A stretch of 64,000 nucleotides of DNA. Origin: Escherichia phage vB_EcoM-Pr121LW. Position 1 is the first letter of the stretch. Each line of letters opens with the position of its first letter. The DNA lies in the sequence record MH752840.1; one strand, written 5' to 3'. Of this stretch, positions 1 through 64,000 are shown one piece after another. A model generated the notes under the pieces. That model had not been told where the DNA came from and made no database searches. It was given only the letters and a program-made list of their open reading frames with translations. The position numbers were made by a program, and so were the translations under genes.

Positions 1-228
1 AAGTGCAGCATTTTCTTGGGCACACGTTTTAACGGTTTTTAGATCAGAGCTTTCAGCTTTAGGTAGATTAAGCTCCCACCAACCCAACCAGTAAAGCTCT
101 GATTCCGACAGCTGCTCAGATTCAGACTTCCGATACAAGGCTTGCATACCTCTGATGATATCGTCCAAAGGTGTATCGAATACAAAAGCTGTCTTATCAA
201 ATTTCTCTTTTACAGGTTTCTTAGCCAT
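1..228 (-). CDS. hypothetical protein, partial (3' end lies beyond window start)
   Basis: Minus-strand ATG at 228-226 overlaps the stop of the upstream gene (ATGGCTAA); frame stays open to position 1. Confidence 0.3.
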   Translation of the reverse strand, partial: MAKKPVKEKFDKTAFVFDTPLDDIIRGMQALYRKSESEQLSESELYWLGWWELNLPKAESSDLKTVKTCAQENAAL

Positions 229-685
229 CAAGGTAACCCTCTATCCACGAAAAGTCAGTCTTCCATTCTGGAACTTTACTAAGCTCACGCCACTCTGCAA
301 AGCAGTCTCGGTAATAGGCCTCCGCCATACCCTTGGTGATCTTATTCACCTTAGCTAACTGACTAACTGCCTGAGCATACTTCCCACGGATATTTGCTAA
401 ACCAGGATGCACCGATGTGTGACAATCCGGGCACAACGCTATCAGTCCGACAAGCCGGATCACTCCCTCTTCGAAAGTGTAAAGTTCATGACACTCAACT
501 GGATGTTTGCTGCCTTTACCTCCGCACACCTCGCAAGTGTAGTTTGCTTCTCTGTAGCACTTCTTACGGATCTTATCCCACTCACTCTTCTTCACAGCGT
601 TTCGGAGGTTATTATACCAAGCTGTTTCTGGGATCAGTTGCACAATAAGCCTGCGTTCAGACTTCATTAAACGTCCGTCTTCCAC
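221..685 (-). CDS. HNH-like zinc-binding nuclease-family protein
   Basis: 154-aa ORF with paired Cys/His motifs (CEVCGG ... ECHELY ... CPDCH) typical of HNH/zinc-ribbon nucleases. Confidence 0.4.
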   Translation of the reverse strand: MEDGRLMKSERRLIVQLIPETAWYNNLRNAVKKSEWDKIRKKCYREANYTCEVCGGKGSKHPVECHELYTFEEGVIRLVGLIALCPDCHTSVHPGLANIRGKYAQAVSQLAKVNKITKGMAEAYYRDCFAEWRELSKVPEWKTDFSWIEGYLDG

Positions 686-694
686 GTATTCTCC

Positions 695-901
695 TCATTC
701 AAAGAAATGGGTGCGAGGACAAGATCCAGCCTCGCCTTGTTTCACAAGCTCGTAGAGCTCACCTTGACTTGTCTCATAAAGGCAAATACGTTTACCATTG
801 TCCCGATATACATCGACAAGATACGCTGTTTCACCTGCAAACACGACACCACAGGCCAGACATGCTGCCATGAACAAAATTGCCAACAGAAAATCTTTCA
901 T
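695..901 (-). CDS. small secreted protein or lipoprotein
   Basis: 68-aa ORF with AGGAGGG RBS; N-terminal signal peptide LLAILFMAACLAC with possible lipobox Cys; chosen over the overlapping plus-strand ORF 707-907. Confidence 0.45.
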   Translation of the reverse strand: MKDFLLAILFMAACLACGVVFAGETAYLVDVYRDNGKRICLYETSQGELYELVKQGEAGSCPRTHFFE

Positions 902-964
902 GGTTAAGCCCTCCTAAACATTTTATGAGGTAACAATACCACGTCCGTGTGGTTATGTCAATGA

Positions 965-1435
965 TCAATCAAGGACAACACCGCCTGCCTTTTTAAACAC
1001 CTCGATCAACTTCTCGATCTTCTGTTCATGCTGACCATATCCAGCACCAGGTAACGAAGCCCAGCGGGAACGGCATTTATGGATAGCCTCGTGGATACGC
1101 CCTTCGTCAATGTCGGCGAGAGCCTTGCACTCACGGATAAGTTGCAACGCAATCTTGTCCTGACTGGCAGGGCCAAAATCTGGCAATCCTAACTGTTCCA
1201 TGTAGTGTTTAGCAAACTTCTCCAAAACCTGGTAACGACCAGCAGCGGAGGAGGTAAGTTTAGCATTTAGCTTAACGTACACACCTGGATGCTTGCTGTA
1301 ATCGCTAAACAGCTTGCCACCAACTATGACATCGTATCCACGATCCTTAGTGGGTTGCCTACCATTATCTGTGCCTTCCGAATATGCGATCATATCCAAG
1401 AAAGCTTTTCGTTGAACATTTTTATCAAGTTTCAT
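965..1435 (-). CDS. endolysin, lambda R-like lytic transglycosylase
   Basis: 156 aa; near-colinear match to lambda R as I recall it (QRKAFLDMIAYSEGTDNGRQ, GYDVIVGG, RWASLPGAGYGQ). Confidence 0.85.
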   Translation of the reverse strand: MKLDKNVQRKAFLDMIAYSEGTDNGRQPTKDRGYDVIVGGKLFSDYSKHPGVYVKLNAKLTSSAAGRYQVLEKFAKHYMEQLGLPDFGPASQDKIALQLIRECKALADIDEGRIHEAIHKCRSRWASLPGAGYGQHEQKIEKLIEVFKKAGGVVLD

Positions 1436-1558
1436 TTTTCATACTCTCCAGTTTACTCATAACTAACACGATCAACAACACTACACAGTGTGGTTATGTA
1501 TGTGCCGATTGAAAACCATCATTCAATTGGCTACCGTTACCTACTGAACCTTCCTACA

Positions 1559-2842
1559 TCATTCAAGCACCTCCCAAGTGTCTGGGTTAACATTTCGGAC
1601 GCAGATACCGACAGGGAATTGGTAGTTGTTGTCTTCTGTCCTTGCTTGGTATTTGAAGGTGACAAACTTGCCGATCATTTCCTGCATCCTGTCATAGCTA
1701 CGCTCCTCGTGCGTGCCTTTCATCTTCATTTTAACAACAACACCTTCCTTGTCAACACAGATAAGAACACCTTCATCATTCTTATCTTTCTCAACGTCAA
1801 TAACTTTCACCTCTGCGTCGTTGAACTTTTTCCATTTCAATGCTTCAGATGTTCGCTGACCGTACTCGTATTTACCGCAGAAATTACGCATGATAGTACC
1901 TTCATATCCTTCGGACATGAATATACCAACAGATTCTTCGCAATGATCAACTGTGTACGCAAGCTCTGCGTCAACAACCTTGATATGATCAAGCATCAGA
2001 GTGGTAACGGTATCCTCTGCATCCATAAGATCCTTGCAGCGTCCAGACTCTGTTTCTGGATCCCACCACACCTTGTCGCTAGGAATATCAAAAATGTGAT
2101 ACTCCAGATCGTAGCTACAGTACCCACCGTAACGCAAATCATCACGAACAGGCTCAACATCGACAGGAATATCTACCTTGTTGAAGTTTTTGTATGTTGA
2201 TAAGCCTGCCTTAATTGCGGCATGACGGCGTTTTTTATCTGCCTCATAGTCTTTATCGATCTCGGCCTGAATCTCTTCCTGTGTGCGCCACCGTTTAGCA
2301 AGAGACACTATTTTCTGCAAAGGAAGACCATGAATGTATAGTTCCCCATCAAGTTGTTTAATACCAGTGGTAGAATGGAAAGAACGAAGTTGCTCTAAAA
2401 GCTTTCCTTGAATAGGGTAGGACTTATTACCACGGGAAATAAATTTAGGCTCACCATTTTGGAAAACAACAAGCAGACGAAGGCCATCTAACTTACGCAA
2501 GATCCAGCAAGGTAATTTAAGTGCCTTGCCACGCTTCAGGTAGTCATGCACCAGCATGGGTAAAAGGTCAACACCCTGCTCGCAATCTTCCATGTTTTCA
2601 ACATACCCCAGACGGACTTGTTTTTCCCACTTGCTGATAGCCTCAAGCTCGGCCTGTTGCTCAGCTGTAGTCTCATTGGCACGACCTACGTTCTTAGGTG
2701 TGCATACCGTCTCTTTGTACTGCAATTTACCGTCAAGCTTGCCAAACTCTACGATAACCTTTTCGCCATCAGTGAATACTTTCCACTGTTGGTAGCTGCC
2801 ATCTTTGTTCAGTGCGTACAGTGTTGTTTTGATTTGATGCAT
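1559..2842 (-). CDS. ATP-dependent DNA ligase
   Basis: 427 aa; nucleotidyltransferase motif I KxDG (LRKLDGLR); size and motif order fit the phage ATP-ligase family. Confidence 0.75.
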   Translation of the reverse strand: MHQIKTTLYALNKDGSYQQWKVFTDGEKVIVEFGKLDGKLQYKETVCTPKNVGRANETTAEQQAELEAISKWEKQVRLGYVENMEDCEQGVDLLPMLVHDYLKRGKALKLPCWILRKLDGLRLLVVFQNGEPKFISRGNKSYPIQGKLLEQLRSFHSTTGIKQLDGELYIHGLPLQKIVSLAKRWRTQEEIQAEIDKDYEADKKRRHAAIKAGLSTYKNFNKVDIPVDVEPVRDDLRYGGYCSYDLEYHIFDIPSDKVWWDPETESGRCKDLMDAEDTVTTLMLDHIKVVDAELAYTVDHCEESVGIFMSEGYEGTIMRNFCGKYEYGQRTSEALKWKKFNDAEVKVIDVEKDKNDEGVLICVDKEGVVVKMKMKGTHEERSYDRMQEMIGKFVTFKYQARTEDNNYQFPVGICVRNVNPDTWEVLE

Positions 2843-3111
2843 TACTCGGCCTCTTCCTTAAAAATTTTAAACATCTCTTCTTTACTCATTACCAACCAGT
2901 CTCCCATAAAGTCAACTAGCCAATCCCCCTGGTACAAGACAAGGTTACCAAAAGGCTCGACAAGCTCACACATGCGACGAAGATCTCTGGTCCGAACAGG
3001 TGACGATGTAAACACACCTGTATCAATCCACCGTTGCAGATCAGATACTGATGAAGAGCTTCCGTCAAACTGGTGGGCTTCTACAGGTTTAGCAAGATTA
3101 AATAACGGCAT
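2842..3111 (-). CDS. hypothetical protein
   Basis: 89-aa ORF, start overlaps stop of upstream gene, co-oriented in operon. Confidence 0.4.
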   Translation of the reverse strand: MPLFNLAKPVEAHQFDGSSSSVSDLQRWIDTGVFTSSPVRTRDLRRMCELVEPFGNLVLYQGDWLVDFMGDWLVMSKEEMFKIFKEEAE

Positions 3112-3406
3112 TGCAGTCCTCCTTCTGTAGTAGGTCTTTTATAGGATAAACAAGTAAGTGTGGATCGGAATAACGTATAGTCTTATTCTGCCACACTATG
3201 AACTTTATTACAACCAAATTTACAATATCTTTATCACCATGTAGCCCAACACACACATTTGTCCATATTTTGTGGTTGAAGATCTTGCTATCGATGTAGA
3301 TTTTAGTGTCAAACTTATCTTCCATTCTACCTATAAGTTTGATCAGCTCCTTCATCTGGTCGCCAAACACAGCATCTTTTTCAAGATCTCTGGAATGCTT
3401 GTACAT
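3098..3406 (-). CDS. hypothetical protein
   Basis: 102-aa ORF co-oriented in the minus-strand block. Confidence 0.4.
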   Translation of the reverse strand: MYKHSRDLEKDAVFGDQMKELIKLIGRMEDKFDTKIYIDSKIFNHKIWTNVCVGLHGDKDIVNLVVIKFIVWQNKTIRYSDPHLLVYPIKDLLQKEDCNAVI

Positions 3407-3468
3407 AACTAACTACCTCGCTGCATACTTTCCATAATAAGTAAAGCCGGGATTACCCGGCTATGTTG

Positions 3469-4182
3469 TCAAATAGACTCTGTTACATCCTTGAAGCTCG
3501 AAGGCTTCATGATCTTACCTTTACTGTCAAGGAATATGATAACTTTATTACCGTTGTAGAACTCTTCCTTAGCAACAAAACCTTCGTAGCGACCACCAAA
3601 ACGACGCTCAAGATCTTTAATCTCCAACTCGATGAGTTGTTCAGCAGGCATATCTGCACTGGCACCGTGTGAATGCCGTAGATGGTTGATCCGTGCAAAC
3701 TTACTGTCATTAGATTTGAGAACCTTCCGCATCATCCCACACACATCGCCGCGAAGCTGGAACAGCAAAGCTGTTGACAACTCCGCTAAGCGGTAAGCTG
3801 ACGCTCTTTGCTTGGATGTGTTTTTCGCAGCGATCAGTGTATCATAGAACTCACCAATCTTGAACTTAAGACCTCGTGGATTATCAAACAGGTTTGACCA
3901 CTTTTCGTGATTGTCATTAACAAGATAGGCGGCATAACTTGTGACAACGTGAAGATCGCAGGCCTCTTTTAACAGGTGATCTCCACCATCACCTTTCTCC
4001 AGCTCTTCCAAAACCTCATTGAACTCTTCCTCAATGAAGCTAAGCTGTAATTCGAATGGTGTGTATGATTTTTTCACTTTAGCTGCCACACGGTTCCAGT
4101 TTTCCACCCAGTTGGCAGACCAAAGGTAGTTTTCAGGCTGAGACAGTTTTTCCAGGTTGTCGATCAGTTTAGTATTCAGCAT
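3469..4182 (-). CDS. MazG-like nucleotide pyrophosphohydrolase domain protein
   Basis: 237 aa; acidic EExxE ... ExxD helix motif (FIEEEFNEVLEELEKGDGGDHLLKEACDLH) resembling all-alpha NTP pyrophosphatases. Confidence 0.4.
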   Translation of the reverse strand: MLNTKLIDNLEKLSQPENYLWSANWVENWNRVAAKVKKSYTPFELQLSFIEEEFNEVLEELEKGDGGDHLLKEACDLHVVTSYAAYLVNDNHEKWSNLFDNPRGLKFKIGEFYDTLIAAKNTSKQRASAYRLAELSTALLFQLRGDVCGMMRKVLKSNDSKFARINHLRHSHGASADMPAEQLIELEIKDLERRFGGRYEGFVAKEEFYNGNKVIIFLDSKGKIMKPSSFKDVTESI

Positions 4183-4195
4183 TAAAGGTCTCCTT

Positions 4196-4957
4196 TTAAA
4201 GTTCCATAAAGTTTTCTACAGTTTCAATAAATGCTTTATCAGAGAAAGCGTCAACAGCACCGTTAAACCATACAGGGATCCCGCGATCCTCATATTGATA
4301 AAGGTCGCTACGTGAAATGCCACTTCCATCTGCACTCTGCGAGTCATACTTGTTTACAATCAGCAGTTTTGTGCCTTTACAAGTAGCAGGAAACAATTCC
4401 CAGTTAAAATTAATAACTGTGTTAGAACAACCTACCAGGATCACCATATCATTGCTTGTGAGAGATGTCAACAGGTCATACATGTCTGTATACTTAGGAG
4501 CAACCTCACCGAAGAACACTACATTAGGCTTAACCCAGGTATACTTGCCTGTATCTACCTCCGTATATCCGATATTTTTAATTACATCGTTACCTTCAGC
4601 ATCTTCGTAGGTGATTTCAGGCAAATACCCGTGGACATGTAAAATATCTTCATGTTTTACACCAGCACGCTCCAGCAAATCATCTACATTGGTGGTAAGG
4701 TTGATCACACGACCAGACCAGCGGGAATACCACTCAGCGATCCGAAGATGTGCAAGGTTAGGATCAACACTGCCCAGAGCTACACGACGTGCATTGTAAA
4801 AGTCATGCACCTTATAGTAGTTCTTGGCAAAGGTGTGGATGTTGCACACCTCATCGATGCTGAAATTCTCCCACATTGCAGTGCTACCAGATCGGAAAGT
4901 GGGAATACCAGATTCAGCGCTCAAACCGGCACCGGAGATAATAATCAGTCGTCGCAT
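4196..4957 (-). CDS. Sir2-family NAD-dependent protein (sirtuin-like)
   Basis: 253 aa; GAGLSAESGIPTFR, TTNVDDL..AG, HVHG and VVFFGE motifs; no CxxC zinc-ribbon pairs seen after the HG motif. Confidence 0.8.
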   Translation of the reverse strand: MRRLIIISGAGLSAESGIPTFRSGSTAMWENFSIDEVCNIHTFAKNYYKVHDFYNARRVALGSVDPNLAHLRIAEWYSRWSGRVINLTTNVDDLLERAGVKHEDILHVHGYLPEITYEDAEGNDVIKNIGYTEVDTGKYTWVKPNVVFFGEVAPKYTDMYDLLTSLTSNDMVILVGCSNTVINFNWELFPATCKGTKLLIVNKYDSQSADGSGISRSDLYQYEDRGIPVWFNGAVDAFSDKAFIETVENFMEL

Positions 4958-4965
4958 AAGTGTCC

Positions 4966-5316
4966 TCAGTAGATGTTTTGTTTAATCTCTATTCCAAACT
5001 TCTTGAATGAGTCAGCAGCAAGCATAAATTTACGAGCTGCCGATGGATTAGAAGTATGTACGAAAATCTTCACGTTGTCAATCACTGGAGGCTTACCGAA
5101 TACAAATTTTTCCTCCAACATGGATAGGCAATCGTATCCTTCGAATACTTCTCCTAGGTCGTTGTCCATATGCCACTCAGAAACGCGTCTGTAGAGCTTT
5201 CCCTTATCGTTAATAAAATCCATAAACTCTGAGGAATTCTTCAGCCAAATAGCGTCTGGGAGTCCATAATTTGACGGATCTCTCAAATCATCCAGCCACA
5301 CAATCCACTTCTTCAT
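4966..5316 (-). CDS. hypothetical protein (possible RNA-repair-associated small domain)
   Basis: 116-aa ORF between the Sir2 and RNA ligase genes, overlapping the ligase stop; function inferred from context only. Confidence 0.4.
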   Translation of the reverse strand: MKKWIVWLDDLRDPSNYGLPDAIWLKNSSEFMDFINDKGKLYRRVSEWHMDNDLGEVFEGYDCLSMLEEKFVFGKPPVIDNVKIFVHTSNPSAARKFMLAADSFKKFGIEIKQNIY

Positions 5317-6248
5317 TGCATATAGTCCTCGTTGTGGAAATAGTAGTCCAGTATCTCACGACGCTCCTGCTCTAATAAGCAATTCCACACATCTTCTGTA
5401 TAGTTGCTACGAATAAATTTTACCATACCGTAAAACTCTTCGTCAACACGTTTAAAGATATCATCATCCCAAATCTTCCAAGCTTTACCCCTCATTACTG
5501 CCTTCCGTGCCAGATAGTATGGAGACTTGATCTTCAGCTGCAGATCATAAGGGTAGTAAGGCTTACGAATCATATACCCTTCACCTCTTGTTTCTGCAGC
5601 TAATTCTTTTGCATAGCTGAACGGAATTTCACGCACAGTGTGAGGACGTTTTGCACCAAGGTATTTGGCAATCCCATCTAAAGCTGCTTCTGGTAGCATT
5701 ATTCCAGAATCATTATATCTGCAACCTATCAAATATGCGCCATGATCTTCCTGAACAATATGCGGATCTGAAGGGTGGCAAATTTCAAACATGAATGTCA
5801 TGTTTTCATTGCCCATAACCTTCTTGATAAGATCTAAATTACCACATTGCTCCTTGATGGTTTCTTTTGCGAGGTTACAATATGGGGAATCAAGAGACCC
5901 GGTTGTTGAGAACAATAGTTCACCTTTATGAGATGATACCACACCGAGGAATCCGTTCTTTTTCTCTACCGCAGTAACAAGTTTACTGTCCGGTAGGTTG
6001 GTGGAGTTTTCTCCTAAGTTGAATACTTTTGTGAAAGGCCATGCCACAACATTCCCCTCATTGCCAACAACAATACCTCGGCACTCCAGTAAACGCGGAG
6101 ACAAATGCCACAGATCGTTGTAGAATACTTTTCTGGCATATTTATAGATCTTTAATCCAAGATCTGGATAATACCGACTGGTTACAAGACCTTTGTCTAC
6201 TAGGTCATCTGCATTAAAATACTTCATCATACGTTCCTCATTTGTCAT
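5313..6248 (-). CDS. RNA ligase 1 (T4 RnlA-like)
   Basis: 311 aa; LSPRLLECRGIVV and FTKVFNLGEN match T4 Rnl1 N-terminal motifs as I recall them; KxNG motif I (EKKNGFLG). Confidence 0.8.
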   Translation of the reverse strand: MTNEERMMKYFNADDLVDKGLVTSRYYPDLGLKIYKYARKVFYNDLWHLSPRLLECRGIVVGNEGNVVAWPFTKVFNLGENSTNLPDSKLVTAVEKKNGFLGVVSSHKGELLFSTTGSLDSPYCNLAKETIKEQCGNLDLIKKVMGNENMTFMFEICHPSDPHIVQEDHGAYLIGCRYNDSGIMLPEAALDGIAKYLGAKRPHTVREIPFSYAKELAAETRGEGYMIRKPYYPYDLQLKIKSPYYLARKAVMRGKAWKIWDDDIFKRVDEEFYGMVKFIRSNYTEDVWNCLLEQERREILDYYFHNEDYMQ

Positions 6249-6291
6249 TTTGTCAGTCTATCCTGCCACACAAATAACCTAGTGTCAACAC

Positions 6292-6320
6292 TTGAAATTA
6301 ACAAAACAGTTAGGTATACT
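6292..6320 (+). promoter_or_regulatory. sigma70-like promoter (TTGAAA-N17-TATACT)
   Basis: Consensus-like -35/-10 hexamers with 17-nt spacer upstream of the kinase gene. Confidence 0.45.
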
Positions 6321-6348
6321 ATCATTAAAATTAAAACGGAGGATTGCT

Positions 6349-6759
6349 ATGTCTAAAATGCTATATATCGTGCGTGGTCTGCCAGGGTCTGGCAAATCAA
6401 CACTGGCAAATGCGCTATCTTTAGAAGGTCTGTATCCACATTTTGAGAATGACATGTTTTGGTATGACGATGACGGCAATTACAACTGGGATGCAAGTAA
6501 AGTAACACTCGCAGCAAAATGGTGCAAAGATAACGTAGAAGATATGATGCGTATGGGATACGACCGTATCGTGGTAAGTAATACGTTTACAAAAGAAAAA
6601 CATGTGCAGGAATATGTTGACATGGCAATCAGTCATGGGTATAGTTATACCGTAATCGTGGTTGAAAACCGCCACGGTAATAAAAGCATTCATGATGTTC
6701 CAGACAAGGTTGTGGATCGTATGGAACGCCAGCTTAAAAACTGCATTAAACTTAAATGA
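6349..6759 (+). CDS. P-loop polynucleotide kinase-like protein
   Basis: Walker A GLPGSGKST near the N-terminus; start moved to the ATG at 6349 behind a GGAGG RBS. Confidence 0.6.
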   Translation: MSKMLYIVRGLPGSGKSTLANALSLEGLYPHFENDMFWYDDDGNYNWDASKVTLAAKWCKDNVEDMMRMGYDRIVVSNTFTKEKHVQEYVDMAISHGYSYTVIVVENRHGNKSIHDVPDKVVDRMERQLKNCIKLK

Positions 6760-6766
6760 GGAATGT

Positions 6767-7321
6767 ATGAAATACTTTGTAACAAGCGATACGCACTTTC
6801 TCCACCAGCGGGTCATGGAGTTTGATTCATGTCAAAAACACAGATCTCAATATGATCACAATCTTGACAGTATGAATGCGGGAATCATCACCGAGTGGAA
6901 CTCCGTTGTGTCACCTGCAGACACTGTGTTCCACCTGGGAGATATTGCGTGCACTAATGATAAGAATATCAACAACTTACTTCCAGATATTCTAAATATG
7001 TTGAACGGACATATTATTCTTGTTCGTGGCAACCATGACACAAGGACGACTGTCAGAATTATGAAAGAGTTCGGTCATGAGGTTGTAGATTATTACGAGC
7101 TTCGCCACAACAAGAATTTGATCTGTATGAGCCATTACCAGTTTGCAAAGTGGAACAGAAAGCCTCACGGATCAGTCCAACTGTTCGGTCATGCTCACGG
7201 AACCACACAACAGTTGTTTGGCAGGCAGCTTGATGTCGGTTGGGATGTGTGGGGGAGACTCTTACCATTAGAAGAGGCATACCGTATTGCAATGAGTTTT
7301 GATATTGACAGCAGGGAGTAA
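6767..7321 (+). CDS. calcineurin-like metallophosphoesterase
   Basis: VTSDTHF, HLGDIAC, GNHD and GHAH motifs; start moved to the ATG at 6767 behind a GAGGA RBS. Confidence 0.7.
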   Translation: MKYFVTSDTHFLHQRVMEFDSCQKHRSQYDHNLDSMNAGIITEWNSVVSPADTVFHLGDIACTNDKNINNLLPDILNMLNGHIILVRGNHDTRTTVRIMKEFGHEVVDYYELRHNKNLICMSHYQFAKWNRKPHGSVQLFGHAHGTTQQLFGRQLDVGWDVWGRLLPLEEAYRIAMSFDIDSRE

Positions 7322-7368
7322 TCCCTGCTATTTTAAAGAAAATTGCCACACAAGGAGAATCAGGAGAT

Positions 7369-7719
7369 ATGAAAGATGGGGATAAGCTGCTATATCTTAA
7401 AGTCCCCCTTGAAATACTATCTATGTCAAAAGTTTTGAATGACACAACTGGGGAGGTTGTTGTTCTTGACTTGTATGACAAGATTGTATACTGCTACCTG
7501 CACAACTGGTATAAGCTTGGAGGAAATTCCCGCTTCACACCAAGCACAAGGAAAATTGCAGCAGATGTTGGGATAAAGAAAACAAAAGCAGCAGCGTGCG
7601 TTAAAACTTTAGAATGTGCAGGAGTGGTTGAAACATCCACACAAGGGAGAGGTAAAAGATGCACATTTTCCAAAGTTTTGCCACCAGAAGAAGTTATTCG
7701 AATGTCAACAACTGGTTAG
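7369..7719 (+). CDS. HTH DNA-binding protein (candidate regulator or initiator)
   Basis: 116 aa with helix-turn-helix-like segment STRKIAADVGIKKTKAAACVKTLE; sits immediately upstream of the iteron array. Confidence 0.4.
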   Translation: MKDGDKLLYLKVPLEILSMSKVLNDTTGEVVVLDLYDKIVYCYLHNWYKLGGNSRFTPSTRKIAADVGIKKTKAAACVKTLECAGVVETSTQGRGKRCTFSKVLPPEEVIRMSTTG

Positions 7720-7794
7720 ACCAGTAAAAACTTAAATATCTGTACTATAAGGGTTTGTATGTTTTATGTTCACCATGGAACAGAAACTATTAAC

Positions 7795-7875
7795 TGTCCG
7801 TGATACGGACACCACTGTCCGTCACGCGGACACATCTGCCCGTAATACGGACACTAACTGTCCGTGATACGGACA
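7795..7875. repeat. four palindromic 17-bp sites at about 21-bp spacing
   Basis: TGTCCGTGATACGGACA at 7795-7811 and 7859-7875, variants at 7816-7832 and 7837-7853. Confidence 0.8.
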
Positions 7876-8010
7876 CATAAAGAATATAACTAAAATAACT
7901 AAATAATAAAAAATAAAAGATCTAGTACTTATGGTACTAAGTACATATACTTAACTTATGTAGAATATACTAGATCCTAAGTACCATGTTTTAAATTTAT
8001 TACTTTCTAT
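7876..8010. other. AT-rich tract with local palindromes (possible unwinding element)
   Basis: Strongly AT-rich stretch right after the iterons; contains GTACTTA ... TAAGTAC inverted repeats. Confidence 0.35.
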
Positions 8011-8013
8011 AGG

Positions 8014-8258
8014 TAGTGTCGGCCCTTCATTGGCACTCGCCTACGAGGGGCGAGATGCCGGGCCTCCATAGTGCACACATGCAGGTCTGTTAACATGTGT
8101 GGGAGCGAAGCGGCGCAGGCCAAAGGCCGAGCACTAATGTGGACCACCGACGAAAGCTTGCCAGCGCCGTAAGGAGTCGGTTGAGAGCCTCCCGCGCGAG
8201 TTTGGATAAAGTTTATGTGTGGAAACGGACAATGAGGCCCCTAAATCGCTCCACAGCC
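8014..8258 (+). ncRNA. candidate structured RNA or long structured leader
   Basis: GC-rich ORF-free segment with several perfect hairpins (CTCGCC/GGCGAG; CACACATG/CATGTGTG) in an otherwise AT-rich region. Confidence 0.25.
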
Positions 8259-8358
8259 ATATAAACTATACCAAGTAAGGCAATCGCACCAGTTTGATAG
8301 AAAAGCTCGTTACAAAGCGATACAGCGAGTTTTTCTATAACTTGAAGAGGAGGCAGCT

Positions 8359-8937
8359 ATGAGTCCACGCAAAGATGACCGTGAAAAGATTGCAAAACGT
8401 TATCAGAATGAAGAACAGATGGAGAAAACTTTCAAGTGGAAGCCAGGTTTCCAGCGTAATCATTCTAACGCTCGTGATCGTAAGCATCCGGATAAGTGGT
8501 TAACACCGCCAAATGATGGCATGCAGGTTGGTGATGAGAAGGAGCTGTCACCTGGAAAAGATGGCAACTACATTCGCACTAAGGAAGCAGGTCCAAAGGA
8601 TGACAGCTATCTTGTAGATAAGGTTCTTGATGGTATTGATGTGGATGTTGACACTGCACGAAACCTTTTTCTTGGTTGGTATCGTACAGGGTTTTTCGAC
8701 ATCAAGGCTATTCGTCGTGTTTGCGATATTAAAAAGTCTGCCTATGATGATGACTCTCTACATCGCACTCTGAGACAATACTCAGAGAGATACGGTCATC
8801 CAGTCATCACTATTGACGATATTAACGAAGTGATGTATCATGCAGAGGTTGTTGCAGGTAGATTCGGTGATGCATATCTCGGTATTCTTTCTGCAAAAGA
8901 TGAGGTAATGTTAAATAAAATTTACTATGAACGCTGA
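8359..8937 (+). CDS. hypothetical protein
   Basis: 192-aa ORF behind strong RBS GAGGAGG; basic N-terminus. Confidence 0.5.
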   Translation: MSPRKDDREKIAKRYQNEEQMEKTFKWKPGFQRNHSNARDRKHPDKWLTPPNDGMQVGDEKELSPGKDGNYIRTKEAGPKDDSYLVDKVLDGIDVDVDTARNLFLGWYRTGFFDIKAIRRVCDIKKSAYDDDSLHRTLRQYSERYGHPVITIDDINEVMYHAEVVAGRFGDAYLGILSAKDEVMLNKIYYER

Positions 8938-8947
8938 GGAGCGCTTA

Positions 8948-9136
8948 ATGAACAACCCGGTAGCAAAGAACTGTAATAAGTTCAACAAGTCTGCAATTCA
9001 CACTGACAGGAAAAAGAGCTGGTCTCCTGACATTGACGAGGAGCTTGAGAGTTACTTTGAAGACCTGGTCACTAATGCAGATGAGGTTGCGATTAAAGAA
9101 TACGCAGACAGGAAGGATAAGGCCGGAATCTGTTGA
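8948..9136 (+). CDS. hypothetical protein
   Basis: Small ORF; start chosen at ATG 8948 behind GAGGAG. Confidence 0.3.
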   Translation: MNNPVAKNCNKFNKSAIHTDRKKSWSPDIDEELESYFEDLVTNADEVAIKEYADRKDKAGIC

Positions 9137-9161
9137 CAAAAATAGTGTTACCTGATAAGAT
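9133..9161 (+). promoter_or_regulatory. sigma70-like promoter (TTGACA-N17-TAAGAT)
   Basis: Consensus -35 with 17-nt spacer upstream of the 9213 gene. Confidence 0.4.
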
Positions 9162-9212
9162 CTGCAATATGATGTGATGCAATTTTAACTTACGAGGTCT
9201 ACAGGTAATGCT

Positions 9213-9455
9213 ATGTTTAAGGTTAAGCTCGTTTTTCGTTCCATGAATGAGGATTATTTAGAAGATGAAGGTGAATTTCGTGCACTGGATGATGCAATAG
9301 ATTTTGCCAACGACTTAGCTTGTATGAATACAGGTTATGGGCTATGCTGTTGGGATGGTGGTGTTCAGATCGGTGATAGCAAGATCTTCTACTTCTACCC
9401 TGAGCCTGATAACAAACAAATTAAGTATGTTTTATTTATTTGTGCTTTACAATGA
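9213..9455 (+). CDS. hypothetical protein
   Basis: 80-aa ORF downstream of the promoter at 9133. Confidence 0.4.
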   Translation: MFKVKLVFRSMNEDYLEDEGEFRALDDAIDFANDLACMNTGYGLCCWDGGVQIGDSKIFYFYPEPDNKQIKYVLFICALQ

Positions 9456-9474
9456 GGTTGTTTTCGTGTATCAT
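9447..9474 (+). promoter_or_regulatory. possible promoter (TTACAA-N16-TATCAT)
   Basis: Promoter-like hexamers immediately upstream of the GC-rich structured segment. Confidence 0.25.
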
Positions 9475-9504
9475 GATGAATATCCAATTTAAAGATGAAT
9501 TTGA

Positions 9505-9743
9505 TGGCTTTATCTCCGGATGCTTTGAAACAGGGTTCGGAGAAGACTGAGTTCCCCTCAGAGGGCTTGATAGTGCACCACACTTAAAATGGTAGGGGCA
9601 GCCAGCACATGACGATGTGACCCCAGCCAACCTGTAACAAGGTCGAGCCGAAGCGCGGGTAATAGGCCTCTGGTAACCCACTTGTTGGGTCTTGCTGGTC
9701 CAGGACGCTGGACAAGTCGCAGGGAATACCACCCTGCGGCGAA
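9505..9743 (+). ncRNA. candidate structured RNA
   Basis: GC-rich intergenic segment with multiple perfect hairpins (CCCTC-A-GAGGG; CCAG-GACG-CTGG; CAGGG-AATACCA-CCCTG); only low-complexity antisense ORFs. Confidence 0.25.
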
Positions 9744-9744
9744 C

Positions 9745-9773
9745 TTGACAATCAGTATTTGCTATGATAAAAT
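9745..9773 (+). promoter_or_regulatory. sigma70-like promoter (TTGACA-N17-TAAAAT)
   Basis: Consensus hexamers with 17-nt spacer upstream of the 9802 gene. Confidence 0.5.
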
Positions 9774-9801
9774 CCACCTATCACGTGATAATGGAGGAAA
9801 C

Positions 9802-10140
9802 ATGGCGGATACAACTAAAAAGCGTCGCCGTAGAGGCAGACCTCTGAAAGAGGAGTCCAACGCCATTCAGCTAGAGAAGAACATCCTTGATATGAAGGAA
9901 TCTTTTATAGCGATGGTTCCAGAAGCTCACAAAGTTTTAAGAGAGCTGATGTTGGACCCGAAAACCAAACAAAATATTCGTCAAAGCATTGCAGAGTATG
10001 TTCTTGATAAGGCAGACCGAATGCAGGAAGAATATGATGAGATGTTTGGTGAAGAGGAAGAGGTGGTAGTAGAAGAGGCTGAAAAACCAGCACCTTTTAT
10101 GCCATTTACCACAGAAATACAACCTGTTAGCAATAGCTAA
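9802..10140 (+). CDS. AT-hook-like basic N-terminus, acidic C-terminus protein
   Basis: N-terminal KKRRRRGRPLKEE; C-terminal EEYDEMFGEEEEVVVEEAE; start at ATG 9802 behind GGAGG. Confidence 0.5.
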   Translation: MADTTKKRRRRGRPLKEESNAIQLEKNILDMKESFIAMVPEAHKVLRELMLDPKTKQNIRQSIAEYVLDKADRMQEEYDEMFGEEEEVVVEEAEKPAPFMPFTTEIQPVSNS

Positions 10141-10149
10141 AATATTTTC

Positions 10150-10178
10150 TTGACAAACTTTGCTTAACAGTGTAATAT
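10150..10178 (+). promoter_or_regulatory. sigma70-like promoter for the tRNA cluster (TTGACA-N17-TAATAT)
   Basis: Consensus hexamers about 60 nt upstream of the first tRNA. Confidence 0.5.
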
Positions 10179-10236
10179 TGTAAACATGGTCTCCCACCTT
10201 TTCTGGCGGCTAAGGTGTAAAAGAAAGCCACCCAGT

Positions 10237-10308
10237 GCCCTGTTAGCTTAGTGGATAAAGCAGCGGCCTTCTAAGCCGTTGACACTGGTTCGAGTCCAGT
10301 ACGGGGTG
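10237..10308 (+). tRNA. tRNA-Arg (anticodon TCT)
   Basis: Hand-folded cloverleaf: acceptor GCCCTGT/ACGGGGT with two G-U pairs, anticodon loop CTTCTAA, T-loop GGTTCGAGTCC, CCA encoded. Confidence 0.6.
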
Positions 10309-10442
10309 CCAAGTTCTTTTTAATGTAGCTTACTTTAGCAGAGTAAATCTTCGGCAAGTGGCGGTAACCACTTTTACCGATACCTCATAGTTAGTGGTGA
10401 GAACACTAGCTATTTTAAAAAGAATTTAAATATTAGTATTTA

Positions 10443-10527
10443 GGTGAGTTAATTCCGTAGGGGTAGCGGGGCAGACTGTAAATCTGTTATCATTGCGATT
10501 CGGGTGGTTCGACTCCATCACTCACCA
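10443..10527 (+). tRNA. tRNA-Tyr (anticodon GTA), long variable arm
   Basis: Anticodon arm GCAGACTGTAAATCTGT and variable arm resemble E. coli tRNA-Tyr; acceptor GGTGAGT/ACTCACC; CCA encoded. Confidence 0.65.
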
Positions 10528-10644
10528 CCAAATTTATATTTTTAAATGCATAAATTATACAGATAATGGCATTGATATTTATCGTCGTTTATACTAGTCA
10601 CTAACTGCTCGAAAATCAGTGTCATTATCAGTATTGTTTATAAA

Positions 10645-10732
10645 AGAGGGTAGGGAGCAATGGTGCTCAAGCGGTCTTGAAAACCGTCCCGTTGAGGATG
10701 ACTCGATGATGGTTCGATTCCATTACCCTCTG
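10645..10732 (+). tRNA. tRNA-Ser (anticodon TGA), long variable arm
   Basis: Acceptor AGAGGGT/ACCCTCT, anticodon loop CTTGAAA, T-loop GGTTCGATTCC, CCA encoded. Confidence 0.6.
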
Positions 10733-10833
10733 CCATATTGTTGACCTTGTAATTAAGCGAAAGCCGGAAGCAGAACCGGATTATCAAATGTTACAGTCGT
10801 CATCGCCGACTAGCAACATTGTCAACATACTGA

Positions 10834-10930
10834 GCTAGGTAAGCCCTTTGGCAAGGGCGAGGATTTTTAATCCTGAAAATAGACGAGGTAGTCGTTGAAT
10901 ACATAGGTGGTTCGATTCCACCACCTAGCA
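10834..10930 (+). tRNA. atypical tRNA-like element (anticodon possibly TTT; about 29-nt variable region)
   Basis: Acceptor GCTAGGT/ACCTAGC, D-arm GCCC..GGGC and T-arm GGTGGTTCGATTCCACC fold, but anticodon stem is 4 bp plus a mismatch and total length about 97 nt. Confidence 0.3.
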
Positions 10931-10937
10931 CCTTTTT

Positions 10938-11010
10938 GCTGATGTAGCACAATTGGTAGTGCAATTGATTTGTAATCAATAGGTTGCAGGTTCAAGTCCT
11001 GCCATCAGCA
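10938..11010 (+). tRNA. tRNA-Thr (anticodon TGT)
   Basis: Acceptor GCTGATG/CATCAGC, D-stem GCAC/GTGC, anticodon arm ATTGA-TTTGTAA-TCAAT, T-arm GCAGG-TTCAAGT-CCTGC, CCA encoded. Confidence 0.7.
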
Positions 11011-11014
11011 CCAT

Positions 11015-11086
11015 GGCCCTGTAGCTGGAAGGTTCAAGCAAGCGACTCATAATCGCCAGACGGTGGTTCAATTCCACCCAGGGCCA
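11015..11086 (+). tRNA. tRNA-Met or Ile2 (anticodon CAT)
   Basis: Acceptor GGCCCTG/CAGGGCC, anticodon loop CTCATAA, T-loop GGTTCAATTCC, CCA encoded. Confidence 0.65.
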
Positions 11087-11100
11087 CCAAATAGTAAATA

Positions 11101-11174
11101 CTCCGCGTAGCTCAGCTTGGTAGAGCGCCTGATTTGGGATCAGGAGGTCGAGTGTTCGAATCACTCCGTGGAGA
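11101..11174 (+). tRNA. tRNA-Pro (anticodon TGG)
   Basis: Acceptor CTCCGCG/CGTGGAG, anticodon arm CCTGA-TTTGGGA-TCAGG, T-loop GTTCGAATC, CCA encoded. Confidence 0.7.
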
Positions 11175-11223
11175 CCACTTTCAGTTATACTTTAAACATA
11201 TACACACAAAAGGAACCTTTAAA

Positions 11224-11493
11224 ATGTATACACTTAAAATTGTAGAGCGTGTAAATCCAACAAATACTGTAGATTTTCGTGACGATTTCAATCCTCTGGC
11301 TGTAAATCTTCGAGAGTCATATCATGAACTCAGCTGCGATGCAGTGGTGGTCTTTTTTGAAGACAACTCTGAAGGGGCGGTAGCTTGTGTTGTTGATAGT
11401 GAGCAGAAGTTTTATATTTACAGAGATGTAGATGCATACTTGATGAATGAAAATGCAGTTACTGTTAGAATCATCCACCGAGTGCCTCGATAA
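11224..11493 (+). CDS. hypothetical protein
   Basis: Start moved to ATG 11224 behind AAGGAA so that the CDS no longer overlaps tRNA-Pro. Confidence 0.45.
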   Translation: MYTLKIVERVNPTNTVDFRDDFNPLAVNLRESYHELSCDAVVVFFEDNSEGAVACVVDSEQKFYIYRDVDAYLMNENAVTVRIIHRVPR

Positions 11494-11543
11494 GTATTAG
11501 TCTCCTTTTAGTTAGTTTCGATCTATTTAGGTTACTAAATTTT

Positions 11544-11580
11544 AACCCGCCCCGTTAGCTGTATAGCTGCGGGGTTTTTT
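11544..11580 (+). terminator. rho-independent terminator
   Basis: GC stem CCCGC...GCGGG around an AGCTGTATAGCT palindrome followed by a T-run. Confidence 0.5.
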
Positions 11581-11598
11581 CGTTTCTGGAGCCTTAAA

Positions 11599-11997
11599 AT
11601 GATTTCAGGTTTAACATGGCTTAGTAGGTATAGAGGGATCATAAAAGGTTTAGTTTTTGCAGCGGCTATAGGTACAGCTTATCTTGGGGCCGTGTATTGG
11701 TTTAACTCTAAGCTTAATGATGCCTACCAAGAGGGTGTGTCAGCAACAGAGTTAAAGTGGGAACGGATCCTTGATCAGCAACAAAAGCAGGCCGACAAAA
11801 TTAAAATGGGCCACGCAGAGGAGGTTAAAAACCTTGAAAAATCTCTTTCTGATCTGCAGGATAAATTAAATATAGCTGAGAGGGCAGGTAGAGAAAAGCA
11901 GATTATCTACCTCCAATCACCTGAAGGTAAGAAGTCAACACTCCCTGATCAGCTTATAGATATTTATAATGAGAGTATCAATCAGGAGGATCTATGA
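11599..11997 (+). CDS. i-spanin (Rz-like)
   Basis: N-terminal transmembrane segment GLVFAAAIGTAYLGAVYWF followed by a coiled-coil periplasmic domain. Confidence 0.55.
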   Translation: MISGLTWLSRYRGIIKGLVFAAAIGTAYLGAVYWFNSKLNDAYQEGVSATELKWERILDQQQKQADKIKMGHAEEVKNLEKSLSDLQDKLNIAERAGREKQIIYLQSPEGKKSTLPDQLIDIYNESINQEDL

Positions 11998-12281
11998 GAG
12001 TTGCTGCACTGTTTATTGTGTGCTTTTTATTATGCGGGTGTGCAACCAGCGTTGAGAGAGAATACAAGATTGACCCTCCTGATGTAGGAAGGTTGATTGT
12101 TAAACCCCCGGAAGGTGCCATGAAACCACCTGCTAAAGCTATGCCTTTGAAGAAAGGTGCGCCAGATGCAGTGAATTCTGGCATTATGAGGGATAATAAT
12201 CTGTCTTGTAGCAATGATAGAGCTAAATTGATCATTTTGCAAGACTATATTAGAACACTGTTTCCAAAGGAGAGAGGTTAA
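11994..12281 (+). CDS. o-spanin (Rz1-like outer-membrane lipoprotein)
   Basis: Signal peptide with lipobox-like FLLCGC, proline-rich mature region; overlaps i-spanin stop; AGGAGG RBS. Confidence 0.55.
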   Translation: MRVAALFIVCFLLCGCATSVEREYKIDPPDVGRLIVKPPEGAMKPPAKAMPLKKGAPDAVNSGIMRDNNLSCSNDRAKLIILQDYIRTLFPKERG

Positions 12282-12706
12282 TGTCTAAGATTTACGGACC
12301 GTGTTCTGAAAAGCAGAAGATGATCCTCGAAAACGATGCAGATATTTTGGTAATCGGCGGTGCCGCAGGGTCTGGCAAGTCGTTCCTCTTGCAGTTGATG
12401 CCGCTTAAAATTATCGATGACCCCCACAGCTCTGTGGTTATGTTCCGAAGAACAACCCCACAGTTGGAAGGTGAGGGTGGACTATGGCCTAAAGCAGTAG
12501 CTATTTATAGCGATCTGCCTGAAAACATTAAGCCAAAGTTCAGAGAGAAGGATCATAAGTTCATTTTTCCACGGTTTGATCCGAACACTGGCAAGTGGGA
12601 TAGAAGCAAAAAGGGAGCTGTTGTAAAATACTGCCACATGGAGTATGTACAAGATAAGCTTAACCATCAAGGGCTTGAGTACACCATGGTTTGCTTCGAT
12701 GAGGGT
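12281..12706 (+). CDS. terL: terminase large subunit, exon 1 (ATPase domain)
   Basis: Walker A GGAAGSGKS, Walker B-like MVCFDE; ORF stops at TAA 12707-12709, taken as the first intron codon. Confidence 0.7.
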
Positions 12707-13023
12707 TAATTTGTAGCTCTCGTAAAACCTCCCTAATTGCGGGGAAATCTTTACTATTAATACCACCAACCTGTCATGGTAACATGATAGAGGCTTCGAA
12801 GAGAGATCGAAGGTATGGTAACAGTGTGTTAATTTAGATAATCCGCAGCGAAGCATCCGAGAGGATGAACGTTCAACGACTAGTCGAAAGACGTAGAATC
12901 AAGCGATTCGAAACGGGAGGGTAAGCGGTTGTTGTCGCTTATAAGATATAGTCTGGTCTGCATGGAGACATGCAGCTGCCTGAAAAATGGCGGGGCAAGA
13001 CTAGCGACCTTGCCCGAACATAG
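12707..13023 (+). ncRNA. group I self-splicing intron (no internal ORF); boundaries approximate
   Basis: Conserved core motifs GTTCAACGACTAGTCG (12871-12886) and AAGATATAGTC (12943-12953); splits terL; 5' exon ends in U, intron ends in G. Confidence 0.6.
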
Positions 13024-14148
13024 ACGACACAATTCGAATGGGAGCAGATAGACTATCTGATGTCTCGTCTGCGATCTCAGTCAAAGTATCCATCAAGGAT
13101 GGTTATCAGCTGTAACCCTGATTCAGAACACATGCTTGCCAAACTGGTTAGATGGTGGTTGGACGATGAAGGGTATCCAGATCCGGAGAAATGTGGTAAG
13201 AAAAGATATTTTATCCGACGCGACGGTGAATTTATTTGGGGGGACTCTAAGGAGGAGTTGATAGAGAAATACACCACGGTTAACGGACTGGGTGTAGAGA
13301 TCAAGCCAAGACCGTTGTCATTCTCGTTCATAGGCGCAACAATATTCGATAATCCTGTCTGTTTGAGAGACAACCCAGAATACCTTGCTTTCCTCGAAGG
13401 TCTACCAGAGCTGGAAAAAGCTCAGCTTCTCCATGGTAACTGGTTTGCAAAGCCTGAGGGTGCAAACTATTTTCAAAGATCTTTCCTTCGTGATGCCGAT
13501 AGAGTACCCCTTGGATCAGTATCTTGCAGGGCATGGGATAAGGCAGGAACCGAGAGAACTTCTGGCAATAAATTTCCTGACTTTACTGCCAGTATTAAGG
13601 TAAGTAAAGATAGCGACGGCTTTTATTACCTGTCAGGGGATTATTGTCCTGAAAACGTGGATGACGGGAGGTATTCCACAGGTCTGGAAGGCAAGTTCTG
13701 TAAAAAGGCTGGTGAACGAGATGTGATCATCAGGAAACAGGCGCAGTTTGATGGTGATGATTGCATAATCGTATTCTCTGTGGACCCTGGTCAGGCAGGT
13801 AAGAGTGAGTTCTTAACCTCATCCAGATCCTTGCTCGCAGAAGGGTTCAGGGTTGAAGAAGACCCAATGCCTTCCAACAAGTCTAAACTGACAAGGTTCT
13901 CACCTTTTGCCAATCTTGCCCAACAAGGGATGGTGAGGATTGTAAAATCCAGTTTCCATCCTGATACTCTGGAAGCATTTCTGACCGAACTTGAAAAATT
14001 CAACGGGGAAAGATCAACATTTAACAGAAAAGACGACTGGGCTGACTGTGTAGCTTCTGCAATTAATTTCCTGGAGAAAGAGGAGGTAGCACTTCCTTGT
14101 GTGATTCCATCAATCTCATCACCTTCTATGTTCAAGCGTTTTATCTAG
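13024..14148 (+). CDS. terL: terminase large subunit, exon 2 (nuclease domain)
   Basis: Frame opens at 13024 right after an in-frame TAG; encodes TTQFEWEQIDYLMSRLRS... continuing the TerL fold with acidic nuclease motifs (DPGQAGKSEF, DDWADC). Confidence 0.65.
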   Translation, partial: TTQFEWEQIDYLMSRLRSQSKYPSRMVISCNPDSEHMLAKLVRWWLDDEGYPDPEKCGKKRYFIRRDGEFIWGDSKEELIEKYTTVNGLGVEIKPRPLSFSFIGATIFDNPVCLRDNPEYLAFLEGLPELEKAQLLHGNWFAKPEGANYFQRSFLRDADRVPLGSVSCRAWDKAGTERTSGNKFPDFTASIKVSKDSDGFYYLSGDYCPENVDDGRYSTGLEGKFCKKAGERDVIIRKQAQFDGDDCIIVFSVDPGQAGKSEFLTSSRSLLAEGFRVEEDPMPSNKSKLTRFSPFANLAQQGMVRIVKSSFHPDTLEAFLTELEKFNGERSTFNRKDDWADCVASAINFLEKEEVALPCVIPSISSPSMFKRFI

Positions 14149-14151
14149 GTG

Positions 14152-14180
14152 TTGCCAATCTTAATTAGATGTGGTAGAAT
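14152..14180 (+). promoter_or_regulatory. sigma70-like promoter (TTGCCA-N17-TAGAAT)
   Basis: Consensus-like hexamers upstream of the portal gene. Confidence 0.4.
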
Positions 14181-14250
14181 AGATTAATCGGAGATACTAG
14201 CCCTCTAACACGAGGGCTATTTTGTTATACTGTTTTGAGGGGTAAAGCTT

Positions 14251-15807
14251 GTGTCCAAAAAGAACCGCAGGAAACACAACGCCACAGCCAAAACTGTGAA
14301 TAAATCTGGGAACGCAGGCGCACCAACTCATAATGTTCGTATGAGTGAGATCGGTTCTGGCGCACTTTCCCAAATTATGGCAGAATCGCAATCTATGATG
14401 GTTGAGGAATTGCGTTGGCCTCAGCTGATTGCCACAGTGGAGACTATGAAATGTGATTCCACAGTTGCTACTGCCTTAGATACAAAATACGTTTTCATCA
14501 CGAAAGCATTTAATGATTTTAAGATCCTTTATAATGTTAAAAGTGAAGACTCTAAGAAAGCTGCCGAGCTTATAGAGTATTCTTTGCGTAATTTGGCAAA
14601 CCAACAAACCCTTCGGGATATTGCAAGAAGCGCAGCTACCTTTAACGAGTATGGTTTTTCACTGTTTGAGAAAGTATACCGCAGAGAGAAAGAAGGTAAA
14701 TATGCTGGGATGCTTCTTATTGATAAAATTGCATTCCGACCTCAGGCCAGTCTGTCTAGATCAGAGCCGTTTGTCTTTGACAAGAATAGTAGAACGCTGA
14801 CAGGTATTTATCAGTCACCTAATGCATTTCTAAACACTCAGAATGCACGCTGGGCTGGACCTCTTGCTGCAATGCCTTCAAAAGGCTTTAATGAGCCTGA
14901 AATTTTCATCCCTGCTAAAAAGCTTATGCTCATGACCCTGTCAGGAACAGAATCTAACCCTGCAGGTGTGTCACCTATGATAGGTTGCTACAGATCTTTC
15001 CGTGAGAAAGTTCTGATTGAAAACCTTGAGGTTGTTGGCTGTTCCAAAGACCTTGGTGGTGTACTTGAGCTGAAAATTCCTTCCAATATTTTGAACAAGG
15101 CCAGCATTGACCCGAATTCAATGGAAGGGAGAATGGTTGCAGATCTTATGCTTGACGCAGCAAACGCCCATAGTGGTGAGCAAAGTTTCTTTATACTTCC
15201 GTCTGATAGAGATAAGTCTGGTAAAGAGCTTTACTCCATGACCCTGAAGGGGGTTGACGGTATGGGTAAGCAGTATTCCACTAAAGATTTGATTGATGCC
15301 CGTAAGAAGGCGATTCTTGACCGTTTCGGTGCTGGCTTTATTAACCTCGGTAACGATAACGTTGGATCCTTCTCTCTGTCTGAGTCAAAACAGTCTATCC
15401 ATGGTCATTTTGTTCAGCGTGATATAGATATTATCACTGAAGCCTTCAATAAAGATCTTATTCCACAGCTTCTGGCATTGAATGGTATCATCCTTGAAGA
15501 TGATGATATGCCTAAACTGAAACCTGGTCTGATTGAAGAGGTGGACATGGAGAGCTTCTCCAAGTTTGTCCAGAGGATCGGTGCTGTAGGTTACTTGCCA
15601 AAAACTCCTGCAGTAATTAATAAGATTCTTGAAGTAGGTGGGTTTGATGAAAGATTTGACGAGGACATGGATCAGGAAGAGCTGATGAAGCTCTTGGGCC
15701 AGGACATCAGTAGAGCTGGTGATGGAATGGCTGCAGGATCCACTGGTAACGGCACTTCTAAGATGTCATCAACCAGAGATAATTCCATATCCAACATGGA
15801 AAATTAA
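14251..15807 (+). CDS. portal protein
   Basis: 518-aa ORF immediately downstream of terL; GTG start after a purine-rich RBS; call rests on size and synteny. Confidence 0.6.
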   Translation: MSKKNRRKHNATAKTVNKSGNAGAPTHNVRMSEIGSGALSQIMAESQSMMVEELRWPQLIATVETMKCDSTVATALDTKYVFITKAFNDFKILYNVKSEDSKKAAELIEYSLRNLANQQTLRDIARSAATFNEYGFSLFEKVYRREKEGKYAGMLLIDKIAFRPQASLSRSEPFVFDKNSRTLTGIYQSPNAFLNTQNARWAGPLAAMPSKGFNEPEIFIPAKKLMLMTLSGTESNPAGVSPMIGCYRSFREKVLIENLEVVGCSKDLGGVLELKIPSNILNKASIDPNSMEGRMVADLMLDAANAHSGEQSFFILPSDRDKSGKELYSMTLKGVDGMGKQYSTKDLIDARKKAILDRFGAGFINLGNDNVGSFSLSESKQSIHGHFVQRDIDIITEAFNKDLIPQLLALNGIILEDDDMPKLKPGLIEEVDMESFSKFVQRIGAVGYLPKTPAVINKILEVGGFDERFDEDMDQEELMKLLGQDISRAGDGMAAGSTGNGTSKMSSTRDNSISNMEN

Positions 15808-15875
15808 AAATTATCAACACAGGGGGGTTGCAAAACCTCCTTTGGCGTGATAAAATAATCCACATGGGGAATAAG

Positions 15876-16295
15876 ATGCCACAGGAAGAAATGATTTCCT
15901 ACGAAATCATCTACGAACCTGACACTAAAGATGCTCACGGTGAGTGGATGAGTAAAGACACCATCAAAAAGGCTAAAGATAACTGGGACGCAGCATACGC
16001 CGCAGGCCTAGTTTCTGAGAACCTTTTCCACTTGACCTCTACAGATGCTTTCACCATTGAAAAGACGTGGATTCAAGAAGAGTTTGATGTTGTAGTGATT
16101 GGCACTGAGCAGGTCATCAAGGCTGGCTCTTGGGTTGCTAAAGTTAAATACAATAATCCTGAATTATGGGAAGCTAAGAAGGCTGGCATTGTTGGTGGCC
16201 TAAGCATTCAGGCAACAGGTAATGTTGATGAAGAAACTGGTGAAATTACCAACGTAAACTTCGGGATCAGTGTTGTAGAAGAGGGCAATGAATAA
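15876..16295 (+). CDS. head morphogenesis protein (function unresolved)
   Basis: Between portal and scaffold; start chosen at ATG 15876 behind GGGGA. Confidence 0.4.
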   Translation: MPQEEMISYEIIYEPDTKDAHGEWMSKDTIKKAKDNWDAAYAAGLVSENLFHLTSTDAFTIEKTWIQEEFDVVVIGTEQVIKAGSWVAKVKYNNPELWEAKKAGIVGGLSIQATGNVDEETGEITNVNFGISVVEEGNE

Positions 16296-17272
16296 TGTCT
16301 GAAAAAACGATTACTATTAAAGAGAAGGGGATTGCCCTGTGCCACAAGGCGCAAGGCTATAGCGCTAACAACAGACCTGTATCTCTTTTGATGAAGAGTG
16401 ATCTTAAGCCTGAGCAGTTAACAGACGATATTGTTAAGGCACTTCGTCAAGTTACTGTGGAGCTTAGTTTTGAAGAATACCTGCGTCGTTTCTTCGATAT
16501 GTGGTATGATGATGCTAAAGCACTTGCACATATGCTTGGCTTTGAGATTGAAGAAGAGGCTTGGGCTAAAGAGCATCCTGATTGGGAATGGGCGCAAGCT
16601 GACGCAGAGTCTTGTATTGCATGGCTGGAAGAGCGTTGTGATAACGTGACCATTCATAAAGCTGCAAAAGAAGGCAAGCAGCTTAGTGTGGTAGATCAGT
16701 ACAGTCTGTTAAAAACACAACAGATTTTTGAACAAGTAACCGCTGATCTCTTCGATAAAGAAGGGAACCTGATTAAGGCGGTACAGGAACCTGCTGAGGT
16801 GGATAAAACTACCGAGGTGGATGATGTTGCAAAATCCGCAAATACCGAGGAGAATCCGGTGGACGTAACCAAAACTAAAGAGTATCTGGATCTGCTGAAG
16901 CAAGTAGAAGAGCTGAAAGCAACCCAGAGTAAAGCTGAAGAAATCATCAAGGCCCAAGTTGAAGTTGAAAAAGCTAAAATGCTGACTAAGGCTCAAGCTT
17001 TAAGCTTTGTTGGTGAAGAAGATCATGCAACCCTGGTTGACTTCATGCTGGAAAAAGCTAACGAACCTATCGTAGCTATGCTGGAGAAAGCTCAAGCCAA
17101 AATTAAAGAGCTGGAAGCAGAGGTGCATAAAACCAAAGAAGAGTTTGCCACCACTGAACATGGTAATGATGGCGAACCTGTTGTGGATGATATTGCAAAA
17201 TCCGCAGAAGAAATTCTTGCTGAAAACGTTGCAAAAGCACTTGCTCGTGCACGTGCAGAATCTGCCAAATAA
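16295..17272 (+). CDS. scaffolding protein
   Basis: 325 aa, acidic and alpha-helical/coiled-coil, Ala/Glu/Lys-rich, directly upstream of capsid genes. Confidence 0.55.
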   Translation: MSEKTITIKEKGIALCHKAQGYSANNRPVSLLMKSDLKPEQLTDDIVKALRQVTVELSFEEYLRRFFDMWYDDAKALAHMLGFEIEEEAWAKEHPDWEWAQADAESCIAWLEERCDNVTIHKAAKEGKQLSVVDQYSLLKTQQIFEQVTADLFDKEGNLIKAVQEPAEVDKTTEVDDVAKSANTEENPVDVTKTKEYLDLLKQVEELKATQSKAEEIIKAQVEVEKAKMLTKAQALSFVGEEDHATLVDFMLEKANEPIVAMLEKAQAKIKELEAEVHKTKEEFATTEHGNDGEPVVDDIAKSAEEILAENVAKALARARAESAK

Positions 17273-17292
17273 GACATTAACGGGGGAAATAA

Positions 17293-17682
17293 ATGATTAC
17301 CGCTCAATATTCTGATATCGTGCTCGGCAAAGTTGATTCTAGCGATGCTGGCTACAATTTTAAAGAGATTAAGGTAACACTGACAGAGCATCACCACGCT
17401 GGCACTGTTGTAACAAAAACAGGTACCATCGCTAACGCAGACGGTTCTGATGTGTACGGCGTTCTTGTTGACCGTGCTCTTGTCAAAGATGCTGGTACGG
17501 TTCATCTTGCAAAACCTTTAGAAGTAGGTCAATCCTATAACCTGGTTGTTGCCGTCCATGGTGTTACCTTTGCAAAAGACATGCTGTTAGGTGCAGGTGG
17601 AACTAAAGCAGACCAAAGAATTCTGGATAAGTTGGAAGCTTTAGGTAACAAAGTTCACGTCCAGACTCTTGGTGATGAGTAA
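17293..17682 (+). CDS. capsid-associated protein (possible decoration protein)
   Basis: 129-aa ORF between scaffold and major capsid gene; GGGGG RBS. Confidence 0.4.
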   Translation: MITAQYSDIVLGKVDSSDAGYNFKEIKVTLTEHHHAGTVVTKTGTIANADGSDVYGVLVDRALVKDAGTVHLAKPLEVGQSYNLVVAVHGVTFAKDMLLGAGGTKADQRILDKLEALGNKVHVQTLGDE

Positions 17683-17730
17683 GCCCTAAATTGTTCGGGA
17701 AAATATTTAAGTTTTACTTTGGAGAAATAA

Positions 17731-18741
17731 ATGATTACTCGTAAAGATGAATTTGGCATTGTTGATTTAGGTGCTACTCTGGACCTTGTTCCGCGCCAAT
17801 TCCGACTGATTACCGGTATGGATCTGTTCGAAACCCGTCTCGGCACCTCAACGATTGCTCAGATCGAGCGTGTTGATGAAGTTGTAACCGACATTCCGGC
17901 ACGCCGTCGTGGTGGTGAGCGTAACTACGTTGGTAATGAACGTGCTCAGGTTAAAAACCTGAACATCCCGTTCTTCCCTCTGGACAAAGGCATCACCGCC
18001 GCAGATGTTCAGAACTTCCGTCGTTACTTCACCCCTGATGCTCCGAAAACTGTTCAGGACGTAGTAACCCGAGTTGTTCGCCGTATCCGTGTTTCCCATG
18101 AAGCACTGCGTGAGAAAGCGCTGTTCCAGGCTATTCTGGGTAAATCCTATGCACCTGGTGACGCTACCTGCCAGTATGATTACTACACTCTGTGGGGTGT
18201 GTCTCAGAAATCTGTAGAAATCGATCCAGCAAAAGCAGATCAGGACCCGATGGAAGTTCTGGAAGACGCTCGTCTGCATATCGCTCTGCAAGCTGGTGAC
18301 AACGCTGCTGGCTACCGTATCGTGGCTCTGTGCTCTCCTGAGTTCTTCAGTGCAGTCACTCACCACCCGCTGGTAGAGCTGGCATACACCTACTACGGCT
18401 CTGCTCAGGAACCTCTGCGTCGTCGTCTGGGTGCTGGCGGTCAGGACAGCGTTTATCGTGTGTTCGAACATAAAGGTATCACCTTTATCGAAGATATCTC
18501 TGGCAATATTCCTAAGAAAGAAGCTCGCATTCTGCCGATGGGTATTGATCAGATGTTCCAGCTGCACTTTGCTCCGGCAGATGATGTTAACGAAGCAAAT
18601 ACCCCAGCACAGGAACTGTATATGTGGTATAAACACTCTGCATACCTGCGTGAAGAGAAGATTGAATCTGAAACTTCTATGCTGGCAGTTAACACCCGTC
18701 CAGAGCTGGTTGTTAAAGCAACTCTGAAAGGTGGTGAATAA
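17731..18741 (+). CDS. major capsid protein
   Basis: 336 aa, strong RBS, followed by a very strong terminator; position after the scaffold gene. Confidence 0.65.
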   Translation: MITRKDEFGIVDLGATLDLVPRQFRLITGMDLFETRLGTSTIAQIERVDEVVTDIPARRRGGERNYVGNERAQVKNLNIPFFPLDKGITAADVQNFRRYFTPDAPKTVQDVVTRVVRRIRVSHEALREKALFQAILGKSYAPGDATCQYDYYTLWGVSQKSVEIDPAKADQDPMEVLEDARLHIALQAGDNAAGYRIVALCSPEFFSAVTHHPLVELAYTYYGSAQEPLRRRLGAGGQDSVYRVFEHKGITFIEDISGNIPKKEARILPMGIDQMFQLHFAPADDVNEANTPAQELYMWYKHSAYLREEKIESETSMLAVNTRPELVVKATLKGGE

Positions 18742-18765
18742 TCACTGAGGTGATTCATCCCATAT

Positions 18766-18795
18766 GGGGAGGGGGTTCTCCCCCTCCCCTTTTTA
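18766..18795 (+). terminator. rho-independent terminator
   Basis: Perfect hairpin GGGGAGGGGG-TTCT-CCCCCTCCCC followed by TTTTT. Confidence 0.8.
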
Positions 18796-18822
18796 TTTAT
18801 TAGGGTTTAACAGGAGTGCCCC

Positions 18823-19653
18823 GTGAAGAGAGCCGTATATCCAGTTGAGTATGATCCTCTATTAAGAGTTTTCAACAATCAGTTAAGTTTTTATCAATTT
18901 TTAGCACAATATAATCCAGAAATCAATGTTGGTTTATCAGCCCTTCTGCCACCAACAGAATTCGTTATTGGCAGTGTTCACTATCCATGTAGAACGATTG
19001 TAGACTTCTTCGAGAAGATTGCAAAACATACAGGCCTGCCAATTGATACTGGTATTTCAACTATCCGTATGGGTGTTATTCTTCTGTTCTTCACAGAAAA
19101 CCTTGATGAAAGCACTTTAACACTTCAAAGTGGTGATGTCAACATTACACTTACCCCTTCAGTGTTTAAAGAGGTAGATGCTGCTTTCAAGGTTTCCGTG
19201 GCAGAGGGCCATCTATGGGACCCTGCAGGAATGCCTAAAAAAGTGACCATAAACGATGAGCAATGCAACATTGTTTATGAAGAAGATACCCAAACTTTCA
19301 CCATTGAGTGGCCTAAGAAACGTTCTCAGGTTATAAATCTGGGTTTGACTTCTACAGTAGCACCTGAACCAGAACCTGAGCCTGAACCTGAACCAGAGCC
19401 TGAGCCGCCTGGAGAGGGTGACGGTGAAGGTCCTGCAGCAGATCCACAAGATGTGGCTGTAGCCTCTTTCGCATCTGCAGCTGTTGAGAATAAGGATGAA
19501 ATCCTTAAACAGGCCGCAGCTCTTAACAACGAAGATGACAAAAGTGGTTCAAAAGATGCACTCCAAACCTTCGCTAAAGAGTACGGTGTTACCTTAAGTA
19601 AGGCAAAAACTTTCCAAAATATGATGAAAGATTTTGAGGCTGCACTGGCATAA
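18823..19653 (+). CDS. structural protein with (Pro-Glu)n linker
   Basis: 276 aa, GTG start after AGGAG; internal PEPEPEPEPEPEPP repeat encoded at about 19365-19405. Confidence 0.45.
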   Translation: MKRAVYPVEYDPLLRVFNNQLSFYQFLAQYNPEINVGLSALLPPTEFVIGSVHYPCRTIVDFFEKIAKHTGLPIDTGISTIRMGVILLFFTENLDESTLTLQSGDVNITLTPSVFKEVDAAFKVSVAEGHLWDPAGMPKKVTINDEQCNIVYEEDTQTFTIEWPKKRSQVINLGLTSTVAPEPEPEPEPEPEPEPPGEGDGEGPAADPQDVAVASFASAAVENKDEILKQAAALNNEDDKSGSKDALQTFAKEYGVTLSKAKTFQNMMKDFEAALA

Positions 19654-19660
19654 TTTTGTT

Positions 19661-19697
19661 AAGGCCCCTTCCAAATCAGGAATGGGGCTTTATTTTT
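19661..19697 (+). terminator. rho-independent terminator
   Basis: Hairpin AAGGCCCC ... GGGGCTT followed by a T-run. Confidence 0.5.
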
Positions 19698-19712
19698 ACG
19701 AGGTATTTTCAA

Positions 19713-20333
19713 ATGGCATGGTATGAAGATGAAGAGATTATCCCGTCCCCGCCTAACCATGATGGTGTAGTCGATACCCCAGCAGAGCCACCAAAAGAAG
19801 ATCCTGTACCTCCGGAACATGATCCAGACCAACCTCTTATTAATATTATGAGGTTGTTGCTTGGCAATGTTGATGAGGAAACCCTCCCTGATGAGGTAAT
19901 TAAAACATTCCTTGACATGGAGAAGTTAAAACTAAATTATCCGGCAGATCCTGATAAGCTTCCCCTACTTAAGTACAATGTGCTTGTGCAGCTTGTGCGG
20001 TGGCTGATGATGCAGGAAGTGTCCAGCGGTAATGCAAGTATAACTTCCCGTCTGGAAAAAATAGGTGATGAGACCATAGAGATTCGTGGTGGATCTTCCT
20101 ACGCCCAATGGAAAGATTTCCTTGATTGGCTGCTGGCACACCCAGACTATGTAGATTCTGAGCTAGATGCTTACAGCAGAATGATTATTATTGGTGGTGT
20201 TCGTGTAGATGAAGGAATTCGGGTTAAATTTAATGAAAACAGCAACGGGCCGTTCGATGTCCAGGGTATTACACCTATCAGTGGTCTAAATAACCAACCT
20301 CCTCGCCACCCAAGACGCAAACGCAGTTTTTAA
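19713..20333 (+). CDS. hypothetical virion protein
   Basis: Start chosen at ATG 19713; acidic Pro-rich N-terminus. Confidence 0.4.
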   Translation: MAWYEDEEIIPSPPNHDGVVDTPAEPPKEDPVPPEHDPDQPLINIMRLLLGNVDEETLPDEVIKTFLDMEKLKLNYPADPDKLPLLKYNVLVQLVRWLMMQEVSSGNASITSRLEKIGDETIEIRGGSSYAQWKDFLDWLLAHPDYVDSELDAYSRMIIIGGVRVDEGIRVKFNENSNGPFDVQGITPISGLNNQPPRHPRRKRSF

Positions 20334-20340
20334 AAATTGT

Positions 20341-20369
20341 TGCTTTTGATGTATCTTTGTGGTAAAATA
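20341..20369 (+). promoter_or_regulatory. sigma70-like promoter (TTGCTT-N17-TAAAAT, TGGTAAAAT extended -10)
   Basis: Matches the recurring promoter pattern in this window. Confidence 0.4.
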
Positions 20370-20386
20370 CATTAGTGAGGGATATA

Positions 20387-20845
20387 ATGCTAAAGGTTAA
20401 ATGTCAAACAAGGTTCAACCTAAAGCGTTTAGATAGCTTCTACAAAGAACTTGTGAGACTTGAAAGTAAAACAATAACCTACGGCTTTTATGACGAACCT
20501 CACCCGTCAGGCTTAAATATGGCAACATTGGCAGCCATTCACAACTTTGGTTGGAACGGGCTGCCTGTTCGCAATTTCATGGAGACAGCCTTTGCATTTC
20601 ACAGCACTCAACTGCAGACCTTGACAGAAAAATTGTTGAGAGCTATGGCGAGAGGATCAAGTGCAGAGGCTATTCTTAAGCAGATGGGGGACACAGGGGC
20701 CAAAGCTATCCAGTTTGTTATTGAGGCTGGTCAGTTTAGTAATCCTACTGTTAGTGAGCAGTGGGCACAAGAAAAGGGCTTCAACGAGGCTATGCGGCAT
20801 TACGATGTGCTGCTTGAATCTGCAACCTTTAAAATCGGACAGTAA
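20387..20845 (+). CDS. head-tail joining region protein
   Basis: Start at ATG 20387 behind GAGGGA; position between head and tail genes. Confidence 0.4.
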   Translation: MLKVKCQTRFNLKRLDSFYKELVRLESKTITYGFYDEPHPSGLNMATLAAIHNFGWNGLPVRNFMETAFAFHSTQLQTLTEKLLRAMARGSSAEAILKQMGDTGAKAIQFVIEAGQFSNPTVSEQWAQEKGFNEAMRHYDVLLESATFKIGQ

Positions 20846-20861
20846 AAATAAGGGGGGTTGA

Positions 20862-21287
20862 GTGGCAGCAGGTTATAAGCTGATAGGAAAGAACAGACTA
20901 ATACCTCGTAAAACATTCAAAGGTCGCCACAGAGTGTATAACAAAACAGTTGGTGGTCCTTTTGTCAACGAGGGGTTAGAGCTTGAGTATGAAGAGTTTG
21001 ATGTCTTAGAGTGTGTTGTGCAGCCGTTGACAGGAAGGGCAGCTAAAGATTACTCCTCTCAAATAAACCCTGAAGGTGACAGACAGTACGAGGCTTTTAC
21101 AGTTTACTCCTCAACCAAGTTGTATAGTCCGGACGAAGGAACATATGCAATGGCTGACCAAATTCAGCTGCCTGACATCCGTGGTGACTTGAAATGGTTT
21201 ACCGTTTTAAAATGCGATGCATATGTTACCTCTGGTGGTGGGAGATATAGATTTTTTGTGGTAGAAGAGCCTGAAGGAGAGAACTGA
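20862..21287 (+). CDS. head-tail joining region protein
   Basis: 141-aa ORF, GTG start behind AGGGGGG. Confidence 0.4.
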   Translation: MAAGYKLIGKNRLIPRKTFKGRHRVYNKTVGGPFVNEGLELEYEEFDVLECVVQPLTGRAAKDYSSQINPEGDRQYEAFTVYSSTKLYSPDEGTYAMADQIQLPDIRGDLKWFTVLKCDAYVTSGGGRYRFFVVEEPEGEN

Positions 21288-21838
21288 TGGAAGCTTTCGA
21301 AAAAGTTTTTTCTGATCTTGAAACAACCATTGCTAAGCTCGTCAAGGTTGCCACAGGAAGAACTGTAGTTCTGGCAGAAAGCTCGACCATACCGAAGCCG
21401 GAAGGTGAGTTTGTACTTTTACAAACCTTGGCGATCAATCCCACCACTTGGGAAGATAATGAGTTTCAAGATGCGGAGGGTAATGCTTACGTCACCCACA
21501 GCTACACTGTTACTTATCTATTAACAGCTTATCGTGGCAGGGCATATGCTGCACTTAGCAGAGTATTGCAAGCAATAAACCTTCCAATGTTTTATGACAA
21601 GTATTTCCCTTTGGGATCGTGCTTTGCCTACTCTAACAATTCAACAATCTCACCTCAAAGAGTGCCGTTGAATAAGCAGACGTATGAAAATAGAGCCACT
21701 GTGATGCTGACATTTAACGTAAGGTTTGTTGAAACAGACATTGGGGCTTTTGAGGATCTTCAGGGAATTAAGGCTGAAATAACCACACACTTCCCTTCAC
21801 CCAATTCTGGTAAAGCGGTTACAGACAGTGGTCAGTAA
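21287..21838 (+). CDS. head-tail joining region protein (possible tail terminator)
   Basis: 183-aa ORF overlapping the upstream stop; immediately precedes the sheath-like gene. Confidence 0.4.
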   Translation: MEAFEKVFSDLETTIAKLVKVATGRTVVLAESSTIPKPEGEFVLLQTLAINPTTWEDNEFQDAEGNAYVTHSYTVTYLLTAYRGRAYAALSRVLQAINLPMFYDKYFPLGSCFAYSNNSTISPQRVPLNKQTYENRATVMLTFNVRFVETDIGAFEDLQGIKAEITTHFPSPNSGKAVTDSGQ

Positions 21839-21910
21839 TCGTTATAATTGTGTAGTGTAATGATTACACTGCGTGTTTGATATCCGTGCACAGATATTAA
21901 GAGGAAACAA

Positions 21911-23287
21911 ATGCCATATTTAGATAAAGTGGTAGATGTTACAGTTAACCTCGGAACCCAGCCTATCGACACTGTAGGTTTCGAAACTCCCCTGTTCATC
22001 GCTATCCACAATAACTTTACTGAGCGAGCTCGCGTATATGCGGAGCTGGATCAGATGGTGGAAGATGGTTTCGCACAAGGCTCTGCAGCGTATGAGTTTG
22101 CAGCAAAAGCTTTTGGTGGTGTATTCCCTCCACAATACGTTATGATCGGCAGACAGGCCAAAGAAAAGACCACTGTAGATTTTAAAGGTATTGCTGCCGC
22201 AGCTGATACCGATGTTGTAATGACTATTGCAAAAGGTGACTACAATACTGCCTTGATAGTCCCTATCTCTGGTGGAACAGGGGCAACCCAGATCGCAGAG
22301 GCAATGAAGGAAAAAATTGAGGCTGATGATAGCTTAGACGGTATCACCGTACAGGCCGAAGAAGGTGTTATCACCATCACTGGTGATTGTACTGTTGGTT
22401 ATCATACTGGTAACTACACGATCAAAAACATTGCTAATAGTGAAAAACCTTCTACCGTGATCGACAAGATCAACGCTGAGCAGGATAATTGGTACTTCTT
22501 GTGCCATGAAGACCACACAGATATTGAAGCATGTGCTAAGTGGGCTCAGGCTAACTACAAACTGCATGTCTACTCTACTGCAGAAGATGTGACTGGCAAA
22601 GACAGCAACATTGCCACTAAACTGAAAGCTGCAAAATATGACAGTATTGGTATGTACGACCCTCGCGCCGACAAAGACTTCCCAGAGGGCGGTATTATCG
22701 GTGCTATGGCATCCAACGATCCGTCCTACGGCGACAGCTTACACTTAAAACAGATGCCTGGTGTTCTTGCACCATCCCTGACCTTGACCCAGCGCATGGC
22801 GATTTGGGAGAACAACATTAACTTCTACAGAACAATCAACGGTGTTGGTGCTTTCTGGGAAGGTAAATGTGCTTCTGGTCAGTATGCAGATGCTATCCGC
22901 TTCGCCCACTGGATTAAATTCAGATCCGAAGAGTCTATGTTTGGATACATGCATCGCCGATCTAATATGGGTCTGAGCATGAAGATGTCTGATGATGATC
23001 TTCCGGTTATCAAGTCTGTCCTGATGAACAACCCAATTAATACTGGCATTAAGAATGGTGCGATCCTGACAGGTTTCGACGAAGACAATAATGTATTCTA
23101 CGACCCGATCATCACAGTTCCTAAACGTGCAGAAATCCCAACCAATCAGTTGGCTGCTCGTGTTCTGGAAGGTGTGAAAGTAGAACTGGTGTACAATAAC
23201 GCCCTGCACTTCGTTCGTATCCGGATCAACGTCCTTCTGGACAAAGTTGGTTCTAAATCCACCAATGCTGTTGCAATGACTGAATAA
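21911..23287 (+). CDS. tail sheath-like major tail protein
   Basis: 458 aa; followed by a 157-aa tube-like protein, a frameshifted chaperone pair and the tape measure, the P2/Mu-type gene order. Confidence 0.5.
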   Translation: MPYLDKVVDVTVNLGTQPIDTVGFETPLFIAIHNNFTERARVYAELDQMVEDGFAQGSAAYEFAAKAFGGVFPPQYVMIGRQAKEKTTVDFKGIAAAADTDVVMTIAKGDYNTALIVPISGGTGATQIAEAMKEKIEADDSLDGITVQAEEGVITITGDCTVGYHTGNYTIKNIANSEKPSTVIDKINAEQDNWYFLCHEDHTDIEACAKWAQANYKLHVYSTAEDVTGKDSNIATKLKAAKYDSIGMYDPRADKDFPEGGIIGAMASNDPSYGDSLHLKQMPGVLAPSLTLTQRMAIWENNINFYRTINGVGAFWEGKCASGQYADAIRFAHWIKFRSEESMFGYMHRRSNMGLSMKMSDDDLPVIKSVLMNNPINTGIKNGAILTGFDEDNNVFYDPIITVPKRAEIPTNQLAARVLEGVKVELVYNNALHFVRIRINVLLDKVGSKSTNAVAMTE

Positions 23288-23297
23288 GGAAGCCTAG

Positions 23298-23771
23298 ATG
23301 GAAACTCAAATTTTAACTCCTTATGCGTATGACCCTAAAAAGGTCAAACTGTATCTGATGCAGCAGCGTGTCACTGGCTTCGCTGCTGACACCAAGATTG
23401 TTGTTTCAAGAAACGAAGACAACATTTATCCTCACGTCGGTGTGGATGGTGAAATGTCTGCGGCTCTGTCCCGTAACCAATCTGGTGTTATGACTGTGTC
23501 TTTGCAGAACACTTCTGTATGGAACGCTTACCTTTCTGACTGGCAGAAACAGGCATCGATTACTGGTCTGGTATTCTTCCCAGTTCTGCTGGAAGGTAGC
23601 CAGGGCCCTGGTATTTCCACAATTGGTTGGATCCAGAAACAGCCTGACCTGACTTACGGAACCGAAGTAGGTCAGCTGGACTGGGATATCGGTATTCTGG
23701 ATGCATGGCTCAACCGTGATAACATCACTGGTGCTCTTACTGGCCTCGCAGGTCTTGCAGGTATTATCTAA
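23298..23771 (+). CDS. tail tube-like protein
   Basis: 157-aa ORF immediately after the sheath-like gene. Confidence 0.5.
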   Translation: METQILTPYAYDPKKVKLYLMQQRVTGFAADTKIVVSRNEDNIYPHVGVDGEMSAALSRNQSGVMTVSLQNTSVWNAYLSDWQKQASITGLVFFPVLLEGSQGPGISTIGWIQKQPDLTYGTEVGQLDWDIGILDAWLNRDNITGALTGLAGLAGII

Positions 23772-23787
23772 GGGCACACTTTAGCAT

Positions 23788-23816
23788 AAGCCTCACCTTC
23801 GGGTGGGGCTTTTTGC
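23788..23816 (+). terminator. rho-independent terminator
   Basis: Hairpin GCCTCACC-TTCG-GGTGGGGC followed by TTTTT. Confidence 0.6.
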
Positions 23817-23862
23817 TTTTATGGTTTTGACACACGTTCTTGAATTGCTTGAAAGGTTAAAT

Positions 23863-23891
23863 TGACAATGCACCATAATCATGGTAAAATA
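23863..23891 (+). promoter_or_regulatory. sigma70-like promoter (TTGACA-N17-TAAAAT)
   Basis: Consensus hexamers with TGGTAAAAT extended -10. Confidence 0.5.
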
Positions 23892-23933
23892 CACAAATAT
23901 GGTGCACAACATGACTAATAAGGATGCTATAAA

Positions 23934-24407
23934 ATGGCTATAAACTTTAGACCTACAACAGAGATTGATTTAGCAGGGCACAACTTTGTGATCACCCACT
24001 GGGGACCGATGAAAGCAATGAAAAACATGCCTAAAATCGGTAAGATTGTGGCTGTCCCGCTAGGTGCTATCGGTGGATCTATTATCTCTGGTGGTCAGAA
24101 TATGGCAGAGGTCCTTCCTACTGCTCTGGCTTACCTGTTCCAAGAACTTGATGATAGCTCTATTGAAGAGTTATTTAAAATCTTGTTCGAAGATATTACC
24201 GTAGATGGTGTGGATAAGCTTAACCCAGATGTTGTGTTTGCAGGGCATCTGCTGGAGATGATTAAGCTGGCAGGTAAGGTTCTGGAGGTTAACTACGGCT
24301 GTTTTTTCACACAAGACGGTTTAGGAAGCCTTCTGGAGATGTTACAGCAGATGGGTATGATTCAGCAGGTGAACAACCTGGATCAGACTCCGGAAGAGCA
24401 GGAATAA
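23934..24407 (+). CDS. tail assembly chaperone (in-frame product)
   Basis: 157-aa acidic protein directly upstream of the tape measure gene. Confidence 0.6.
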   Translation: MAINFRPTTEIDLAGHNFVITHWGPMKAMKNMPKIGKIVAVPLGAIGGSIISGGQNMAEVLPTALAYLFQELDDSSIEELFKILFEDITVDGVDKLNPDVVFAGHLLEMIKLAGKVLEVNYGCFFTQDGLGSLLEMLQQMGMIQQVNNLDQTPEEQE

Positions 24408-24667
24408 GCAAGGTTGTTGTGAGGGCCAGTGAGTGGGCAGCCAAGAACAGTTCACTCAACTGGTTCGACTTTCTTTGGTGCAGGGTGCTCAAGAATTTCA
24501 AAGGGGAAAATTTTGAATCGCTAAATCTTGCAGATATGGCGTATTTCCTGAAGCTCTGTGAGTATCTTGATATTGAAGAATTCCTAGATACCGTCCAAAA
24601 CAGGGAAATGGAGCGGGAGCAGAAGGCTGCCGCAGCTGCTGCGAAAGCTAAGCGCAGGAGAGGATAA
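23934..24667 (+). CDS. tail assembly chaperone, predicted -1 frameshift fusion product
   Basis: Slippery heptamer T-TTT-TTC at 24302-24308 in frame; the -1 frame is open from 24308 to the stop at 24667. Confidence 0.5.
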
Positions 24668-24672
24668 TCTAA

Positions 24673-24707
24673 GGGCCGGATTCCTTTTCTGGGATCTGGC
24701 CCTTTTT
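24673..24707 (+). terminator. possible terminator or attenuator
   Basis: 8-bp stem GGGCCGGA/TCTGGCCC followed by TTTTT, between the chaperone and tape measure genes. Confidence 0.35.
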
Positions 24708-24721
24708 ATTATGAGGAAACC

Positions 24722-27061
24722 ATGGCTACAAACAAAATAGTTGCCACAACAGTCAACAAGATTGGCTTTGAGATAGAGAACTCCTCCTACAAAAAAGCTG
24801 TAGAGAAAATTCGCAGTATTGGGAGGGAGTTCAGGAAACTAGGCGAGGATTTTAACTCAGCCAACCCCATGGGTAGATGGCAGGCGGTAGCTGTTAAAAC
24901 CCAGCAGACAATGCAGAGGGTTGCCAGACAGCAATCCCAGGCAAATGCTAAACTGCACAGGGAGAGCGTAACACAGGCTAAGAAAGAGGCTGCAGTAAGG
25001 GCTGCAATAGAACGTAGGGAGAATGCGAGACGTAAACAAGCTGTAGGTAATCTTACCGCTAAAAATCCAGAAATGGTTAGGATGCGTAAGTTCTATCAGC
25101 AGCAAGCTAAAGAGGCCAAAAAGGCTGCCAAATCTGCACCAGTGTCTTACGGTGGTTATAAGGCACCTAAGGCAAGAGTTCTGGCTAATGCCAAATCTTT
25201 CAAATATATCCCCGGTAACCCTAATATGGGTGGTGTGGCTTCCGACCCTAATCTTGTGAAAGCGCAGACAGCCGCTATGAATCGTTATCATAGACAGCTA
25301 AGAAGGGACGGTAAGGCTGGCATGGATAATAGGCTTATGTCGGATCGTGAGGCAAGGAGAACCCACCTCTACAACTCAGCGATAAGACTTTCTGCCAAGT
25401 ATGGTGCCGGATTCCGTGGAAGCTTGCCAGGATACTCAGAGTTAGAGTCCAGGTTTGCTCGTGGGGAGATGAAAAAGTCAACATTTAACGCCCACTTGTC
25501 AGCGCTGCAGTCTGGATTTAAAAGCGCCACCAGTCAAACGCTTACACTAGGCGATGCCATGAGAGACCTACGTAGGTCTGTTATTAATGCAACAGCTGCG
25601 TATACGGCTTTTTCTGGATTTACTGCTGTTAACAGATCCGGTCACATGATGGAGGGTGCAAGTGCTGCTCTTACTGCTGTTACTGGAGATCCAAACAAAG
25701 CCAACAGTGAGGTTGCGTTTGTCCAGCAAGAGGCTATGCGTCTTGGTTTTGATCTCAAATCTGGTCTTCAAGGTTACGCCCAGATGGCGGTAAACGCCAA
25801 AAACCAGATGACAAATCAGGAGGTTCATGAGCTGTTCTCTGCATACTCCCAGTATGCTGCTGCTTATGGTGCCGATGAGGTAAAATACCAGCGTGGTATC
25901 ATGGCAATCCAACAGATGCTAGGCAAGGGACAAGTAATGTCCGAAGAACTGAAGCAACAACTTGCTGAAGCATTGCCTGGTGCATACGAACCTTTTATCA
26001 AGGCCACCAAAGAGGCTTTTGGTCTTTCTGAACTCTCCATGGATCAGTTCATGGACATGATGAAGAAAGGTGAGGTTAAAACAGCTAAGATCATGAAGTA
26101 TGTGGCTAAGTACATGAACGAGGCATCTGCAGCTGGTTATGAAAGAATGCAGAAGTCTAACGTACTGGCAGAAAACAGACTGAAAACCTTCATCGAACTG
26201 TCTCGTCAGAAACTGTTCACCCGTTGGGCAGATGAATTGACAGAGTTCTACTACACCCTGATCCGCACAGGTGAGACTCTGCAATTTGTGTGGGATGCCT
26301 CAGGTGATTTTGTTAGCGGATTTATTAGAGGCCTTAACTGGGTTGTTGGTGAGCTAAACAACACTATAGTTAAGATCCGCCTGTTTTTCCTTGAGTGGGG
26401 CATCAAATGGGGGTTCATAACAGCTAAGACGAAGGAGTATTCCGAAGAGCTGCATGACACCTTCAGCACTGCCAAATGGGCAGGGTATGCTGCTGCCATT
26501 ATGCTGGTAGTGCACGCTCTTACAAAAGGGTTTGTCATGGCATCCATGCTTGTAAAAACTTTTAAGTTCCTTAGCACCCTGAAAGGTGCAGCTGGAGCTG
26601 CTGGCGCTGGTGCCATCACCACAGGGGGTTCTGTAGGTGGCGCAGCAGGAAAAGGTGGTGGAATAAAAGCACCAGGCATCAAAGGTACCGGTATGTTAGG
26701 CAAGTTGGGGATACTTGGGACATTATTGAGTGCTGGGGCTATGGTTAATGATCGTTTCAACCCTTTCAGTGAGAGAAATCAACAGCTGGATACTATTAGT
26801 GACATGATCCGCAAAGATATAGTATCGGGTGGCAACGGGTTTGTTAATCCTCTAGACACTTTACCTGGTGGAACCCTTCCGCTACCCGGTGGTCCTGGTT
26901 TTGCCTCTCAACTGAGAACCATGGAAATGTTACCTTTGGAGATCAGCGATGGTAAAATCACCATTTCGATAGATGAAGGTGAGTTTAGCAAAATACTTGA
27001 TGCAAAACTTGAGTGGGAGAATAGCAAAGATATTAACTTTATGTCAACAGATCTTTGGTAA
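24722..27061 (+). CDS. tail tape measure protein
   Basis: 779 aa, helical N-terminal half, Gly-rich segment, hydrophobic segment; follows the chaperone pair. Confidence 0.7.
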   Translation: MATNKIVATTVNKIGFEIENSSYKKAVEKIRSIGREFRKLGEDFNSANPMGRWQAVAVKTQQTMQRVARQQSQANAKLHRESVTQAKKEAAVRAAIERRENARRKQAVGNLTAKNPEMVRMRKFYQQQAKEAKKAAKSAPVSYGGYKAPKARVLANAKSFKYIPGNPNMGGVASDPNLVKAQTAAMNRYHRQLRRDGKAGMDNRLMSDREARRTHLYNSAIRLSAKYGAGFRGSLPGYSELESRFARGEMKKSTFNAHLSALQSGFKSATSQTLTLGDAMRDLRRSVINATAAYTAFSGFTAVNRSGHMMEGASAALTAVTGDPNKANSEVAFVQQEAMRLGFDLKSGLQGYAQMAVNAKNQMTNQEVHELFSAYSQYAAAYGADEVKYQRGIMAIQQMLGKGQVMSEELKQQLAEALPGAYEPFIKATKEAFGLSELSMDQFMDMMKKGEVKTAKIMKYVAKYMNEASAAGYERMQKSNVLAENRLKTFIELSRQKLFTRWADELTEFYYTLIRTGETLQFVWDASGDFVSGFIRGLNWVVGELNNTIVKIRLFFLEWGIKWGFITAKTKEYSEELHDTFSTAKWAGYAAAIMLVVHALTKGFVMASMLVKTFKFLSTLKGAAGAAGAGAITTGGSVGGAAGKGGGIKAPGIKGTGMLGKLGILGTLLSAGAMVNDRFNPFSERNQQLDTISDMIRKDIVSGGNGFVNPLDTLPGGTLPLPGGPGFASQLRTMEMLPLEISDGKITISIDEGEFSKILDAKLEWENSKDINFMSTDLW

Positions 27062-27066
27062 TAAAC

Positions 27067-27097
27067 TGCGGGGGGCTCCGGCCCCCTTTATTTTTAT
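27067..27097 (+). terminator. rho-independent terminator
   Basis: Hairpin GGGGGC-TCCG-GCCCCC followed by a T-run. Confidence 0.7.
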
Positions 27098-27102
27098 CGG
27101 TG

Positions 27103-27131
27103 TTGTAAAAACAGCTATTTTATGATACAAT
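27103..27131 (+). promoter_or_regulatory. sigma70-like promoter (TTGTAA-N17-TACAAT)
   Basis: Promoter-like hexamers upstream of the baseplate block. Confidence 0.35.
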
Positions 27132-27165
27132 ATCTAAATGGTATCGGAGTGTCCTGGAGAGGTTA

Positions 27166-28049
27166 TGCCAAATAATATAGTTGATGAAAAAGATCTGTAC
27201 AAGCCTCAAGAGGTTAAGTCTCCAAAGGCTGAAAAGGCTGAGCAGCAAACTGAAGGTGATGTAAAGTACACTATGTTTGTCAGCGGTCTTAACTATGGTG
27301 GTCGCAATACGGAGATGAAGGGTAAAAACTTTACTAACGATCTTGCTATTATCTTCGACCAGGTTGAGAACTATTCTTTCAAACATTCTGTTGATAAAAC
27401 TGGTTTTGCAGTGGAAGATAAATCTACCATGTCAGACCACGCTGTAATTAAAGATGGTGTATTTTCTTTTACTGGTAGGGTAAATACATCCCCACATATA
27501 ATTTATGAGCAAAACTACATTGATAGGAATACTGACTCTAAAAACCCTGCAGCATCTATGAGACCAGGCGCTGCATTGGAGGCTTTGACTGAGATTATCA
27601 ATAAGCGACAGTTGGTTTCCTTGGTTACCGAGGAGAGACTCCTTGAGAACTATATCATAACCAGCCTTTCTGCCAACAAGTCTGTTGGTGAAGGCGCTGC
27701 AATGGTGTTTGATGTGGAACTTACAGAGTTCCGCACATTCTACTTGAATAAGGTTGTTAATGCAACAGTGTACAGCAATCCTAAAAAAGTTGGGAAGACC
27801 CAGCAAAAAGGTGCTGTCAACGATTGCAAGAATGGTAGTAATGTAGGTAACAAGAGAGATACAGGGGCATTTGCAGACACTGCATCCACAAATGCTGCAG
27901 AAGAGTGGCAGCCATACAAGTCTATGATGTGGACAGATGAAAACGGTGTTACCCAGTCCGCTGCCGATTGGTACTATCAGGAATATGGAAGACCTTCCAC
28001 TATAGTTCCGTCAGAGCAGGGAAACTACGACAAAGTTAACGGAAAATAA
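27166..28049 (+). CDS. tail or baseplate protein
   Basis: First gene after the tape measure; start at ATG 27166 behind GGAGAGG. Confidence 0.4.
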
Positions 28050-28060
28050 GGGGAACAGTA

Positions 28061-28441
28061 ATGGAGCTTAAAGATTGGTGTGTAATCACTTTTGTGTGGG
28101 ACATTGATGGCTTTCCTGATCAAACCATGCGTGTTGTTTTAGATAACGAAACGTATGAAATGCGTATGCAGTGGAATGAAAGAGATGAGTCCTGGTGGCT
28201 ATCCCTTGGTCCGGTAGGGGATAGTCCTCTAGTAACCAGAAAGGTAACAGCTTGCCAAGATATTTTAGACGGTCTGCATTACAGAGACGATTTACCGAAA
28301 GGTAGATTGATGGCTTTGTCGTTTAAAGACGATCAATATTGGGGCAGGGTTGGAAGGTACAACCTTGGTGCGAGATCTGAGTTACAACTTGTGTACGGCA
28401 CCCCAGTTGATCTTTACAAGGAACAGCAAGGGTTAGACTAA
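28061..28441 (+). CDS. tail or baseplate protein
   Basis: 126-aa ORF in the baseplate operon. Confidence 0.4.
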   Translation: MELKDWCVITFVWDIDGFPDQTMRVVLDNETYEMRMQWNERDESWWLSLGPVGDSPLVTRKVTACQDILDGLHYRDDLPKGRLMALSFKDDQYWGRVGRYNLGARSELQLVYGTPVDLYKEQQGLD

Positions 28442-29445
28442 TGGCAGAGTACAGACGTAGAACATGGCGATTATTGTTTGGTCGTCCTGTAGAGCACGGT
28501 GGAAAATCAAAAACCAATATTCCGAAATCTGTTGAAAAGAAAGGTGAGAGTGATTCTGGAGTCTATGAGATTAGCTCAGACACAGGCGCTGCCAACATAG
28601 AGTTCGACATACAAAAGGATAATACAAAAGAGCCAAACAAAGGTTATGTGACAGTTTACAACCTGTCTGACGATACAGTTAACTATTTGGATATGCATCA
28701 GGCTGATGCCCTTGCAGTTATGTTTGAAGCTGGCTATGATAATGAGAACCAGTTGATATTCTCCGGAACTGTGGAGTTTGTTGAAGACAGATGGGAAGGT
28801 CCGACCAGAAAAACTAAGTTCATCTTTGGGGATGGCACTGAGAACATCATTAAGTGCCAAAGCACAAGATCGTATCAGAAAGGCACACCTCTGAACTCTG
28901 TGCTTAATGACCTACTGAAGGATATGAACTTGCCAAAGGGTAGGGTTGTTGGTTTTGGAAACCAGACTTTGCAATACTCTATGGCTTTCTCTGGAAACAC
29001 TGCAGAGAACCTCCGCAGGTTTGCAAGGCTGACCAACTCAACATTCAGCGTTCAGGATGGGGCTTTGTATTGGACCAAGGTTGGAAAAAGGTTCAAGGAC
29101 TCTGTGTTTGAAATAAGTGCAGAGTCTGGGATGCACGGATCTCCTACCCCTAAAAACCCAGAACCTGCTAAAAAACGAAAAGCTAAAGCTGCTGCCAAAG
29201 GTGGTTCGACATCTAAAAAGAAAAAGAAAAACCCGAGAGAGGATGTTGGCCTTACTGTAACCACATGCCTTAACGGGGCCATTCTTCCAGAATCCACCAT
29301 TTACCTTAAAAGCAGGCAATACACAGGTTTCTATAAGGTGATCACGGTGCATCATAAAGGTACCATAGAAGGTGGTGATTACACTACAGAGCTCGGCCTT
29401 GGGGAAACAGTGGGTGGAGTTGTTGACAAAACTGAGGAGGTATAA
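28441..29445 (+). CDS. baseplate hub-like protein
   Basis: 334 aa; position equivalent to P2 gpD or Mu gpP just upstream of the gpV-like spike; Lys-rich internal linker. Confidence 0.4.
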   Translation: MAEYRRRTWRLLFGRPVEHGGKSKTNIPKSVEKKGESDSGVYEISSDTGAANIEFDIQKDNTKEPNKGYVTVYNLSDDTVNYLDMHQADALAVMFEAGYDNENQLIFSGTVEFVEDRWEGPTRKTKFIFGDGTENIIKCQSTRSYQKGTPLNSVLNDLLKDMNLPKGRVVGFGNQTLQYSMAFSGNTAENLRRFARLTNSTFSVQDGALYWTKVGKRFKDSVFEISAESGMHGSPTPKNPEPAKKRKAKAAAKGGSTSKKKKKNPREDVGLTVTTCLNGAILPESTIYLKSRQYTGFYKVITVHHKGTIEGGDYTTELGLGETVGGVVDKTEEV

Positions 29446-30122
29446 TGGCAATAAACAGGAAAGATGCTGCTGTAAGATCCTTTATAGAAAAAATAATGAG
29501 GGACTACCACACCAGCATCAGGGCCAGAGTTGTCAGCGTAGATTACAGTATCCCCTCTGCAGCCGTGCAGCCAATAGCTGAAACCACGTTTGATGACGGA
29601 GATGTGGAGAGATACCCGCTTATCTATGACGTTCCAATTCAGGTGATGTCTGCAAACAGTGGGAAGGCAAGGTTAACACTTCCTATTAAGGCTGGAGATG
29701 TTGTAGGGCTGCAGTTTTCAGAGAGAAATGAAAACAATAACGATGATCAACAAACTCACGGCCTGTTTCCTGGGTGGGCAATCACCTCTGTTCATTCAGA
29801 CTCAAACGCTTTACAGATCGATCCTGATAACGTAGAGTTATGGAATGATAGGGTTTATTTTAAACTGACACCTTCTGGCGATTTTGAGCTTCAAACACCG
29901 GGTGGAACATTACGGTGCGACAGTAGCGGGGAGTTTTCTTTCACTAACGGTGCTGCCAATTTGCGAGCTGCTGTGGATGGAAATATCAGAATGAATGGTG
30001 CCACAATAGACCCATCTGGTAGAATTATAACTGCTGCTGGTGTGGATTTGGATTCATTCTATGCAGAATATAAAGGTCATACCCACTCTTGCCCTGATGG
30101 CGAGACAAGTGGACCGCACTAA
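29445..30122 (+). CDS. baseplate assembly protein V-like (spike)
   Basis: 225 aa; N-terminal OB-fold-like segment RARVVSVDYS ... KAGDVVGLQFSE resembling gpV-family spike proteins. Confidence 0.5.
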   Translation: MAINRKDAAVRSFIEKIMRDYHTSIRARVVSVDYSIPSAAVQPIAETTFDDGDVERYPLIYDVPIQVMSANSGKARLTLPIKAGDVVGLQFSERNENNNDDQQTHGLFPGWAITSVHSDSNALQIDPDNVELWNDRVYFKLTPSGDFELQTPGGTLRCDSSGEFSFTNGAANLRAAVDGNIRMNGATIDPSGRIITAAGVDLDSFYAEYKGHTHSCPDGETSGPH

Positions 30123-30134
30123 TAGAGGGCTTTC

Positions 30135-30851
30135 ATGGCTACGCTTTATAGTGATATATTAATGGACCCACAGACAGGCGATTTGGCGATAGACAAAGGT
30201 CTTGAGTTGATAGATTCAAACCAGGTAAGTCTGCGCCAGCGCTTGTGGATGAGGTTTAATACGTGGAAGGGGAGCTGGTACTTTGACGAGTTGTTTGGCT
30301 TCCCTTATATGGACTTTCTCAGTAAGAAGGTCATGAAGACTGTTCTTGATAACAAGATTATGGAAGTGGCAAGACAAGAGCCGGATGTGCTAAACATCAT
30401 AAACTTCCAGTCTACCATGGATCGAAGATCGAGAACATACCAAGCGTTCTTTGAGGTTGTTACCAAAGAGAACGAGATTGTAAGGCTGGCTTTCGTAGGT
30501 CTTGATCAGTTTACCTACCCACAGCCTGATTCTGGGACAACCTCTCTCTGTGATGATGAAGGTTGGATTAAGTGGGCTAATAAACTGTACTATCTGATCA
30601 ACTTCAGATTGCCCAGAACCGGAGATGCCACATGGTGGAACCAGTATGCTGGTCCTGAGATGGAAAACCCGATCCCTGTAGGCTCTCTGTTGACTCAGGA
30701 TAAAGATCTGCTGATGACTGAGGCAGAACAAACCATTAACCGCAATACCTGGACGCTTGCTCCAGATGAGCGCGAATACTCTGGTGTTATTGCTACCTCC
30801 AATGATGAGGCTATTGCCAACCAGTCTGGTCGTGCTATTGATGTTAACTAA
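30135..30851 (+). CDS. baseplate wedge protein
   Basis: 238-aa ORF following the gpV-like gene; assigned by position. Confidence 0.4.
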   Translation: MATLYSDILMDPQTGDLAIDKGLELIDSNQVSLRQRLWMRFNTWKGSWYFDELFGFPYMDFLSKKVMKTVLDNKIMEVARQEPDVLNIINFQSTMDRRSRTYQAFFEVVTKENEIVRLAFVGLDQFTYPQPDSGTTSLCDDEGWIKWANKLYYLINFRLPRTGDATWWNQYAGPEMENPIPVGSLLTQDKDLLMTEAEQTINRNTWTLAPDEREYSGVIATSNDEAIANQSGRAIDVN

Positions 30852-30860
30852 GGAGAAACC

Positions 30861-31529
30861 ATGGCTGTAGCTTATCCTACAATACCAATTCCAGATCTTG
30901 AAGATGCAGAAACAGTCCTGAGTGATGACTTCTTGGTTGTCAACCAGACTGATGGGACAAGAAAGGCTAAGATTGACGATGTTGTCAACGATCTTAGCAT
31001 CACTAAGATAGTCTATTTCACAGAGGGTGGTTATCTTAAGAGTAAGAAGGACTTTGCTTATGATCCAGAAACTAAGCGCTACTACACGTGGAACGGGGAT
31101 TATCCTAAAATAATCCTCCCAGACTCCACTGTAGAGGGTGCTGGAGGTGTGTCTGCAAATGCCTGGTCTGTTTTTGGTGAGCTTGCTGCAACTTCTTCTG
31201 GCAGAATAGTTGATTACGGATCTATCGGCGGTCAGCTTGATATGGATCTTGAAGTTGCGGATACTTTTAAGGTTCGACTAACTTCAAATACCACAATCTC
31301 TTTTGAAAATCAAACAGAAGGTCTTGAAGGGGTGGCGAGAACTATAACCGTATGCATTACTCAGACCTCTGGCGGCAACAAAGTCTATTGGCCTGGTAAT
31401 GTTAAATGGTCCTACGGAAGAGATCCTATCCTAACATTTACAGCTGGTGCAACAGATATTTTCAAGTTGGAAACCTACGACAACGGGTTAACTTGGTACG
31501 GGGCACTGATTATCGCAGGAGCTATCTAA
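30861..31529 (+). CDS. fibre or spike protein with shared N-terminal anchor domain
   Basis: N-terminus (DDFLVVNQTDGTRKAKIDDVV ... EGGYL ... DFAYDPE) is paralogous to the N-terminus of the 1268-aa fibre at 34164. Confidence 0.45.
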   Translation: MAVAYPTIPIPDLEDAETVLSDDFLVVNQTDGTRKAKIDDVVNDLSITKIVYFTEGGYLKSKKDFAYDPETKRYYTWNGDYPKIILPDSTVEGAGGVSANAWSVFGELAATSSGRIVDYGSIGGQLDMDLEVADTFKVRLTSNTTISFENQTEGLEGVARTITVCITQTSGGNKVYWPGNVKWSYGRDPILTFTAGATDIFKLETYDNGLTWYGALIIAGAI

Positions 31530-31530
31530 G

Positions 31531-34128
31531 ATGCGTATTCAACATAACATTGATAACGTATTTCAGATGATTGAGGGGCACAGGAAGTGCCTCGATAACA
31601 ACACAGGTATTACCAACACCCCTACACAAAATAAGCTAGTAAACCCTGATGGTCTTATAGCTGCAGGGTGGGCAGGTAATAAGATAAATAATGATTGGGC
31701 GATGCATGAGCCCCAAGCTGTGTTGATTCTGGGATACATTGAAGCATACAGGGCATCGAAAAGCGATTTCTATCTGGATAGGGCAAAAGATGCTTGGGAA
31801 GCTTACAATAGCCATCTTCTAGGTGCATATGCAGTAGAAAGTAAAATGCAAAGATTGTCCCACTACCCTCTATCTACAGATGGGGTTCCATCACATGGTG
31901 GGTTTAAAGATGTGGTGGTGTCTTTTACCAATGGTAGAGGAAAAATCCCAGCTGGATCTCCGACATGGGGGGAATACCTGGACAAGGCATTCCAAGCGTA
32001 TAACGGCGTGTTAGGAAGAAACACTGTAGACTCTGATGTTTACGGTGGCACAGATGATAACCCAGATTGGACAACATCCGGATTAAGTTGGTGGGTTGAG
32101 TGGTATATAGCATGGGATGGTAATCGCTATTGGGCTAACGGTAGCATAGCTGATAGTGGTCATACGTCTGTAGAGTTTGGCACAATCCAATTACAAGACA
32201 AGGGTGTTACAGGCAACCACAAAGTGACCTATTGTGTAAGATTACCTCAAGAGCAGGGTGGATCGGTGATCCCTGCTGGATCCCCTGTAATTGTGAATCC
32301 TATAAACGTGGTTGCAGACAATCAAGCCCCAGAGTTGGATGGGGAAGAAATGTGGTGTGACGCTTGTTATCAACTCTACACCTTGACAGGTGAGGAAAAG
32401 TATTACACCGCGTTTAAACAGTCTTACAACAAGTTGCTTAATTTCAGTGATATAAACGCTTACGACAAACTGTTTAGAAAGACCACGTTGATTAAGGCAC
32501 CATTTACAGATGGTACTTGTCTTGTTGCAGGAACAGTTCCTGTCACGAGCAGAGACAGTGACGGGTATATCAATTTTAGAATGAACGCACGCCAGCCTTG
32601 CGAAATAATTCAAAAAGGTACCACCTACAAAATAGGCAGAGATGCTGAAATTGTCATGAATTTCGGAGGAGAGGGGGTTCTGTTCCAGCCACATTTCATC
32701 CTTAATGATGGCAACAATAACAAAAAACAGTACAGGATAGGTGTCCCTTTTGGAGGTGCAGAGGTAACAGAAATAGTTGCCAAGGTTACTGATTTCGTAG
32801 AGGTAGTTGGTAAAGACGGTAATCCGTACCTCTTACCTAAAGAGGAAAACATTGCCGTGAGCGGTGGTGCCAGTGTTAGTATGCAGTACGATACTGACAT
32901 TTACAACCACTCTGACAACTTCACCCGTTGTAATATAGCAAGAGGCAAAGTAACTTTCAATTTTGGAAGAGAGATTTCTTTAAACTCAGTAACTTATCGA
33001 TCAGATGATGAGATGGTAAGGGTCAAATTTCTTGACAAAGATAGGTGGTTATGGTATGCTGATCTATATGCCACTAATGGACAATGGATAACAGAAACTC
33101 TTACTCTAGGAGATTTCAAACTAGATCCGACACAACCTCATCACACTGAAGAAGAGATTAAACCTTTCTTTGCTAATCCTAAGGGACTCACCTCTGTAGA
33201 TTTCAGCCTAAGCGACAGACAGATAGGTAATGGCTTGTTTGATCTATATTGCGTCAACACACTGCCGCAATTCTATATTGCAGATAGGGATGCTTATCTA
33301 ATCTGGTTTAGCGTATGGATGGCAAGCAAGACAGAATCAACCGCTAAGGTTGGTGATTGCTATGTCAGAAACTACAAGCAAGGTGCATACAGGCACACTC
33401 CTGGTGTGTTCCCTGCCGGAAAGGTGATAGATAAGGAAAATTACCTCTTGGAGGAAAAGCCAAATTGGCCATATCCAGGTATGCAATACCCCGCAGTCTA
33501 CTGTATGGGTGCAGAAAACATAGATCGCTATAGGTTGTCAAATACAATAGGCTTTCTGTATGACGCTCAAGTCTGGTATAATAACACATTTAAGACAGAG
33601 GGTCCAGTCGCCTCACGTTATGTATGGCAGAGAGGTAATGAAGGATTAACTGGTTGGTGGGAGATGGTAGATAACTCTAAGCTCCAGTCAAGATCTTTTG
33701 TTGCTGCGTGCCGCACAATCTATGAGCTCAAGAAACATAAAGAACCTGTTGATGAAAGATTATTCCTGTTCTGCCAGAAATGGGCATGGTTCCTCAACAG
33801 ATTCCAGTCATCTCATTCAGGAAATCTACCTACAGACTTTAACACCTCTGGGGGATATTCTTATCAAGACAGAGGAGACAGGATGTGGGTGGTAGGTGAA
33901 TGGCTTGCAGGCTGCTGCTGGCTAGGTCTGTGCGGGTATTCAGAGACAATACCACAAATAGATATTGTTGTAGAAGCCTGTGTGAAGCTACTGCAAAAGC
34001 ACCACTTCATTAATGGTGATAATGTTTTAAACGGCTGCTGGGCAGTTTCTGATCCGGTGGGCTATCACTCTGGCGAAATCCTTCGCGGTCTGGGACTTTA
34101 TGCTCAATACCGTGGATTGTACCTTTAA
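31531..34128 (+). CDS. large virion protein (probable receptor-binding or depolymerase-type)
   Basis: 865-aa ORF within the fibre block; no catalytic motif recognised. Confidence 0.4.
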   Translation: MRIQHNIDNVFQMIEGHRKCLDNNTGITNTPTQNKLVNPDGLIAAGWAGNKINNDWAMHEPQAVLILGYIEAYRASKSDFYLDRAKDAWEAYNSHLLGAYAVESKMQRLSHYPLSTDGVPSHGGFKDVVVSFTNGRGKIPAGSPTWGEYLDKAFQAYNGVLGRNTVDSDVYGGTDDNPDWTTSGLSWWVEWYIAWDGNRYWANGSIADSGHTSVEFGTIQLQDKGVTGNHKVTYCVRLPQEQGGSVIPAGSPVIVNPINVVADNQAPELDGEEMWCDACYQLYTLTGEEKYYTAFKQSYNKLLNFSDINAYDKLFRKTTLIKAPFTDGTCLVAGTVPVTSRDSDGYINFRMNARQPCEIIQKGTTYKIGRDAEIVMNFGGEGVLFQPHFILNDGNNNKKQYRIGVPFGGAEVTEIVAKVTDFVEVVGKDGNPYLLPKEENIAVSGGASVSMQYDTDIYNHSDNFTRCNIARGKVTFNFGREISLNSVTYRSDDEMVRVKFLDKDRWLWYADLYATNGQWITETLTLGDFKLDPTQPHHTEEEIKPFFANPKGLTSVDFSLSDRQIGNGLFDLYCVNTLPQFYIADRDAYLIWFSVWMASKTESTAKVGDCYVRNYKQGAYRHTPGVFPAGKVIDKENYLLEEKPNWPYPGMQYPAVYCMGAENIDRYRLSNTIGFLYDAQVWYNNTFKTEGPVASRYVWQRGNEGLTGWWEMVDNSKLQSRSFVAACRTIYELKKHKEPVDERLFLFCQKWAWFLNRFQSSHSGNLPTDFNTSGGYSYQDRGDRMWVVGEWLAGCCWLGLCGYSETIPQIDIVVEACVKLLQKHHFINGDNVLNGCWAVSDPVGYHSGEILRGLGLYAQYRGLYL

Positions 34129-34163
34129 CATAGGGGGCTGTTTGCCCCCTTTCAGGAGAAAGA

Positions 34164-37100
34164 ATGGCTGATATTAAAGTTGTCAGAATTGAATCTCTTC
34201 CTGCCACTACCGCAGTGACAGAGGATGATTACCTGGTTGTTCAACAACCAGACCTGACCCGTCGTGTAAAAATTGGCGATGTTGTCCATGTGGATGGGAC
34301 TGTTTCTCATGTAATCTCCTTTAAGGAAGGTGGTAAGTTAAACGGCCCAATGGATTTTGCCTACTTCGAAGAGGAAGACCTCTACCTGCGTTGGAAAGGC
34401 GAATTTCCACACACCGTTCCTGCATTGTCTTCACCGTACTCAGATGGTGGGATTACTGACGCTGCATGGATGGTATATACTGATCCGTCCTTAAGGGAGG
34501 AGCTGGAATCTACCATTGGCGCATCCATGATTATGACAGCTGAAGGTCAGTCTGTCCAGGATGTAATGGATGTTACAGTTAAGACCGCCAACGATGCTAA
34601 AGCACTTGCACAGCGGGTAGATTTTGGTACCGTGCACACTGTAGGCGATGTTATTCACCTTGTCAATTTTGTTGGCCCTGCAGTTATTGAAGAGGGAAGA
34701 ACTACTAACTACCCTTCTGTAGCAGCTGGTGAAAAATTCCTGAACGGTGTGGTATCTCGTCGTGATACTACAACTGTTGATGGTATTTTCCGTGGCGCTA
34801 CCTCCGGAGCTATGTATACCATTGCAGTAACCAACGGTGTAGCAACAACAAAAAGAATAGCACTTCGTGATGAATTTAAACGCCTAGAGGCAAACAACCC
34901 AACAAGAACCATTATTCGTGCTGGCGATGATGTAAACACAGCCGGGTACTTGCAGCTTGATGCAACAGGTCGTTGGGGCATGTGGAACCAACAGACATCT
35001 TCATGGCAACCTCTTGCTGTAGAGCAAGGTGGTACAGGTGCCAGAGATGCCGCAGGTGCACGTATTAATTTAGGAACTTTTTATAAACAACGTGCAGCCC
35101 TTGAGGCAAATTTCAATATCAATAATTTGACGGGTAATCAGGATGGTGTATACTACCAGCCGATGACTGCTAATGCAACTGAGGAAAATGGCTACCCTGC
35201 AGGTTCTGGTGCTGGTCACTTAATTGTTTGGCAGAACAATGCTAACGGCGGTGCAGGTTGTCGTCAGGAATACTATCCATTCTCTAACGTAGATGTTTGG
35301 TATTTGAGAACCTATCAGGCCAACACAAATCAGTGGACTGCATGGCAGCCTATGGTCAGACCTCGTAACGATGACACCTTCAGATCTCATATCGGCCTTG
35401 GTAAAAACAACTCACCAGCATTCGGGCACCTTTACTTAGCTCAATACTCTGGAGATGTTAAATCGGCCTCAGGTATTGTACACGGTGACAAGTATAATCG
35501 AGAAGGTACTCTTGAGCATGGATATCGTATCTACTCTGAAGTAAGAAACGATAATAAAGCTTGGTTAACAATACACCTCCATAAGGGAGCTACTGGTGCA
35601 GAAACACATAGATACCTCGGATTCAGAGAGGATGGTGTTTTAGATTGTCCTAAATATATGCAGGTTGGCGATCTAAATGGTCAGCTGGCAAACTGGGGAC
35701 TGGCAGAGTGGATCCGTAGTTCAGGCGCTGAAAGAGGTTTCTGGGGTTCCAAGAAAGCAGCCAAAATGGTTATCTGGGACGGAGGCATGGATGAGTCTGG
35801 TAACGGCACTCTGGAATGGGGTGTTTATAACAACCGGAAGGCCAAGTGGGAACCTTTACCTCAAGCCGCAGGTGGTACTGGAGCTACAACTCTGGCAGAA
35901 GCTCAAAACCTGTTTAGAATACCTATGGCAGCAGGTGTAAAAGATTTCTTAACACTGCCAAGAACAGCAGCCATGGTGGATGGTAAATATTACCCTGTTA
36001 TTGTAAGAACAGATCCGTACTATGCACCAGCTGTTGGTACAGATATTACAATAGTTACAAGATCCTCTTCTGGCAACGATCCTATGAACTGCGCAACACT
36101 CCAGTGTCATTACAGAACTGGTGGTTGGACAGACCGTGGAGACTCTTTTACTGGTGTTATAAACTTCTACCAGAACGAAAGAGCAATACTTGGTTGTGTT
36201 GCTCCTACTCGCGGAAAACAAGAGTATGTTGCTTTTTATGTAGAGGCCAGAGCTTTCCCAGTAAGCGTATATACAAGCCGAAACGTGCTTGAGGTATTTA
36301 CCAGGGAAAATGACTGGCAGGTAGGGAATGTAACTGACAATCAGGACGGTGTTAAGTTTTGTGCTCCGTTAGAGTCAGCAGACTTAAATCTTGCGATAAA
36401 GGGTGATAATGTAACTAACACCAGATCTCTTGCGGAGTTTAAAGGAACATCAGGTTTTTACACAGGCGGTGGTACTCAGTGGCACTACATCGGCACACCT
36501 GAACGCTATGCGGTCATGAGTAAAATGACCATGCCTAAAGTTGAGCTGTGGGCAGATGGTATCGACTACCTATGCCCTGGTAGCCAGACCACAAGGAAAG
36601 CACTGTTCTCTAATGCTGGATTCCAGGCAGCATCTGAAGGTACAGAGGACTTAATTAACAACACATTTACTTCCAAATGCGGCAAGGGTGCAGGTCTGAA
36701 AGGCCAGTCAGAGTTCAGGTCTACCCCAGAGGCTGGACAGGTAATTGTCAGAGATGTTGTTGGTTCTGCACATAAATTCTTTAACTTCAACAAAGACGGC
36801 ACATTCTACCCTCCTGGAGGTTATGTTTGCCAGACAGGTGCGGATTGGAACAATCAGTTTGGTAACACGAACCCGTCAAAAATAATGGCTGGTAATGTTA
36901 ACGGACCTGAAGGTTCCATGGTTGTAGCAGGGTTGTCGGTCGGTTTTTCTGGAAATTATGCATTCCAGATGGCTGGTCGTCTTGATCAGTTATACACTAG
37001 GTCTATTGAGGGTGGCAATCACAGAGCGTGGAACAAGGTAATCCAACACCGTGGTCAGGGCCTAGGGACAAACGATCTTAATGACTACAAGGGCGATAGA

Positions 37101-37970
37101 GAGGGTTTTTATCATCAAGAGGCCAACTCTCAAGCCACACCTGAGAGAAACTACCCATGCGGACAGGCAGGTACTCTCCTTATCTATAGAAACTATGCTA
37201 ACGTTCCAGAGAGTTGCGTACAGGAATATACAACATATCTTGGAGAAAAATTCCTGCGTTATGGAACAACGATAGGTGGTGTTTTCACATGGGGCCATTG
37301 GCAGCAGCTTGGTGGTAAGGGTATCACTTTAAAAACTCAAGGGTCCAATCTTGAACCTGAGTTCACAATACACACAGGTGGCGGTACTGATGTTACCAAC
37401 ACTTCAAACATGCCTTCTAATACAGGCAGGTTGTACTATTGGGGTAATGGCGCGGATAGGAAGAATGTGCTGGAGTTCCAGATAAGTGATGACTCAACAG
37501 CCGCCAGCTGGGTATTCCACTGTGGAGCTAAGACAGATGAGGCTAAATCAAGATATTTTGCTGTCAACGGCACGGTAGAATGTACCACTGTTAGCCAAAG
37601 TTCCGATAGAGACCTGAAGGATAATATAGAGGTCATACCTAACGCTCTGGAAGCAATTAGAAAGATGAAAGGCTATACCTACACCTTGAAAGAGAATGGT
37701 ATGCCTTATGCAGGCGTGATTGCTCAAGAGGTTATGGAAGCATTGCCAGAGGCAGTAGGATCTTTCGTGAAAAGGAAGGAAATAGAAGGTCCTACTCAAG
37801 ACGGTACTCCTCTGATGACCGAGGAAAGGTTCTATAACGTTGACTACGCAGCCGTAACAGGCTTGCTTGTCCAGGTTTGCAGGGAGCAGGATGATAAAAT
37901 AACTGCCCTTGAGGAGCAGGTTAAAAAATTAACGGAGGTTGTTACTGGGTTGCAAGAGAAACTGAAGTAA
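34164..37970 (+). CDS. long tail fibre with C-terminal intramolecular chaperone (peptidase S74-like)
   Basis: 1268 aa; C-terminal SDRDLKDNIEVIPNALEAIRKMKGYTY motif with Ser/Lys dyad, then a coiled coil. Confidence 0.6.
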   Translation: MADIKVVRIESLPATTAVTEDDYLVVQQPDLTRRVKIGDVVHVDGTVSHVISFKEGGKLNGPMDFAYFEEEDLYLRWKGEFPHTVPALSSPYSDGGITDAAWMVYTDPSLREELESTIGASMIMTAEGQSVQDVMDVTVKTANDAKALAQRVDFGTVHTVGDVIHLVNFVGPAVIEEGRTTNYPSVAAGEKFLNGVVSRRDTTTVDGIFRGATSGAMYTIAVTNGVATTKRIALRDEFKRLEANNPTRTIIRAGDDVNTAGYLQLDATGRWGMWNQQTSSWQPLAVEQGGTGARDAAGARINLGTFYKQRAALEANFNINNLTGNQDGVYYQPMTANATEENGYPAGSGAGHLIVWQNNANGGAGCRQEYYPFSNVDVWYLRTYQANTNQWTAWQPMVRPRNDDTFRSHIGLGKNNSPAFGHLYLAQYSGDVKSASGIVHGDKYNREGTLEHGYRIYSEVRNDNKAWLTIHLHKGATGAETHRYLGFREDGVLDCPKYMQVGDLNGQLANWGLAEWIRSSGAERGFWGSKKAAKMVIWDGGMDESGNGTLEWGVYNNRKAKWEPLPQAAGGTGATTLAEAQNLFRIPMAAGVKDFLTLPRTAAMVDGKYYPVIVRTDPYYAPAVGTDITIVTRSSSGNDPMNCATLQCHYRTGGWTDRGDSFTGVINFYQNERAILGCVAPTRGKQEYVAFYVEARAFPVSVYTSRNVLEVFTRENDWQVGNVTDNQDGVKFCAPLESADLNLAIKGDNVTNTRSLAEFKGTSGFYTGGGTQWHYIGTPERYAVMSKMTMPKVELWADGIDYLCPGSQTTRKALFSNAGFQAASEGTEDLINNTFTSKCGKGAGLKGQSEFRSTPEAGQVIVRDVVGSAHKFFNFNKDGTFYPPGGYVCQTGADWNNQFGNTNPSKIMAGNVNGPEGSMVVAGLSVGFSGNYAFQMAGRLDQLYTRSIEGGNHRAWNKVIQHRGQGLGTNDLNDYKGDREGFYHQEANSQATPERNYPCGQAGTLLIYRNYANVPESCVQEYTTYLGEKFLRYGTTIGGVFTWGHWQQLGGKGITLKTQGSNLEPEFTIHTGGGTDVTNTSNMPSNTGRLYYWGNGADRKNVLEFQISDDSTAASWVFHCGAKTDEAKSRYFAVNGTVECTTVSQSSDRDLKDNIEVIPNALEAIRKMKGYTYTLKENGMPYAGVIAQEVMEALPEAVGSFVKRKEIEGPTQDGTPLMTEERFYNVDYAAVTGLLVQVCREQDDKITALEEQVKKLTEVVTGLQEKLK

Positions 37971-37977
37971 CTGTTTT

Positions 37978-38003
37978 GCCCTCGCTTCGGCGGGGGCTTT
38001 TTT
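37978..38003 (+). terminator. rho-independent terminator
   Basis: Hairpin GCCCTCGC-TTCG-GCGGGGGC followed by TTTTTT. Confidence 0.7.
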
Positions 38004-38010
38004 GTTTGTA

Positions 38011-38039
38011 TTGCGTATTAACTCAAAATCTGGTAAAAT
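38011..38039 (+). promoter_or_regulatory. sigma70-like promoter (TTGCGT-N17-TAAAAT)
   Basis: TGGTAAAAT extended -10 pattern upstream of the J-like module. Confidence 0.4.
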
Positions 38040-38070
38040 AACTATCATGATTGTTTAACCTGGAGGCACA

Positions 38071-38661
38071 ATGTTTTTATGGGAAAGGCCTAGATACCTT
38101 CCAGATATTAGATTGGAGCTGCTGGCAGATATTGTTACGTTTAAAAGTCCGTTTACAGGTAAAACGCAAAAAGTAACCTATGCCACACCTAACTGGAAAG
38201 GCACTTTGACGGTTTCCAATATCAGCGAGTCACAGTTGCTAGAGCTTAAGAGCTTTGTTGATCAGGTGTATAAAGATGGGAACATATTTCTCATTAAAAC
38301 TTACGGTCACTCAGTAACAGCTAATGAGCCAATCGCCCTTGGGCCTACTGGTAACGACGATTTTTTGAAGACGGTTGGGTGGGAGCCAAACAGAGACATA
38401 GCTAGAGCTGGGGATAAAATATCTGTCAATGATGAATTGAAAGTGGTAACAGCTCCAGTACGCAGCGATGGTGTTGGGTCTGCTGTTATAAGCATATCTC
38501 CAAGACTTAGAAAACCTATTGCCGCAGGGGATACTATGAAGATAATAACTCAATCCCCAAAGGGTAGGTTTCATATCAGAGATATTTATAAAATTAAGCA
38601 AAAAGTCGATGCTATGCAAAAAGGTGATAATATAGTTATCAACTTCTTTGAGGATTTCTAA
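38071..38661 (+). CDS. minor tail protein (possibly lambda M-like)
   Basis: 196 aa; first gene of a four-gene block ending in the J-like gene. Confidence 0.35.
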   Translation: MFLWERPRYLPDIRLELLADIVTFKSPFTGKTQKVTYATPNWKGTLTVSNISESQLLELKSFVDQVYKDGNIFLIKTYGHSVTANEPIALGPTGNDDFLKTVGWEPNRDIARAGDKISVNDELKVVTAPVRSDGVGSAVISISPRLRKPIAAGDTMKIITQSPKGRFHIRDIYKIKQKVDAMQKGDNIVINFFEDF

Positions 38662-38662
38662 G

Positions 38663-39214
38663 ATGATTAGAGCGCCATTAGATAATTTATTTCTTGAGAA
38701 GCTGGAGCTTGATGGTGTTGAGATCTTAATTGCTGCAAAGCTAGAGCTACCGACAGGGACTGTCAGGGTGTGCTCAGGCACTGGTGTTGTAGTAATTGAG
38801 GGTCAACATTTTATAGGGATAGGTGGATCAGCAACATTAACTGCTGTGTCTGAGAAAGATGCCACCAACTTCGGATCTGTGGTAGCAACATTGAACGGGT
38901 TTGATCCTAAGTATGTTGGTGATCTACTGAAGACGGAGTATTCTGGTTGTCGTGCCACGTTGTACATTACCGCTATGGAGAATGGTCTGCCTGTTACAAC
39001 TAATGGTTTGTTTGACGGCCTTATAACAGATATGGCTATTCAGACAGGTGAGAACAGTGCTTTGTCCATATCCATCTCTTCCATCTTCAACAGTTGGTTA
39101 AGAGGTTTTCCTTATCGGTACACGGAGGAAAGCCACAGCTCAAGAAACGATAATGACAGATTTTTTAAATATGTGGATCAGGTGGCGAGCCGCCCGATCA
39201 TTTGGGAGGTTTAA
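38663..39214 (+). CDS. minor tail protein (possibly lambda L-like)
   Basis: Start at ATG 38663 behind GAGGA; second gene of the J-like block. Confidence 0.35.
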   Translation: MIRAPLDNLFLEKLELDGVEILIAAKLELPTGTVRVCSGTGVVVIEGQHFIGIGGSATLTAVSEKDATNFGSVVATLNGFDPKYVGDLLKTEYSGCRATLYITAMENGLPVTTNGLFDGLITDMAIQTGENSALSISISSIFNSWLRGFPYRYTEESHSSRNDNDRFFKYVDQVASRPIIWEV

Positions 39215-39639
39215 TGAGCACACATCCTCGTTTAGTAGATTGGCAAGAAAGATTGTGGAAAGTGTTTGACGAAGAGGCCACCATACCTTTTGAATGGGGA
39301 TTCCACGATTGTTGCACCTTTGCAGCCAAGTGTGTTGATGCCCAGTACGGAACAGATTTTCTTTCTAACTTCGAAGGAACGTATAAAACAGAGTTGGAAA
39401 GCAAAAGATGGTGCATGCTCCGTTTCAAAACCACACACCTGCCTACTATTTTTGATCTCTTTATGACTCGGCTGGATACTCATAAACAGGTTCAGCGTGG
39501 AGATATTGTCATTTTCGAAGGTCTGAACGGGCTCACCGCTGGTGTGTTCTGGAACAACCAGATTTGGGCGAAAGGTGATAAAGGGGTCTTTATGTTCGAC
39601 ATGAAAGATTCTATCGTTGTTGATGTCTGGAGGTATTAA
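39214..39639 (+). CDS. tail-tip protein (possibly lambda K-like)
   Basis: Start at ATG 39214 behind GGGAGG; Cys/His segment FEWGFHDCCTF; position just upstream of the J-like gene. Confidence 0.35.
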   Translation: MSTHPRLVDWQERLWKVFDEEATIPFEWGFHDCCTFAAKCVDAQYGTDFLSNFEGTYKTELESKRWCMLRFKTTHLPTIFDLFMTRLDTHKQVQRGDIVIFEGLNGLTAGVFWNNQIWAKGDKGVFMFDMKDSIVVDVWRY

Positions 39640-42600
39640 TGCCAATTGCAATGATTGATAACATCGTTGCTTCTGCAAGATCTTCAAGTTATGACTGGAA
39701 CGCATCCAAGGCAGCTCTGGCTGACAGCCTGAACACTGTTACCACCAGAACTCTGGATAAGATTTTTGAGGGCAACAAATCTTACAGAAGTCAGCAAGAT
39801 AGACAAAAGCTTCTCAGATCTTCTGCTGCACCCTGCTCTGTAGTGTATGGGAAGACACGCACGTCTGGGCTGCTTGCGTTTTTGGAGCAGGACAGAGACA
39901 GAACCCTCCATTGTGCCATTGTTCTTGCTAATCATCCTCTGGAAGGTATAGAAGACATACTCATCGACGGTAATCCTATTTCCTCGTATGGAGATCTGGT
40001 ATCGTGGGAGCTACATAACGACAGAAAAACATCTGATCCTTTCATGGGTACACACTGCCCATCGTGGTCACCAGATATGATAGGCAGAGGTATCAGTTGG
40101 CTGCGTGCCAGCTTCAAGTTTGACCCCAGTAAGTTTCCTTTTGGGTTGCCAAACGTTACACTGGTCAAGGTTGGTAAAAAATGCTATGACCCCCGCATCA
40201 GTAAAGAGGTGTATACCAATAACGCGGCCTTGGTGATCCTGGACTATTTAAGAACGTACCTTAAATGTCCTGACGAAACCATCAACTGGGAGTCCTTTAG
40301 GGAGGCTGCCAATATATGCGACGAGGCGGTAAAAAACGCTGACGGAACCAGTGAGCGACGTTACACCATTAACGGTGAGTTTGACATGGATGAGGCCCCA
40401 GCAAGTATTATGGCAGAAATGCTGAAAGCTTGCGGTGCAGACCTTAGTTATGTTGCTGGTAAGTATGGTTTGCTGGTTGGTGCATACTATGGCCCAGCAA
40501 CAATGACACTGAGTGAGGATTGTGTCTGTGGTGAGGTCAAGATCTATCCGGAAGCCTCCTTTGACAAGAGATCCAACACAATAACTGGCAGATTCACTAG
40601 TCCGACCAAAGGGTATTCTGAAACAGATTTTCCATCAGTGTTTGTCCCAGAGTGGATAGAGAAGGATGGAGAAAGAAAGATAATTGATATAGACTATCGC
40701 TTTGTTACCAGTCCTTATCAAGCTCAGCGTGTTTCTGCAATCTTCTTAAGACGTGCTAGAGCTGGCAGGATTATTGAAGTCACCTGCAATATGCGAGGTT
40801 TTAAATTTAAACCTGGCCGTTACGTTACAATGGACCTTCCAAGTATTGGTATAGTAGGCCAAGAAATGAGGGTTCTTGAATGGGAGTTCACCAAAAAGGG
40901 CGGTGTCAAGGTAAAACTTCGTCAAGATGCTAAAGAGTGGAATGATGCCACAGGGCAACTTCCGGATTCTGGTGATGTAGATATTCCGATATCTCCATCT
41001 GGTGTAGCTCAACCGCAAAACTTCAGATATTCCGTTCTCCAAGCCGGGGAAGTAACTCACGGTGTTTTGGCTTGGGACAACGTTGGAACTTACGCTCAAA
41101 ATATTGTGCAGGTAAGAAAGAACGGAGAGATTGTTTGGACAGCACAGACAGTTGAGCAGTTTGTCCGAGTAGAAGGCTTGACCAAAGGATCATACACAGC
41201 AACCGTGGTTGCAACATCTTATAAAGGTGGTGTATCTCCAGAAGCGTACTGCGAGTTCAACATTCAGGCACCTGAAGCTCCTGTTTCTGTGGAGGTTAAG
41301 CAGGGATACTTTGCTATTACCCTGATCCCGCACAGCAGAGACTTGGCTAGTGTAAGCACCCAGTACGACTTTTGGACATCTGGGATGACAAGATTGCCAG
41401 ATACCAGTGATGTAACAGTTACTTCAAAAGCCACTCGTATGGGTGTTGGTTCAACTTGGACATCTGAAGGTCTGCAGAACGATAAGATTTATTACTGGTA
41501 TATCAGGACAACAAATGCTTTTGGTTCATCTGCTTTTGTGGAGTGTGCAGCCCACTGTTACACATCCATAGAAGATCTTATGCCACAGATTGATGCTGAG
41601 TTCAAAAAGACAGAGACTTATAAAGAGCTTACCGCCAATCTTGATAATGCAGTCAAGGAAATGGATAAAAATGTTGGTGCAGTCAATGACCGTGTTACTA
41701 GCATTTTTGAAGAGCTTGGGGATACAATAGAGGGTGTTGTCAGAGAGACGACAGAAAAATTTACAGGGGTTAATGGAGAAATTTCTGCCCTTAACAGTAA
41801 GCTGGTAGCAGCTCAGCAATCCTTTGACGATAAACTTGCAGCAGAGTCTGGTAGGCTTGGGTCACTAATCGAGACAACAAATAGATCAACCGTTGATCTT
41901 GTTAATCGTAAAACTCAAGCATTGAGTGAGCAAATAACTGCAACTCAAGGTGCTCTGCGGGAAGAGTTGAAGAACACTGAGAGCAAACTTAACTCCTCTA
42001 TTCAAGAAACCAACAAGGCAACAACCGATCTGCTAAATAAGACAACGGAAGCTATTAAGCAGGATCTGGTGGCAGCTACAGGGAAGATCACCAAGCTGGA
42101 AGATGATGTGCAGAAAGAGGTTGCCAATCTGCAAGCATCTATTCAAGAAACTAATAGTACAACAGTTGATCTTGTTAATAATACAGCCACAGCGATCCGT
42201 CAAGAACTTACCTCTGCAAAACAAGAAATTGTTGACGAAATGGGTAATATTGATGAGCTCAGGGCTACAGTATCTAATACCTCTAAAGCTGTAACAACAC
42301 TTGAGGGTAAAATAGATGCTCAGTGGGGAGCTAAGATTCAGGTTGACAGCCATGGTAATAAATATGTGGCAGGTATCCAGCTGGGCATGGAGGGGTCTGG
42401 AGGACAAGTTCAATCATACTTCATGGTTAGTGCAAACAACTTTGCGGTATACAACCCCGGAAATGGAACAGCAACCCTTGCTTTCGCAATCAAGAACAAC
42501 CAAGCGTTCTTGAAAGACGCTTTTATAGAGAATGGCACGATCTCCTCTGCCAAGATCGCACAAGAAATTTCGTCAAACAACTACGATGGCAACGGGTACC

Positions 42601-43058
42601 ATAAATACGGTTGGTATATTAACAAGAACGGGCATGCCCAATTTATGGATGTGTGGGTGAAAGGCAACATCAACGCCAGTTCTGGTAACTTCACAGGGGC
42701 AGTTAATGCCACCAGTGGTACCTTCCGTGGAGATGTTTATGCCAATAATGGTAGCTTTAGAGGCACCATAGATGCAACCGGAGGTACATTCCGTGGTCGT
42801 GTAGAAGCTTCTGTTATCCGTGCTAACCAGTTCGAAGGTGCAATTGTTGCACACAGGACTTACGGAGATTGTGCTCCAGTGCATAACTCCCAGCAGAGGG
42901 TTTGCCGTTGGAGGTGGAGATACGTAGATAACGTTTCAGGTCAAGGTAAGAACGTAACATTCTTCTTTAAACTGAACGGTACTCGTGCCAACTCCCAACT
43001 AAATGCGTGGATAGCTGGTCATCAACTCCTTGCTGGCAAGAAGTACGGGAACGGATAA
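39639..43058 (+). CDS. lambda J-like central tail fibre protein, truncated by a tandem duplication
   Basis: 1139 aa; segments (YYWYIRTTNAFGSSAFVE; QWGAKIQVDSHGNKYVAGIQLGMEG ... NNFAVYNPGNG) match lambda J as I recall it; stop falls at the junction of the 127-bp repeat. Confidence 0.7.
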   Translation: MPIAMIDNIVASARSSSYDWNASKAALADSLNTVTTRTLDKIFEGNKSYRSQQDRQKLLRSSAAPCSVVYGKTRTSGLLAFLEQDRDRTLHCAIVLANHPLEGIEDILIDGNPISSYGDLVSWELHNDRKTSDPFMGTHCPSWSPDMIGRGISWLRASFKFDPSKFPFGLPNVTLVKVGKKCYDPRISKEVYTNNAALVILDYLRTYLKCPDETINWESFREAANICDEAVKNADGTSERRYTINGEFDMDEAPASIMAEMLKACGADLSYVAGKYGLLVGAYYGPATMTLSEDCVCGEVKIYPEASFDKRSNTITGRFTSPTKGYSETDFPSVFVPEWIEKDGERKIIDIDYRFVTSPYQAQRVSAIFLRRARAGRIIEVTCNMRGFKFKPGRYVTMDLPSIGIVGQEMRVLEWEFTKKGGVKVKLRQDAKEWNDATGQLPDSGDVDIPISPSGVAQPQNFRYSVLQAGEVTHGVLAWDNVGTYAQNIVQVRKNGEIVWTAQTVEQFVRVEGLTKGSYTATVVATSYKGGVSPEAYCEFNIQAPEAPVSVEVKQGYFAITLIPHSRDLASVSTQYDFWTSGMTRLPDTSDVTVTSKATRMGVGSTWTSEGLQNDKIYYWYIRTTNAFGSSAFVECAAHCYTSIEDLMPQIDAEFKKTETYKELTANLDNAVKEMDKNVGAVNDRVTSIFEELGDTIEGVVRETTEKFTGVNGEISALNSKLVAAQQSFDDKLAAESGRLGSLIETTNRSTVDLVNRKTQALSEQITATQGALREELKNTESKLNSSIQETNKATTDLLNKTTEAIKQDLVAATGKITKLEDDVQKEVANLQASIQETNSTTVDLVNNTATAIRQELTSAKQEIVDEMGNIDELRATVSNTSKAVTTLEGKIDAQWGAKIQVDSHGNKYVAGIQLGMEGSGGQVQSYFMVSANNFAVYNPGNGTATLAFAIKNNQAFLKDAFIENGTISSAKIAQEISSNNYDGNGYHKYGWYINKNGHAQFMDVWVKGNINASSGNFTGAVNATSGTFRGDVYANNGSFRGTIDATGGTFRGRVEASVIRANQFEGAIVAHRTYGDCAPVHNSQQRVCRWRWRYVDNVSGQGKNVTFFFKLNGTRANSQLNAWIAGHQLLAGKKYGNG

Positions 43059-43180
43059 CGTTTCAGGTCAAGGTAAGAACGTAACATTCTTCTTTAAACT
43101 GAACGGTACTCGTGCCAACTCCCAACTAAATGCGTGGATAGCTGGTCATCAACTCCTTGCTGGCAAGAAGTACGGGAACG
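42927..43180 (+). repeat. perfect tandem direct duplication, 2 x 127 bp
   Basis: 42927-43053 and 43054-43180 are identical base for base; 127 is not a multiple of 3. Confidence 0.9.
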
Positions 43181-43365
43181 CCAACGATGGCATGTGTGCA
43201 ATTGGGATAACAGGTCTAGGTGAACAAACTATAGACATTATTATTGAAATCTACACCCCGTGGTCAACGTCAAACGTGACAGGTGTCACAATCTCCTGTC
43301 CCACTGTGATCGTTAGTCGTTCTAACTCAAGCTTCCAGGGACCTTGGAACGAGTCTCACGACTAA
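43054..43365 (+). pseudogene. displaced C-terminal coding segment of the J-like gene (+1 frame)
   Basis: Frame +1 re-encodes DNVSGQGKNVTFFF...KKYGN from repeat copy 2 and continues ANDGMCAIGITG... to a stop at 43365; no independent RBS or ATG. Confidence 0.5.
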
Positions 43366-43370
43366 CCTTT

Positions 43371-43398
43371 AAAGCCCCGCTTCGGCGGGGTTTATTTT
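43371..43398 (+). terminator. rho-independent terminator
   Basis: Hairpin GCCCCGC-TTCG-GCGGGGT followed by a T-run. Confidence 0.7.
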
Positions 43399-43408
43399 TA
43401 TGCTCAGA

Positions 43409-43437
43409 TTGACTATTGTTACAAAATTTGGTAAAAT
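43409..43437 (+). promoter_or_regulatory. sigma70-like promoter (TTGACT-N17-TAAAAT)
   Basis: TGGTAAAAT extended -10 upstream of the baseplate J-like gene. Confidence 0.45.
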
Positions 43438-43470
43438 ACCTTGTAGAGATTTTCATACCGGAGGAGTGAC

Positions 43471-44961
43471 GTGGCTAAGTATGGATTGACAGAGGCTGGT
43501 TTCGTTATACCAACCCTAAATGACCTAATCGTTGAAACTAAGCAAAGCCTGATCCGTGCTTTTGGCGAAAACTTCAACGTACAGAGTAACTCCGTTGCAG
43601 ATAAGCTGACCACTATCTTCAACGAGCGAGAGTATCAACTTATTCTTATGGCAGCATCTGTATACGCATCACAGACGCTGTATGGGGCAGAAGGTATTTA
43701 CCTAGACGAACTTCTTGGAAGACGGGGTATTTACCGAAGAGGCCGTTCTAAATCATCAGGTACCTGCCAGTTGACGATCAACACAACTGTTCCGTACAAT
43801 ATGATTTACGATTCCAAAACTTATACGTTGGATAGTGGCAACTTTGTTCTTAGCAATGATGTGCAAGTAGCAGGGAATCTTATTGCTCACAGAATAAATG
43901 CTCCAGACCTAAGGATTGGTAAATACAACTTTCAAATTACCAACCAGACAGATGGAAGTATCAAAACAAAAAGTCTGGTTTTAACAGATAAGGCTCTGGA
44001 CTCTTCTGATCTGCCAAGCTTTTACGGAGAGATTAAGCAATTCATTGTCGATAATACAACTCTGTTGAACGACGATTTGATTCAGATCGATATGTTGACA
44101 GGAACGTTGTGGATAGGGTACAATTCGAATCTTGACCAAGTTGGACTTAATAGTAGGGTAGATTTCAGAGTATCCCCGATTGTAGGGGAAAGAACTATCA
44201 CCCTAGATGTTATCGCTAACGAGGCTGGTGAGCTGTCAAGAGAGGCAGAAACCGTGACAACAATGTCACCTACTCCCAGTGGATTTATCAAGCTTACCAA
44301 CCGAGAAAGATTCAATGAGGGAAGGGATGTTGAGAAAGACTCAGAGTACCGCTTAAGAGCTTCCAGCACAAAACAGTTAACATCTAAGGCTACCCGTCCT
44401 GCAATCCTTAGCGCTGTAAGCGAGGTGAAAGGTGTTGAGAAAGTGAGAGTGTTCTCTAACAATACCGATAAAACTGATGCTAAAGGTATACCTCCTTACA
44501 AGTTCCAAGTGGTTGTGTTTGGTGGTGCAACAGAGGACATTTGCCAAGCACTTTACCAAACTATAGCCTGTACGAACAGGACTTATGGTAATATTTTCTA
44601 CGATGTAACTACATCTGACGGTCAAACTGAAAGAATTTATTATTCCAAGGCAAATACCTACCGCCTGGATGTAAGAATTACCTACTCCGGTGCTGCGCTT
44701 TCCACAACCGAAAAAGATGCCATTGTAGAGGCTCTTTTGCAGGTTGTTAACGGACTGGATGTTGCAGATACGTTGTACAATATCCAATTGGTCGGTGCTG
44801 CATCTGCTGCTGTGTCGATAGGTAGATTTAATAGACTGGTAATTCAAGTTAAACCTGTGGGTGCTTCTGATGAAGCTTACACTGCAAACGATATTGTTGC
44901 AAACATGACCGAGGTGTTTGACCTCGATGAAAGTAATATAACTTTCCAACAAACTATTTAG
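43471..44961 (+). CDS. baseplate J-like protein
   Basis: 496 aa, GTG start behind GGAGGA; N-terminal region resembles P2 gpJ / Mu gp47 family. Confidence 0.5.
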   Translation: MAKYGLTEAGFVIPTLNDLIVETKQSLIRAFGENFNVQSNSVADKLTTIFNEREYQLILMAASVYASQTLYGAEGIYLDELLGRRGIYRRGRSKSSGTCQLTINTTVPYNMIYDSKTYTLDSGNFVLSNDVQVAGNLIAHRINAPDLRIGKYNFQITNQTDGSIKTKSLVLTDKALDSSDLPSFYGEIKQFIVDNTTLLNDDLIQIDMLTGTLWIGYNSNLDQVGLNSRVDFRVSPIVGERTITLDVIANEAGELSREAETVTTMSPTPSGFIKLTNRERFNEGRDVEKDSEYRLRASSTKQLTSKATRPAILSAVSEVKGVEKVRVFSNNTDKTDAKGIPPYKFQVVVFGGATEDICQALYQTIACTNRTYGNIFYDVTTSDGQTERIYYSKANTYRLDVRITYSGAALSTTEKDAIVEALLQVVNGLDVADTLYNIQLVGAASAAVSIGRFNRLVIQVKPVGASDEAYTANDIVANMTEVFDLDESNITFQQTI

Positions 44962-44972
44962 GGCGGTGAGAT

Positions 44973-45659
44973 ATGGCAGAGATTAAGTCGGATGTTAACC
45001 ACATCCACACTCTGCCAGATTTTGTTCAGGGGGGTCTTGACTACCTGCCTGGAGATTTTCTGGCTGAGAAGGTTAATTTAGTCACATTCTTAACCGTGTA
45101 CCTTAAAAGGTTGGAGGATGTTGATAAGATGCTGGTAGGTTTGGCTGAAGGAAGATTGCTTAACAATGCCAGCGGAAGATACCTTGACGAAGTTGGTAAT
45201 CAACTCGGTATTCTTAGGAATGGACTTTCAGATGCTGATTTTCGTGCCACACTAATTATTCAGCAGGCCGCAGCATCAAGGGGCGGGACTCGCGAAGATG
45301 TCATCTCCACCTTGCGACAATTGTTCGGAAGAGACAATTTCGATACGTGGAAAGGAGACAACTTCAGGTTTGACATAAATATTAGAAAAACTTGCTTTGA
45401 CATATTGCAGTCTATTGATCAGATCTTAGACATGCTACCACTGCCTTGTCATTTGCGTCTTACAGAATCGCAAGGGCAAGCTTTTGGTTTTGAAGGTGAC
45501 TCTACAGCTCTTGGCTTCGGATCAGTGTGGGAAGAAAACCAATTCGGAGTTGGTGGGCTGGCTACTTTGCTGTATGTTCCTGACGTAAGACCTGATTGGG
45601 ACACCACAACCATTTATTGTGAAAGCATTACAGTAAACGCAACTAGACAGGAGGGTTAA
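44973..45659 (+). CDS. baseplate protein (gpI-like position)
   Basis: 228-aa ORF immediately after the baseplate J-like gene. Confidence 0.4.
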   Translation: MAEIKSDVNHIHTLPDFVQGGLDYLPGDFLAEKVNLVTFLTVYLKRLEDVDKMLVGLAEGRLLNNASGRYLDEVGNQLGILRNGLSDADFRATLIIQQAAASRGGTREDVISTLRQLFGRDNFDTWKGDNFRFDINIRKTCFDILQSIDQILDMLPLPCHLRLTESQGQAFGFEGDSTALGFGSVWEENQFGVGGLATLLYVPDVRPDWDTTTIYCESITVNATRQEG

Positions 45660-47731
45660 TGGCAACAGCTGTTTTTAAACCTTACCGTGATTACTCTACA
45701 ATGGCTGCACGGTTTCATTACCGCACAGTTCAGGATACTGCCGTTCCTGGTAGGGATTATGATCATGTTGAGGGCGATATAACTATCCCAGTTGGGGCAA
45801 CCAGTATTGAGATTCCAGTGGAAATTGTTGACAAATTACCCAACAGGTTACCAAGAAGCTTCTTTATGGAGTTTTCATCAAAATCTCAAGGGGTGATGAT
45901 TGGAACACAAAGGGCGAAATGCACAATAGTTTCAGATGAGAATCTTGACAGGATATCTTGGGATACTGTCGAGGAGAGAATGTTTCACCCAAGATATTGG
46001 GTTACAACTACTCAGCAGACTGAAAGTACCTGTATTGTTGCAGATGACAACTGTTGTATTAACCGTTTAGTGTCAAGAACATATGGAGGTATGGCTGGGT
46101 GCATTTGGGAAACAGTTGACAAGTATGACCATTTCGGTATTGGGTTTGATGATCACTATGAGATGAGAAACACCAAGCTTTGGTTCAGAATGTCAATAAC
46201 CAATGCCAGCAACTTCTCCACTCCTGAAAAGATGATTATGACTGTAGACCTTGTTGATGGTACAATCATCTATGTTCCTTTAGCTCAATATGCTGTCAGC
46301 ATCTCAGAGGATAAGAATGTTGCAGAGATTCATATTGATTTCGAGGACTGCGTCGGGATGGATCAGAACAACAACATGATGGGTGTTGATCCTCGACAGG
46401 TGAGAAGAATTTTAATACCGCTTATGCCTAAAGACTGGGTAAGTAATAGCACAGACCCGAGAACGGAAAATGTAGAGTGTGAGTTGCGCCTAGATCTGCT
46501 TCAGCCAGACACGGGCTGGAAAATGATGCAACTTAACAATATTCAGGTTAAAGAGCACGACGTTGGGATCTGCACCGCATATGACGATATGTGGAACGTA
46601 TCTCCTTTAAGGGTGTTGAACAATATCAAGCGTCTGGGCTATACCGGAACCATAAACCATTATGTTGGTATGAGTCATTATTATGACTACACATGGTCAG
46701 GAACCCAATGGTCTATAAACAGAACAGGGGCGCTAAACGCTGCAGCTTATAAATGGCATGATGATTTTATGTACAATGCCAAACGACATAACTTCGACGT
46801 TATGCAGTCTGTAAGTTTTGAGCTTTACAGCGATGCCTGCCCGTTGGAATGGACCCAAAGAGACTGGAATGATAACTACGCTAAAACAGGATATACACCT
46901 TGTAGCTACCTCCTGTCTCCAACCATTGAAGAGGGTATGAATTTCCTTACTGCAGTATTTAAGAATTTTGCATCAGCCGCTATGAGAAACAACCTGCCAG
47001 TGATTATGCAGGTTGGTGAACCGTGGTGGTGGTACAATACCGATACTCGTAGACCTTGTATTTATGATTACCCTACAAAACAGGCGTTTTATGATGAGAC
47101 AGGCGAGTATGCCTTAGATATTGGGACTATTGACGATCCTAAAACTGGAGGTGTTTACGACAAGTATGTAGCATTTTGTCGTGGTAAGCTTGGCGCTCGT
47201 ATTGCGGCTATTTCAAAGGCAATAAAGGCGCATGCTGCATCAGCTAAGATGACAGCTCTGCTGTTTTTCCCAACCATTATGGAAACCGAACTTACGCAAA
47301 AGCTTAACCTTGCTGACCAATATAAAAAAGAAGCAGGTGCTCTTGATTTCTTCTGCACTGAGTGCTACGATTGGGTGATGCAGGGAGGTATTGAAAAGGC
47401 AAAAGAGTCTGTAAACATACCTATCGTTAAGTTAGGTTGGCAACCGTCTGAAATACAATACCTTGCAGGGTTCGTTCCTAGTAAAGAGCTTGCTCCGGTA
47501 TATGGATACGACCCAACTAGGAATTACCAAGAATTTTTATGGAGATGTATTTGCGGAAACATGGCAACTATAGAGTATAGATACCCTGAGGTAAAACAGT
47601 ATGTGTGGGCATACCCGCAAGTAATGTCTGACAGCATCACTGTTACCGCTAGAGATTCTACCGTGCTTCATATGGGGCAGGTTGCTCTGAAAGGGTATGT
47701 AGAAGATGTTGTCCCGCCAGACTTCTCATAA
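45659..47731 (+). CDS. virion protein with N-terminal Calx-beta-like domain
   Basis: 690 aa; N-terminal motif TAVPGRDYDHVEGDITIPVGATSIEIPVEIVD ... FFMEF fits the Calx-beta pattern. Confidence 0.45.
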   Translation: MATAVFKPYRDYSTMAARFHYRTVQDTAVPGRDYDHVEGDITIPVGATSIEIPVEIVDKLPNRLPRSFFMEFSSKSQGVMIGTQRAKCTIVSDENLDRISWDTVEERMFHPRYWVTTTQQTESTCIVADDNCCINRLVSRTYGGMAGCIWETVDKYDHFGIGFDDHYEMRNTKLWFRMSITNASNFSTPEKMIMTVDLVDGTIIYVPLAQYAVSISEDKNVAEIHIDFEDCVGMDQNNNMMGVDPRQVRRILIPLMPKDWVSNSTDPRTENVECELRLDLLQPDTGWKMMQLNNIQVKEHDVGICTAYDDMWNVSPLRVLNNIKRLGYTGTINHYVGMSHYYDYTWSGTQWSINRTGALNAAAYKWHDDFMYNAKRHNFDVMQSVSFELYSDACPLEWTQRDWNDNYAKTGYTPCSYLLSPTIEEGMNFLTAVFKNFASAAMRNNLPVIMQVGEPWWWYNTDTRRPCIYDYPTKQAFYDETGEYALDIGTIDDPKTGGVYDKYVAFCRGKLGARIAAISKAIKAHAASAKMTALLFFPTIMETELTQKLNLADQYKKEAGALDFFCTECYDWVMQGGIEKAKESVNIPIVKLGWQPSEIQYLAGFVPSKELAPVYGYDPTRNYQEFLWRCICGNMATIEYRYPEVKQYVWAYPQVMSDSITVTARDSTVLHMGQVALKGYVEDVVPPDFS

Positions 47732-47743
47732 TCAGGAGATAAA

Positions 47744-48784
47744 ATGTCAAAACCTAGTTTTCCATTAGAGATTTGGGCAGAGGAGGATCAGGTTCTGCCT
47801 AACACCCACAGACAGAACAGGCTACGCCCGATTGATGATTTGTGGAGAAAAGGTTGGGATCTTGGTCAAAAGCCCTCATGTGAAGAACTTAACTATATTT
47901 TCAATATGCTCGGAACTTGGGCAAAATATATTGCTGACGAGCAGATCCCCGCTCAAGAAGGCCGTTATCTGGTACGCGATAATAACTTGAGTGATCTTTT
48001 GAACATTCCTGTTGCCCGTAGAAACCTTGGGATTATTACTAAGGAAGAGGCAGACGCCAGGTATGTAAAAGTTACAGGTGATACAATGACAGGCCCACTG
48101 GGTTTGCAACGTATCAACTTTAAAGCTGCCGAGACAGATAAGGCTTGGATAGAGACAACTATTGGCCCAGATAAGACAACTCTCGACTTTGGGTTAAGTG
48201 ATAATACCGGGTCGTTTGATGATGGTGGTACATCTACAGTAGATGCGTTTCGTTGGAGATTCCAGCCAACTCAACCGGATATCAATCCGGAGTTCACTTT
48301 GATGTACCTTAACGCGATCACGGCTAACCGTGCGCTGTTGAAAGTGATAGGCAATGTTGAAGTTGTCGATAACATGAGGTGCAATAACCTTACTATCAGC
48401 AATACAGCAACATTCACCAACTGTAATGTGGCTAGTCAGTTGACGGCTGGGTCAGTGTATGTTAATGGTGGTACAAGTTGTGACAGTATGGTTGTAAGAA
48501 GTCAGCACTGTGTTGTCGGTAACAGAAATGTGGTGCGCTCTGTGAATGGAGTGACGGCTAACGGTAACGGTGATGTAACAATCACTATCCCGCAGACAGG
48601 TGTGCAAGACATCAGAATCGGTGCAAGACTTGTTGACGGCGTTTCTGAATCTCCAATTCGCAACGGCTACGTTGTCACAGGCTGGCATTTCGGTGACAAA
48701 AAAGAGATGCGTGGTTCAACCTACTGGGCAGGACCTTTACAAAAACTTGTAAATGGTCAATGGATCACTGTTAATTATGCATAG
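47744..48784 (+). CDS. tail fibre protein, P2 gpH-like C-terminus
   Basis: 346 aa; C-terminal GPLQKLVNGQWITVNYA resembles the P2 gpH C-terminus; paralogue of the 49799 gene. Confidence 0.6.
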   Translation: MSKPSFPLEIWAEEDQVLPNTHRQNRLRPIDDLWRKGWDLGQKPSCEELNYIFNMLGTWAKYIADEQIPAQEGRYLVRDNNLSDLLNIPVARRNLGIITKEEADARYVKVTGDTMTGPLGLQRINFKAAETDKAWIETTIGPDKTTLDFGLSDNTGSFDDGGTSTVDAFRWRFQPTQPDINPEFTLMYLNAITANRALLKVIGNVEVVDNMRCNNLTISNTATFTNCNVASQLTAGSVYVNGGTSCDSMVVRSQHCVVGNRNVVRSVNGVTANGNGDVTITIPQTGVQDIRIGARLVDGVSESPIRNGYVVTGWHFGDKKEMRGSTYWAGPLQKLVNGQWITVNYA

Positions 48785-48798
48785 ATCGGAGGACTAGC

Positions 48799-49383
48799 AT
48801 GAAAATACTTCAAGAGTTTAAACTTTACCAACCGGGATCTGGCGAATACCACCCTAACAAGGGAACCAAGGAGCTGACCCCTCAAGAGGTTGAGGATTAC
48901 ACCGCATACACTGGGTATTTTTTACGTAATGATGATGGCGATTGGTATGTGCAGTCACGAACATTGCGACAAGAAAATCCGGGTTGTATCTTCCTACTTG
49001 TTGACGAGAAGGGAATTCTTAAGACATCTACAGAAGAACCTGATGCCCTATGGCCTGCTCCAGGTCTTCGTGTGGTTATCGCCAAAAAAGAAGAGGTACC
49101 AGAAAACATTATGCTTCACCACGACGCTTTGCGTTTAGTTGGTGATGAATTTGTCACAGACAATGAATTCTTTGTTCAACAGGCAGAGGGTGTCATAGAG
49201 ACAGAACTTGCTTGGGCTACTGCTAGAATTGGTGCCTATCAAGACATGATTGACCTTGAATATGATCTTACTGATGACCAGAAACGTAACATCAGAGATT
49301 TGAAAATGTACAGGGTAAAACTTCTTGAAATAGATACATCTAAAGCCCCTGACATTTTCTTCCCGGAGCGACCTACCCTCTAA
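48799..49383 (+). CDS. tail fibre assembly chaperone (Tfa-like)
   Basis: 194 aa immediately downstream of the gpH-like fibre; C-terminal region ends APDIFFPERP, typical of Tfa proteins. Confidence 0.55.
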   Translation: MKILQEFKLYQPGSGEYHPNKGTKELTPQEVEDYTAYTGYFLRNDDGDWYVQSRTLRQENPGCIFLLVDEKGILKTSTEEPDALWPAPGLRVVIAKKEEVPENIMLHHDALRLVGDEFVTDNEFFVQQAEGVIETELAWATARIGAYQDMIDLEYDLTDDQKRNIRDLKMYRVKLLEIDTSKAPDIFFPERPTL

Positions 49384-49394
49384 GAGGAGGTGTT

Positions 49395-49709
49395 GTGGAG
49401 TTGGATTTGGCGGCATTGTACGGTATCTGCATGGGTACCGTTGTCCCGATCTGTGTATGGGCTTTCAACCAGTGGCACACCAAATGGAAAGGCATTTCCA
49501 AGAGGTTGGATGAACTGGAGAAAGACCTCATCTTAGTGAAAAACAGTATGGTTACAAAAGATAAACTTGATTCCGTTATCGAGACCCGGTTAAGCAAGCT
49601 AGAGGCCGATATTAACGACCTTAAGCAGGATGTCAGGACAGATGTCTCCGGTATCCGAGCTGATGTACAAAAGATTTTGCACATGCTCGTAGAGCATAGT
49701 AAAAGGTAA
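49395..49709 (+). CDS. small membrane protein with coiled coil
   Basis: 104 aa, GTG start behind GAGGAGG; N-terminal hydrophobic segment LAALYGICMGTVVPICVWAF. Confidence 0.4.
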   Translation: MELDLAALYGICMGTVVPICVWAFNQWHTKWKGISKRLDELEKDLILVKNSMVTKDKLDSVIETRLSKLEADINDLKQDVRTDVSGIRADVQKILHMLVEHSKR

Positions 49710-49739
49710 ACAAAGGTCAGGACGGAAAGGACTCCGTTC

Positions 49740-49768
49740 TTGCATTTTGTTCACTAAAGTGTTAAAAT
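49740..49768 (+). promoter_or_regulatory. sigma70-like promoter (TTGCAT-N17-TAAAAT)
   Basis: Promoter-like hexamers upstream of the second gpH-like fibre gene. Confidence 0.4.
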
Positions 49769-49798
49769 AGTCCTAAGGAATTTTCTCAGGAGAACGTG

Positions 49799-50842
49799 AT
49801 GACTAAACCAGTTATCCCTCTTGATATTTGGGCCAATCAGGATGTTGTGCTTGAAAATACGGGAGAATTGAATAAGTCCCAACCAAAAAAAGAAGAGAGA
49901 CTGAAAGGTTGGGATATGACACAAAGAGTGGCATGTGAAGTTGTTAACTTTGAACTTCACATGCTTTCTGCGTGGTTAAAGCATTTAACAGAAGATGTTG
50001 TCCCAGGATGGGATAATAGATTCTTAAGGGTCACTAATAATCTGGCAGACGTTCCAGACAAAGCTGCTGCACGTCAAGTTCTCAATGTATACTCGCCTGA
50101 AGAAATGGATGACCTTTATGTTGACAAGGCTGGAGACACAATGATCCAGACTCAAACTTTAGGTCTTCAAAGAATCGAGTTTGCATCCGCGTCAACAGAC
50201 AATGCGGCGATATACACCACCATAACTTCAGACAAGACGATGATGGATTTCTGGATTATGGACAACATCGGTGGTGCTGACGGCACAGACCTTGATGATC
50301 CCTCTCACCAAATAGACGGTTTCCGTTGGAGATTTCAACCTTCTGGTGGGCAGCCTGTGTTTTCAGCTATGAAGCTCAATGCTATAACTGCCAACCGTGC
50401 AAGACTGGCTATCCAAGGAAATCTTGAATGCAACGACGCAAAAAGTTCCTCTACAAATGCCAATGCAGCTACTATACCAAGAGCCACTGTTAATGGACAA
50501 CAATCCTGTGGAAGCGCTCAAATAGGTGGAAGAGTTGATTGCAACGATGAAACCGTCAGGGGCCAATATGCAACAGTTGGTGGAAGAAACGTGGTCCGCA
50601 GGGTAAATGGTAACAGCGCAGACGGTAGTGGTAACCTTACTATCCCTATGCCCAGCAGAGGGGTTGATGATGTGAGGATAGCAAACCGTTTCAAAACCAC
50701 CTACAGAGAGTCAAGAGTCTACCCTGGACATGTGATGTGCTCGGGTAACTACGCTTATAAACACCCTTATCAAGGTGATTACTGGACAGGTGCTATCCAA
50801 AAACTTGTAAATGGTCAATGGATCACTATATCTTATGCTTAA
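49799..50842 (+). CDS. tail fibre protein, second P2 gpH-like paralogue
   Basis: N-terminus PLDIWANQD and C-terminus GAIQKLVNGQWITISYA parallel the 47744 gene; start at ATG 49799 behind AGGAGA. Confidence 0.6.
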   Translation: MTKPVIPLDIWANQDVVLENTGELNKSQPKKEERLKGWDMTQRVACEVVNFELHMLSAWLKHLTEDVVPGWDNRFLRVTNNLADVPDKAAARQVLNVYSPEEMDDLYVDKAGDTMIQTQTLGLQRIEFASASTDNAAIYTTITSDKTMMDFWIMDNIGGADGTDLDDPSHQIDGFRWRFQPSGGQPVFSAMKLNAITANRARLAIQGNLECNDAKSSSTNANAATIPRATVNGQQSCGSAQIGGRVDCNDETVRGQYATVGGRNVVRRVNGNSADGSGNLTIPMPSRGVDDVRIANRFKTTYRESRVYPGHVMCSGNYAYKHPYQGDYWTGAIQKLVNGQWITISYA

Positions 50843-50853
50843 AAAGAGGGTAA

Positions 50854-51120
50854 ATGAAACTAACTCAGTTTTTATGGGGACTGGTTGCGGCATCTGATGA
50901 CCCTACGAAAGTGTCCCAATCTAAGCTATGGTCAAACATAGGTATGGCGGTGATGACTGGGGTGTTTATTCATATGGGGTATAATGATACGCTTCCTGAA
51001 TGGTATGCGTGGATATATGCGCCTTCGGTAGCTTGCCCCCAGCTTATTAGCAAATTCATCTCGCTCCGGTGGGGTTGCCAGCACCCTGACCACGTTAAAA
51101 ACGAAGAGCAAAAAGCTTAA
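50854..51120 (+). CDS. small membrane protein
   Basis: 88-aa ORF with two hydrophobic segments; behind an AGAGGG RBS. Confidence 0.4.
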   Translation: MKLTQFLWGLVAASDDPTKVSQSKLWSNIGMAVMTGVFIHMGYNDTLPEWYAWIYAPSVACPQLISKFISLRWGCQHPDHVKNEEQKA

Positions 51121-51129
51121 GGAGAGATC

Positions 51130-52875
51130 ATGGCGCAAGACATGACAAGCTTTGAGCAGGCGGTAGATCAAGTAATTGTTGATTCTGAACGTTTGCACCT
51201 GATTGTCAACGGTAACGCTGTGGATGAGGTTGTCGTAGAGGATGGGACCACCATCCCTACGGTACGAAAAGCCATGCTTGACACCCTTTATTTTAAAACG
51301 CCGCCGATCCCTTGGGCGTATGGTGCATCCACAACAGTTTTTAACCAGCTATATGAGTTTAAAGGGGACACAGGGCCCCAGTGGTGGTACGCTCCCGCAG
51401 CATCAAAATCTAACCCGGTTAGAATGCCAGCAGATCCTTCACAATCCCCAAACTGGAGATTATATACTGACTCTGCAGTAATGGCAAAATACTACGCAAA
51501 ACTTAACAGCCCAAGGTTCGAAGGTGACCCGCGAGCACCTACACCCCCAATGGACGATAAGTCAGAGTCTATAGCAAACACAGAGTTTGTTGTTGACTAT
51601 GTTGATAGCATATTTAAAGCCATGGAGGGGATGAAAGTTACTGTAGGATCTTTGGTGGTAAAAGGTCTTACAGAACTCGCTAACACCATAGTTGGTGGCA
51701 CCCTTACCTTACATGGACCTGTTAATGGGGCAGATTCTACTGCACGCTTTAGGAATCTAATCCTCACGGCAAATACTTCTACACTTACTTTTGCGTGGAG
51801 CGATCCTAAGCATGCAGACTGGAGAAGTACAGAGCTGCAACCTCATGAAGTGTCCACCCACAGGGTTATAGCTGACACTATAACTTCTGGGAAACCAGTG
51901 GCTAATAATAACGATGTACATTTTGATGGTCTGGGTAATAACTTTTTTGACTACGTGTACATTCGTGGTAATGCCATGAAGGCAGCAACCGAACCGACAT
52001 TGCAGGTCGATGGGACCACCAGGGTTAAGAACCTTGAGGTGACAGGTACCGTTACAGGGATAACCTACTCTGTTGATGGCACCATGATCTACCCTAGCTA
52101 TATCGAAAGCACGGGTGATGCATTGATAAATGGCGATTTGGAGGTTGGCGGGTCTGTAGTTATTCGAGGTACAGCCTCTATCCAAAATATAGCTCTGAAT
52201 ACTCTAAGGGTCAATGAGCGTGCAACTTTTGAAGGAGAAGGGCTTACAGCCAATAAAGGTACAATTACCGAGCTGACCTCCACCACTTTGACTGCAACAA
52301 CTGCAAACTCTGAAAACTGCAACATTACCAGAAACTTGCAGGTAAATGGAGATGTTAGTTTAAACGCCGCAGGGACTGGCACCACCTACCTTCACAATCT
52401 TGAAATATCCGGCACAGTGACCGGGTGGCTGCCAGACTTCTCTAATGTCAACTTTGTCTGTAATGGTATTAACTCCAGTGGTAAGATAACCACCTCTCAA
52501 GAAATTGAGGCTGGTAAAACCATCACTGCCCCTACTTTCCACGCAGGGAAGGTAGATTTCGATTTAGAGGAGGTTGACGCGTCCAGTGGGACATGGACAC
52601 CTAACGGGCAGGCCAGTATGTATGTTGTCCACGCTAAAGGGGATTTTACAATAGGGCAGTGGCCTGGGACATCAGCGGAAGATAAACCTTATCCATTTAC
52701 TGCGGTTATCTATGTAATTCAGGATGCTGTAGGTCACAACGTGACTTTGCACGATAAGTATGCTATCCTGTCGGCAACACCTGTTATTAACAACAAGGCT
52801 AACAGTGTTACCTTGCTGCAATTAACGTATTGTGGTGTTGGTGATATCGTAGATGTAGTAATTGCACAACGTTAA
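51130..52875 (+). CDS. tail fibre or tail collar protein
   Basis: 581 aa; APTPPMDDKSESIANTEFVVDYV resembles the conserved N-terminal collar motif of phage fibres. Confidence 0.5.
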   Translation: MAQDMTSFEQAVDQVIVDSERLHLIVNGNAVDEVVVEDGTTIPTVRKAMLDTLYFKTPPIPWAYGASTTVFNQLYEFKGDTGPQWWYAPAASKSNPVRMPADPSQSPNWRLYTDSAVMAKYYAKLNSPRFEGDPRAPTPPMDDKSESIANTEFVVDYVDSIFKAMEGMKVTVGSLVVKGLTELANTIVGGTLTLHGPVNGADSTARFRNLILTANTSTLTFAWSDPKHADWRSTELQPHEVSTHRVIADTITSGKPVANNNDVHFDGLGNNFFDYVYIRGNAMKAATEPTLQVDGTTRVKNLEVTGTVTGITYSVDGTMIYPSYIESTGDALINGDLEVGGSVVIRGTASIQNIALNTLRVNERATFEGEGLTANKGTITELTSTTLTATTANSENCNITRNLQVNGDVSLNAAGTGTTYLHNLEISGTVTGWLPDFSNVNFVCNGINSSGKITTSQEIEAGKTITAPTFHAGKVDFDLEEVDASSGTWTPNGQASMYVVHAKGDFTIGQWPGTSAEDKPYPFTAVIYVIQDAVGHNVTLHDKYAILSATPVINNKANSVTLLQLTYCGVGDIVDVVIAQR

Positions 52876-52880
52876 TATAT

Positions 52881-52906
52881 CTAACCGCTCCTGACGGGGC
52901 GGTTTT
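52881..52906 (+). terminator. rho-independent terminator
   Basis: Hairpin AACCGC-TCCTGACGG-GGCGGTT followed by a T-run. Confidence 0.6.
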
Positions 52907-52923
52907 CTTATCTGGAGAACACA

Positions 52924-55900
52924 ATGCTTCCAATCCCTTTGCTAAAACTTGGTCGTCATTTCCTCGATAAGAGGGGTGGAATTAAGGAACTTGCTGTTCT
53001 GTCATACCCAATAGACAACAGTGATGGTACAAGCAATACAGTATCCTATGTAAATAGCTTAGCTATACTTTTTGATGATGGTCAGCTTAATATTACTGGC
53101 TATAATAGGTTCGGAGAGTGTCGGACTGGAGATCTTGATACAATAAACTATCCTAATGAGGCAGCTTGGAACGTAGACCATGTTTGGAGAGCTGACCGTG
53201 CATTTGTAATCCGCACATTCGATAATAAATTTTTCTATATTGGTTGCACAGCTGGTCTTATCGGATCTGAGGCAGCAGGTGGAAACGATGTTTGTGTCAG
53301 AGAGTGGACACCTTTGCCGGAACAGATTGTAACAGGGTTGCATTTGGACACCCATCCTGAGAGACTTGTTGAAGTAATGGGTGGCGTAAACAATACAGTG
53401 TGGGTAATTGCTGCACCAGAGGCTGATGGTATGCTTCACCTGTACGGCTCTGGCAATAATACTTACGGCTCTCTTCATGTTGACAAAAATCAACACGCTA
53501 CTCCAGTTAAGATTGGTGAAACATCTGAAAGTCCAGAGACAGGTCCTTGGAAAAATCCAAGAATTAATTGTGAAGTTCATGACAACTCGGTTATTTTTGG
53601 TGGTCCTAACGGATTCTGGATTGCAGGTTACGATTTCTTAAGAAATAACAGCAAAAACGCACTAGTTTATCCAGCCGAGCATGTGACTCTTGACCAGTTT
53701 AAAGGCATCCCAGTGGGCGAGACATGGAAAGGGTTCATGTGTGGGCCTAATGGTGCAATTATAGCCACAGAAAGGATGCACAAACCTGATGACCAACAGC
53801 TTGTTAATGTGTTTTATGGTCAGGATGTTTGGGGTGACGACACGTGGAGAAGCCTTAACATCACCTATACCCATGAAGTAATTATGGCTCGCGGGTACGG
53901 GACTAGTGGAATTTTCTTCAATAATGGTACAAAACAGTACCGTGGTTTCTCCAGAAACCTGTGTAACGATATTGGTGCTCAATCTGCTAATAATAATCCT
54001 AGGGCCAATTTTATTCATTACAGAGCGCTGGCAACAGCTAAGTTTGTTGAACAGACAGAGCCAGTAAGCTGGACAGAAAGCGTTTATTTTCAAGGGATCC
54101 ACAGGGAAGGTTTCTTAGGCACATTTTGTGTGGTAAATGGAAAGCTTTGGTGGTCAGGAATACCACGTGGTAGTTTTTCAGGATCTAATAACCTCTTTGG
54201 CGGCAGACTTAACAGCCAAGGGTTCACAGAGATTCCGGAGAATTGGTATAAAAATGTCCCGGTAGATAGCTGGGGTATCGAAGACATCTTTGATGTCAAT
54301 GGTGTGAGCAATGCTAGCAACATTTACATTGGAGATACTGTCAAGATGAAATTGAAACCTCAGCCGGAGGGTGCTACGTTCATTATTGACAAGATTGAGT
54401 TGGTAAATGCTGCAGGCACTGTTGTTACAGATGCAAACTATCAGTTCTCCACTAACTGGAACCATGGTGGTGCTAACGAAGTTGTGGTTACCCAGTATAA
54501 CCGTAACATCAACAGACGTGGTTTGTATTCTATCAAGATCACCTACCATGACAAGCATGGCACTGGAAGAACCTATACGACAAGGACTTTGAACTGGAAC
54601 ACTATAGTTCCTGCGTATCCGTCCGACGGCAAGTGGCATACCGTTGGTAGAAACAAGCAGTTCCATGTTAACGATACTGTATACTTTGGGCTGAATGGGA
54701 CCCAGCCTGCAGTAGAAGGGGATACATCGTATATGGTCAGACTCCACAGAATGGATGCTGGATCAGTCACTTATGATGTGACCCAAGAGATCTACGATCA
54801 AAGACGCGCCACGTATGACAATATTGTGAAAACACAAGCCTTGTGGGAGTTCAATCCCAATGGCAAGGGTGGTAAAATGTTGCAGGTTAATGAGCAGAAC
54901 GGAACGTCGTTGACTGTTCACGAACACCCAGACCCTTGGCCTGATCCTGGAAAACCTCACCCGGGAGCTCGTACACTGAAAATTGTCAGCCATGATGCAG
55001 GATATTTCGGAATACGCTGGGAAGCCACAGTAAGATATGCCGACGGGACAACAAACAACATAGGGATCACCCTTGGTGGCACTAGTGAGGATAACTCACT
55101 GAAAATTGCCTATACCCCTAGAGGCATCTCTATTGATAATATGGATGTTGTTCGCAACGGTTACGGTGATGTAAATGTCAAAGTTACTCTTGGTGAACAT
55201 CTCGGTGGGGAAAGGATCATCATGTATGCCTTTGATCATGATCCTCGCACCAACGGAACCTATGCAAATCAGGCGTGGAGTTACCTGATAAATGCACCTG
55301 AGCCGAATACTAAAGAGTTTTATTACGGTATGAAGCGGGATGTGTGCAAGAAAACAGGGACACATGATTGGATTGCTATCTGCGTTAAAGATGAACGAAC
55401 CGCTTGGGACGAGCCTGTTAACCGATGGTTCATAGGGATTCCCACCAGAAGTGATAAGTATGTCGCAGAATATATTGTGTGCATGGGCGGCACCAACCTG
55501 AACTTGTGTTGGAACGAGGATGCAAATAAATACTCTGATTATGACTATATGAGGGATATCTCTTGCAATCAGTGGTTTAGCCAATCAACAGGTTACCCTC
55601 CAAGACAGGCGAGAGTAAACCCTGCAATCTTCACAGACACGCAGGTTTTCTTGACAAAACAGGCCAACGAGGTTCAGACATTCAAGAATAAATACGATCC
55701 TAACAAGTGGTTCTACAACTGTTACGGCGCATTTTTCTGGGGACCTGGTGAGTTACCTGGTGGAGGATCTTGCTTGAATGAGGCAACTTACGCCAGTGAC
55801 TACATCATGGGGCAGGTCAAGAAGTATAAGATAATCCCCGGTCCTGAGACTTTGGGCAATGCCGTTGACCCTTATATCATCATGACTGCACTGAGATCAA

Positions 55901-58560
55901 ACATGGATGGGACATCCATGTCCATGCAAATTCCGGTAACAAACGGATACAAACGTGTTGTGATGATCATTAAGTGCGACCTGATAGGTAAACAAGTTCT
56001 TGCAGAAAACGGGACATCCACACATCCTTTTGAGATCGCTCTACACTATCAGTTTGCTGACTCACCTTTTGCAGGGGATAAGAGAATATCTGATACAGAC
56101 GCACAGCGTTGTAAGAAAGTATTGTTGGGTGCAGGTTGGTGGTGGTATGAGTTTGATTTAACAGATAAATTCACCGACACGTCTAAAGTTGTAACAGGAC
56201 TTCGTCTAGACTTTGGCGAGAACATGCACAAAGCTGTTTGTGATGGCACCTATGGTGACCCTACAATATACCTAAAATATGTTTCTTTTGAGCATCCGGA
56301 AGATGTTGTCTACGGTCCAAAACTGAGATTGTTTGGCAGCTGGATTGCAAAAGATAGGGTAGGTATGGGTAAGAAGGTAAGAGGGTTCTTGGTTGATGCA
56401 GGAACAGAAGACATGCTGGTTAATGCAGTATGGCCTGAATTACCTGGGACTCAGTGGGACAACTCAGCCAAATCTGTAAACTGGTTTAACATTCATAGGG
56501 CCATGTGGACCACTAACTGCTACTTGTGGAGAGAGCTTAACGATCAGGCCTTTGGCTTCAGCGATGGTAGAAGGATGGCGATCATTTGCTGGACAACACT
56601 GCAAAGATGTTATGACCATAACTATGAGATTGGAGGCAGGGAATGGAAAAATATCAGGGACAGAATCATAACCAATTTTGCAGACGACAACGGTGGCGGA
56701 GCACATAACTTTGGCACAAGCCGACTCATCCATTTGAACGGATCCTCAGCCTACAAGAAAGAAGGATACTCTGGGTCCATGATTGAGTGGGGTCTGGTAA
56801 AAGATGCTCGTGTGTTGATGGGTCAGCAACTTGCTGCTGCAATAGGGCCGAACGCAGTACAATCTGTTAAACCAGCGTGGTTCGATATCCCATTATGGTC
56901 ATCTGGAACACCAGGAACTGCTGCAATCAACCCTGCCACTGGGGATTTGGAAATCTCCTGGGAAGACTTGAAGCAGGTCGGTGGTTGGGACAAAACAGGG
57001 TATCAGGTTCAGTGGTGGAGAGCTGACGGATCTTTAGCCGCTGATGAGTTTGTTAAGGACAATTTCTACACCATGTCCTCTGCAAAAGCACAGGAATTGT
57101 TCGGTCAGGCAACTCCGTCAACGATCACCATGTCCATGTGCTGTAAAGACAACAGGACTGGAGCTTTGGGGCCAAGGGTTGCTAAGGTTTTCTCAGGTAT
57201 TAAATGGAATCCCTCTGTTCAAAGTGTTTCATGGAAGCAAATAGGTGATAACAAGCTGCTAGTTACCCCCGCCTGTCAGTTCAACGCAACTCTTAACGTT
57301 GATCCTGCTGCTGCGGCAAACTCAGCTAAAGCTTCTGACTTCTCTGTGTCTAACACTGCTATGGCAGATGTGAGGAAGATTGACACGCTGAACGCCAGAA
57401 TTACCTGTAAAAACACTTATGGCACATTCCAGATCATCAACAACTTCACAGATGCTGATTCTAAGGTAGTGAGGACAGCAAGCCAGACTCTGAGTTTAGG
57501 AACTCTGGCCTATGCAGCCCTGATCACTGAACAGTCGGCAACACTCCAAGGAGGTGGTGTAGGCAAGTCTATTACAACACCTGTGTGGAAGCCAAATGAG
57601 TGGGTTGTGTTTGATTTGACTGTGGACTTCTCCAGTGATAATAACTGGACATGGGTAAGGGATTGCTTGTCACAACTGATGGGTGGTCCAAGCTCCGTTA
57701 GTGATAGCCACGACTCCACTGACCCGAGTGTGTTTCAGGTGGGTAAAACTCACCCGGAGACTGGAGCAACTTTGCCTGACAGGAAGTATGCTTTGGTTTG
57801 CATCTCTTACGGAAAAGCAGATGTCACCTTCTCAGGAACACACACTTATAACGGTACATATAACTTCTCAAGGAAGTATAGTCTCAAGGCAGGGAACATT
57901 ATAGATGAGGTTGGTCCGTTATATAACCCTGGCAACGGGATAGGGATTGTAGGCGGCAAACTGCAGATGCAGGAACCTTCTATTACTCCTTCCAACGTGT
58001 CTGGGATCAGGAAGACTTGGGAAAGTAACAATACTGGCATCGCAACTGTGGATGCTACCACCGGACTGGTAACATTTAAAGCTCCCGGTGATGTCACTAT
58101 AACGTTTATAGTTACTGATGATGCAGGGCGCAAAACGTCTTCAACATCTTTTACTGTCAAACAGATGGCACCACAGTGGAGAATGTGGATAGGTACAGCA
58201 ACAAACGGGGCATACCCTAATCCGGCAGGTACTTCTGGTATGAAGACTTTCTCTACAAGCGAACCGATGGAGTACGGCAGCGGTCCTAAGGTAGGACAGA
58301 TGGTATACTTTGGTGCGTATATTCCTGAAATTATAGGGCTTCCGAGAAGTCAGCTTCAGTTGCTGTTTGGGGCTGGTGTTGACGATCTTGCCACTTTCGG
58401 GTATAGCGACAACATCGAGGCTGCAAGGAGTTCAGGATGGGTAGGGTTCAGAATGGAGTCTGGAAAGGAAGGCAGGATTCTAGGGACAGCCTCTATAGGT
58501 GTTATGTTCCCTGGTGACCAGCAGTATCGCCTGAAAGCCTACGCAACTTTCTCTCTTTAA
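52924..58560 (+). CDS. giant virion-associated protein with Ig-like (Big_2-type) domain
   Basis: 1878-aa uninterrupted ORF behind a GGAGAA RBS; Ig-like segment SGIRKTWESNNTGIATVDATTGLVTFKAPGDVTITFIVTDDAGRKTSSTSFTV near the C-terminus. Confidence 0.55.
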   Translation: MLPIPLLKLGRHFLDKRGGIKELAVLSYPIDNSDGTSNTVSYVNSLAILFDDGQLNITGYNRFGECRTGDLDTINYPNEAAWNVDHVWRADRAFVIRTFDNKFFYIGCTAGLIGSEAAGGNDVCVREWTPLPEQIVTGLHLDTHPERLVEVMGGVNNTVWVIAAPEADGMLHLYGSGNNTYGSLHVDKNQHATPVKIGETSESPETGPWKNPRINCEVHDNSVIFGGPNGFWIAGYDFLRNNSKNALVYPAEHVTLDQFKGIPVGETWKGFMCGPNGAIIATERMHKPDDQQLVNVFYGQDVWGDDTWRSLNITYTHEVIMARGYGTSGIFFNNGTKQYRGFSRNLCNDIGAQSANNNPRANFIHYRALATAKFVEQTEPVSWTESVYFQGIHREGFLGTFCVVNGKLWWSGIPRGSFSGSNNLFGGRLNSQGFTEIPENWYKNVPVDSWGIEDIFDVNGVSNASNIYIGDTVKMKLKPQPEGATFIIDKIELVNAAGTVVTDANYQFSTNWNHGGANEVVVTQYNRNINRRGLYSIKITYHDKHGTGRTYTTRTLNWNTIVPAYPSDGKWHTVGRNKQFHVNDTVYFGLNGTQPAVEGDTSYMVRLHRMDAGSVTYDVTQEIYDQRRATYDNIVKTQALWEFNPNGKGGKMLQVNEQNGTSLTVHEHPDPWPDPGKPHPGARTLKIVSHDAGYFGIRWEATVRYADGTTNNIGITLGGTSEDNSLKIAYTPRGISIDNMDVVRNGYGDVNVKVTLGEHLGGERIIMYAFDHDPRTNGTYANQAWSYLINAPEPNTKEFYYGMKRDVCKKTGTHDWIAICVKDERTAWDEPVNRWFIGIPTRSDKYVAEYIVCMGGTNLNLCWNEDANKYSDYDYMRDISCNQWFSQSTGYPPRQARVNPAIFTDTQVFLTKQANEVQTFKNKYDPNKWFYNCYGAFFWGPGELPGGGSCLNEATYASDYIMGQVKKYKIIPGPETLGNAVDPYIIMTALRSNMDGTSMSMQIPVTNGYKRVVMIIKCDLIGKQVLAENGTSTHPFEIALHYQFADSPFAGDKRISDTDAQRCKKVLLGAGWWWYEFDLTDKFTDTSKVVTGLRLDFGENMHKAVCDGTYGDPTIYLKYVSFEHPEDVVYGPKLRLFGSWIAKDRVGMGKKVRGFLVDAGTEDMLVNAVWPELPGTQWDNSAKSVNWFNIHRAMWTTNCYLWRELNDQAFGFSDGRRMAIICWTTLQRCYDHNYEIGGREWKNIRDRIITNFADDNGGGAHNFGTSRLIHLNGSSAYKKEGYSGSMIEWGLVKDARVLMGQQLAAAIGPNAVQSVKPAWFDIPLWSSGTPGTAAINPATGDLEISWEDLKQVGGWDKTGYQVQWWRADGSLAADEFVKDNFYTMSSAKAQELFGQATPSTITMSMCCKDNRTGALGPRVAKVFSGIKWNPSVQSVSWKQIGDNKLLVTPACQFNATLNVDPAAAANSAKASDFSVSNTAMADVRKIDTLNARITCKNTYGTFQIINNFTDADSKVVRTASQTLSLGTLAYAALITEQSATLQGGGVGKSITTPVWKPNEWVVFDLTVDFSSDNNWTWVRDCLSQLMGGPSSVSDSHDSTDPSVFQVGKTHPETGATLPDRKYALVCISYGKADVTFSGTHTYNGTYNFSRKYSLKAGNIIDEVGPLYNPGNGIGIVGGKLQMQEPSITPSNVSGIRKTWESNNTGIATVDATTGLVTFKAPGDVTITFIVTDDAGRKTSSTSFTVKQMAPQWRMWIGTATNGAYPNPAGTSGMKTFSTSEPMEYGSGPKVGQMVYFGAYIPEIIGLPRSQLQLLFGAGVDDLATFGYSDNIEAARSSGWVGFRMESGKEGRILGTASIGVMFPGDQQYRLKAYATFSL

Positions 58561-58571
58561 CAAGCGGTAAA

Positions 58572-58601
58572 TAAAAAGGGGCCAAATGGCCCCTTTCTTT
58601 T
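58572..58601. terminator. bidirectional rho-independent terminator
   Basis: Palindrome AAAAAGGGGCC-AAAT-GGCCCCTTTCTTTTT between convergent gene blocks. Confidence 0.75.
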
Positions 58602-58606
58602 TATAA

Positions 58607-58807
58607 TTAGTAATATTCCCAACACGACCCATCTTCAGACGGCTGGACACGCTTGCCTTCATGATCGACATAGGTGTAACCGCAACCTTCGCAGATAACA
58701 GGTGCCGCATAACCTTCCTTCCACTGATCTTCTGTGATCAATCCTTCCAGATCTCTACAGTTAAAACCAAACAACTCTTCAGAACAATCTTTGCAAAAAT
58801 CAGCCAT
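58607..58807 (-). CDS. small zinc-ribbon protein
   Basis: 66 aa with CKDC ... CEGC cysteine pairs. Confidence 0.45.
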   Translation of the reverse strand: MADFCKDCSEELFGFNCRDLEGLITEDQWKEGYAAPVICEGCGYTYVDHEGKRVQPSEDGSCWEYY

Positions 58808-58810
58808 TTC

Positions 58811-59257
58811 TCAGTCCTCGCATTTAACAAATTTTTCTACAGATCCGCCAAGCACAGCTTGTTGCTTGATGGCACTTGCTTCATCATAGTGGATAGACTT
58901 ATGTTCCGTACCTCCAAACTTACCTGTGTGGAAGGTGTGCACCCAAATCTCTTTAGGAAGGGATTTATTCTCTTCCTCCACCAACTCCCACATACCCCAC
59001 AAGTGATCTGTGATATCTTTGATGAAATATCCCTCTCCTAGGTTTGTATTCACACTATAGGCCGATTCGTGATTTCCGCAAATATAACGGAAGGCAGTGT
59101 ACTCTTTTCCTGGTGTGAAGTGGGTATCCATTAGTATAGCTGTTAAAGAATAAGGGTCTCGAAAGCCCAAGAACTTTAGTTTAACAATTTCGACATTTAC
59201 ATCTGCAAGATTGTCCATGACGATCTCCTCTGTTTGGTTGGTGAGATAATCATACAT
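58811..59257 (-). CDS. hypothetical protein
   Basis: 148-aa ORF in the minus-strand block. Confidence 0.4.
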   Translation of the reverse strand: MYDYLTNQTEEIVMDNLADVNVEIVKLKFLGFRDPYSLTAILMDTHFTPGKEYTAFRYICGNHESAYSVNTNLGEGYFIKDITDHLWGMWELVEEENKSLPKEIWVHTFHTGKFGGTEHKSIHYDEASAIKQQAVLGGSVEKFVKCED

Positions 59258-59382
59258 AGATCTGATGTTAGGGTCAAGCTTAATTTTAAACTATTTTGGA
59301 GAGGTATTTTGTTCAGGAGGGTAATCACATAGGATAGGGCAATTTATGAAGGCACAGGCCTCTTTTGAGGCCTTAAAATCGA

Positions 59383-59763
59383 TTATGACACTTTGACGTA
59401 GCGCTCCGACAGAGCTGGAAAGCCAAAAGCAGTACCTATACTACCGTATGCTACCCACCATTGAAGTTCATCGTGACACCATTTTCCGATCAGGAAGGTG
59501 CTGGGGTAGCGGGTCAGTATTTTGGCATAAGCTTTAGGGTCTGCATCCTCTGGGATAATGATGCTTGGAACATCTTTGTTATGACCACAGCAGCAGTTTA
59601 GAGTTTTCAGTCCTGCCGCCCATAGACTCATGATAGGCTTAGCCATGCACTTATCAAGGCACACACGTTTTTTGCCGTCTCGAAGTTTTTTAGGCACATC
59701 AACGATAACATTTGGATGCTTGGCACCTTTCACTTTCCAATTATAGGATTTACACTTGCACAT
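59383..59763 (-). CDS. Cys-rich hypothetical protein
   Basis: 126 aa with CKCK ... CLDKC ... NCCCGH motifs. Confidence 0.4.
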   Translation of the reverse strand: MCKCKSYNWKVKGAKHPNVIVDVPKKLRDGKKRVCLDKCMAKPIMSLWAAGLKTLNCCCGHNKDVPSIIIPEDADPKAYAKILTRYPSTFLIGKWCHDELQWWVAYGSIGTAFGFPALSERYVKVS

Positions 59764-59795
59764 CGTTTAATCAGTCTCCATCTAGAAAGCAATAC

Positions 59796-59967
59796 TTTAC
59801 TTAAAATCTTTGTCACCTATTACGATTGCACGAATCCACTCATTGTGATGTTCAATGGCGGTAAGGTGTAACATAATGTAGTGATTGTCATTACTAAACA
59901 CGGTGCGGTAAGCTTTAGCAGCACCATGATATAACTTCCACATCAGGTAATGATATCTTCGCCTCAT
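59796..59967 (-). CDS. small hypothetical protein
   Basis: 56-aa minus-strand ORF behind GGAG, filling the gap between flanking genes; below the ORF-track size cutoff. Confidence 0.25.
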
Positions 59968-59972
59968 GGCTC

Positions 59973-60443
59973 TTACTCCGGTTCAGGATCTGGGTAATCT
60001 TCAATAATAAAGGTCCATCCGTTCCGCTTAGCCTCAGACTTATACTCAATCTCCTTCATTGCGAACTCTAACTGATTTTTAGCCGGAATACATGCCGGAG
60101 AATCATCAATCCAAATATCCGGGTAGATATCAAACTGCGCCAGATAGGCTGCCTTCTGAACACCGCCAGTATAAAACACACCAACATCGAGCTCCTTGCG
60201 CCAATACTCAATGTCCACGTTGTCTTGAGTGATGAATCGGGAAGTCACAAGGTATACTGTCCACCCTTCCTTTTTCAAGTCCCTAATCAGGCGGGAGAAG
60301 ATGAAAGGACTCGCATTAAATGTTCCATCAAAGTCAATGGCAATGATGTGTGTGCCGTGGCGAGTCTCGTATGGATTGCTTGTGGTAAGATTACTGTAGT
60401 TAAAAGGAACTTCTTCCCCGCAGTAGCTGTAGTCCATATTCAC
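59973..60443 (-). CDS. HAD-superfamily phosphatase
   Basis: Motif I IAIDFDGTF (DxDGT), motif II LVTSR, motif IV IWIDDSP. Confidence 0.55.
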   Translation of the reverse strand: MNMDYSYCGEEVPFNYSNLTTSNPYETRHGTHIIAIDFDGTFNASPFIFSRLIRDLKKEGWTVYLVTSRFITQDNVDIEYWRKELDVGVFYTGGVQKAAYLAQFDIYPDIWIDDSPACIPAKNQLEFAMKEIEYKSEAKRNGWTFIIEDYPDPEPE

Positions 60444-60715
60444 ACCTTCTCGTTGATAAATTTACGGGCGGTTTGGTGAGTTGTTTCTGCTGTCTTCAGA
60501 ATGATATTAATTTTATTGTCAAGATCATTCATCTCTGCAGTTAATTCAGGAATCTCTCCAGCATGCATAGTGAAATCATACATAGACATGCCCAGAATCT
60601 CATTGATGCGACGGTTGCATTCTGCAGCACGCTGGTTCATTTTCCAAGCTAACACCAAAGCCTCCTGCGTAGCCTCTAGTGCAAAATCTAATACGTCTGC
60701 CTCTTCTTTCGTCAT
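60440..60715 (-). CDS. hypothetical protein
   Basis: 91-aa ORF overlapping the downstream start; helical. Confidence 0.4.
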   Translation of the reverse strand: MTKEEADVLDFALEATQEALVLAWKMNQRAAECNRRINEILGMSMYDFTMHAGEIPELTAEMNDLDNKINIILKTAETTHQTARKFINEKV

Positions 60716-60773
60716 CTCAGTCTCTCCTGTTGTATTGTTGGTAGGTGTATGAATACCTTATAACTCACCTTTT

Positions 60774-61340
60774 TTATTCAAACTGCAATAGTAAGTCCAC
60801 CACCGCGCTAGGTCTGTCAACAAATTCCCCAGGTCCACATGCCCACAGAGGGTATCCGTCCACATACCGCCAAATCCAACCTGCAGTGTGGAGTTCGAGC
60901 AGGGCAGTACCGTCCTTACTGTCAACCACTCTTTCCCACAGTGTTGGGCAGCGAAGCTTGAGAATCGGATCACCTCCCTTATACCCGTCCATGTAGATAC
61001 CTATTGCAAAGTTCAGCATCATCTTTTTGTGCACTGATCTCTTACTGAGGGTGCTCATCACTTCCTCTTTGTGAATGTTTGTAAGCTTCTCTTTGGCTAC
61101 CCGCAGATCGTTGCAACCATTGTTCAGCAGATCTTCCAGACACTTGATCCGGAGGTCGTGAATGTCTTTGTCGTGTACCGTTGGCACAGGGTCGTAGCGG
61201 TATAGCACTGTTGATACAAGGTTGCTCGGGTGTGGGTCTGACAGCAACCCATAACCCCAATACTCTTCTGTATCTGAAAGGACAAGACACCCAATGTCTC
61301 TGTCAAGCTTTCCTGTGTTGTAAGCCACATTGACCGCCAT
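60774..61340 (-). CDS. hypothetical protein
   Basis: 188-aa ORF in the minus-strand block. Confidence 0.4.
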   Translation of the reverse strand: MAVNVAYNTGKLDRDIGCLVLSDTEEYWGYGLLSDPHPSNLVSTVLYRYDPVPTVHDKDIHDLRIKCLEDLLNNGCNDLRVAKEKLTNIHKEEVMSTLSKRSVHKKMMLNFAIGIYMDGYKGGDPILKLRCPTLWERVVDSKDGTALLELHTAGWIWRYVDGYPLWACGPGEFVDRPSAVVDLLLQFE

Positions 61341-61342
61341 GA

Positions 61343-61588
61343 CTATAGCTCCACTAGCAAAGTGCTTTCAAAGTGCCGTTCATGCAGACCGTTGTAAGGG
61401 ACCACTTCCACAACACCATCACGGACATACGGGGCCATCATCGTGGTATAATCTCCAAACGGGTTGGTATTGTCACTAACCACAACCACCTTCTGCCCTT
61501 CCTTAGCAGAGTGCCAAATAGATCTACACTTCATCAGGTGTTCGAGAGCTCCAGGTAAAATTTTGTTACGTTCTTTACGGGTCTTCAT
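61343..61588 (-). CDS. hypothetical protein
   Basis: 81-aa ORF tightly packed with neighbours. Confidence 0.35.
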   Translation of the reverse strand: MKTRKERNKILPGALEHLMKCRSIWHSAKEGQKVVVVSDNTNPFGDYTTMMAPYVRDGVVEVVPYNGLHERHFESTLLVEL

Positions 61589-62034
61589 AACAGATATAGC
61601 TCCTTATGAAAGTGGTCTTTTAATTTCTCACTGAGAAACTTCTTGATACCTTCCTCTAAAGTGTTTTCGATGTAGTCCAGCTTAACTGCTTCGATGGACA
61701 TATCATAGATTGCCAGCTCTAAGCTGTCAAGTCCCATCATAGCATGAACCATAAGATTTTCATCTTCAGATACATTCAGGGGACTTCCTATAACATCTGG
61801 AGGCAGAATAGTTTCCCAATTATTCTGGGTGGTAGTTCTCCCGCCATCTACTTTACGGCGCAGTTCGAATGTGTTCTTAGTGTAGAACACTTCATAAGAA
61901 ACGATACGACTGTCACTCTCATAATAAACGAAGTTCAGGTAGGAGCCTAGCCGCAGTCGGCAAACTTCTACCCCAAACCATTGTTTCTTATAAGAATTCA
62001 GGCTAATGCTGTCGCATTCACGCTTGCTCAACAC
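61585..62034 (-). CDS. hypothetical protein
   Basis: 149-aa ORF overlapping the downstream start. Confidence 0.4.
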   Translation of the reverse strand: MLSKRECDSISLNSYKKQWFGVEVCRLRLGSYLNFVYYESDSRIVSYEVFYTKNTFELRRKVDGGRTTTQNNWETILPPDVIGSPLNVSEDENLMVHAMMGLDSLELAIYDMSIEAVKLDYIENTLEEGIKKFLSEKLKDHFHKELYLL

Positions 62035-62050
62035 GGCTATCTCCTTTTTG

Positions 62051-62284
62051 TTAATCTTCGTAAATCAGGATTTCTGCTTTAGGTTTTCGTGCTTTCAAGT
62101 CCAGCTCTATCCAGTGCACCATGGCTGTTTCAAGAAAAACAGCTTGGATGCATCCGTCCTCAGCGTGCCCCACCAACATAACAAGATCTTCACCTTCATC
62201 ATCTGCATCACGAACATACAGAATCTCTCCAGATTCAAAGTCTTTCACAACCTGATTGCTGGATAATTTACGAATTTTTGCCAT
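62051..62284 (-). CDS. hypothetical protein
   Basis: 77-aa ORF. Confidence 0.35.
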   Translation of the reverse strand: MAKIRKLSSNQVVKDFESGEILYVRDADDEGEDLVMLVGHAEDGCIQAVFLETAMVHWIELDLKARKPKAEILIYED

Positions 62285-62285
62285 A

Positions 62286-62549
62286 TCAGAAACCCTCTAA
62301 AAAGCTCTTGTAGAAAATAATTTCAGTGTCCACACCTGTCACGATCTTATCGTTTCGGATCTCATCTGTGAGGTAGGTATCGAAACGTAGTACTTGTGTG
62401 GTATTGTCACACATCCACTCAGCTGTGACCATAGCGAAAATCTTAGCATCTTCATTATCTGGTGTGAATGTTACCACCTCGCCGCATTTAAACTTTTCGA
62501 TAGGTTGTGTGTTAGCTTTCGGTTCTGCAATAGTGATTTTCGTGGTCAT
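62286..62549 (-). CDS. hypothetical protein
   Basis: 87-aa ORF. Confidence 0.35.
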   Translation of the reverse strand: MTTKITIAEPKANTQPIEKFKCGEVVTFTPDNEDAKIFAMVTAEWMCDNTTQVLRFDTYLTDEIRNDKIVTGVDTEIIFYKSFLEGF

Positions 62550-62809
62550 TGCTCTTCCTCCATAGTTTCACCAAATACTTCGATACGAGCATCGAGCTCG
62601 GTTGCTTTCAGCTCCCCAACAAAATATTTTAGTTCTTTCTCGTCCAGATCGTAAGCCCACACACAAGAAGAACATGCCACAATCAGTAGCGTAGATACAC
62701 GACCTGGCTCTGTGATCATGCTCACAATGGTTCCCACAGGGAACGTGTTGATAGCTTTTTTAACTGGGCGTTCAGCTTTAATTACTACCTCTGTTGCCAT
62801 AAATAACAT
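62546..62809 (-). CDS. hypothetical protein
   Basis: 87-aa ORF overlapping the downstream start. Confidence 0.35.
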   Translation of the reverse strand: MLFMATEVVIKAERPVKKAINTFPVGTIVSMITEPGRVSTLLIVACSSCVWAYDLDEKELKYFVGELKATELDARIEVFGETMEEEQ

Positions 62810-62815
62810 CCTCTC

Positions 62816-63982
62816 TTACTTAGCGTACTCGATTAATTCCACAGTTTTACCAAAGCTAGGGATATAATTTTTATTATACCCTTCGGTTAGAACCCATAAA
62901 GTATCGTACTTTTTCCACTTGTTGTCAACAGCCTTTTGTTCAAAGTTATGCTCAAAGTATAGGTCGGTCAGGACGATGACATCTTTTGCATTCGGTATGT
63001 TAGCATCCAGATACTCGAACACGCAAGCAGCTGTTGTGCCCCATGTTGAGTGGACCTCATAGTTGATCATCTCGTCTATGTTGCCGCGAGTGTATACTTT
63101 AACCTCTCCAACCTCAGTTGACCAACAGAACATTGTAACCTTAAACTCTTTATACAGATTGCACAATCCTGTGATTTCATTGAACATTTTCTTTAAAGTT
63201 CTTTGAGAGATCGAGCCAGAAACGTCCAAAGCCACCACAATATCTATAGTGTTTTCCGGATTACGACCAGGAACAATAACGTGTTGGTTCTTGTTTATAG
63301 CTCCGACTTTTCGCATTGTGCTGGTCAAAGACCCAGATCGGCGACCAGGTTTTCTGTAGGTCAGTTCGGCCTTTCTTTTAGACAACATACGCTGCTTGAT
63401 GATGTCTATATAATTGATTACAGGCTTACCTCTATTCTTGACAAACTCACGAACCGCCTCAGGGCAACGACCTCCGGAAGCTTGCATTGCTGCCTCAAGC
63501 ATGTCACCAGAGTCCTGCATGGCCTGATCTTTATCAGATTGGCTGATTACAGGTTGTGGCTGATCATACCCCATCGCCTTTCCAAGATCATCACTAGTGC
63601 CACCGTTACCACTCATGTGATCGTCGGTTTGTCGTTTATCTCCTTGAGAGTTCTCGCCTTTACCGCTCTTACTTTTACCGTTATTCTGATCTCTTTGCTT
63701 ATCAAGAACTGCATAAACGTTCTCAGCAATCCATCCATGAAACTTCATGTCGCAGTAGCAGCTGGCTAAGAAGCCAAAAGGCTTACCTTTCACGAACGTA
63801 GTGCTTTTCCCCTTCGGGAAGAAAACACAAGGAGGTTTGCTAAAGTCAACCACAAGGCCTGTGTTGATAACGTGATCACAAGCAATATTGAACAGTTCCG
63901 GCTCAAAGCTTTTACCACGGACCAGGTGATCACAGATAATATGCCCCACCTCATGTGACAGAAGGAAGGCCACCTCTTTCAC
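62816..63982 (-). CDS. metallopeptidase-like plus von Willebrand factor A domain protein
   Basis: N-terminal HEVGHIICDH (HExxH-like) and C-terminal MIDAS-like motif ALDVSGSIS; 388 aa. Confidence 0.55.
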   Translation of the reverse strand: MKEVAFLLSHEVGHIICDHLVRGKSFEPELFNIACDHVINTGLVVDFSKPPCVFFPKGKSTTFVKGKPFGFLASCYCDMKFHGWIAENVYAVLDKQRDQNNGKSKSGKGENSQGDKRQTDDHMSGNGGTSDDLGKAMGYDQPQPVISQSDKDQAMQDSGDMLEAAMQASGGRCPEAVREFVKNRGKPVINYIDIIKQRMLSKRKAELTYRKPGRRSGSLTSTMRKVGAINKNQHVIVPGRNPENTIDIVVALDVSGSISQRTLKKMFNEITGLCNLYKEFKVTMFCWSTEVGEVKVYTRGNIDEMINYEVHSTWGTTAACVFEYLDANIPNAKDVIVLTDLYFEHNFEQKAVDNKWKKYDTLWVLTEGYNKNYIPSFGKTVELIEYAK

Positions 63983-64000
63983 AGATTTTGGGGAATAGAA

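Follow-up and report, generated by a model that had tools for sequence, protein, structure and literature searches.

A compact six-gene block in an rV5-like coliphage

We analysed a stretch of 64,000 nucleotides from Escherichia phage vB_EcoM-Pr121LW (sequence record MH752840.1; hereafter, the window), a Vequintavirus sharing 99.8% identity with phage Murica. In this rV5-like coliphage, a compact block of six genes specifies a predicted RNA ligase, an RNA 5'-kinase, a phosphoesterase, a cREC protein, a sirtuin and a MazG-like protein. The features of the locus are as follows:

3445-3462, minus strand: terminator-like hairpin (GC-rich 7-bp stem and T-rich tail), 6 nt past the stop codon of the MazG-like gene
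3469-4182, minus strand: MazG-like all-alpha NTP pyrophosphohydrolase, 237 aa (phrog_671, E 1.3e-21)
4196-4957, minus strand: Sir2-family (sirtuin) protein, 253 aa (PF02146, E 7e-28)
4966-5316, minus strand: cREC (cyclic-phosphate-processing receiver-like) domain protein, 116 aa (PF20274, E 2e-14)
5313-6248, minus strand: ATP-dependent RNA ligase of the Rnl1/Trl1-LIG structural group, 311 aa (Pfam RNA_lig_T4_1)
6249-6348, no strand: divergent intergenic control region between the ligase and kinase genes
6349-6759, plus strand: stand-alone Pnk-type polynucleotide 5'-kinase, 136 aa (AAA_33, E 1e-10)
6767-7321, plus strand: minimal binuclear metallophosphoesterase (aq_1665-like), 184 aa (Pfam Metallophos_2)

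All five open reading frames named in a preliminary description of this DNA were recovered with the same ends. Its gene list for positions 3469-7321 was incomplete, a sixth gene inside those coordinates—the Sir2-family gene at 4196-4957 on the minus strand—having been missed, and the 116-aa frame that it called uncharacterised encodes the cREC domain PF20274. Little space separates the leftward genes (a 4-nt overlap of ligase stop and cREC start, then gaps of 8 and 13 nt), and both the 116-aa frame and the MazG-like gene lie within this set, as had been proposed. The hairpin forms a terminator-like end of the leftward operon, and a terminator is annotated at the equivalent place in the Murica record. 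On the other side, the kinase and phosphoesterase genes are separated by 7 nt. A sigma-70-like site (TTGAAA-17-TATACT, 6292-6320, plus strand) and a GGAGG (6340-6344) directly 5' of the kinase ATG at 6349 were recognised, both as consensus matches only; no promoter for the leftward operon was identified in the intergenic region 6249-6348. The divergent pairing of ligase and kinase described previously holds here, whereas in other loci the genes are co-directional, which makes it a peculiarity of the rV5 lineage.

An ATP-dependent DNA ligase gene (1559-2842) lies 0.6 kb beyond the operon, and a cluster of seven phage tRNA genes starts at 10237, 2.9 kb past the phosphoesterase stop—close to the earlier estimate of about 3 kb. 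The 3.85-kb six-gene block is kept at 90-99.8% identity across 117 phage records, a conservation far above chance expectation.

Families and motifs of the six proteins

The ligase scores 55.9 bits against Pfam RNA_lig_T4_1 (curated cut-off, 28.3), and its nucleotidyltransferase motifs are complete; these and the Rnl1-type N-subdomain residues do not vary among 113 family members. The family profile matches T4 Rnl1 with an E-value of 4e-13, and hhalign gives a probability of 97.6%. The phage protein is 63 aa shorter and has no T4 Rnl1 C-terminal tRNA-binding/specificity domain; fungal Trl1-LIG matches it equally well and over more residues than T4 Rnl1. The term 'T4 RnlA-like' is therefore only partly apt: the Rnl1-type motifs and profile match bear it out, whereas the missing T4 C-domain and the equally good Trl1-LIG match do not. 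Since that missing C-domain confers tRNA specificity on T4 Rnl1, tRNA is no more than a putative substrate of the phage enzyme. Many database records label the ligase 'tail fibre attachment', a name copied from T4 gp63.

The kinase reaches 42.5 bits against Pfam AAA_33 (curated cut-off, 27); D35 is invariant, and the P-loop reads G10-x-x-G13-x-G15-K16-S17. The alignment to the T4 Pnk kinase domain (residues 1-155; hhalign probability 98.1%, E 7e-14) spans the full length of the phage protein, whose catalytic D35 pairs with D35 of T4 Pnk, in agreement with the Pnk type first assigned to the phage kinase. Profile matches in the PDB comprise Pnkp1 (4XRP, E 4e-8), T4 Pnk, the CthPnkp kinase domain (4GP7, E 2e-6), PSTK and mammalian PNKP; a motif survey and hhalign gave no clear equivalents of the RNA-binding Arg38 and Arg126 of T4 Pnk. 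A dNMP kinase identity is less likely for this protein, its best full-length solved relatives being polynucleotide and tRNA kinases.

The phosphoesterase has the full dimetal motif set and 29.1 bits against Pfam Metallophos_2 (curated cut-off, 27), as anticipated for a calcineurin-type enzyme at 6767-7321. Its supposed likeness to bacterial Pnkp was not borne out; the resemblance is to Aquifex aeolicus aq_1665 (PDB 1XM7) instead. Structure and profile comparisons found no characterised close relative, and aq_1665, the nearest structure and itself uncharacterised, gives no substrate information, so that it is from context that we presume the 184-aa protein to be the 3'-end healing enzyme.

Turning to the remaining three proteins, the cREC domain scores 54.5 bits against Pfam cREC_REC (curated cut-off, 27), with D9, D10, R12, D51, D53, N90 and P91 invariant; its family is predicted to process cyclic phosphates and is found only in RNA-repair or ADPr contexts. 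The sirtuin lacks the Zn-ribbon cysteines (no CxxC pairs), and its GAGxSxESG, TTNVDDL and H109-G110 motifs are invariant in its clade. Its CobB-like NCBIfam matches fall far under their cut-offs, and PADLOC returned no match to a defence SIR2. The MazG-like assignment made earlier is upheld by the phrog_671 match, Pfam giving PRA-PH only (E 0.085); the protein has an EExxE...ExxD metal-binding motif (residues 51-56 and 73-76) and a C-terminal half without assignment.

Linkage and gene fusions

To define linkage, we used 45 non-redundant IMG/VR ligase loci that have 3 kb or more of flank. In 42 of these the kinase accompanies the ligase, in 41 the phosphoesterase does and in 38 both do, and the triad genes are often adjacent or overlapping, in several gene orders. 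Against this figure of about 90%, cREC, Sir2 and MazG each occur in just 8-9 of the 45 loci, or about 20% (Sir2 and MazG-like in nine each), and are accessories confined to rV5-like lineages. cREC adjoins the triad in several gene orders, Sir2-less loci included (L035, L070 and L005), and sister lineages place cREC and Sir2 between the ligase and kinase genes. Some of the co-localisation could be synteny inherited among related myoviruses; genes for ATP-dependent DNA ligase and dCMP deaminase also recur nearby.

Physical joining of the components was also found. Kinase-ligase fusions occur in several lineages, on phage contigs and in Cardiobacteriaceae, where the phosphoesterase gene either adjoins the fusion or lies no more than about 0.8 kb away, and single kinase-Metallophos-RNA_lig_T4_1 proteins are present in cyanobacteria of the Leptolyngbyaceae.

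Possible routes of RNA repair

The ligase, Pnk-type kinase and metallophosphoesterase thus appear to form a conserved functional unit, for which RNA end healing and sealing is the best reading because of the catalytic motifs, the profile matches to T4 Rnl1 and Pnk, the co-occurrence in about 90% of loci and the gene fusions. This supports the trio envisaged in the preliminary description, and the profile searches that it had suggested (Rnl1, Pnk kinase, metallophosphoesterase) all returned matches. The six-gene block is very probably a phage module that repairs RNA breaks in some way. The analysis establishes the presence of the genes, their catalytic motifs, fold and family relationships, and their conserved linkage and fusions; the activities, RNA (tRNA) substrate and order of steps that we infer for the triad would be as follows: the stand-alone kinase would phosphorylate the 5'-OH end, the aq_1665-like phosphoesterase would take off the 2',3'-cyclic or 3'-phosphate left by metal-independent ribonucleases, and the ligase would seal the break via a lysyl-AMP intermediate on K96—restoring tRNAs or other RNAs cut in infection by anticodon nucleases of the host or by comparable defence or toxin RNases. 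In the rV5 lineage, cREC, the Zn-less sirtuin and the MazG-like protein may add an NAD+-using branch that handles cyclic-phosphate or 2'-phosphate ends. That the triad follows such a direct T4/Pnkp-like route, through a 2'-OH,3'-OH end and with the other three genes as accessories, has in our estimate about an even chance.

T4 Pnk (PseT) and RnlA repair tRNA-Lys cut by the PrrC anticodon nuclease, and the module would supply the same three phage-encoded activities, here with phage tRNA genes close by. In contrast to T4, healing is split over two small proteins, a dimetal metallophosphoesterase takes the place of the HAD phosphatase domain, and cREC, sirtuin and MazG accompany the set. The bacterial Pnkp-Hen1 (Clostridium thermocellum, Anabaena) and Pnkp1-Rnl-Hen1 systems combine the same trio of P-loop kinase, binuclear metallophosphoesterase and ATP-dependent ligase, and in the fused cyanobacterial relatives of the phage ligase the domains follow the Pnkp order, kinase-MPE-ligase; unlike Pnkp-Hen1, the phage module has no Hen1 methyltransferase, and its proteins are separate and much smaller.

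The RNA-repair idea for this gene set is largely known, a sequence-based prediction having appeared in 2022. Iyer, Burroughs, Anantharaman and Aravind (Viruses 14:1977; PMC9503650) describe the exact neighbourhood—sirtuin, T4-like tRNA ligase, cREC, nucleotide kinase, MazG-superfamily pyrophosphatase and calcineurin-like phosphoesterase—as a type 2 sirtuin-centred neighbourhood in the same phage lineage, with Escherichia phage V5 and Proteus phage Mydo as prototypes, and predict an NAD+-using RNA repair system. In that description the sirtuin is central and the phosphoesterase 'occasional', whereas our counts give the opposite hierarchy, with ligase, kinase and phosphoesterase as the widespread core; its account of the neighbourhood does not mention Trl1-like pocket residues in the ligase. 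A literature search found no experimental work, biochemical or genetic, on any protein of the module.

With a sirtuin in the operon, an NAD+-dependent 2'-phosphate route becomes conceivable, as opposed to plain T4 chemistry. Such a route, like that of fungal and plant Trl1 (LIG-KIN-CPD; LIG being the 'Rnl6' clade) and Tpt1, joins the published proposal of Iyer et al. 2022 to ligase features added here, and we regard it as possible, if rather unlikely. Opening of the 2',3'-cyclic phosphate by cREC and/or the phosphoesterase would give a 3'-OH,2'-PO4 end, the 5'-PO4 would come from the kinase, and a ligase requiring or strongly preferring 2'-PO4 would seal. The sirtuin, acting like Tpt1/KptA, would then strip the junction 2'-PO4 with NAD+ (host KptA doing so in sirtuin-less phages), and MazG, cREC or the phosphoesterase would clear the ADP-ribose cyclic-phosphate by-product.

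The 2'-phosphate site of Trl1-LIG consists of Asn150 (motif I, KENG), His227 (nine residues past the motif III Glu), and Arg334 and Arg337 (+9 and +12 past the second motif V Lys). The phage ligase family has invariant positional equivalents in K-x-N98-G, H163 (+8), K249 (+8) and R253 (+12), conserved in 113 of 113 sequences (for N98, 112 of 112 ungapped sequences), although two of the four are spaced one residue off. T4 Rnl1 is unable to join 2'-PO4 ends; its motif I is KEDG, and it differs at all four positions (Asp101, Ile167, His250 and Ser254). We regard this apparent match as a new lead: together with a Trl1-like C-terminal region, it suggests that the ligase might instead receive a 3' end bearing a 2'-phosphate. 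These residues are no universal signature, because plant Trl1 requires 2'-PO4 yet lacks the two arginines, and a sequence-profile search found no similarity to Trl1-LIG even at E-values up to 10. The gene context likewise speaks on both sides. A P-loop kinase partner and an NAD+-using sirtuin with intact NAD+ and catalytic-His motifs are at hand, cREC and Sir2 lie inside the operon—and, in sister lineages, within the triad—and NAMPT-like and Prs-like genes recur beside the triad in 27-33 of 59 non-redundant lineages, Macro in 14 of 59, in varying orders. However, the window contains no NAMPT, Prs or Macro homologue, the triad occurs without a sirtuin in 36 of 45 well-flanked lineages, and the flanks of triad loci yielded no Tpt1/KptA gene. 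The components are separate genes, none of them for a Tpt1/KptA-fold enzyme, with cREC and the metallophosphoesterase in the place of the 2H cyclic phosphodiesterase of Trl1. We know of no sirtuin that acts as an RNA 2'-phosphotransferase. Stand-alone 'sealing-only' LIG enzymes are described in Mucorales.

Less probable still is that the neighbours share no pathway, the sirtuin, MazG-like protein, cREC and phosphoesterase degrading or remodelling NAD+/ADP-ribose-derived or cyclic-nucleotide immune signals as counter-defence, next to a nucleotide kinase (the only term used for the P-loop protein in the description of Iyer et al., PMC9503650) and a ligase of unrelated role. Phage anti-defence and nucleotide-metabolism genes often cluster, HD, dCMP deaminase and DNA ligase genes recur in these neighbourhoods along with NAMPT-like, Prs-like and Macro genes, and the nearest characterised structural neighbours of the phosphoesterase (LpxH, lambda phosphatase, MJ0936 and YfcE) have small molecules or proteins as substrates. 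Against it, the fusions physically join the core trio, the fit of the kinase profile to polynucleotide kinases is full-length and includes the catalytic Asp, and the triad linkage outlasts many gene-order rearrangements while other neighbours come and go.

T4 Pnk acts on DNA too, and the kinase and phosphoesterase could heal 3'-phosphate/5'-OH DNA nicks or ends for the DNA ligase at 1559-2842, a system comparable to PNKP or to the Lhr-MPE-ligase DNA repair clusters of bacteria. We consider this highly improbable. In its favour, 27 of the 45 loci have an ATP-dependent DNA ligase within 6 kb, and NCBIfam gives a weak match to the ligase-associated endonuclease PdeM (E 2.5e-4, far under cut-off). 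Yet in none of the 45 does the DNA ligase adjoin the triad, whereas adjacency or fusion is seen for the RNA ligase; RNA ends are what cREC and the published context analysis indicate, and every fusion involves an RNA_lig_T4_1 domain.

Gene content and conservation of the block

The window is a segment of a Vequintavirus (rV5-like myovirus) genome. Its block at 3469-7321 is 99.8% identical to the corresponding region of Escherichia phage Murica, and it was found in 117 phage records at 90-99.8% identity over at least 80% of its length. Eighteen "Campylobacter phage" records (MG0656xx) are ~97% identical to this coliphage region over the full length, which casts doubt on their assigned host or suggests mixed stocks. 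An ORF scan confirmed every ORF listed in the preliminary description, including the 116-aa ORF and the MazG-like gene it had placed in the ligase operon, and added a Sir2-family gene that it had left out. GenBank labels for the RNA ligase, the polynucleotide kinase (in BASEL phages) and the phosphoesterase are already in place. The features are as follows.

1559-2842, - strand: ATP-dependent DNA ligase, 427 aa, just past the operon
3462-3445: terminator-like hairpin, end of the leftward operon
3469-4182, - strand: MazG-like gene, 237 aa
4196-4957, - strand: Sir2-family gene, 253 aa
4966-5316, - strand: cREC ORF, 116 aa; 4-nt overlap between its ATG and the ligase stop
5313-6248, - strand: RNA ligase, 311 aa, leading the leftward operon
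6292-6320: sigma-70-like site upstream of the kinase, which also has a GGAGG ribosome-binding site upstream
6349-6759, + strand: P-loop kinase, 136 aa
6767-7321, + strand: metallophosphoesterase, 184 aa, 7 nt past the kinase

No sigma-70-like promoter for the leftward ligase operon was identified in the intergenic region.

Predicted kinase, phosphoesterase and ligase

The kinase matches Pfam AAA_33 (E 1e-10), and its P-loop residues G10, G13, G15 and K16, together with D35, are invariant in 33 family members. An hhalign comparison covered the whole kinase domain of T4 Pnk (T4 1-155; 98.1% probability, E 7e-14) and aligned D35 with the T4 catalytic Asp35. A single-sequence PDB search returned a P-loop match only; with a profile, the best full-length solved relatives were Pnkp1, T4 Pnk, the C. 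thermocellum Pnkp kinase domain, PSTK and mammalian PNKP. A dNMP kinase—the identity that the preliminary description had named as counting against its own reading—was absent from these relatives. As far as sequence can tell, we rejected that assignment, since kinases of polynucleotides and tRNA head the full-length matches, and the protein is a probable Pnk-type polynucleotide 5'-kinase. No clear equivalents of the nucleic-acid-binding T4 Arg38 and Arg126 were seen in the kinase (the window protein has W at position 38), and an ENRHG arginine is found in part of the family only. Moreover, T4 Pnk carries a fused HAD 3'-phosphatase domain, whereas the window kinase comprises 136 aa without a second domain.

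The phosphoesterase matches Pfam Metallophos_2 (E 1e-6, cut-offs passed), with the motifs D8-x-H10, G58-D59, G88-N89-H90-D91, H123 and G141-H142-x-H144 invariant or nearly so; its structure was predicted from an alignment of database homologues. By these motifs it belongs to the calcineurin-like binuclear metallophosphoesterase superfamily, with a complete dimetal motif set, so that the earlier "bacterial Pnkp-like" label holds at the superfamily level only; as a designation of a Pnkp-type (lambda-phosphatase-like) domain, it was rejected.

The ligase matches Pfam RNA_lig_T4_1 (PF09511; E 7e-15, 55.9 bits against a cut-off of 28.3), a model that takes in Trl1-type ligases too, and scores 37.7 bits with the NCBIfam equivalog TIGR02308, below the cut-off of 242. 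Motifs I (K96-x-N98-G99), III (E155), IV (E223-G224) and V (K239, K241) are invariant in 36 homologues and again across 113 phage and bacterial ligase domains, and align to T4 K99, E159, E227-G228 and K240/K242. The N-terminal subdomain has an invariant R57, a K or R at position 74 and an F or Y at position 76; these align to T4 Arg54, Lys75 and Phe77, which contact the gamma-phosphate and the adenine of ATP in T4 Rnl1 (PMC6379707). A single-sequence PDB search found nothing at E up to 1 and family profiles were needed, with which T4 Rnl1 was retrieved at E 4e-13. The hhalign alignment to T4 Rnl1 (97.6% probability) spans the adenylyltransferase domain only (query 53-244, T4 47-248) and contains no counterpart of the T4 C-terminal domain (aa 255-374). 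Since this domain confers tRNA specificity in T4 Rnl1 and defines its family, the earlier description of the protein as T4 RnlA-like is borne out by the adenylyltransferase motifs and N-subdomain residues, but does not extend to the C-terminal part. Other ligase families scored lower (Rnl3 17.2, Rnl5 14.7, Rnl2 13.9, Pnkp ligase 8.3, Pnkp1-system Rnl 7.0), and the Foldseek ranking agrees with these lower scores.

Linkage of the three genes and possible repair routes

To see whether the triad is a functional unit, 80 IMG/VR loci with ligase homologues (35-89% identity) were compared, and iterated profiles built for each of the six window proteins were run against their ORFs. Collapsing the ligases at 90% identity left 59 lineages, 45 of which were flanked by at least 3 kb on each side (loci are denoted by L-numbers). 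Near the ligase, the kinase was present in 42 of these 45 loci, the phosphoesterase in 41 and both together in 38, while cREC occurred in 8, Sir2 in 9 and a MazG-like gene in 9. The order of the core genes varies (MPE-Lig-Kin, Kin-Lig-MPE and others, where MPE is the metallophosphoesterase), with frequent overlaps, and the divergent arrangement of the window is common to its closest relative (L003) only. The triad is thus a widespread core and the sirtuin, cREC and MazG-like genes a lineage-specific add-on—the reverse of the published emphasis.

The same genes are also found fused. Two phage lineages (~13 loci, e.g., L044) encode a kinase-ligase ORF of ~420-430 aa with AAA_33 and RNA_lig_T4_1 domains, and no recognisable phosphoesterase was found within 6 kb of it. 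Directly upstream, these phages have a conserved 236-aa ORF (L044:4395-5108, L037:4283-4993, L051, L054, L055), for which neither Pfam nor the six window-protein profiles gave a match. The ligase family is rare in the bacterial species collection (32 loci). Members of the Cardiobacteriaceae have a kinase-ligase fusion with a phosphoesterase gene adjacent or within ~0.8 kb, and Leptolyngbyaceae cyanobacteria encode single proteins of 712-771 aa with the order P-loop kinase (AAA_33), Metallophos and RNA_lig_T4_1, as in Leptolyngbya sp. PCC 7375 (L094:4726-6864; similar in L086-L112). The latter share the kinase-phosphatase-ligase domain order of Pnkp, yet their ligase domain is of the RNA_lig_T4_1 type and related to the phage ligase. 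The L094 fusion protein has no Hen1 beside it; 1.6 kb downstream there is an RtcB gene. Bacterial Pnkp-Hen1 likewise combines kinase, phosphatase and ligase in a single polypeptide together with Hen1, whereas the window has three separate genes, no methyltransferase gene in either operon and no protein matching the Pnkp-type phosphatase or Pnkp-type ligase domain. The phage and bacterial fusions within the ligase family, and a linkage that survives rearrangement, are the strongest evidence here that kinase, phosphoesterase and ligase work together.

Taken as a system, the block is known heal-and-seal machinery in split form. The kinase would act on the 5' end and the phosphoesterase on the 3' end of a broken RNA, after which the ligase would seal it. 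A direct T4/Pnkp-like route via a 2',3'-diol, with cREC, sirtuin and MazG forming an accessory branch, is the reading that we favour, at about even odds; we infer all activities, the RNA substrate and any link to particular host nucleases from sequence, fold and context. The healing-and-sealing interpretation of the preliminary description is partly supported: its core idea is right, with several details wrong or missing. Section 3.7.3 of Iyer, Burroughs, Anantharaman and Aravind (Viruses 2022; PMC9503650) describes the same neighbourhood as a type 2 sirtuin-centred one (sirtuin, T4-like ligase, cREC, nucleotide kinase, MazG and, in some cases, a calcineurin-like phosphoesterase). All six components are present at 3469-7321, and the published prototype lineage in that section is the lineage of the window phage. 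It is proposed there that the sirtuin acts in a KptA/Tpt1-like manner, stripping 2'-phosphates with NAD+, with other enzymes opening the cyclic phosphate or dealing with ADP-ribose>p (PMC9503650). As the neighbourhood is already published as a prediction, the finding is real but not new in that form. A literature search for experimental work on rV5-type RNA repair found nothing.

The 116-aa ORF, earlier called uncharacterised, matches cREC_REC, the "cyclic-phosphate processing receiver domain" (PF20274; E 2e-14, 54.5 bits against 27), a domain defined in the 2021 jumbo-phage paper of Iyer, Burroughs, Anantharaman and Aravind. Its invariant residues are D9, D10, D51 and D53, with T88/S89 and K96 almost as constant, and cREC genes adjoin RNA ligase genes in the compared loci; the receiver-like fold, the acidic residues and the RNA-repair context, with no histidine kinase, indicate a cREC family member with a predicted activity. 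In loci L035, L070 and L005/L006, cREC joins the triad, and the flanks that were available showed no sirtuin. The sirtuin itself (Pfam SIR2, E 7e-28) keeps the NAD+-binding and catalytic His motifs GAGxSxESG, TTNVDDL, H109-G110 and KPNVVFFGE, lacks the four Zn-ribbon cysteines and falls below the CobB equivalog cut-offs of NCBIfam. None of the six proteins matched a PADLOC defence system, save weak P-loop matches of the kinase, and a defence-type SIR2 was therefore ruled out. For the MazG-like protein, nothing significant was found in Pfam (PRA-PH at E 0.085); a match to a nucleotide-pyrophosphohydrolase PHROG was obtained (E 1.3e-21), and an EExxE...ExxD metal motif is visible.

The main alternative is that a Trl1/Tpt1-like route, as in fungi and plants, is the principal one, which we regard as tentative and on balance unlikely. 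In Chaetomium Trl1-LIG, sulfate or the 2'-PO4 is liganded by Asn150 (motif I, KENG), His227, nine residues past motif III Glu218, and Arg334 and Arg337, at +9 and +12 past Lys325 (PMC6379707, PMC11404444). The phage ligase has N98, H163 (+8 past E155), K249 (+8 past K241) and R253 (+12), invariant in 113/113 sequences (N98 in 112/112 ungapped), so that invariant residues appear to occupy the Trl1-LIG 2'-phosphate-site positions, in a match by spacing only with two positions off by one. T4 Rnl1, which cannot join 2'-PO4 ends (PMC12440814), differs at all four, with Asp101, Ile167, His250 and Ser254. However, plant Trl1 does without the two arginines (PMC12440814), no sequence-level homology of the ligase to Trl1 was detected—with the threshold relaxed to E 10, the family profile still retrieved none of the Trl1 chains in the PDB—and a candidate 2'-phosphotransferase is missing from most lineages. 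In its fullest form, which we consider speculative and rather doubtful, the ligase family would be the viral counterpart of the fungal/plant tRNA ligase, reading the 2'-phosphate via N98/H163/K249/R253. The rV5-like phages would then run a complete eukaryote-style pathway built from unrelated parts, with cREC or the phosphoesterase as cyclic phosphodiesterase and, taking over from Tpt1, the Zn-less sirtuin as RNA 2'-phosphotransferase dependent on NAD+. Sirtuin-less phages would leave the junction 2'-phosphate to KptA, the host Tpt1 homologue.

Cleavage of tRNA and other RNAs is a common bacterial anti-phage strategy and, to our knowledge, phage RNA repair beyond T4 Pnk/Rnl1 is almost without experimental study. 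The ligase family is carried by 768 isolate phage genomes, and its biochemistry would therefore account for the way in which many therapeutic-type phages (rV5-like, PAK_P1-like and others) evade RNA-cutting defences. A genuine 2'-phosphate/NAD+ branch would mean new enzymology for sirtuins and the cREC domain, give RNA biotechnology compact new ligases and RNA end-modifying enzymes, and offer bacterial KptA, long an orphan, a possible natural substrate; otherwise, the block is no more than the known heal-and-seal scheme in split form.

Recurrent neighbours and flanking genes

Unbiased clustering of the ORFs neighbouring the ligase brought out four further families: NAMPT-like (39 loci, 33 non-redundant lineages), Prs-like (32 and 27), Macro (14 and 14) and HD (15 and 13). 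Prs-like, NAMPT-like, Macro and often HD genes flank the triad repeatedly and in several orders (L011, L016-L018, L020, L022, L025-L027, L029-L031, L033, L036 and others, as well as Pakpunavirus phiMK, L116:6492-13833); no NAMPT-like, Prs-like or Macro homologues were found in the window. These neighbours may be NAD+ salvage or reconstitution genes, and their link to the triad may be functional or syntenic. The pattern fits an NAD+/ADP-ribose connection, and equally well a general clustering of counter-defence and nucleotide-metabolism genes. That the block serves unrelated counter-defence functions appears improbable, set beside the linkage and fusions of the triad. Repair of DNA ends is the least credible reading, weakened by the fact that an ATP-dependent DNA ligase, despite lying within 6 kb of the RNA ligase in 27/45 lineages, is adjacent to it in 0/45; in the window DNA ligase, Pfam recognises only the OB domain and the last part of the adenylation domain.

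On the other side of the block, seven tRNA genes start 2.9 kb rightward, in agreement with the nearby cluster noted earlier. One tRNA, at 10834-10930 (+), is an unusual 97-nt species with the anticodon loop UUUUUAA, reading Lys (UUU), a variable arm of ~27 nt and a weak anticodon stem; ARAGORN did not type it, and GenBank records list it as "Lys" or "other". As tRNA-Lys(UUU) is a classic anticodon-nuclease target, it could be a nuclease-resistant substitute. Rfam (39 bits), unlike ARAGORN, detected another at 10443-10527 (+), whose anticodon is GTA (Tyr); its placement relative to tRNA-Arg is ~130 nt off the Murica record. Finally, a group I intron (Rfam RF00028, 84 bits) at 12697-12975 (+) splits the terminase large-subunit gene (12281-14148) into two ORFs, 12281-12709 and 13060-14148; in the otherwise 99.8% identical Murica, terL is annotated as uninterrupted, at 1548 nt.

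Follow-up and report, generated by a model that had tools for sequence, protein, structure and literature searches.

The window, a 64,000-nucleotide stretch of DNA from Escherichia phage vB_EcoM-Pr121LW (MH752840.1), is 99.8% identical to Escherichia phage Murica, a Vequintavirus, and contains a gene whose Murica counterpart is gp203, annotated 'Sir2'. The gene is the third in a minus-strand operon that encodes, in order, an RnlA-like RNA ligase, a cREC protein, the Sir2 protein and a MazG-like pyrophosphatase, and in which the genes overlap or abut. The features of the locus, in window coordinates, are the following:

3445..3462, minus strand: intrinsic terminator-like hairpin closing rnlA-cREC-sir2-mazG; the Murica record has a terminator too
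3469..4182, minus strand: MazG-like nucleotide pyrophosphohydrolase, 237 aa, last gene of the operon (PHROG 671, E 1.3e-21; the Murica annotation agrees)
4196..4957, minus strand: Sir2-family gene, 253 aa, zinc-less, class III-derived (ORF, Pfam, PHROG, PDB, AF2, Foldseek)
4517..4630, minus strand: codons 110-147, the former zinc-ribbon module, predicted to form a beta-hairpin with a D/N-[IV]-G-Y motif (sequence, AF2)
4631..4633, minus strand: codon of the catalytic His109 (HG motif), invariant in 54 aligned homologues and aligned with the catalytic His of CobB
4682..4696, minus strand: codons 88-92, TTNVD, the counterpart of sirtuin TQNxD with Gln replaced by Thr89 (alignment)
4966..5316, minus strand: cREC (cyclic-phosphate processing receiver-like), 116 aa (PF20274, E 2e-14, 54.5 bits, cut-off 27)
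5313..6248, minus strand: T4 RnlA-like RNA ligase, 311 aa, first gene of the operon (PF09511, E 7e-15; PHROG 562, E 8.7e-66)
6352..6759, plus strand: P-loop kinase (AAA_33, polynucleotide-kinase-like), divergent from the operon (PF13671, E 1.7e-10; PHROG 2071, and PHROG 505 'polynucleotide kinase')
6767..7321, plus strand: calcineurin-like metallophosphoesterase (PF12850, PF00149; PHROG 547, E 1.9e-52)
10237..11177, plus strand: phage tRNA cluster, seven genes between two tools, ~3 kb beyond the kinase and metallophosphoesterase; context only

The sir2 reading frame runs from an ATG at 4957 to its stop codon, included, at 4196. A GAGGA Shine-Dalgarno sequence 6 nt upstream of the ATG shares bases with the stop codon of the gene before it, and the start of the cREC gene overlaps the stop of the RNA ligase. 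This 116-aa cREC reading frame had been left unassigned in the earlier note; its PF20274 match identifies it, and its acidic residues D9, D10, D13, D51 and D53 are conserved in four phage lineages. The Mydovirus counterpart of mazG matches PRA-PH (PF01503). The start codon of the kinase gene was taken from the Murica annotation. RNA ligase, cREC, kinase, MazG and calcineurin-like phosphoesterase all lie within 2.5 kb of sir2, which bears out the earlier placement of the gene in an RNA-repair operon and corresponds to the neighborhood of the clade described by Iyer et al. It is plausible that the tRNAs of the cluster are clients of the repair module. The product of Murica gp021 (59973-60443, minus strand), labeled 'HAD-like', had no Pfam match and matched only PHROG families of unknown function; as an equivalent of the HAD_SAK_2 partner found in T5-like phages it is unsupported by Pfam or PHROG.

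The protein contains the Sir2 NAD-binding signature first read from the ORF: GAGLSAESGIPTFR at residues 9-22, TTNVDDL..AG at 88-99 and HVHG at 107-110. Its only Pfam match is SIR2 (PF02146, E 6.9e-28, 98.2 bits against a cut-off of 24, profile positions 1-178 of 180), and PHROG 2162 'Sir2' matches over the full length (E 1.5e-108). These matches, PF02146 being far beyond chance, place the protein in the Sir2 family and not in an unrelated Rossmann family. Homologues in Vequintavirus, Mydovirus, T5-like and Phapecoctavirus phages share 45-93% identity with it, and it is a member of PHROG 2162 and of the Iyer 2022 phage sirtuin clade.

The AF2 model of the Sir2 protein (pLDDT 90.4) has a Rossmann core and a small domain, as do CobB and SIRT5, with a ribbon segment of equal length. 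The best solved relatives by sequence are E. coli CobB (1S5P, E 3e-21) and SIRT5. The same two proteins are the top Foldseek matches, with query-normalized TM scores of 0.72-0.75 (E. coli CobB, wild-type and Ac2 chains), and the best 50 of 282 PDB matches (E <= 0.001) are all lysine-deacylase sirtuins: CobB, SIRT5, Sir2Af1/2, Sir2Tm and SIRT2. Sequence and predicted model alike place the protein nearest to CobB and SIRT5, which are class III deacylases, and not to defense sirtuins of the ThsA/DSR type. It has the GAGxSxxSGIxxFR, PNxxH, NxD, HG, FGE and FY..RR (Tyr/Arg) motifs in common with CobB and SIRT5; unlike them, it has no zinc ligands, is phage-encoded and lies in an RNA-repair operon. 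It is not a canonical deacetylase-type sirtuin, as the earlier note had said, and not an ordinary CobB orthologue: all NCBIfam CobB cut-offs (NF040867, NF001753 and others) are missed widely, with 122.6 versus 243, 104 versus 320 and 93 versus 318 bits.

Canonical deacylase sirtuins (classes I-IV and U) have a Cys4 zinc ribbon, which is missing here. The Sir2 protein has three cysteines in total (38, 177 and 193) and no CxxC. Between His109-Gly110 and Phe149-Gly150-Glu151 (FGE) there is no Cys or His, so that a cryptic Cys4 or Cys3His site is impossible; the reported absence of CxxC pairs after the HG motif extends to zero Cys/His in residues 110-148. A cryptic zinc site was rejected also on conservation, as only Cys38 is conserved in all lineages, and Cys177 and His41 are not. 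The segment itself persists. AF2 predicts strands at 110-118 and 124-128 with block-mean pLDDT values of 95-96, and the D/N-[IV]-G-Y motif of the ribbon-derived hairpin is conserved. Zinc-containing relatives have the pattern C..C....IGY....C..C, with the same IGY motif, in an equally long segment; the nearest of them, P0135, is encoded on a cellular contig and adjoins LplA. The zinc-less state is a secondary loss inside a CobB-like lineage, in which the beta-hairpin of the ribbon was retained. CxxC is absent from the former ribbon segment in all 111 homologues (of 120) in which the pattern search located the segment, and from six other phage lineages, including the T5-like, phAPEC8, Mydovirus and jumbo-phage versions. 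The loss of the ribbon cysteines spans the whole phage clade (1011 phage records).

The NAD+-binding and catalytic residues are retained. G9, A10, G11, S16, N90, D92, H109, G110, F149 and E151, which align with CobB residues, are invariant among 54 homologues of 50-93% identity. T89 is invariant as well, and the canonical Gln of TQNxD is absent: where CobB has TQNID, the clade has TTNVD. The clade further differs from CobB in GTS to GCS, VYP to VIN, and Ala76 to an invariant Cys38. Among 141 cluster representatives, the motif Gln is present in 76 of the 91 with ribbon cysteines versus 7 of the 50 without: the two losses co-occur. Loss of the GTS Thr also accompanies loss of the ribbon cysteines. 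The protein has the Tyr-x-x-Arg of class III sirtuins. Y54 and R57 of its FYNARR sequence align with SIRT5 FYHYRR and are invariant in alignment A1, and R57 is replaced by Leu in jumbo phages PHA46 and G17. We take the counterparts of Tyr54 and Arg57 to be SIRT5 Y102 and R105, the pair that binds a distal carboxylate, an anionic group. An active site remodeled in this way (Gln to Thr, Thr to Cys, Ala76 to Cys, VYP to VIN) speaks in favor of a substrate that is not a standard acyl-lysine.

We are nearly certain that the gene, which is gp203 of the rV5-like phage Murica, belongs to a clade that is found mostly in phages and derives from class III (CobB/SIRT5-type) sirtuins. This clade is without all four ribbon cysteines and has kept the ribbon as a metal-free beta-hairpin; the NAD+ pocket, the catalytic residues and Tyr54/Arg57 are kept and three positions are changed. 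With the same near certainty, the gene is co-transcribed as rnlA-cREC-sir2-mazG, and this operon makes up an RNA (tRNA) break-repair module with the divergent kinase and metallophosphoesterase genes beside it.

The sir2 clade occurs in 1011 of 50,697 phage records, and at least four distinct gene arrangements place it next to genes for RNA-end or ADP-ribose processing. In Vequintavirus and Mydovirus it is found with RnlA, cREC, the kinase, the metallophosphoesterase and MazG, the order being rearranged in Mydovirus. T5-like phages have it beside a HAD_SAK_2 'Swiss-army-knife' RNA-repair phosphatase (29 of 69 loci), and in jumbo phages PHA46 and G17 its neighbors are a Nudt16-like Nudix gene and cREC, with an Acb1-like 2H protein in PHA46 only. 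The zinc-less member P0126, on a T4-like phage contig, lies between RlaP and NADAR, and an HD protein is also near. NAMPT and other NAD+ salvage genes are located 0.5-7 kb from sir2 in Mydovirus, PHA46 and other loci. In phAPEC8, cREC is ~30 kb from Sir2, and the matching region of a related phage has an annotated RNA ligase gene. About one quarter of the sampled loci (phAPEC8-like and others) have no recognizable repair partner beside Sir2.

Much of this was already described. Iyer, Burroughs, Anantharaman and Aravind (Viruses 2022, section 3.7.3; PMC9503650) reported a 'distinct clade of viral sirtuins' in predicted NAD+-utilizing RNA-repair neighborhoods, and our neighborhood survey reproduces their three context types. 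Their type 2, prototyped by Escherichia phage V5 and Proteus phage Mydo, is the same family and neighborhood as in the window (T4-like RNA ligase, cREC, nucleotide kinase, MazG and calcineurin-like phosphoesterase). The suggestion of 'NAD-dependent processing linked to RNA repair' in the earlier note matches both the conserved gene neighborhoods and a published prediction. Skliros et al. 2016 (PMC5107563) described Sir2/CobB proteins of Vibrio phages phiSt2, phiGrn1 and KVP40 without zinc ligands in the small 'finger' domain, named T5-like and other phages as carriers of Sir2, and put forward a model in which phage Sir2 activates acetyl-CoA synthetase by deacetylating acetyl-lysine. The Vibrio phage protein is, like ours, a CobB-homologous zinc-less phage sirtuin; that of Vibrio phage K567 has 49.5% identity over 79% of the query and likewise no CxxC. 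Unlike the window sir2, the Vibrio phage genes do not adjoin an RNA ligase. Both the zinc loss and the link to RNA repair were thus known computationally, and the novelty that had been attached to this protein does not hold: zinc loss in phage Sir2 was in print in 2016, and the exact rV5 neighborhood and a mechanism in 2022. What we have here is a correct re-discovery. To PMC9503650 our analysis adds the clade-wide loss of the cysteines, the motif Gln and GTS Thr that are lost along with them, the invariant Cys at the position of CobB Ala76, and the context with RlaP and NADAR.

Iyer et al. (PMC9503650) were the first to propose, as a prediction, that the sirtuin removes an RNA 2'-phosphate with NAD+ in the manner of Tpt1/KptA. 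We tentatively favor this explanation, in which the phage sirtuin may be a functional analogue of the RNA 2'-phosphotransferase Tpt1/KptA. Host ribonucleases would leave 2',3'-cyclic phosphate and 5'-OH ends. The cyclic phosphate would be opened by cREC and/or the metallophosphoesterase, the 5' end would be phosphorylated by the kinase and the break sealed by RnlA. The sirtuin would then strip the left-over 2'-phosphate (or a terminal 2'/3'-phosphate). In this step a phosphate oxygen would attack C1'' of NAD+ with release of nicotinamide, after which the ribose 2''-OH, activated by His109, would attack phosphorus. Both proposed steps would mirror normal sirtuin chemistry, in which a nucleophile attacks C1' and the 2'-OH then attacks in turn, forming a 1',2'-cyclic intermediate. 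The resulting ADP-ribose cyclic phosphate would be opened by cREC, and its pyrophosphate split by the MazG-like enzyme (Nudix in jumbo phages). A cyclic-phosphate enzyme and an NDP-pyrophosphatase are what the Tpt1 product ADP-ribose>p would be expected to need (the Tpt1 mechanism is summarized in PMC11417386).

The likeness to Tpt1/KptA lies in the pathway context, tRNA ligation after 2',3'-cyclic phosphate breaks. Tpt1 has the fold of the ADP-ribosyltransferase superfamily, unlike the Sir2 protein, which has a sirtuin fold; homology to Tpt1 is absent, the sole Pfam match being SIR2 and the fold matches being sirtuins. Since the two folds are unrelated, the phage protein is a functional analogue at most, not a family member. 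Other points weigh against the Tpt1-like reading. Throughout the sir2 clade the proteins are acidic (pI 4.6-6.1, net charge -6 to -20), whereas Tpt1 is a basic protein. The other operon proteins are mildly acidic too, including the RNA ligase, and so is the kinase; the acidity of the clade therefore counts weakly against an RNA substrate and is not decisive. By analogy with bacterial Pnkp, the kinase and metallophosphoesterase of the operon could heal the ends without NAD+. T4-type Rnl1 needs no 2'-phosphate, and the E. coli host encodes KptA. The sampled loci without a repair partner count against this reading as well, as does the lack of a KptA-for-Sir2 swap: no KptA was found at the Sir2 position in the cREC loci of Aeromonas 65.2, Acinetobacter AM24 and Bacillus Mater, which are without Sir2 over the region inspected; most neighbors there are unrecognizable, and these loci tell little either way.

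The main rival, which we consider rather unlikely, is that the protein deacylates protein lysines as CobB does (as a deacetylase, desuccinylase or delipoylase), needs no structural zinc for this, and resets the acylation of host or phage proteins during infection. Possible targets would be acetyl-CoA synthetase, as proposed for the Vibrio phage Sir2 (PMC5107563), or the repair enzymes themselves. The closest sequence and predicted-structure neighbors of the phage protein are all protein lysine deacylases, CobB and SIRT5 foremost, which favors this activity over a Tpt1-like one, and the FGE loop and Tyr/Arg pair are as expected of a desuccinylase-type enzyme; this loop, Tyr54/Arg57 and the catalytic His, Asn and Asp are invariant in the aligned homologues. 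The AF2 model still has the ribbon hairpin, which makes up one wall of the peptide cleft, and an acidic pI is ordinary for an enzyme that acts on proteins. Nevertheless, the protein falls far under all NCBIfam CobB/deacylase cut-offs, the TQNxD Gln that is near-universal in deacylase sirtuins is replaced clade-wide, GTS and VYP are altered, and the host has CobB already. A general deacylase role also fails to explain why sir2 is linked again and again, in independent arrangements, to genes for RNA-end and ADP-ribose processing.

That linkage could instead reflect a counter-defense module that makes or destroys small molecules derived from NAD+ or ADP-ribose, with the sirtuin as an NADase or small-molecule ADP-ribosyltransferase and with the cREC, Nudix/MazG, 2H/Acb1-like and NADAR enzymes acting on its products or substrates. 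Such a module would blunt nucleotide-based immune signaling and have no part in RNA repair; we regard it as improbable. PMC7824862 and PMC9503650 argue that partner domains of this kind act mostly on soluble ADP-ribose derivatives. The Nudt16-like Nudix and cREC genes of the jumbo phages, the Acb1-like 2H phosphodiesterase of PHA46, the NADAR and HD proteins of the T4-like contig and the nearby NAD+ salvage genes would all suit it. However, the partners in the window are classic RNA healing and sealing enzymes (ligase, kinase, phosphoesterase), T5-like phages pair sir2 with an RNA-repair phosphatase, a free-running NADase would undercut the phage's own NAD+ salvage, and there is no similarity to known NADase-type defense sirtuins in PADLOC (E <= 0.01) or Pfam. 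We find it scarcely credible that the phage carries the protein for defense or superinfection exclusion, as an NADase like ThsA, DSR or SIR2-HerA, or that it is a toxin that ADP-ribosylates proteins in the way of SirTM. Many defense-associated SIR2 NADases and SirTM lack a zinc ribbon, and the one point in favor of this reading is that superficial common absence. The Sir2 protein has in common with defense SIR2 NADases (ThsA, DSR1/2, SIR2-HerA, SIR2-Ago) and SirTM the superfamily fold and the use of NAD+. Unlike them, it is a small single-domain protein, here of a lytic phage, with deacylases as its nearest relatives and structural neighbors. PADLOC defense-system profiles gave no match at E <= 0.01 and neither did Pfam SIR2_2 (PF13289), so the defense-type assignment was rejected. 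No sensor domain and no HerA, TIR/SLOG or Macro partner was recognized in the Murica annotation or the neighbors scanned; an operon-linked Macro domain, the mark of SirTM, is thus absent among the neighbors, as PMC9503650 also pointed out for this sirtuin clade. The analogy drawn in the earlier note with zinc-less defense sirtuins (ThsA, DSR, SirTM) accordingly falls away.

Returning to the Tpt1-like reading, it is possible, if doubtful, that the phage sirtuin truly is an RNA-phosphate ADP-ribosyltransferase/phosphotransferase that converged with Tpt1. By losing the zinc ligands, the Gln and the GTS Thr jointly and acquiring the invariant Cys38 in the pocket, the clade would then have opened the acyl-lysine tunnel to RNA phosphate. 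Sir2, cREC and MazG/Nudix would form a portable three-enzyme cassette that takes 2' or terminal phosphates off RNA and afterwards clears away the ADP-ribose cyclic phosphate.

Our literature search, which left most subscription journals outside, found no experiments on phage Sir2, on cREC or on a sirtuin acting on an RNA 2'-phosphate. The phage sirtuin is a moderately interesting experimental target. Carriers of the clade, among them T5-like, rV5-like, phAPEC8-like and jumbo phages, serve in therapy and as model systems. If the protein is a deacylase instead, structural zinc would prove dispensable for the function of a sirtuin, and phages would be seen to reprogram host acylation. If the Tpt1-like reading is true, the sirtuin superfamily would gain a new reaction class and its first member shown to act on a nucleic-acid phosphate, and the NAD+ salvage genes of phages would be tied to RNA repair. 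These phages would then have a yeast/plant-style NAD+-dependent branch of tRNA repair, with which they escape anticodon-nuclease defenses.

Positions 3400-6800 of the window match Escherichia phage Murica (NC_041871/KT001917), an rV5-like myovirus of 135 kb belonging to Vequintavirus, end to end at 99.8% identity, and more than 100 further rV5-like phages at 90-98%. The Murica record names the ORF under study gp203, "Sir2 (NAD-dependent deacetylase)". Its gene is one of four on the minus strand (RNA ligase, cREC, sirtuin and MazG-like) that overlap or abut, and the locus contains the following features.

1559-2842, minus strand: ATP-dependent DNA ligase, just downstream of the operon
3445-3462, minus strand: terminator hairpin 3' of the MazG-like gene
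3469-4182, minus strand: MazG-like pyrophosphohydrolase (PHROG 671)
4196-4957, minus strand: Sir2 ORF, 253 aa
4842-4844, minus strand: codon of Cys38 in the sirtuin
4966-5316, minus strand: cREC, a cyclic-phosphate processing receiver domain (PF20274, E 2e-14)
5313-6248, minus strand: RnlA-like RNA ligase (PF09511, E 7e-15)
6352-6759, plus strand: polynucleotide-kinase-like P-loop kinase, divergent from the operon
6767-7321, plus strand: calcineurin-like metallophosphoesterase, divergent from the operon
10237-11177, plus strand: seven tRNA genes, beyond the metallophosphoesterase

The ribosome-binding site of the sirtuin (GAGGA, 6 bases 5' of the start) shares bases with the stop codon that ends the preceding gene. 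The neighboring 116-aa ORF that the earlier note left unassigned is the cREC, which keeps the acidic residues expected in a receiver-like active site. Mechanical ORF calls for the two plus-strand enzymes begin at upstream TTG codons. The kinase would then have 155 aa (extension 6292-6351) and the phosphoesterase 219 aa (extension 6662-6766), the latter overlapping the kinase gene by ~100 nt, while the annotated ATG codons at 6352 and 6767, both with Shine-Dalgarno sequences, give 135 and 184 aa. Among the tRNA genes, the tRNA-like gene at 10834-10932 (plus strand) is unusually long at 97-99 nt; ARAGORN reads its anticodon as four bases, "atcc", and names no amino acid, Rfam scores it as tRNA at only 37 bits, and Murica labels it tRNA-OTHER (Asp|Gly). 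The tRNA at 10443-10527 (plus) is seen by Rfam only (39 bits) and not by ARAGORN, and the tRNA-Ser (tga) at 10645-10735 (plus) by ARAGORN only and not by Rfam. About 18-25 unannotated GenBank "Campylobacter phage" records (MG0656xx) carry the operon at 96-100% identity to E. coli rV5-like phages, and are probably contaminating coliphages or mislabelled entries.

At the sequence level the Sir2 assignment is secure. All three Sir2 motifs quoted earlier are present, the ORF covers the entire PF02146 profile (E 6.9e-28), and it matches PHROG 2162 with an E-value of 1.5e-108. The zinc ligands are absent as the earlier note had described: the only cysteines of the protein are at 38, 177 and 193, there is no CxxC, and the 38 residues that separate the HG motif from VVFFGE are free of both Cys and His. 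The sequence itself thus excludes that the ribbon hides a cryptic zinc site, which had been named as a possible objection.

The family is present in 1011 of 50,697 phage records searched by tblastn, among Vequintavirus, Mydovirus, T5-like Demerecviridae, Phapecoctavirus, schizoT4-like Vibrio phages and several jumbo phages, and in 951 protein clusters of a metagenome-scale database at E <= 1e-5. No CxxC occurs in the ribbon segment of the 111 sequences, of the 120 best homologues, in which a pattern search located the segment, nor in that of translated representatives of six other lineages. An alignment of 54 sequences shows invariant NAD-binding and catalytic residues (G9, A10, G11, S16, F21, R22, N90, D92, H109, G110, F148, F149 and E151). 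Y54, R57 and R58 are also invariant and align to the anion-binding pair Y102/R105 of SIRT5, and so is G130 in the D/N-[IV]-G-Y motif at the tip of the former ribbon. Compared with CobB and other sirtuins, the phage clade has GCS throughout in place of GTS, and TTNVD with an invariant Thr89 in place of TQNxD. Cys38, invariant and the sole cysteine kept across every lineage of the clade including the jumbo phages, replaces CobB Ala76, which lies in the pocket and is mutated in the engineered CobB of structures 6RXM and 6RXQ.

Against 1.84 billion cluster representatives, a full HMMER scan had 5496 matches, of which the best 150 were aligned. Among these, the zinc-containing relatives have the pattern C..C....IGY....C..C in a segment as long as that of the phage clade, which implies that the clade kept the hairpin and lost the ligands only. 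Across 141 full-length representatives, 43 have lost both the ribbon cysteines and the motif glutamine, 76 neither, and 22 are mixed; the two losses are associated (Fisher p 3e-16, uncorrected for shared ancestry). From these alignments, the two losses should be read as travelling together in this lineage and not as independent events. The nearest placeable zinc-containing relative, P0135, lies on a cellular contig, two genes downstream of an LplA lipoate-protein ligase gene (L071, 2060-5427). This contig mistranslates under table 11 and probably uses an alternative genetic code.

Sequence comparison puts E. coli CobB (1S5P, E 3e-21, or 6e-30 with the family profile), human and zebrafish SIRT5, and archaeal Sir2Af1/2 nearest among solved structures. 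An AlphaFold2 model built with 54 homologues is confident (pTM 0.88, mean pLDDT 90.4) and predicts residues 110-128, the former ribbon, as a well-ordered beta-hairpin. The top Foldseek matches in the PDB are CobB, SIRT5, Sir2Af and Sir2Tm (E down to 8e-19), with a query-normalised TM of 0.72-0.75 against E. coli CobB wild-type and Ac2 chains. The NCBIfam models for CobB and deacylases match, with scores under half the curated cut-offs. Sequence and predicted fold thus mark the protein as a divergent offshoot of the class III, CobB-like sirtuins. The suggested analogy with zinc-less defence NADases was rejected, as neither the PADLOC models (ThsA, DSR, SIR2-HerA and others, E <= 0.01) nor the Pfam defence-type family SIR2_2 match and the nearest structures lie elsewhere; a defence-type NADase is very unlikely.

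We surveyed 62 IMG/VR and six GenBank loci by scanning ORFs with small HMMs from the partner proteins, and confirmed the main context types by Pfam. In Vequintavirus and Mydovirus (~15 loci) the sirtuin accompanies RnlA, kinase, metallophosphoesterase, MazG, ATP-dependent DNA ligase and usually cREC; the Mydovirus module differs in gene order and has all genes on a single strand. In 14 of 69 loci the DNA ligase follows Sir2 within 1.5 kb; in a Mydovirus (L004, 6777-8081) its start abuts the Sir2 stop. In T5-like phages (29-32 loci) a tightly conserved arrangement places downstream of Sir2, in order, a 60-aa ORF, the phosphatase HAD_SAK_2 ("Swiss-army-knife RNA repair", E 1e-20) and a tandem pair of DUF7415 paralogues (e.g. 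HildyBeyeler, L002, 6001-8324). In the jumbo phages PHA46 (a Salmonella phage) and G17, Sir2 is followed by a Nudt16-like Nudix protein and cREC, and PHA46 has an Acb1-like 2H phosphodiesterase 5' of Sir2 and NAMPT nearby. A metagenomic T4-like contig (L072, 5917-9415) carries, in order, the RNA-repair-associated nucleotidyltransferase RlaP, a zinc-less clade Sir2, NADAR, two unknown ORFs and an HD_4 protein. The scan saw no recognisable partner beside Sir2 in phAPEC8-like and some other loci; in phAPEC8 the cREC lies ~30 kb away, and the matching region of its relative EF1-1 contains an annotated RNA ligase gene. Across these loci the sirtuin repeatedly, though not universally, adjoins enzymes for RNA 3'-end phosphates or ADP-ribose derivatives.

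The PHA46 gene directly upstream of the sirtuin (L007, 4513-4959) is labelled "RNA ligase" and matches the anti-CBASS 2H family Acb1 (PF23474, E 1.7e-16). In Mydovirus (L004, 1-1130 and 12037-12558) and PHA46 (L007, 1-2739) the sirtuin has genes for NAD+ salvage (NAMPT, ribose-phosphate pyrophosphokinase, cytidyltransferase-like) and NADAR at a distance of 2-7 kb; none occur in the corresponding part of the window.

What is established for the sirtuin is its fold, an intact NAD+ pocket and catalytic His, a remodelled substrate pocket, the operon and recurrent partners. The finding re-discovers what had already been described computationally, as the published case in the rV5-type neighborhood is exactly this locus (PMC9503650); the same group defined the cREC domain in a 2021 jumbo-phage paper (PMC7824862). 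The RNA-repair option of the earlier note was the right one, with the sirtuin in an RnlA-cREC-MazG operon and repair-type partners recurring across phages. The function is also poorly characterised, as that note held: we found no experimental work on a phage sirtuin of this clade, or on cREC, in the full-text literature searched, which leaves out most subscription journals.

We regard removal of an RNA 2'-phosphate with NAD+, as by Tpt1/KptA and as first predicted in PMC9503650, as the single most likely mechanism, at somewhat short of an even chance. In Tpt1 chemistry (summarised in PMC11417386) a substrate oxygen attacks C1'' of NAD+, followed by attack of the ribose 2''-OH; sirtuins use the same two steps, and the phage enzyme may do likewise. 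The product would need a cyclic-phosphate enzyme and an NDP-sugar pyrophosphatase, which is the second basis for this reading. Against it speak the acidic character of the clade (pI 4.6-6.1) and the presence of a kinase and a metallophosphoesterase that could heal ends unaided; nor was KptA found in the slot of Sir2 in the cREC loci of Aeromonas 65.2, Acinetobacter AM24 and Bacillus Mater. Every characterised relative, moreover, is a protein deacylase. The main rival is a zinc-independent, CobB-like deacylase, which we consider somewhat less likely than the Tpt1-like reaction; Skliros et al., who noted the missing zinc ligands of phage Sir2 and listed the gene in T5 and other phages, favoured a deacetylase role (PMC5107563). 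Counter-signalling through small-molecule ADP-ribose or NAD+ appears improbable. The sirtuin is still well worth testing at the bench, since a few simple assays would tell a new class of sirtuin reaction from an ordinary deacylase.

Follow-up and report, generated by a model that had tools for sequence, protein, structure and literature searches.

We found that a gene-free gap in a 64,000-nucleotide stretch of DNA from Escherichia phage vB_EcoM-Pr121LW (MH752840.1; the whole stretch is referred to here as the window), together with the gene that precedes it, probably forms an iteron-type replication-origin module, as judged from sequence comparison and structure modelling. The protein encoded by the preceding gene (gp208 of phage Murica, which is identical here) shares homology with the N-terminal domain that RepA_N-type initiators use for origin binding, and the iterons that follow the gene abut the DNA with the lowest GC content in the genome and the lowest stability in the window. 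The same order of parts is present in plasmid-like relatives that must replicate themselves. Furthermore, the AT-rich tract and the GC-rich block of the gap are nearly invariant among related phages, with the iterons varying by whole units, and distant homologues of the protein lie beside phased repeats, AT-rich DNA, and divergent transcription. Neither the origin, nor the structured element within the GC-rich block, nor its link to small circular elements of E. coli appears in the literature that we searched.

The 1,061 bp around the site match Escherichia phage Murica (Vequintavirus, rV5-like) at 100% identity and 118 phage records, all of which are Vequintavirus, at 88-98%. The window is the reverse complement of approximately 7.8-71.8 kb of the Murica genome (135,391 bp, 43.6% GC overall), and window positions 7800-8300 correspond to approximately 63.5-64.0 kb of Murica. 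Genes to the left of 6248 are read leftward and include an RnlA-like RNA ligase, Sir2, and a MazG-like protein, among others. Rightward from 6292 follow a P-loop kinase, a metallophosphoesterase, the helix-turn-helix (HTH) gene, the gap, four small genes, and a tRNA cluster, past which the rightward run continues with spanins, the large terminase, and structural genes. The coordinates of the features discussed here are collected in Table 1.

Table 1. Features of the candidate origin locus, in window coordinates.
Feature	Position	Strand	Description
Sigma-70-like promoter of HTH gene	7305..7334	+	TTGACA-18-TATTTT, with TG; 10/12 matches; consensus match only
Winged-helix protein gene (Murica gp208), 116 aa	7369..7719	+	Homologue of RepA_N-type origin-binding N-terminal domain
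Leftward promoter-like site	7744..7772	-	TGAACA-17-TATAGT; 9/12 matches; between HTH stop codon and iteron 1
Four 21/22-bp iterons	7791..7876		Each with a 17-bp palindrome; repeat search and motif scan
AT-rich tract, putative DNA-unwinding element	7876..8002		Lowest-GC 120 bp of genome; least stable 100 bp of window
GC-rich structured element	8003..8290	+	RNA or single-stranded DNA; hairpin 8022-8049; multi-branched core 8093-8249
Hairpin followed by TTTTT	8297..8338	+	Just upstream of RBS of gene 8359; inverted-repeat search
Downstream gene, 192 aa	8359..8937	+	phrog_12226, unknown function; Vequintavirus records only

A sequence-only reading of this locus had described four 17-bp palindromes spaced about 21 bp apart, a small HTH gene just upstream of them, a strongly AT-rich segment adjoining them, and a gene density of zero over about 640 bp. 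This observation is confirmed. The palindrome coordinates are exact and the repeats form a single family, their start-to-start distances are 21, 21, and 22 bp (i.e., two helical turns), the HTH gene is a 116-aa open reading frame, the adjoining segment contains 21-26% GC in 100-bp windows, and the gap without genes measures 639 bp (7720-8358). That reading stopped at 8010 and took the gap to consist of iterons and AT-rich DNA only, which omits its conserved, GC-rich, and structured half (8003-8345). In an alignment of 11 Vequintaviruses, one of which has an HTH protein only 90% identical, there is almost no variation in the iterons, AT tract, or GC block; the flanks are variable, and the 20 bp ahead of iteron 1 vary freely.

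The repeat search resolved the array into four 22-nt units (7791-7812, 7812-7833, 7833-7854, and 7855-7876), the first of which begins 72 bp past the HTH stop codon. Each unit holds a palindrome of the form TGTCCG-N5-CGGACA (7795-7811, 7816-7832, 7837-7853, and 7859-7875), with TGATA/TCACG/TAATA as central spacers and, in order, 0, 1, 1, and 0 mismatches to TGTCCGTNNNACGGACA. No further copy with two or fewer mismatches is present elsewhere in the 64-kb window, and none with one mismatch or fewer elsewhere in the 135,391-bp Murica genome. Most of the Vequintavirus isolates compared have four copies, A135 and V18 have three, and navn has two. These differences are whole 21-bp units and leave the junction with the AT tract intact. 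Since navn is a natural isolate with only two iterons, four are not required. Some GenBank records label the array merely as a repeat_region. Across the 11 phages, the -10 of the leftward promoter-like site ahead of the array is conserved and its -35 varies; RNA from this weak site, if it were used, would be antisense to the HTH gene. On the other side of that gene, the sigma-70-like promoter shares part of its spacer with the hairpin that terminates the upstream phosphoesterase gene. The rV5 record has promoter P76 at the equivalent place and the Murica record has a terminator there.

The AT-rich tract starts on the last base of iteron 4. Its GC content falls to 19.2% in the lowest 120-bp window of the genome, compared to 43.6% overall, and its duplex stability (dG -102 compared to a mean of -134, sd 5.5) is 5.7 sd below the window mean. 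The tract is almost invariant in the 11 phages, the most divergent one included, and it contains two tandem copies of ATAACTAAA, A-tracts, and an inverted-repeat segment between GATC sites at 7919 and 7973. The inverted repeats that had been noticed in the tract are indeed present (7919-7927/7967-7975 and 7931-7941/7977-7987), but their folding (z = -1.06) does not surpass that of shuffled sequence, and we rejected a cruciform at this place. The promoter scan found no sigma-70 promoter in the AT tract, and no convincing sigma-70 promoters or terminators were found in the gap as a whole. An exact DnaA box and an IHF consensus are both absent from 7700-8360. Since the gap has no DnaA box, an origin here would be DnaA-independent.

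Homology searches and a structure model show that gp208 consists of just the winged-helix N-terminal domain known from RepA_N-type initiators, which through this domain attach to semi-palindromic iterons as dimers. The gp208 family profile matched PDB 4RO3, the N-terminal domain of PLE RepA, over the whole domain (E 4e-16) and far above every other solved structure, and the single gp208 sequence matched the same entry with an E value of 3e-6. AF2 on the single sequence reached a pLDDT of 39 and was unusable, and an alignment of 20 family members was used instead, which gave a model with a pLDDT of 80.9. For this model, Foldseek ranks 1-6 were occupied by 4RO3, 4PQL, 4PT7, and 5KBJ (TM 0.51-0.64), and CodY and MarR-type regulators ranked below these RepA N-terminal domains. 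4PQL, 4PT7, and 5KBJ are staphylococcal RepA N-terminal domains, the last in a Rep-DNA complex. The size and predicted fold of gp208 correspond to the origin-binding module alone, with no effector domain. Indeed, aligned with longer homologues, gp208 ends about 25 residues past the wing and a C-terminal effector domain is absent, for which reason gp208 alone may be only a DNA binder.

The best Pfam matches of gp208 are both sub-threshold, namely DUF6945 (27.4 bits, cut-off 28) and HTH_36 (24.5 bits, cut-off 25). Neither RepA_N (PF06970) nor Rep_3 is among its Pfam matches listed at E values up to 1, no Phage_rep_O-family match was found in Pfam, and O-like matches in PHROGs reach only E 0.03. 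PHROGs assigns gp208 to phrog_12838, 'replication initiation protein', from which its RefSeq name derives; this database label anticipated part of the origin reading. Our literature search found no paper on DUF6945. Exhaustive protein searches of the phage collection found close relatives of gp208 only in Vequintavirus, and since the family and its DNA are confined to one genus in that collection, other Vequintavirinae must initiate replication differently. Single-protein searches gave almost only the genus, and more distant relatives were reached only via the intermediate proteins P0009/P0011 and the profile. A search of viral contigs with P0011 found no related loci.

These distant relatives (22-35% identity) belong to Pseudomonas phage phiPMW, Erwinia Henunavirus, and metagenomic phages, and each of their genes is at or beside a divergent-transcription point. 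RNA-ligase and polynucleotide-kinase/phosphoesterase genes adjoin the homologue in four of the five loci examined. Every distant homologue locus has phased repeats and AT-rich DNA nearby: phiPMW contains GGACAAAATGTCC three times, the last two 23 bp apart, the Henunavirus Erwinia phage pEp_SNUABM_01 contains TGCTCAATTTGAGCA twice, 23 bp apart, and the metagenomic loci contain 21-nt direct repeats, not clearly palindromic, at a distance of 22 bp. The repeat sequences differ by genus, as expected with co-evolution of protein and site, and this supports the pairing of protein and repeats. Several longer homologues end in acidic tails whose last residue is aromatic (DEDPDAPF, YYDTEEPF, DMEEWI); no such tail is present in the Vequintavirus protein when aligned with them. 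Acidic tails of this kind resemble the replisome-contact tails of SSB, T7 gp2.5, and T7 gp4. The phiPMW authors located a putative origin and a minimum of GC skew at a distance of 2 kb from the homologous gene (PMC5587285).

The distant loci also bear on an alternative in which the Vequintavirus locus is a purely local transcriptional switch, with gp208 acting as a repressor or roadblock that has no part in replication initiation. The four tandem operators would then block read-through from the gp208 promoter into the downstream element and the late-arm genes, or control the leftward antisense promoter. We consider this unlikely, although several observations are in keeping with it. The pEp_SNUABM_01 palindromes are situated between a -10-like TATAGT and the RBS of the homologous gene, which looks like autoregulation, and the three phiPMW palindromes are situated in the divergent promoter region upstream of the gene. 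A switch would also suit a protein that has a DNA-binding domain only and that is labelled 'putative transcriptional regulator' elsewhere in GenBank, a left-facing promoter-like site that ends 19 bp from iteron 1, and the viability of the two-iteron phage navn. However, the repeats that are upstream of the gene in the distant phages are downstream of it in Vequintavirus, where the promoter scan detected no sigma-70-type promoter overlapping them. The motif is unique in the genome, hence there is no regulon, and the nearest relatives of gp208 in both sequence and fold are initiators rather than regulators. A local switch furthermore leaves unexplained the extreme AT tract beside the sites and the recurrence of the same tripartite order in the plasmid-like relatives described below. 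Initiators that bind an origin often also control their own genes, so that support for autoregulation does not speak against an origin.

Past the AT tract, the GC-rich half of the gap is strongly conserved, and the element that fills most of it holds the highest-GC 200 bp of the genome (60.5%). RNAalifold on ten phages predicted a long-range, G-U-rich helix that is feasible only on the + strand, with one covarying pair, and an 18-nt indel in most relatives adds a hairpin to the element. A distant BLAST search of complete E. coli genomes located the same block in small circular 'plasmids' of 13.2-13.7 kb, in a part that carries no annotation. One 39.6-kb record, three times as long as these, contains the block three times and is possibly a trimer. 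In an alignment that combines phages and 13-kb elements, 97.8% of cells are paired, compared to 32-51% with slid partners, and 7 pairs are changed on both sides, compared to 0-2 with slid partners and with none of 500 shuffles reaching 7; only about three independent lineages contribute to these statistics, so that their independence is overstated. One 6-bp helix reads ACCGAC/GTCGGT in the phages and GCTGCC/GGCAGC in four 13-kb elements, and the first hairpin (8022-8049) shows two double changes. Despite the few lineages, this pattern of compensatory change clearly points to a folded single strand.

A covariance model of the element matched only Vequintaviruses and the 13-kb elements, the latter at 144-145 bits; around the homologous genes of phiPMW, Henunavirus, and the metagenomic phages it gave no match. 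Rfam 15 returned no match for the element at gathering thresholds, and its best permissive match, rli43, scored 24 bits against a threshold of 100. An 18-mer from the element occurs in 95 stretches of genome contigs, mostly from taxa unrelated to enterobacteria, which we took as chance; the covariance model gave no match on one such locus (Kosakonia) or on one viral contig. The stem of the hairpin that follows the element is kept in 10 phages, with G-U changes, and was not called by the terminator scan. A transcript of the structured element may end at this hairpin. The 192-aa protein encoded further downstream has no Pfam, NCBIfam, or PDB match. We rejected a 'split Rep' arrangement, in which this protein would be the missing C-terminal domain, since homology is not detectable and the neighbour is not conserved in the distant loci.

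The layout of the 13-kb elements mirrors that of the phage gap, and we regard this correspondence as the strongest comparative argument that the gap would be an origin. In NZ_CP020521.1, the order of parts within a non-coding region of 1.6 kb is as follows: seven semi-palindromic iterons (CGG-TAAATATTT-CCG) arranged as tandem runs with 23-bp phasing, then three repeats of 36 nt that are AT-rich, then the structured element. Downstream of this region lies the gene of a 303-aa winged-helix protein that matches PHROGs 'replication initiation' families. The 13-kb elements are closed circles in finished assemblies, which makes the non-coding region the obvious candidate for their vegetative origin. 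NZ_CP020521.1 also encodes a major capsid protein and tape-measure, baseplate-like, and neck-like proteins, the last three of which are 25-50% identical to Murica gp048, gp047, and gp055. The structured block is the main DNA common to these elements and the phage; phage-type palindromes are absent from the 13-kb element, as are element-type iterons from the 64-kb window. In this comparison the iterons are private to each replicon and the structured element is common to both. We found no paper on the 13-kb elements and none linking phage satellites to Vequintaviruses.

The evidence for a folded + strand raises another alternative, namely that the GC-rich element is an independent non-coding RNA gene, serving, for example, host takeover or control of the Rep-like operon in the 13-kb elements, that stands beside the iterons only by synteny, with the iterons controlling its expression. 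Covariation and G-U pairs specific to the + strand would be expected of such a gene, and a hairpin plus T-run on its 3' side, a tRNA cluster 2 kb downstream, and, in the 13-kb elements, the position of the block just upstream of the promoters of the Rep-like-gene operon are all compatible with it. We nevertheless find this explanation quite improbable: no promoter was detected upstream in the AT tract, the element belongs to no Rfam family, and two replicons that otherwise differ both have iterons, AT-rich DNA, and element in the same order, which speaks for a functional link among the three.

A packaging-initiation (pac) region is a further alternative, in which gp208, like a small terminase subunit, would tag the DNA for headful packaging by the terminase, and the satellite-like elements would copy the neighbouring element so as to be packaged by the helper phage. 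Vequintaviruses are circularly permuted and package by the headful mechanism (PMC3606486; PMC13211470), no small terminase is annotated, and the large terminase gene is 4.4 kb downstream of the locus. The 13-kb elements, with capsid and tail parts and no terminase gene in their annotation, would need a helper packaging signal, and the structured block is their main sequence in common with the phage. Moreover, assembly MG065672.1 begins exactly at iteron 1, but other records begin at unrelated positions. Against pac, the iterons of the phage and of the 13-kb elements are wholly different, so that they are not a common terminase target; the relatives of gp208 are RepA_N initiators, and no terminase family was matched in Pfam or PHROGs. 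The compensatory pair changes point to a folded single strand, and duplex pac sites are not read in that form. We therefore judge pac to be highly improbable as an account of the locus, a packaging role being possible for the structured element and unlikely for the iterons.

The sequence-only reading had taken the layout as that of an origin or of a protein-bound operator or centromere. The origin has gained support and the operator has gained some from the distant homologues; a centromere finds none, since the gene lists of the window and of Murica show no partition ATPase or other support nearby.

We hypothesize that the origin module would operate as follows. One gp208 dimer would bind each 17-bp palindrome and, since the iterons are two helical turns apart, the dimers would be aligned on one face of the DNA, where they could contact each other and bend it. 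Strain would be transmitted to the AT tract, which would open. The GC-rich element would then take on its + strand fold, in exposed single-stranded DNA or in a transcript, and would give the phage's own replisome a place for loading or priming. This replisome is T7-like and comprises a primase-helicase, a PolA-type polymerase, and a Pif1-like helicase. Since gp208 has no effector domain, recruitment would proceed via DNA remodelling, the cis element, or another partner. gp208 may double as a local repressor.

The wider genome context is compatible with the origin reading. The cumulative GC skew of Murica has its global minimum at about 65.5 kb, where transcription diverges; the distance to the iterons is 1.5 kb. 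Since the minimum coincides with the divergent transcription point and not with the iterons, it is compatible with an origin and not diagnostic of one. The rV5 genome paper observed the same switch, explained every change in skew by transcription, and defined no origin (PMC3606486). We also considered as an origin, and rejected, the only other long non-coding region of Murica, which lies outside the window at about 102.3-104.8 kb; it has low-GC windows and inverted repeats and no phased iterons.

More tentatively, the third part of the origin could represent a previously undescribed class of structured RNA or single-stranded DNA that is common to Vequintaviruses and to undescribed, plasmid-borne satellites of rV5-like phages of approximately 13 kb. 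Such satellites would have their own capsid, tape-measure, baseplate, and neck proteins, their own Rep, and their own iterons. Each replicon would have its own binding specificity and both would use the same cis element for loading of the helper replisome or for packaging, with the initiator reduced to its N-terminal domain as a minimal binder and the cis element doing the recruiting. On the comparisons made here we hold this broader proposal to be possible but doubtful. If the 13-kb elements, with their rV5-like tail genes, do form a helper-satellite pair with these phages, the parts of the origin that are common could be separated from those that are private to each. rV5-like phages are among the most often isolated E. 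coli phages and are widely proposed for therapy and biocontrol. Our data provide a candidate origin of about 500 bp, with a candidate binder, for a genus that has no mapped origin, and would extend RepA_N-like origin binders to a lytic coliphage in a minimal, binding-domain-only form. A defined origin would aid phage engineering and the construction of infection-dependent replicons.

Among known systems, the closest parallels are the RepA_N initiators of theta replication. RepA of PLE, a satellite in Vibrio cholerae, recognises semi-palindromic iterons in the PLE origin, and PLE depends on it for replication; RepA is structurally a RepA_N initiator, 4RO3 being its N-terminal domain, and RepA_N-like origin binders were noted as rare in Gram-negative systems (PMC7145576). 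In staphylococcal pSK41 Rep, approximately the first 120 residues attach to four Rep boxes, form tetramers, and bend DNA, and the C-terminal domain binds DnaG and is essential; furthermore, the initiator of pPR9 is functional and has, as its N-terminal module, an HTH_36 domain that originates from phage (PMC5703833). The phage module is like these systems (pSK41/pTZ2162 Rep and PLE RepA) in its homologous winged-helix N-terminal domain of about 115-120 aa, in binding sites that are semi-palindromic direct repeats (four Rep boxes in pSK41, four iterons as candidate sites in the phage), and in the position of the candidate origin beside or inside the rep gene. Like PLE, it stands alongside a T7-like phage replisome with an SF1B/Pif1-type helicase. 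Unlike them, gp208 has no C-terminal effector domain and no Pfam RepA_N match, falling instead under HTH_36 and DUF6945, and the phage iterons are downstream of the gene rather than within it. The central spacer of the phage palindromes (TGATA/TCACG/TAATA) is not a poly-A tract, the host of the module is a lytic Gram-negative myovirus, and an extra conserved structured element follows the AT tract. Since the phage module departs from RepA_N in two features, the C-terminal domain and the Pfam match, we file it as a variant rather than as a RepA_N member.

Three other types of origin offer parallels. At single-strand-initiation origins, a folded strand or a transcript primes synthesis or loads the replisome, as at ssiA/ssiB of RSF1010, the G4-type G sites, RNA II of ColE1, and the R-loops of T4 oriF/oriG. 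The phage gap is like these in having a folded strand next to a putative unwinding element and unlike them in showing no sequence or Rfam similarity. Rep_3 iteron plasmids (pPS10, RK2, F, P1) have iterons of about 17-22 bp in a phase of about 22 bp, which lie beside an AT-rich unwinding element and a GC-rich segment, and their initiator represses its own gene. Their iterons are non-palindromic direct repeats bound by monomers of a Rep with two winged-helix domains, and DnaA boxes are used. Phased iterons with AT-rich and GC-rich parts are thus common to the phage and the Rep_3 plasmids, but the phage iterons are palindromic and no DnaA boxes accompany them. The lambda origin consists of four iterons with internal dyad symmetry, bound by dimers of the O N-terminal domain, and an AT-rich unwinding region that directly follows them; it lies inside the O gene, it is activated by nearby transcription, and the C-terminal domain of O recruits P-DnaB. 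Four dyad iterons followed by an AT-rich region are found in the phage as well, although its iterons are outside the gene and its O-like matches are weak. Overall, the proposed phage origin would work in the manner of RepA_N and lambda-type origins.

A GC-rich structured element lies directly 3' of the genome's lowest-GC tract and includes the genome's highest-GC 200 bp. We found that this element is conserved and is common to the phage and to a family of circular E. coli elements of approximately 13 kb. It matched no family in Rfam. The ~13-kb elements contain genes for a major capsid protein and for tape-measure, baseplate-like, and neck-like proteins, the latter three sharing 25-50% identity with Vequintavirus proteins. 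Seven iterons and a gene for a Rep-like winged-helix protein are also present. The ~13-kb elements appear to be satellites of rV5-like phages that are carried as plasmids and have not been described before. Since a 39.6-kb record has three times the length of the ~13-kb unit and contains the shared structured element three times, it may be a trimer.

Features of the window and related E. coli records
Feature	Position or records	Remarks
GC-rich structured element	8003-8345; core 8093-8249	Covariation supports fold
~13-kb circular E. coli 'plasmid' family	NZ_CP020521.1 (whole record, 13,689 bp), CP148565.1, NZ_CP035869.1, CP134895.1, NZ_CP178698.1, NZ_CP043822.1	
tRNA-like gene, 99 nt	10834-10932	ARAGORN: four-base anticodon (atcc), no assignable amino acid
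Group I intron	12697-12975	Inside large terminase gene; Rfam 84 bits

A second gene-free stretch at approximately 9456-9798 has a GC-rich core (55-59% at 9550-9750) that is among the genome's highest-GC 200-bp windows, and this stretch might be another structured element. Outside the window, approximately 2.5 kb of the related phage Murica (102,262-104,817) is nearly devoid of genes, lies at the other skew switch, and contains two of the four lowest-GC windows. A 51-58-bp segment at Murica 103,915-103,965 resembles a stretch of the 13-kb element's Rep-like gene. That stretch of the gene is matched once more, in inverted orientation, at Murica 101,732-101,789, just outside this region.

The tRNA-like gene is labelled tRNA-OTHER (Asp|Gly) in the Murica record. 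Introns in the terminase gene were previously reported for rV5 in its genome paper (PMC3606486). We also observed that a complete Vequintavirus genome of 137,565 bp (CP057073.1, PLSDB) is filed as a 'plasmid' from a cattle-faecal E. coli culture; either a carrier state or phage that co-purified with the culture's DNA may explain this entry.

In one unverified assembly, MG065672.1 ('Campylobacter phage A141'), position 1 is window 7791, the exact first base of iteron 1; a break introduced at the repeat during assembly, or else a genuine terminus, could account for this start. Each iteron closes with GACAC, which reads 5'-GTGTC-3' on the - strand (7808-7812, 7829-7833, 7850-7854, and 7872-7876), and a fifth GTGTC is present on the + strand at the opening of the structured element (8016-8020). 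GTGTC is a T7-primase-type recognition sequence, a specificity of T7 that may not be that of the rV5 primase, and its placement at the iterons and structured element may be coincidence.

The winged-helix gene has the same neighbours as in window 5313-7321 in four of five homologue loci from other genera (L012, L013, L014, and L017). An RnlA-type RNA ligase is kept in these loci; three of them also have a P-loop polynucleotide-kinase-like protein, and two have a metallophosphoesterase. The neighbours lie at or close to a divergent transcription point and, in three of the four loci, on the opposite strand. The fifth locus (L015) lacks these neighbours and has a DNA polymerase A gene downstream. 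The Vequintavirus winged-helix protein has no acidic-aromatic C-terminal tail, whereas seven distant homologues (P0011, P0013, P0014, P0015, P0018, P0019, and P0023; alignment A4) contain acidic C-terminal tails with an aromatic last residue, with endings such as …DPDAPF, …DTEEPF, and …DMEEWI. These tails recall those of SSB, T7 gp2.5, and T7 gp4, which contact replisome proteins.
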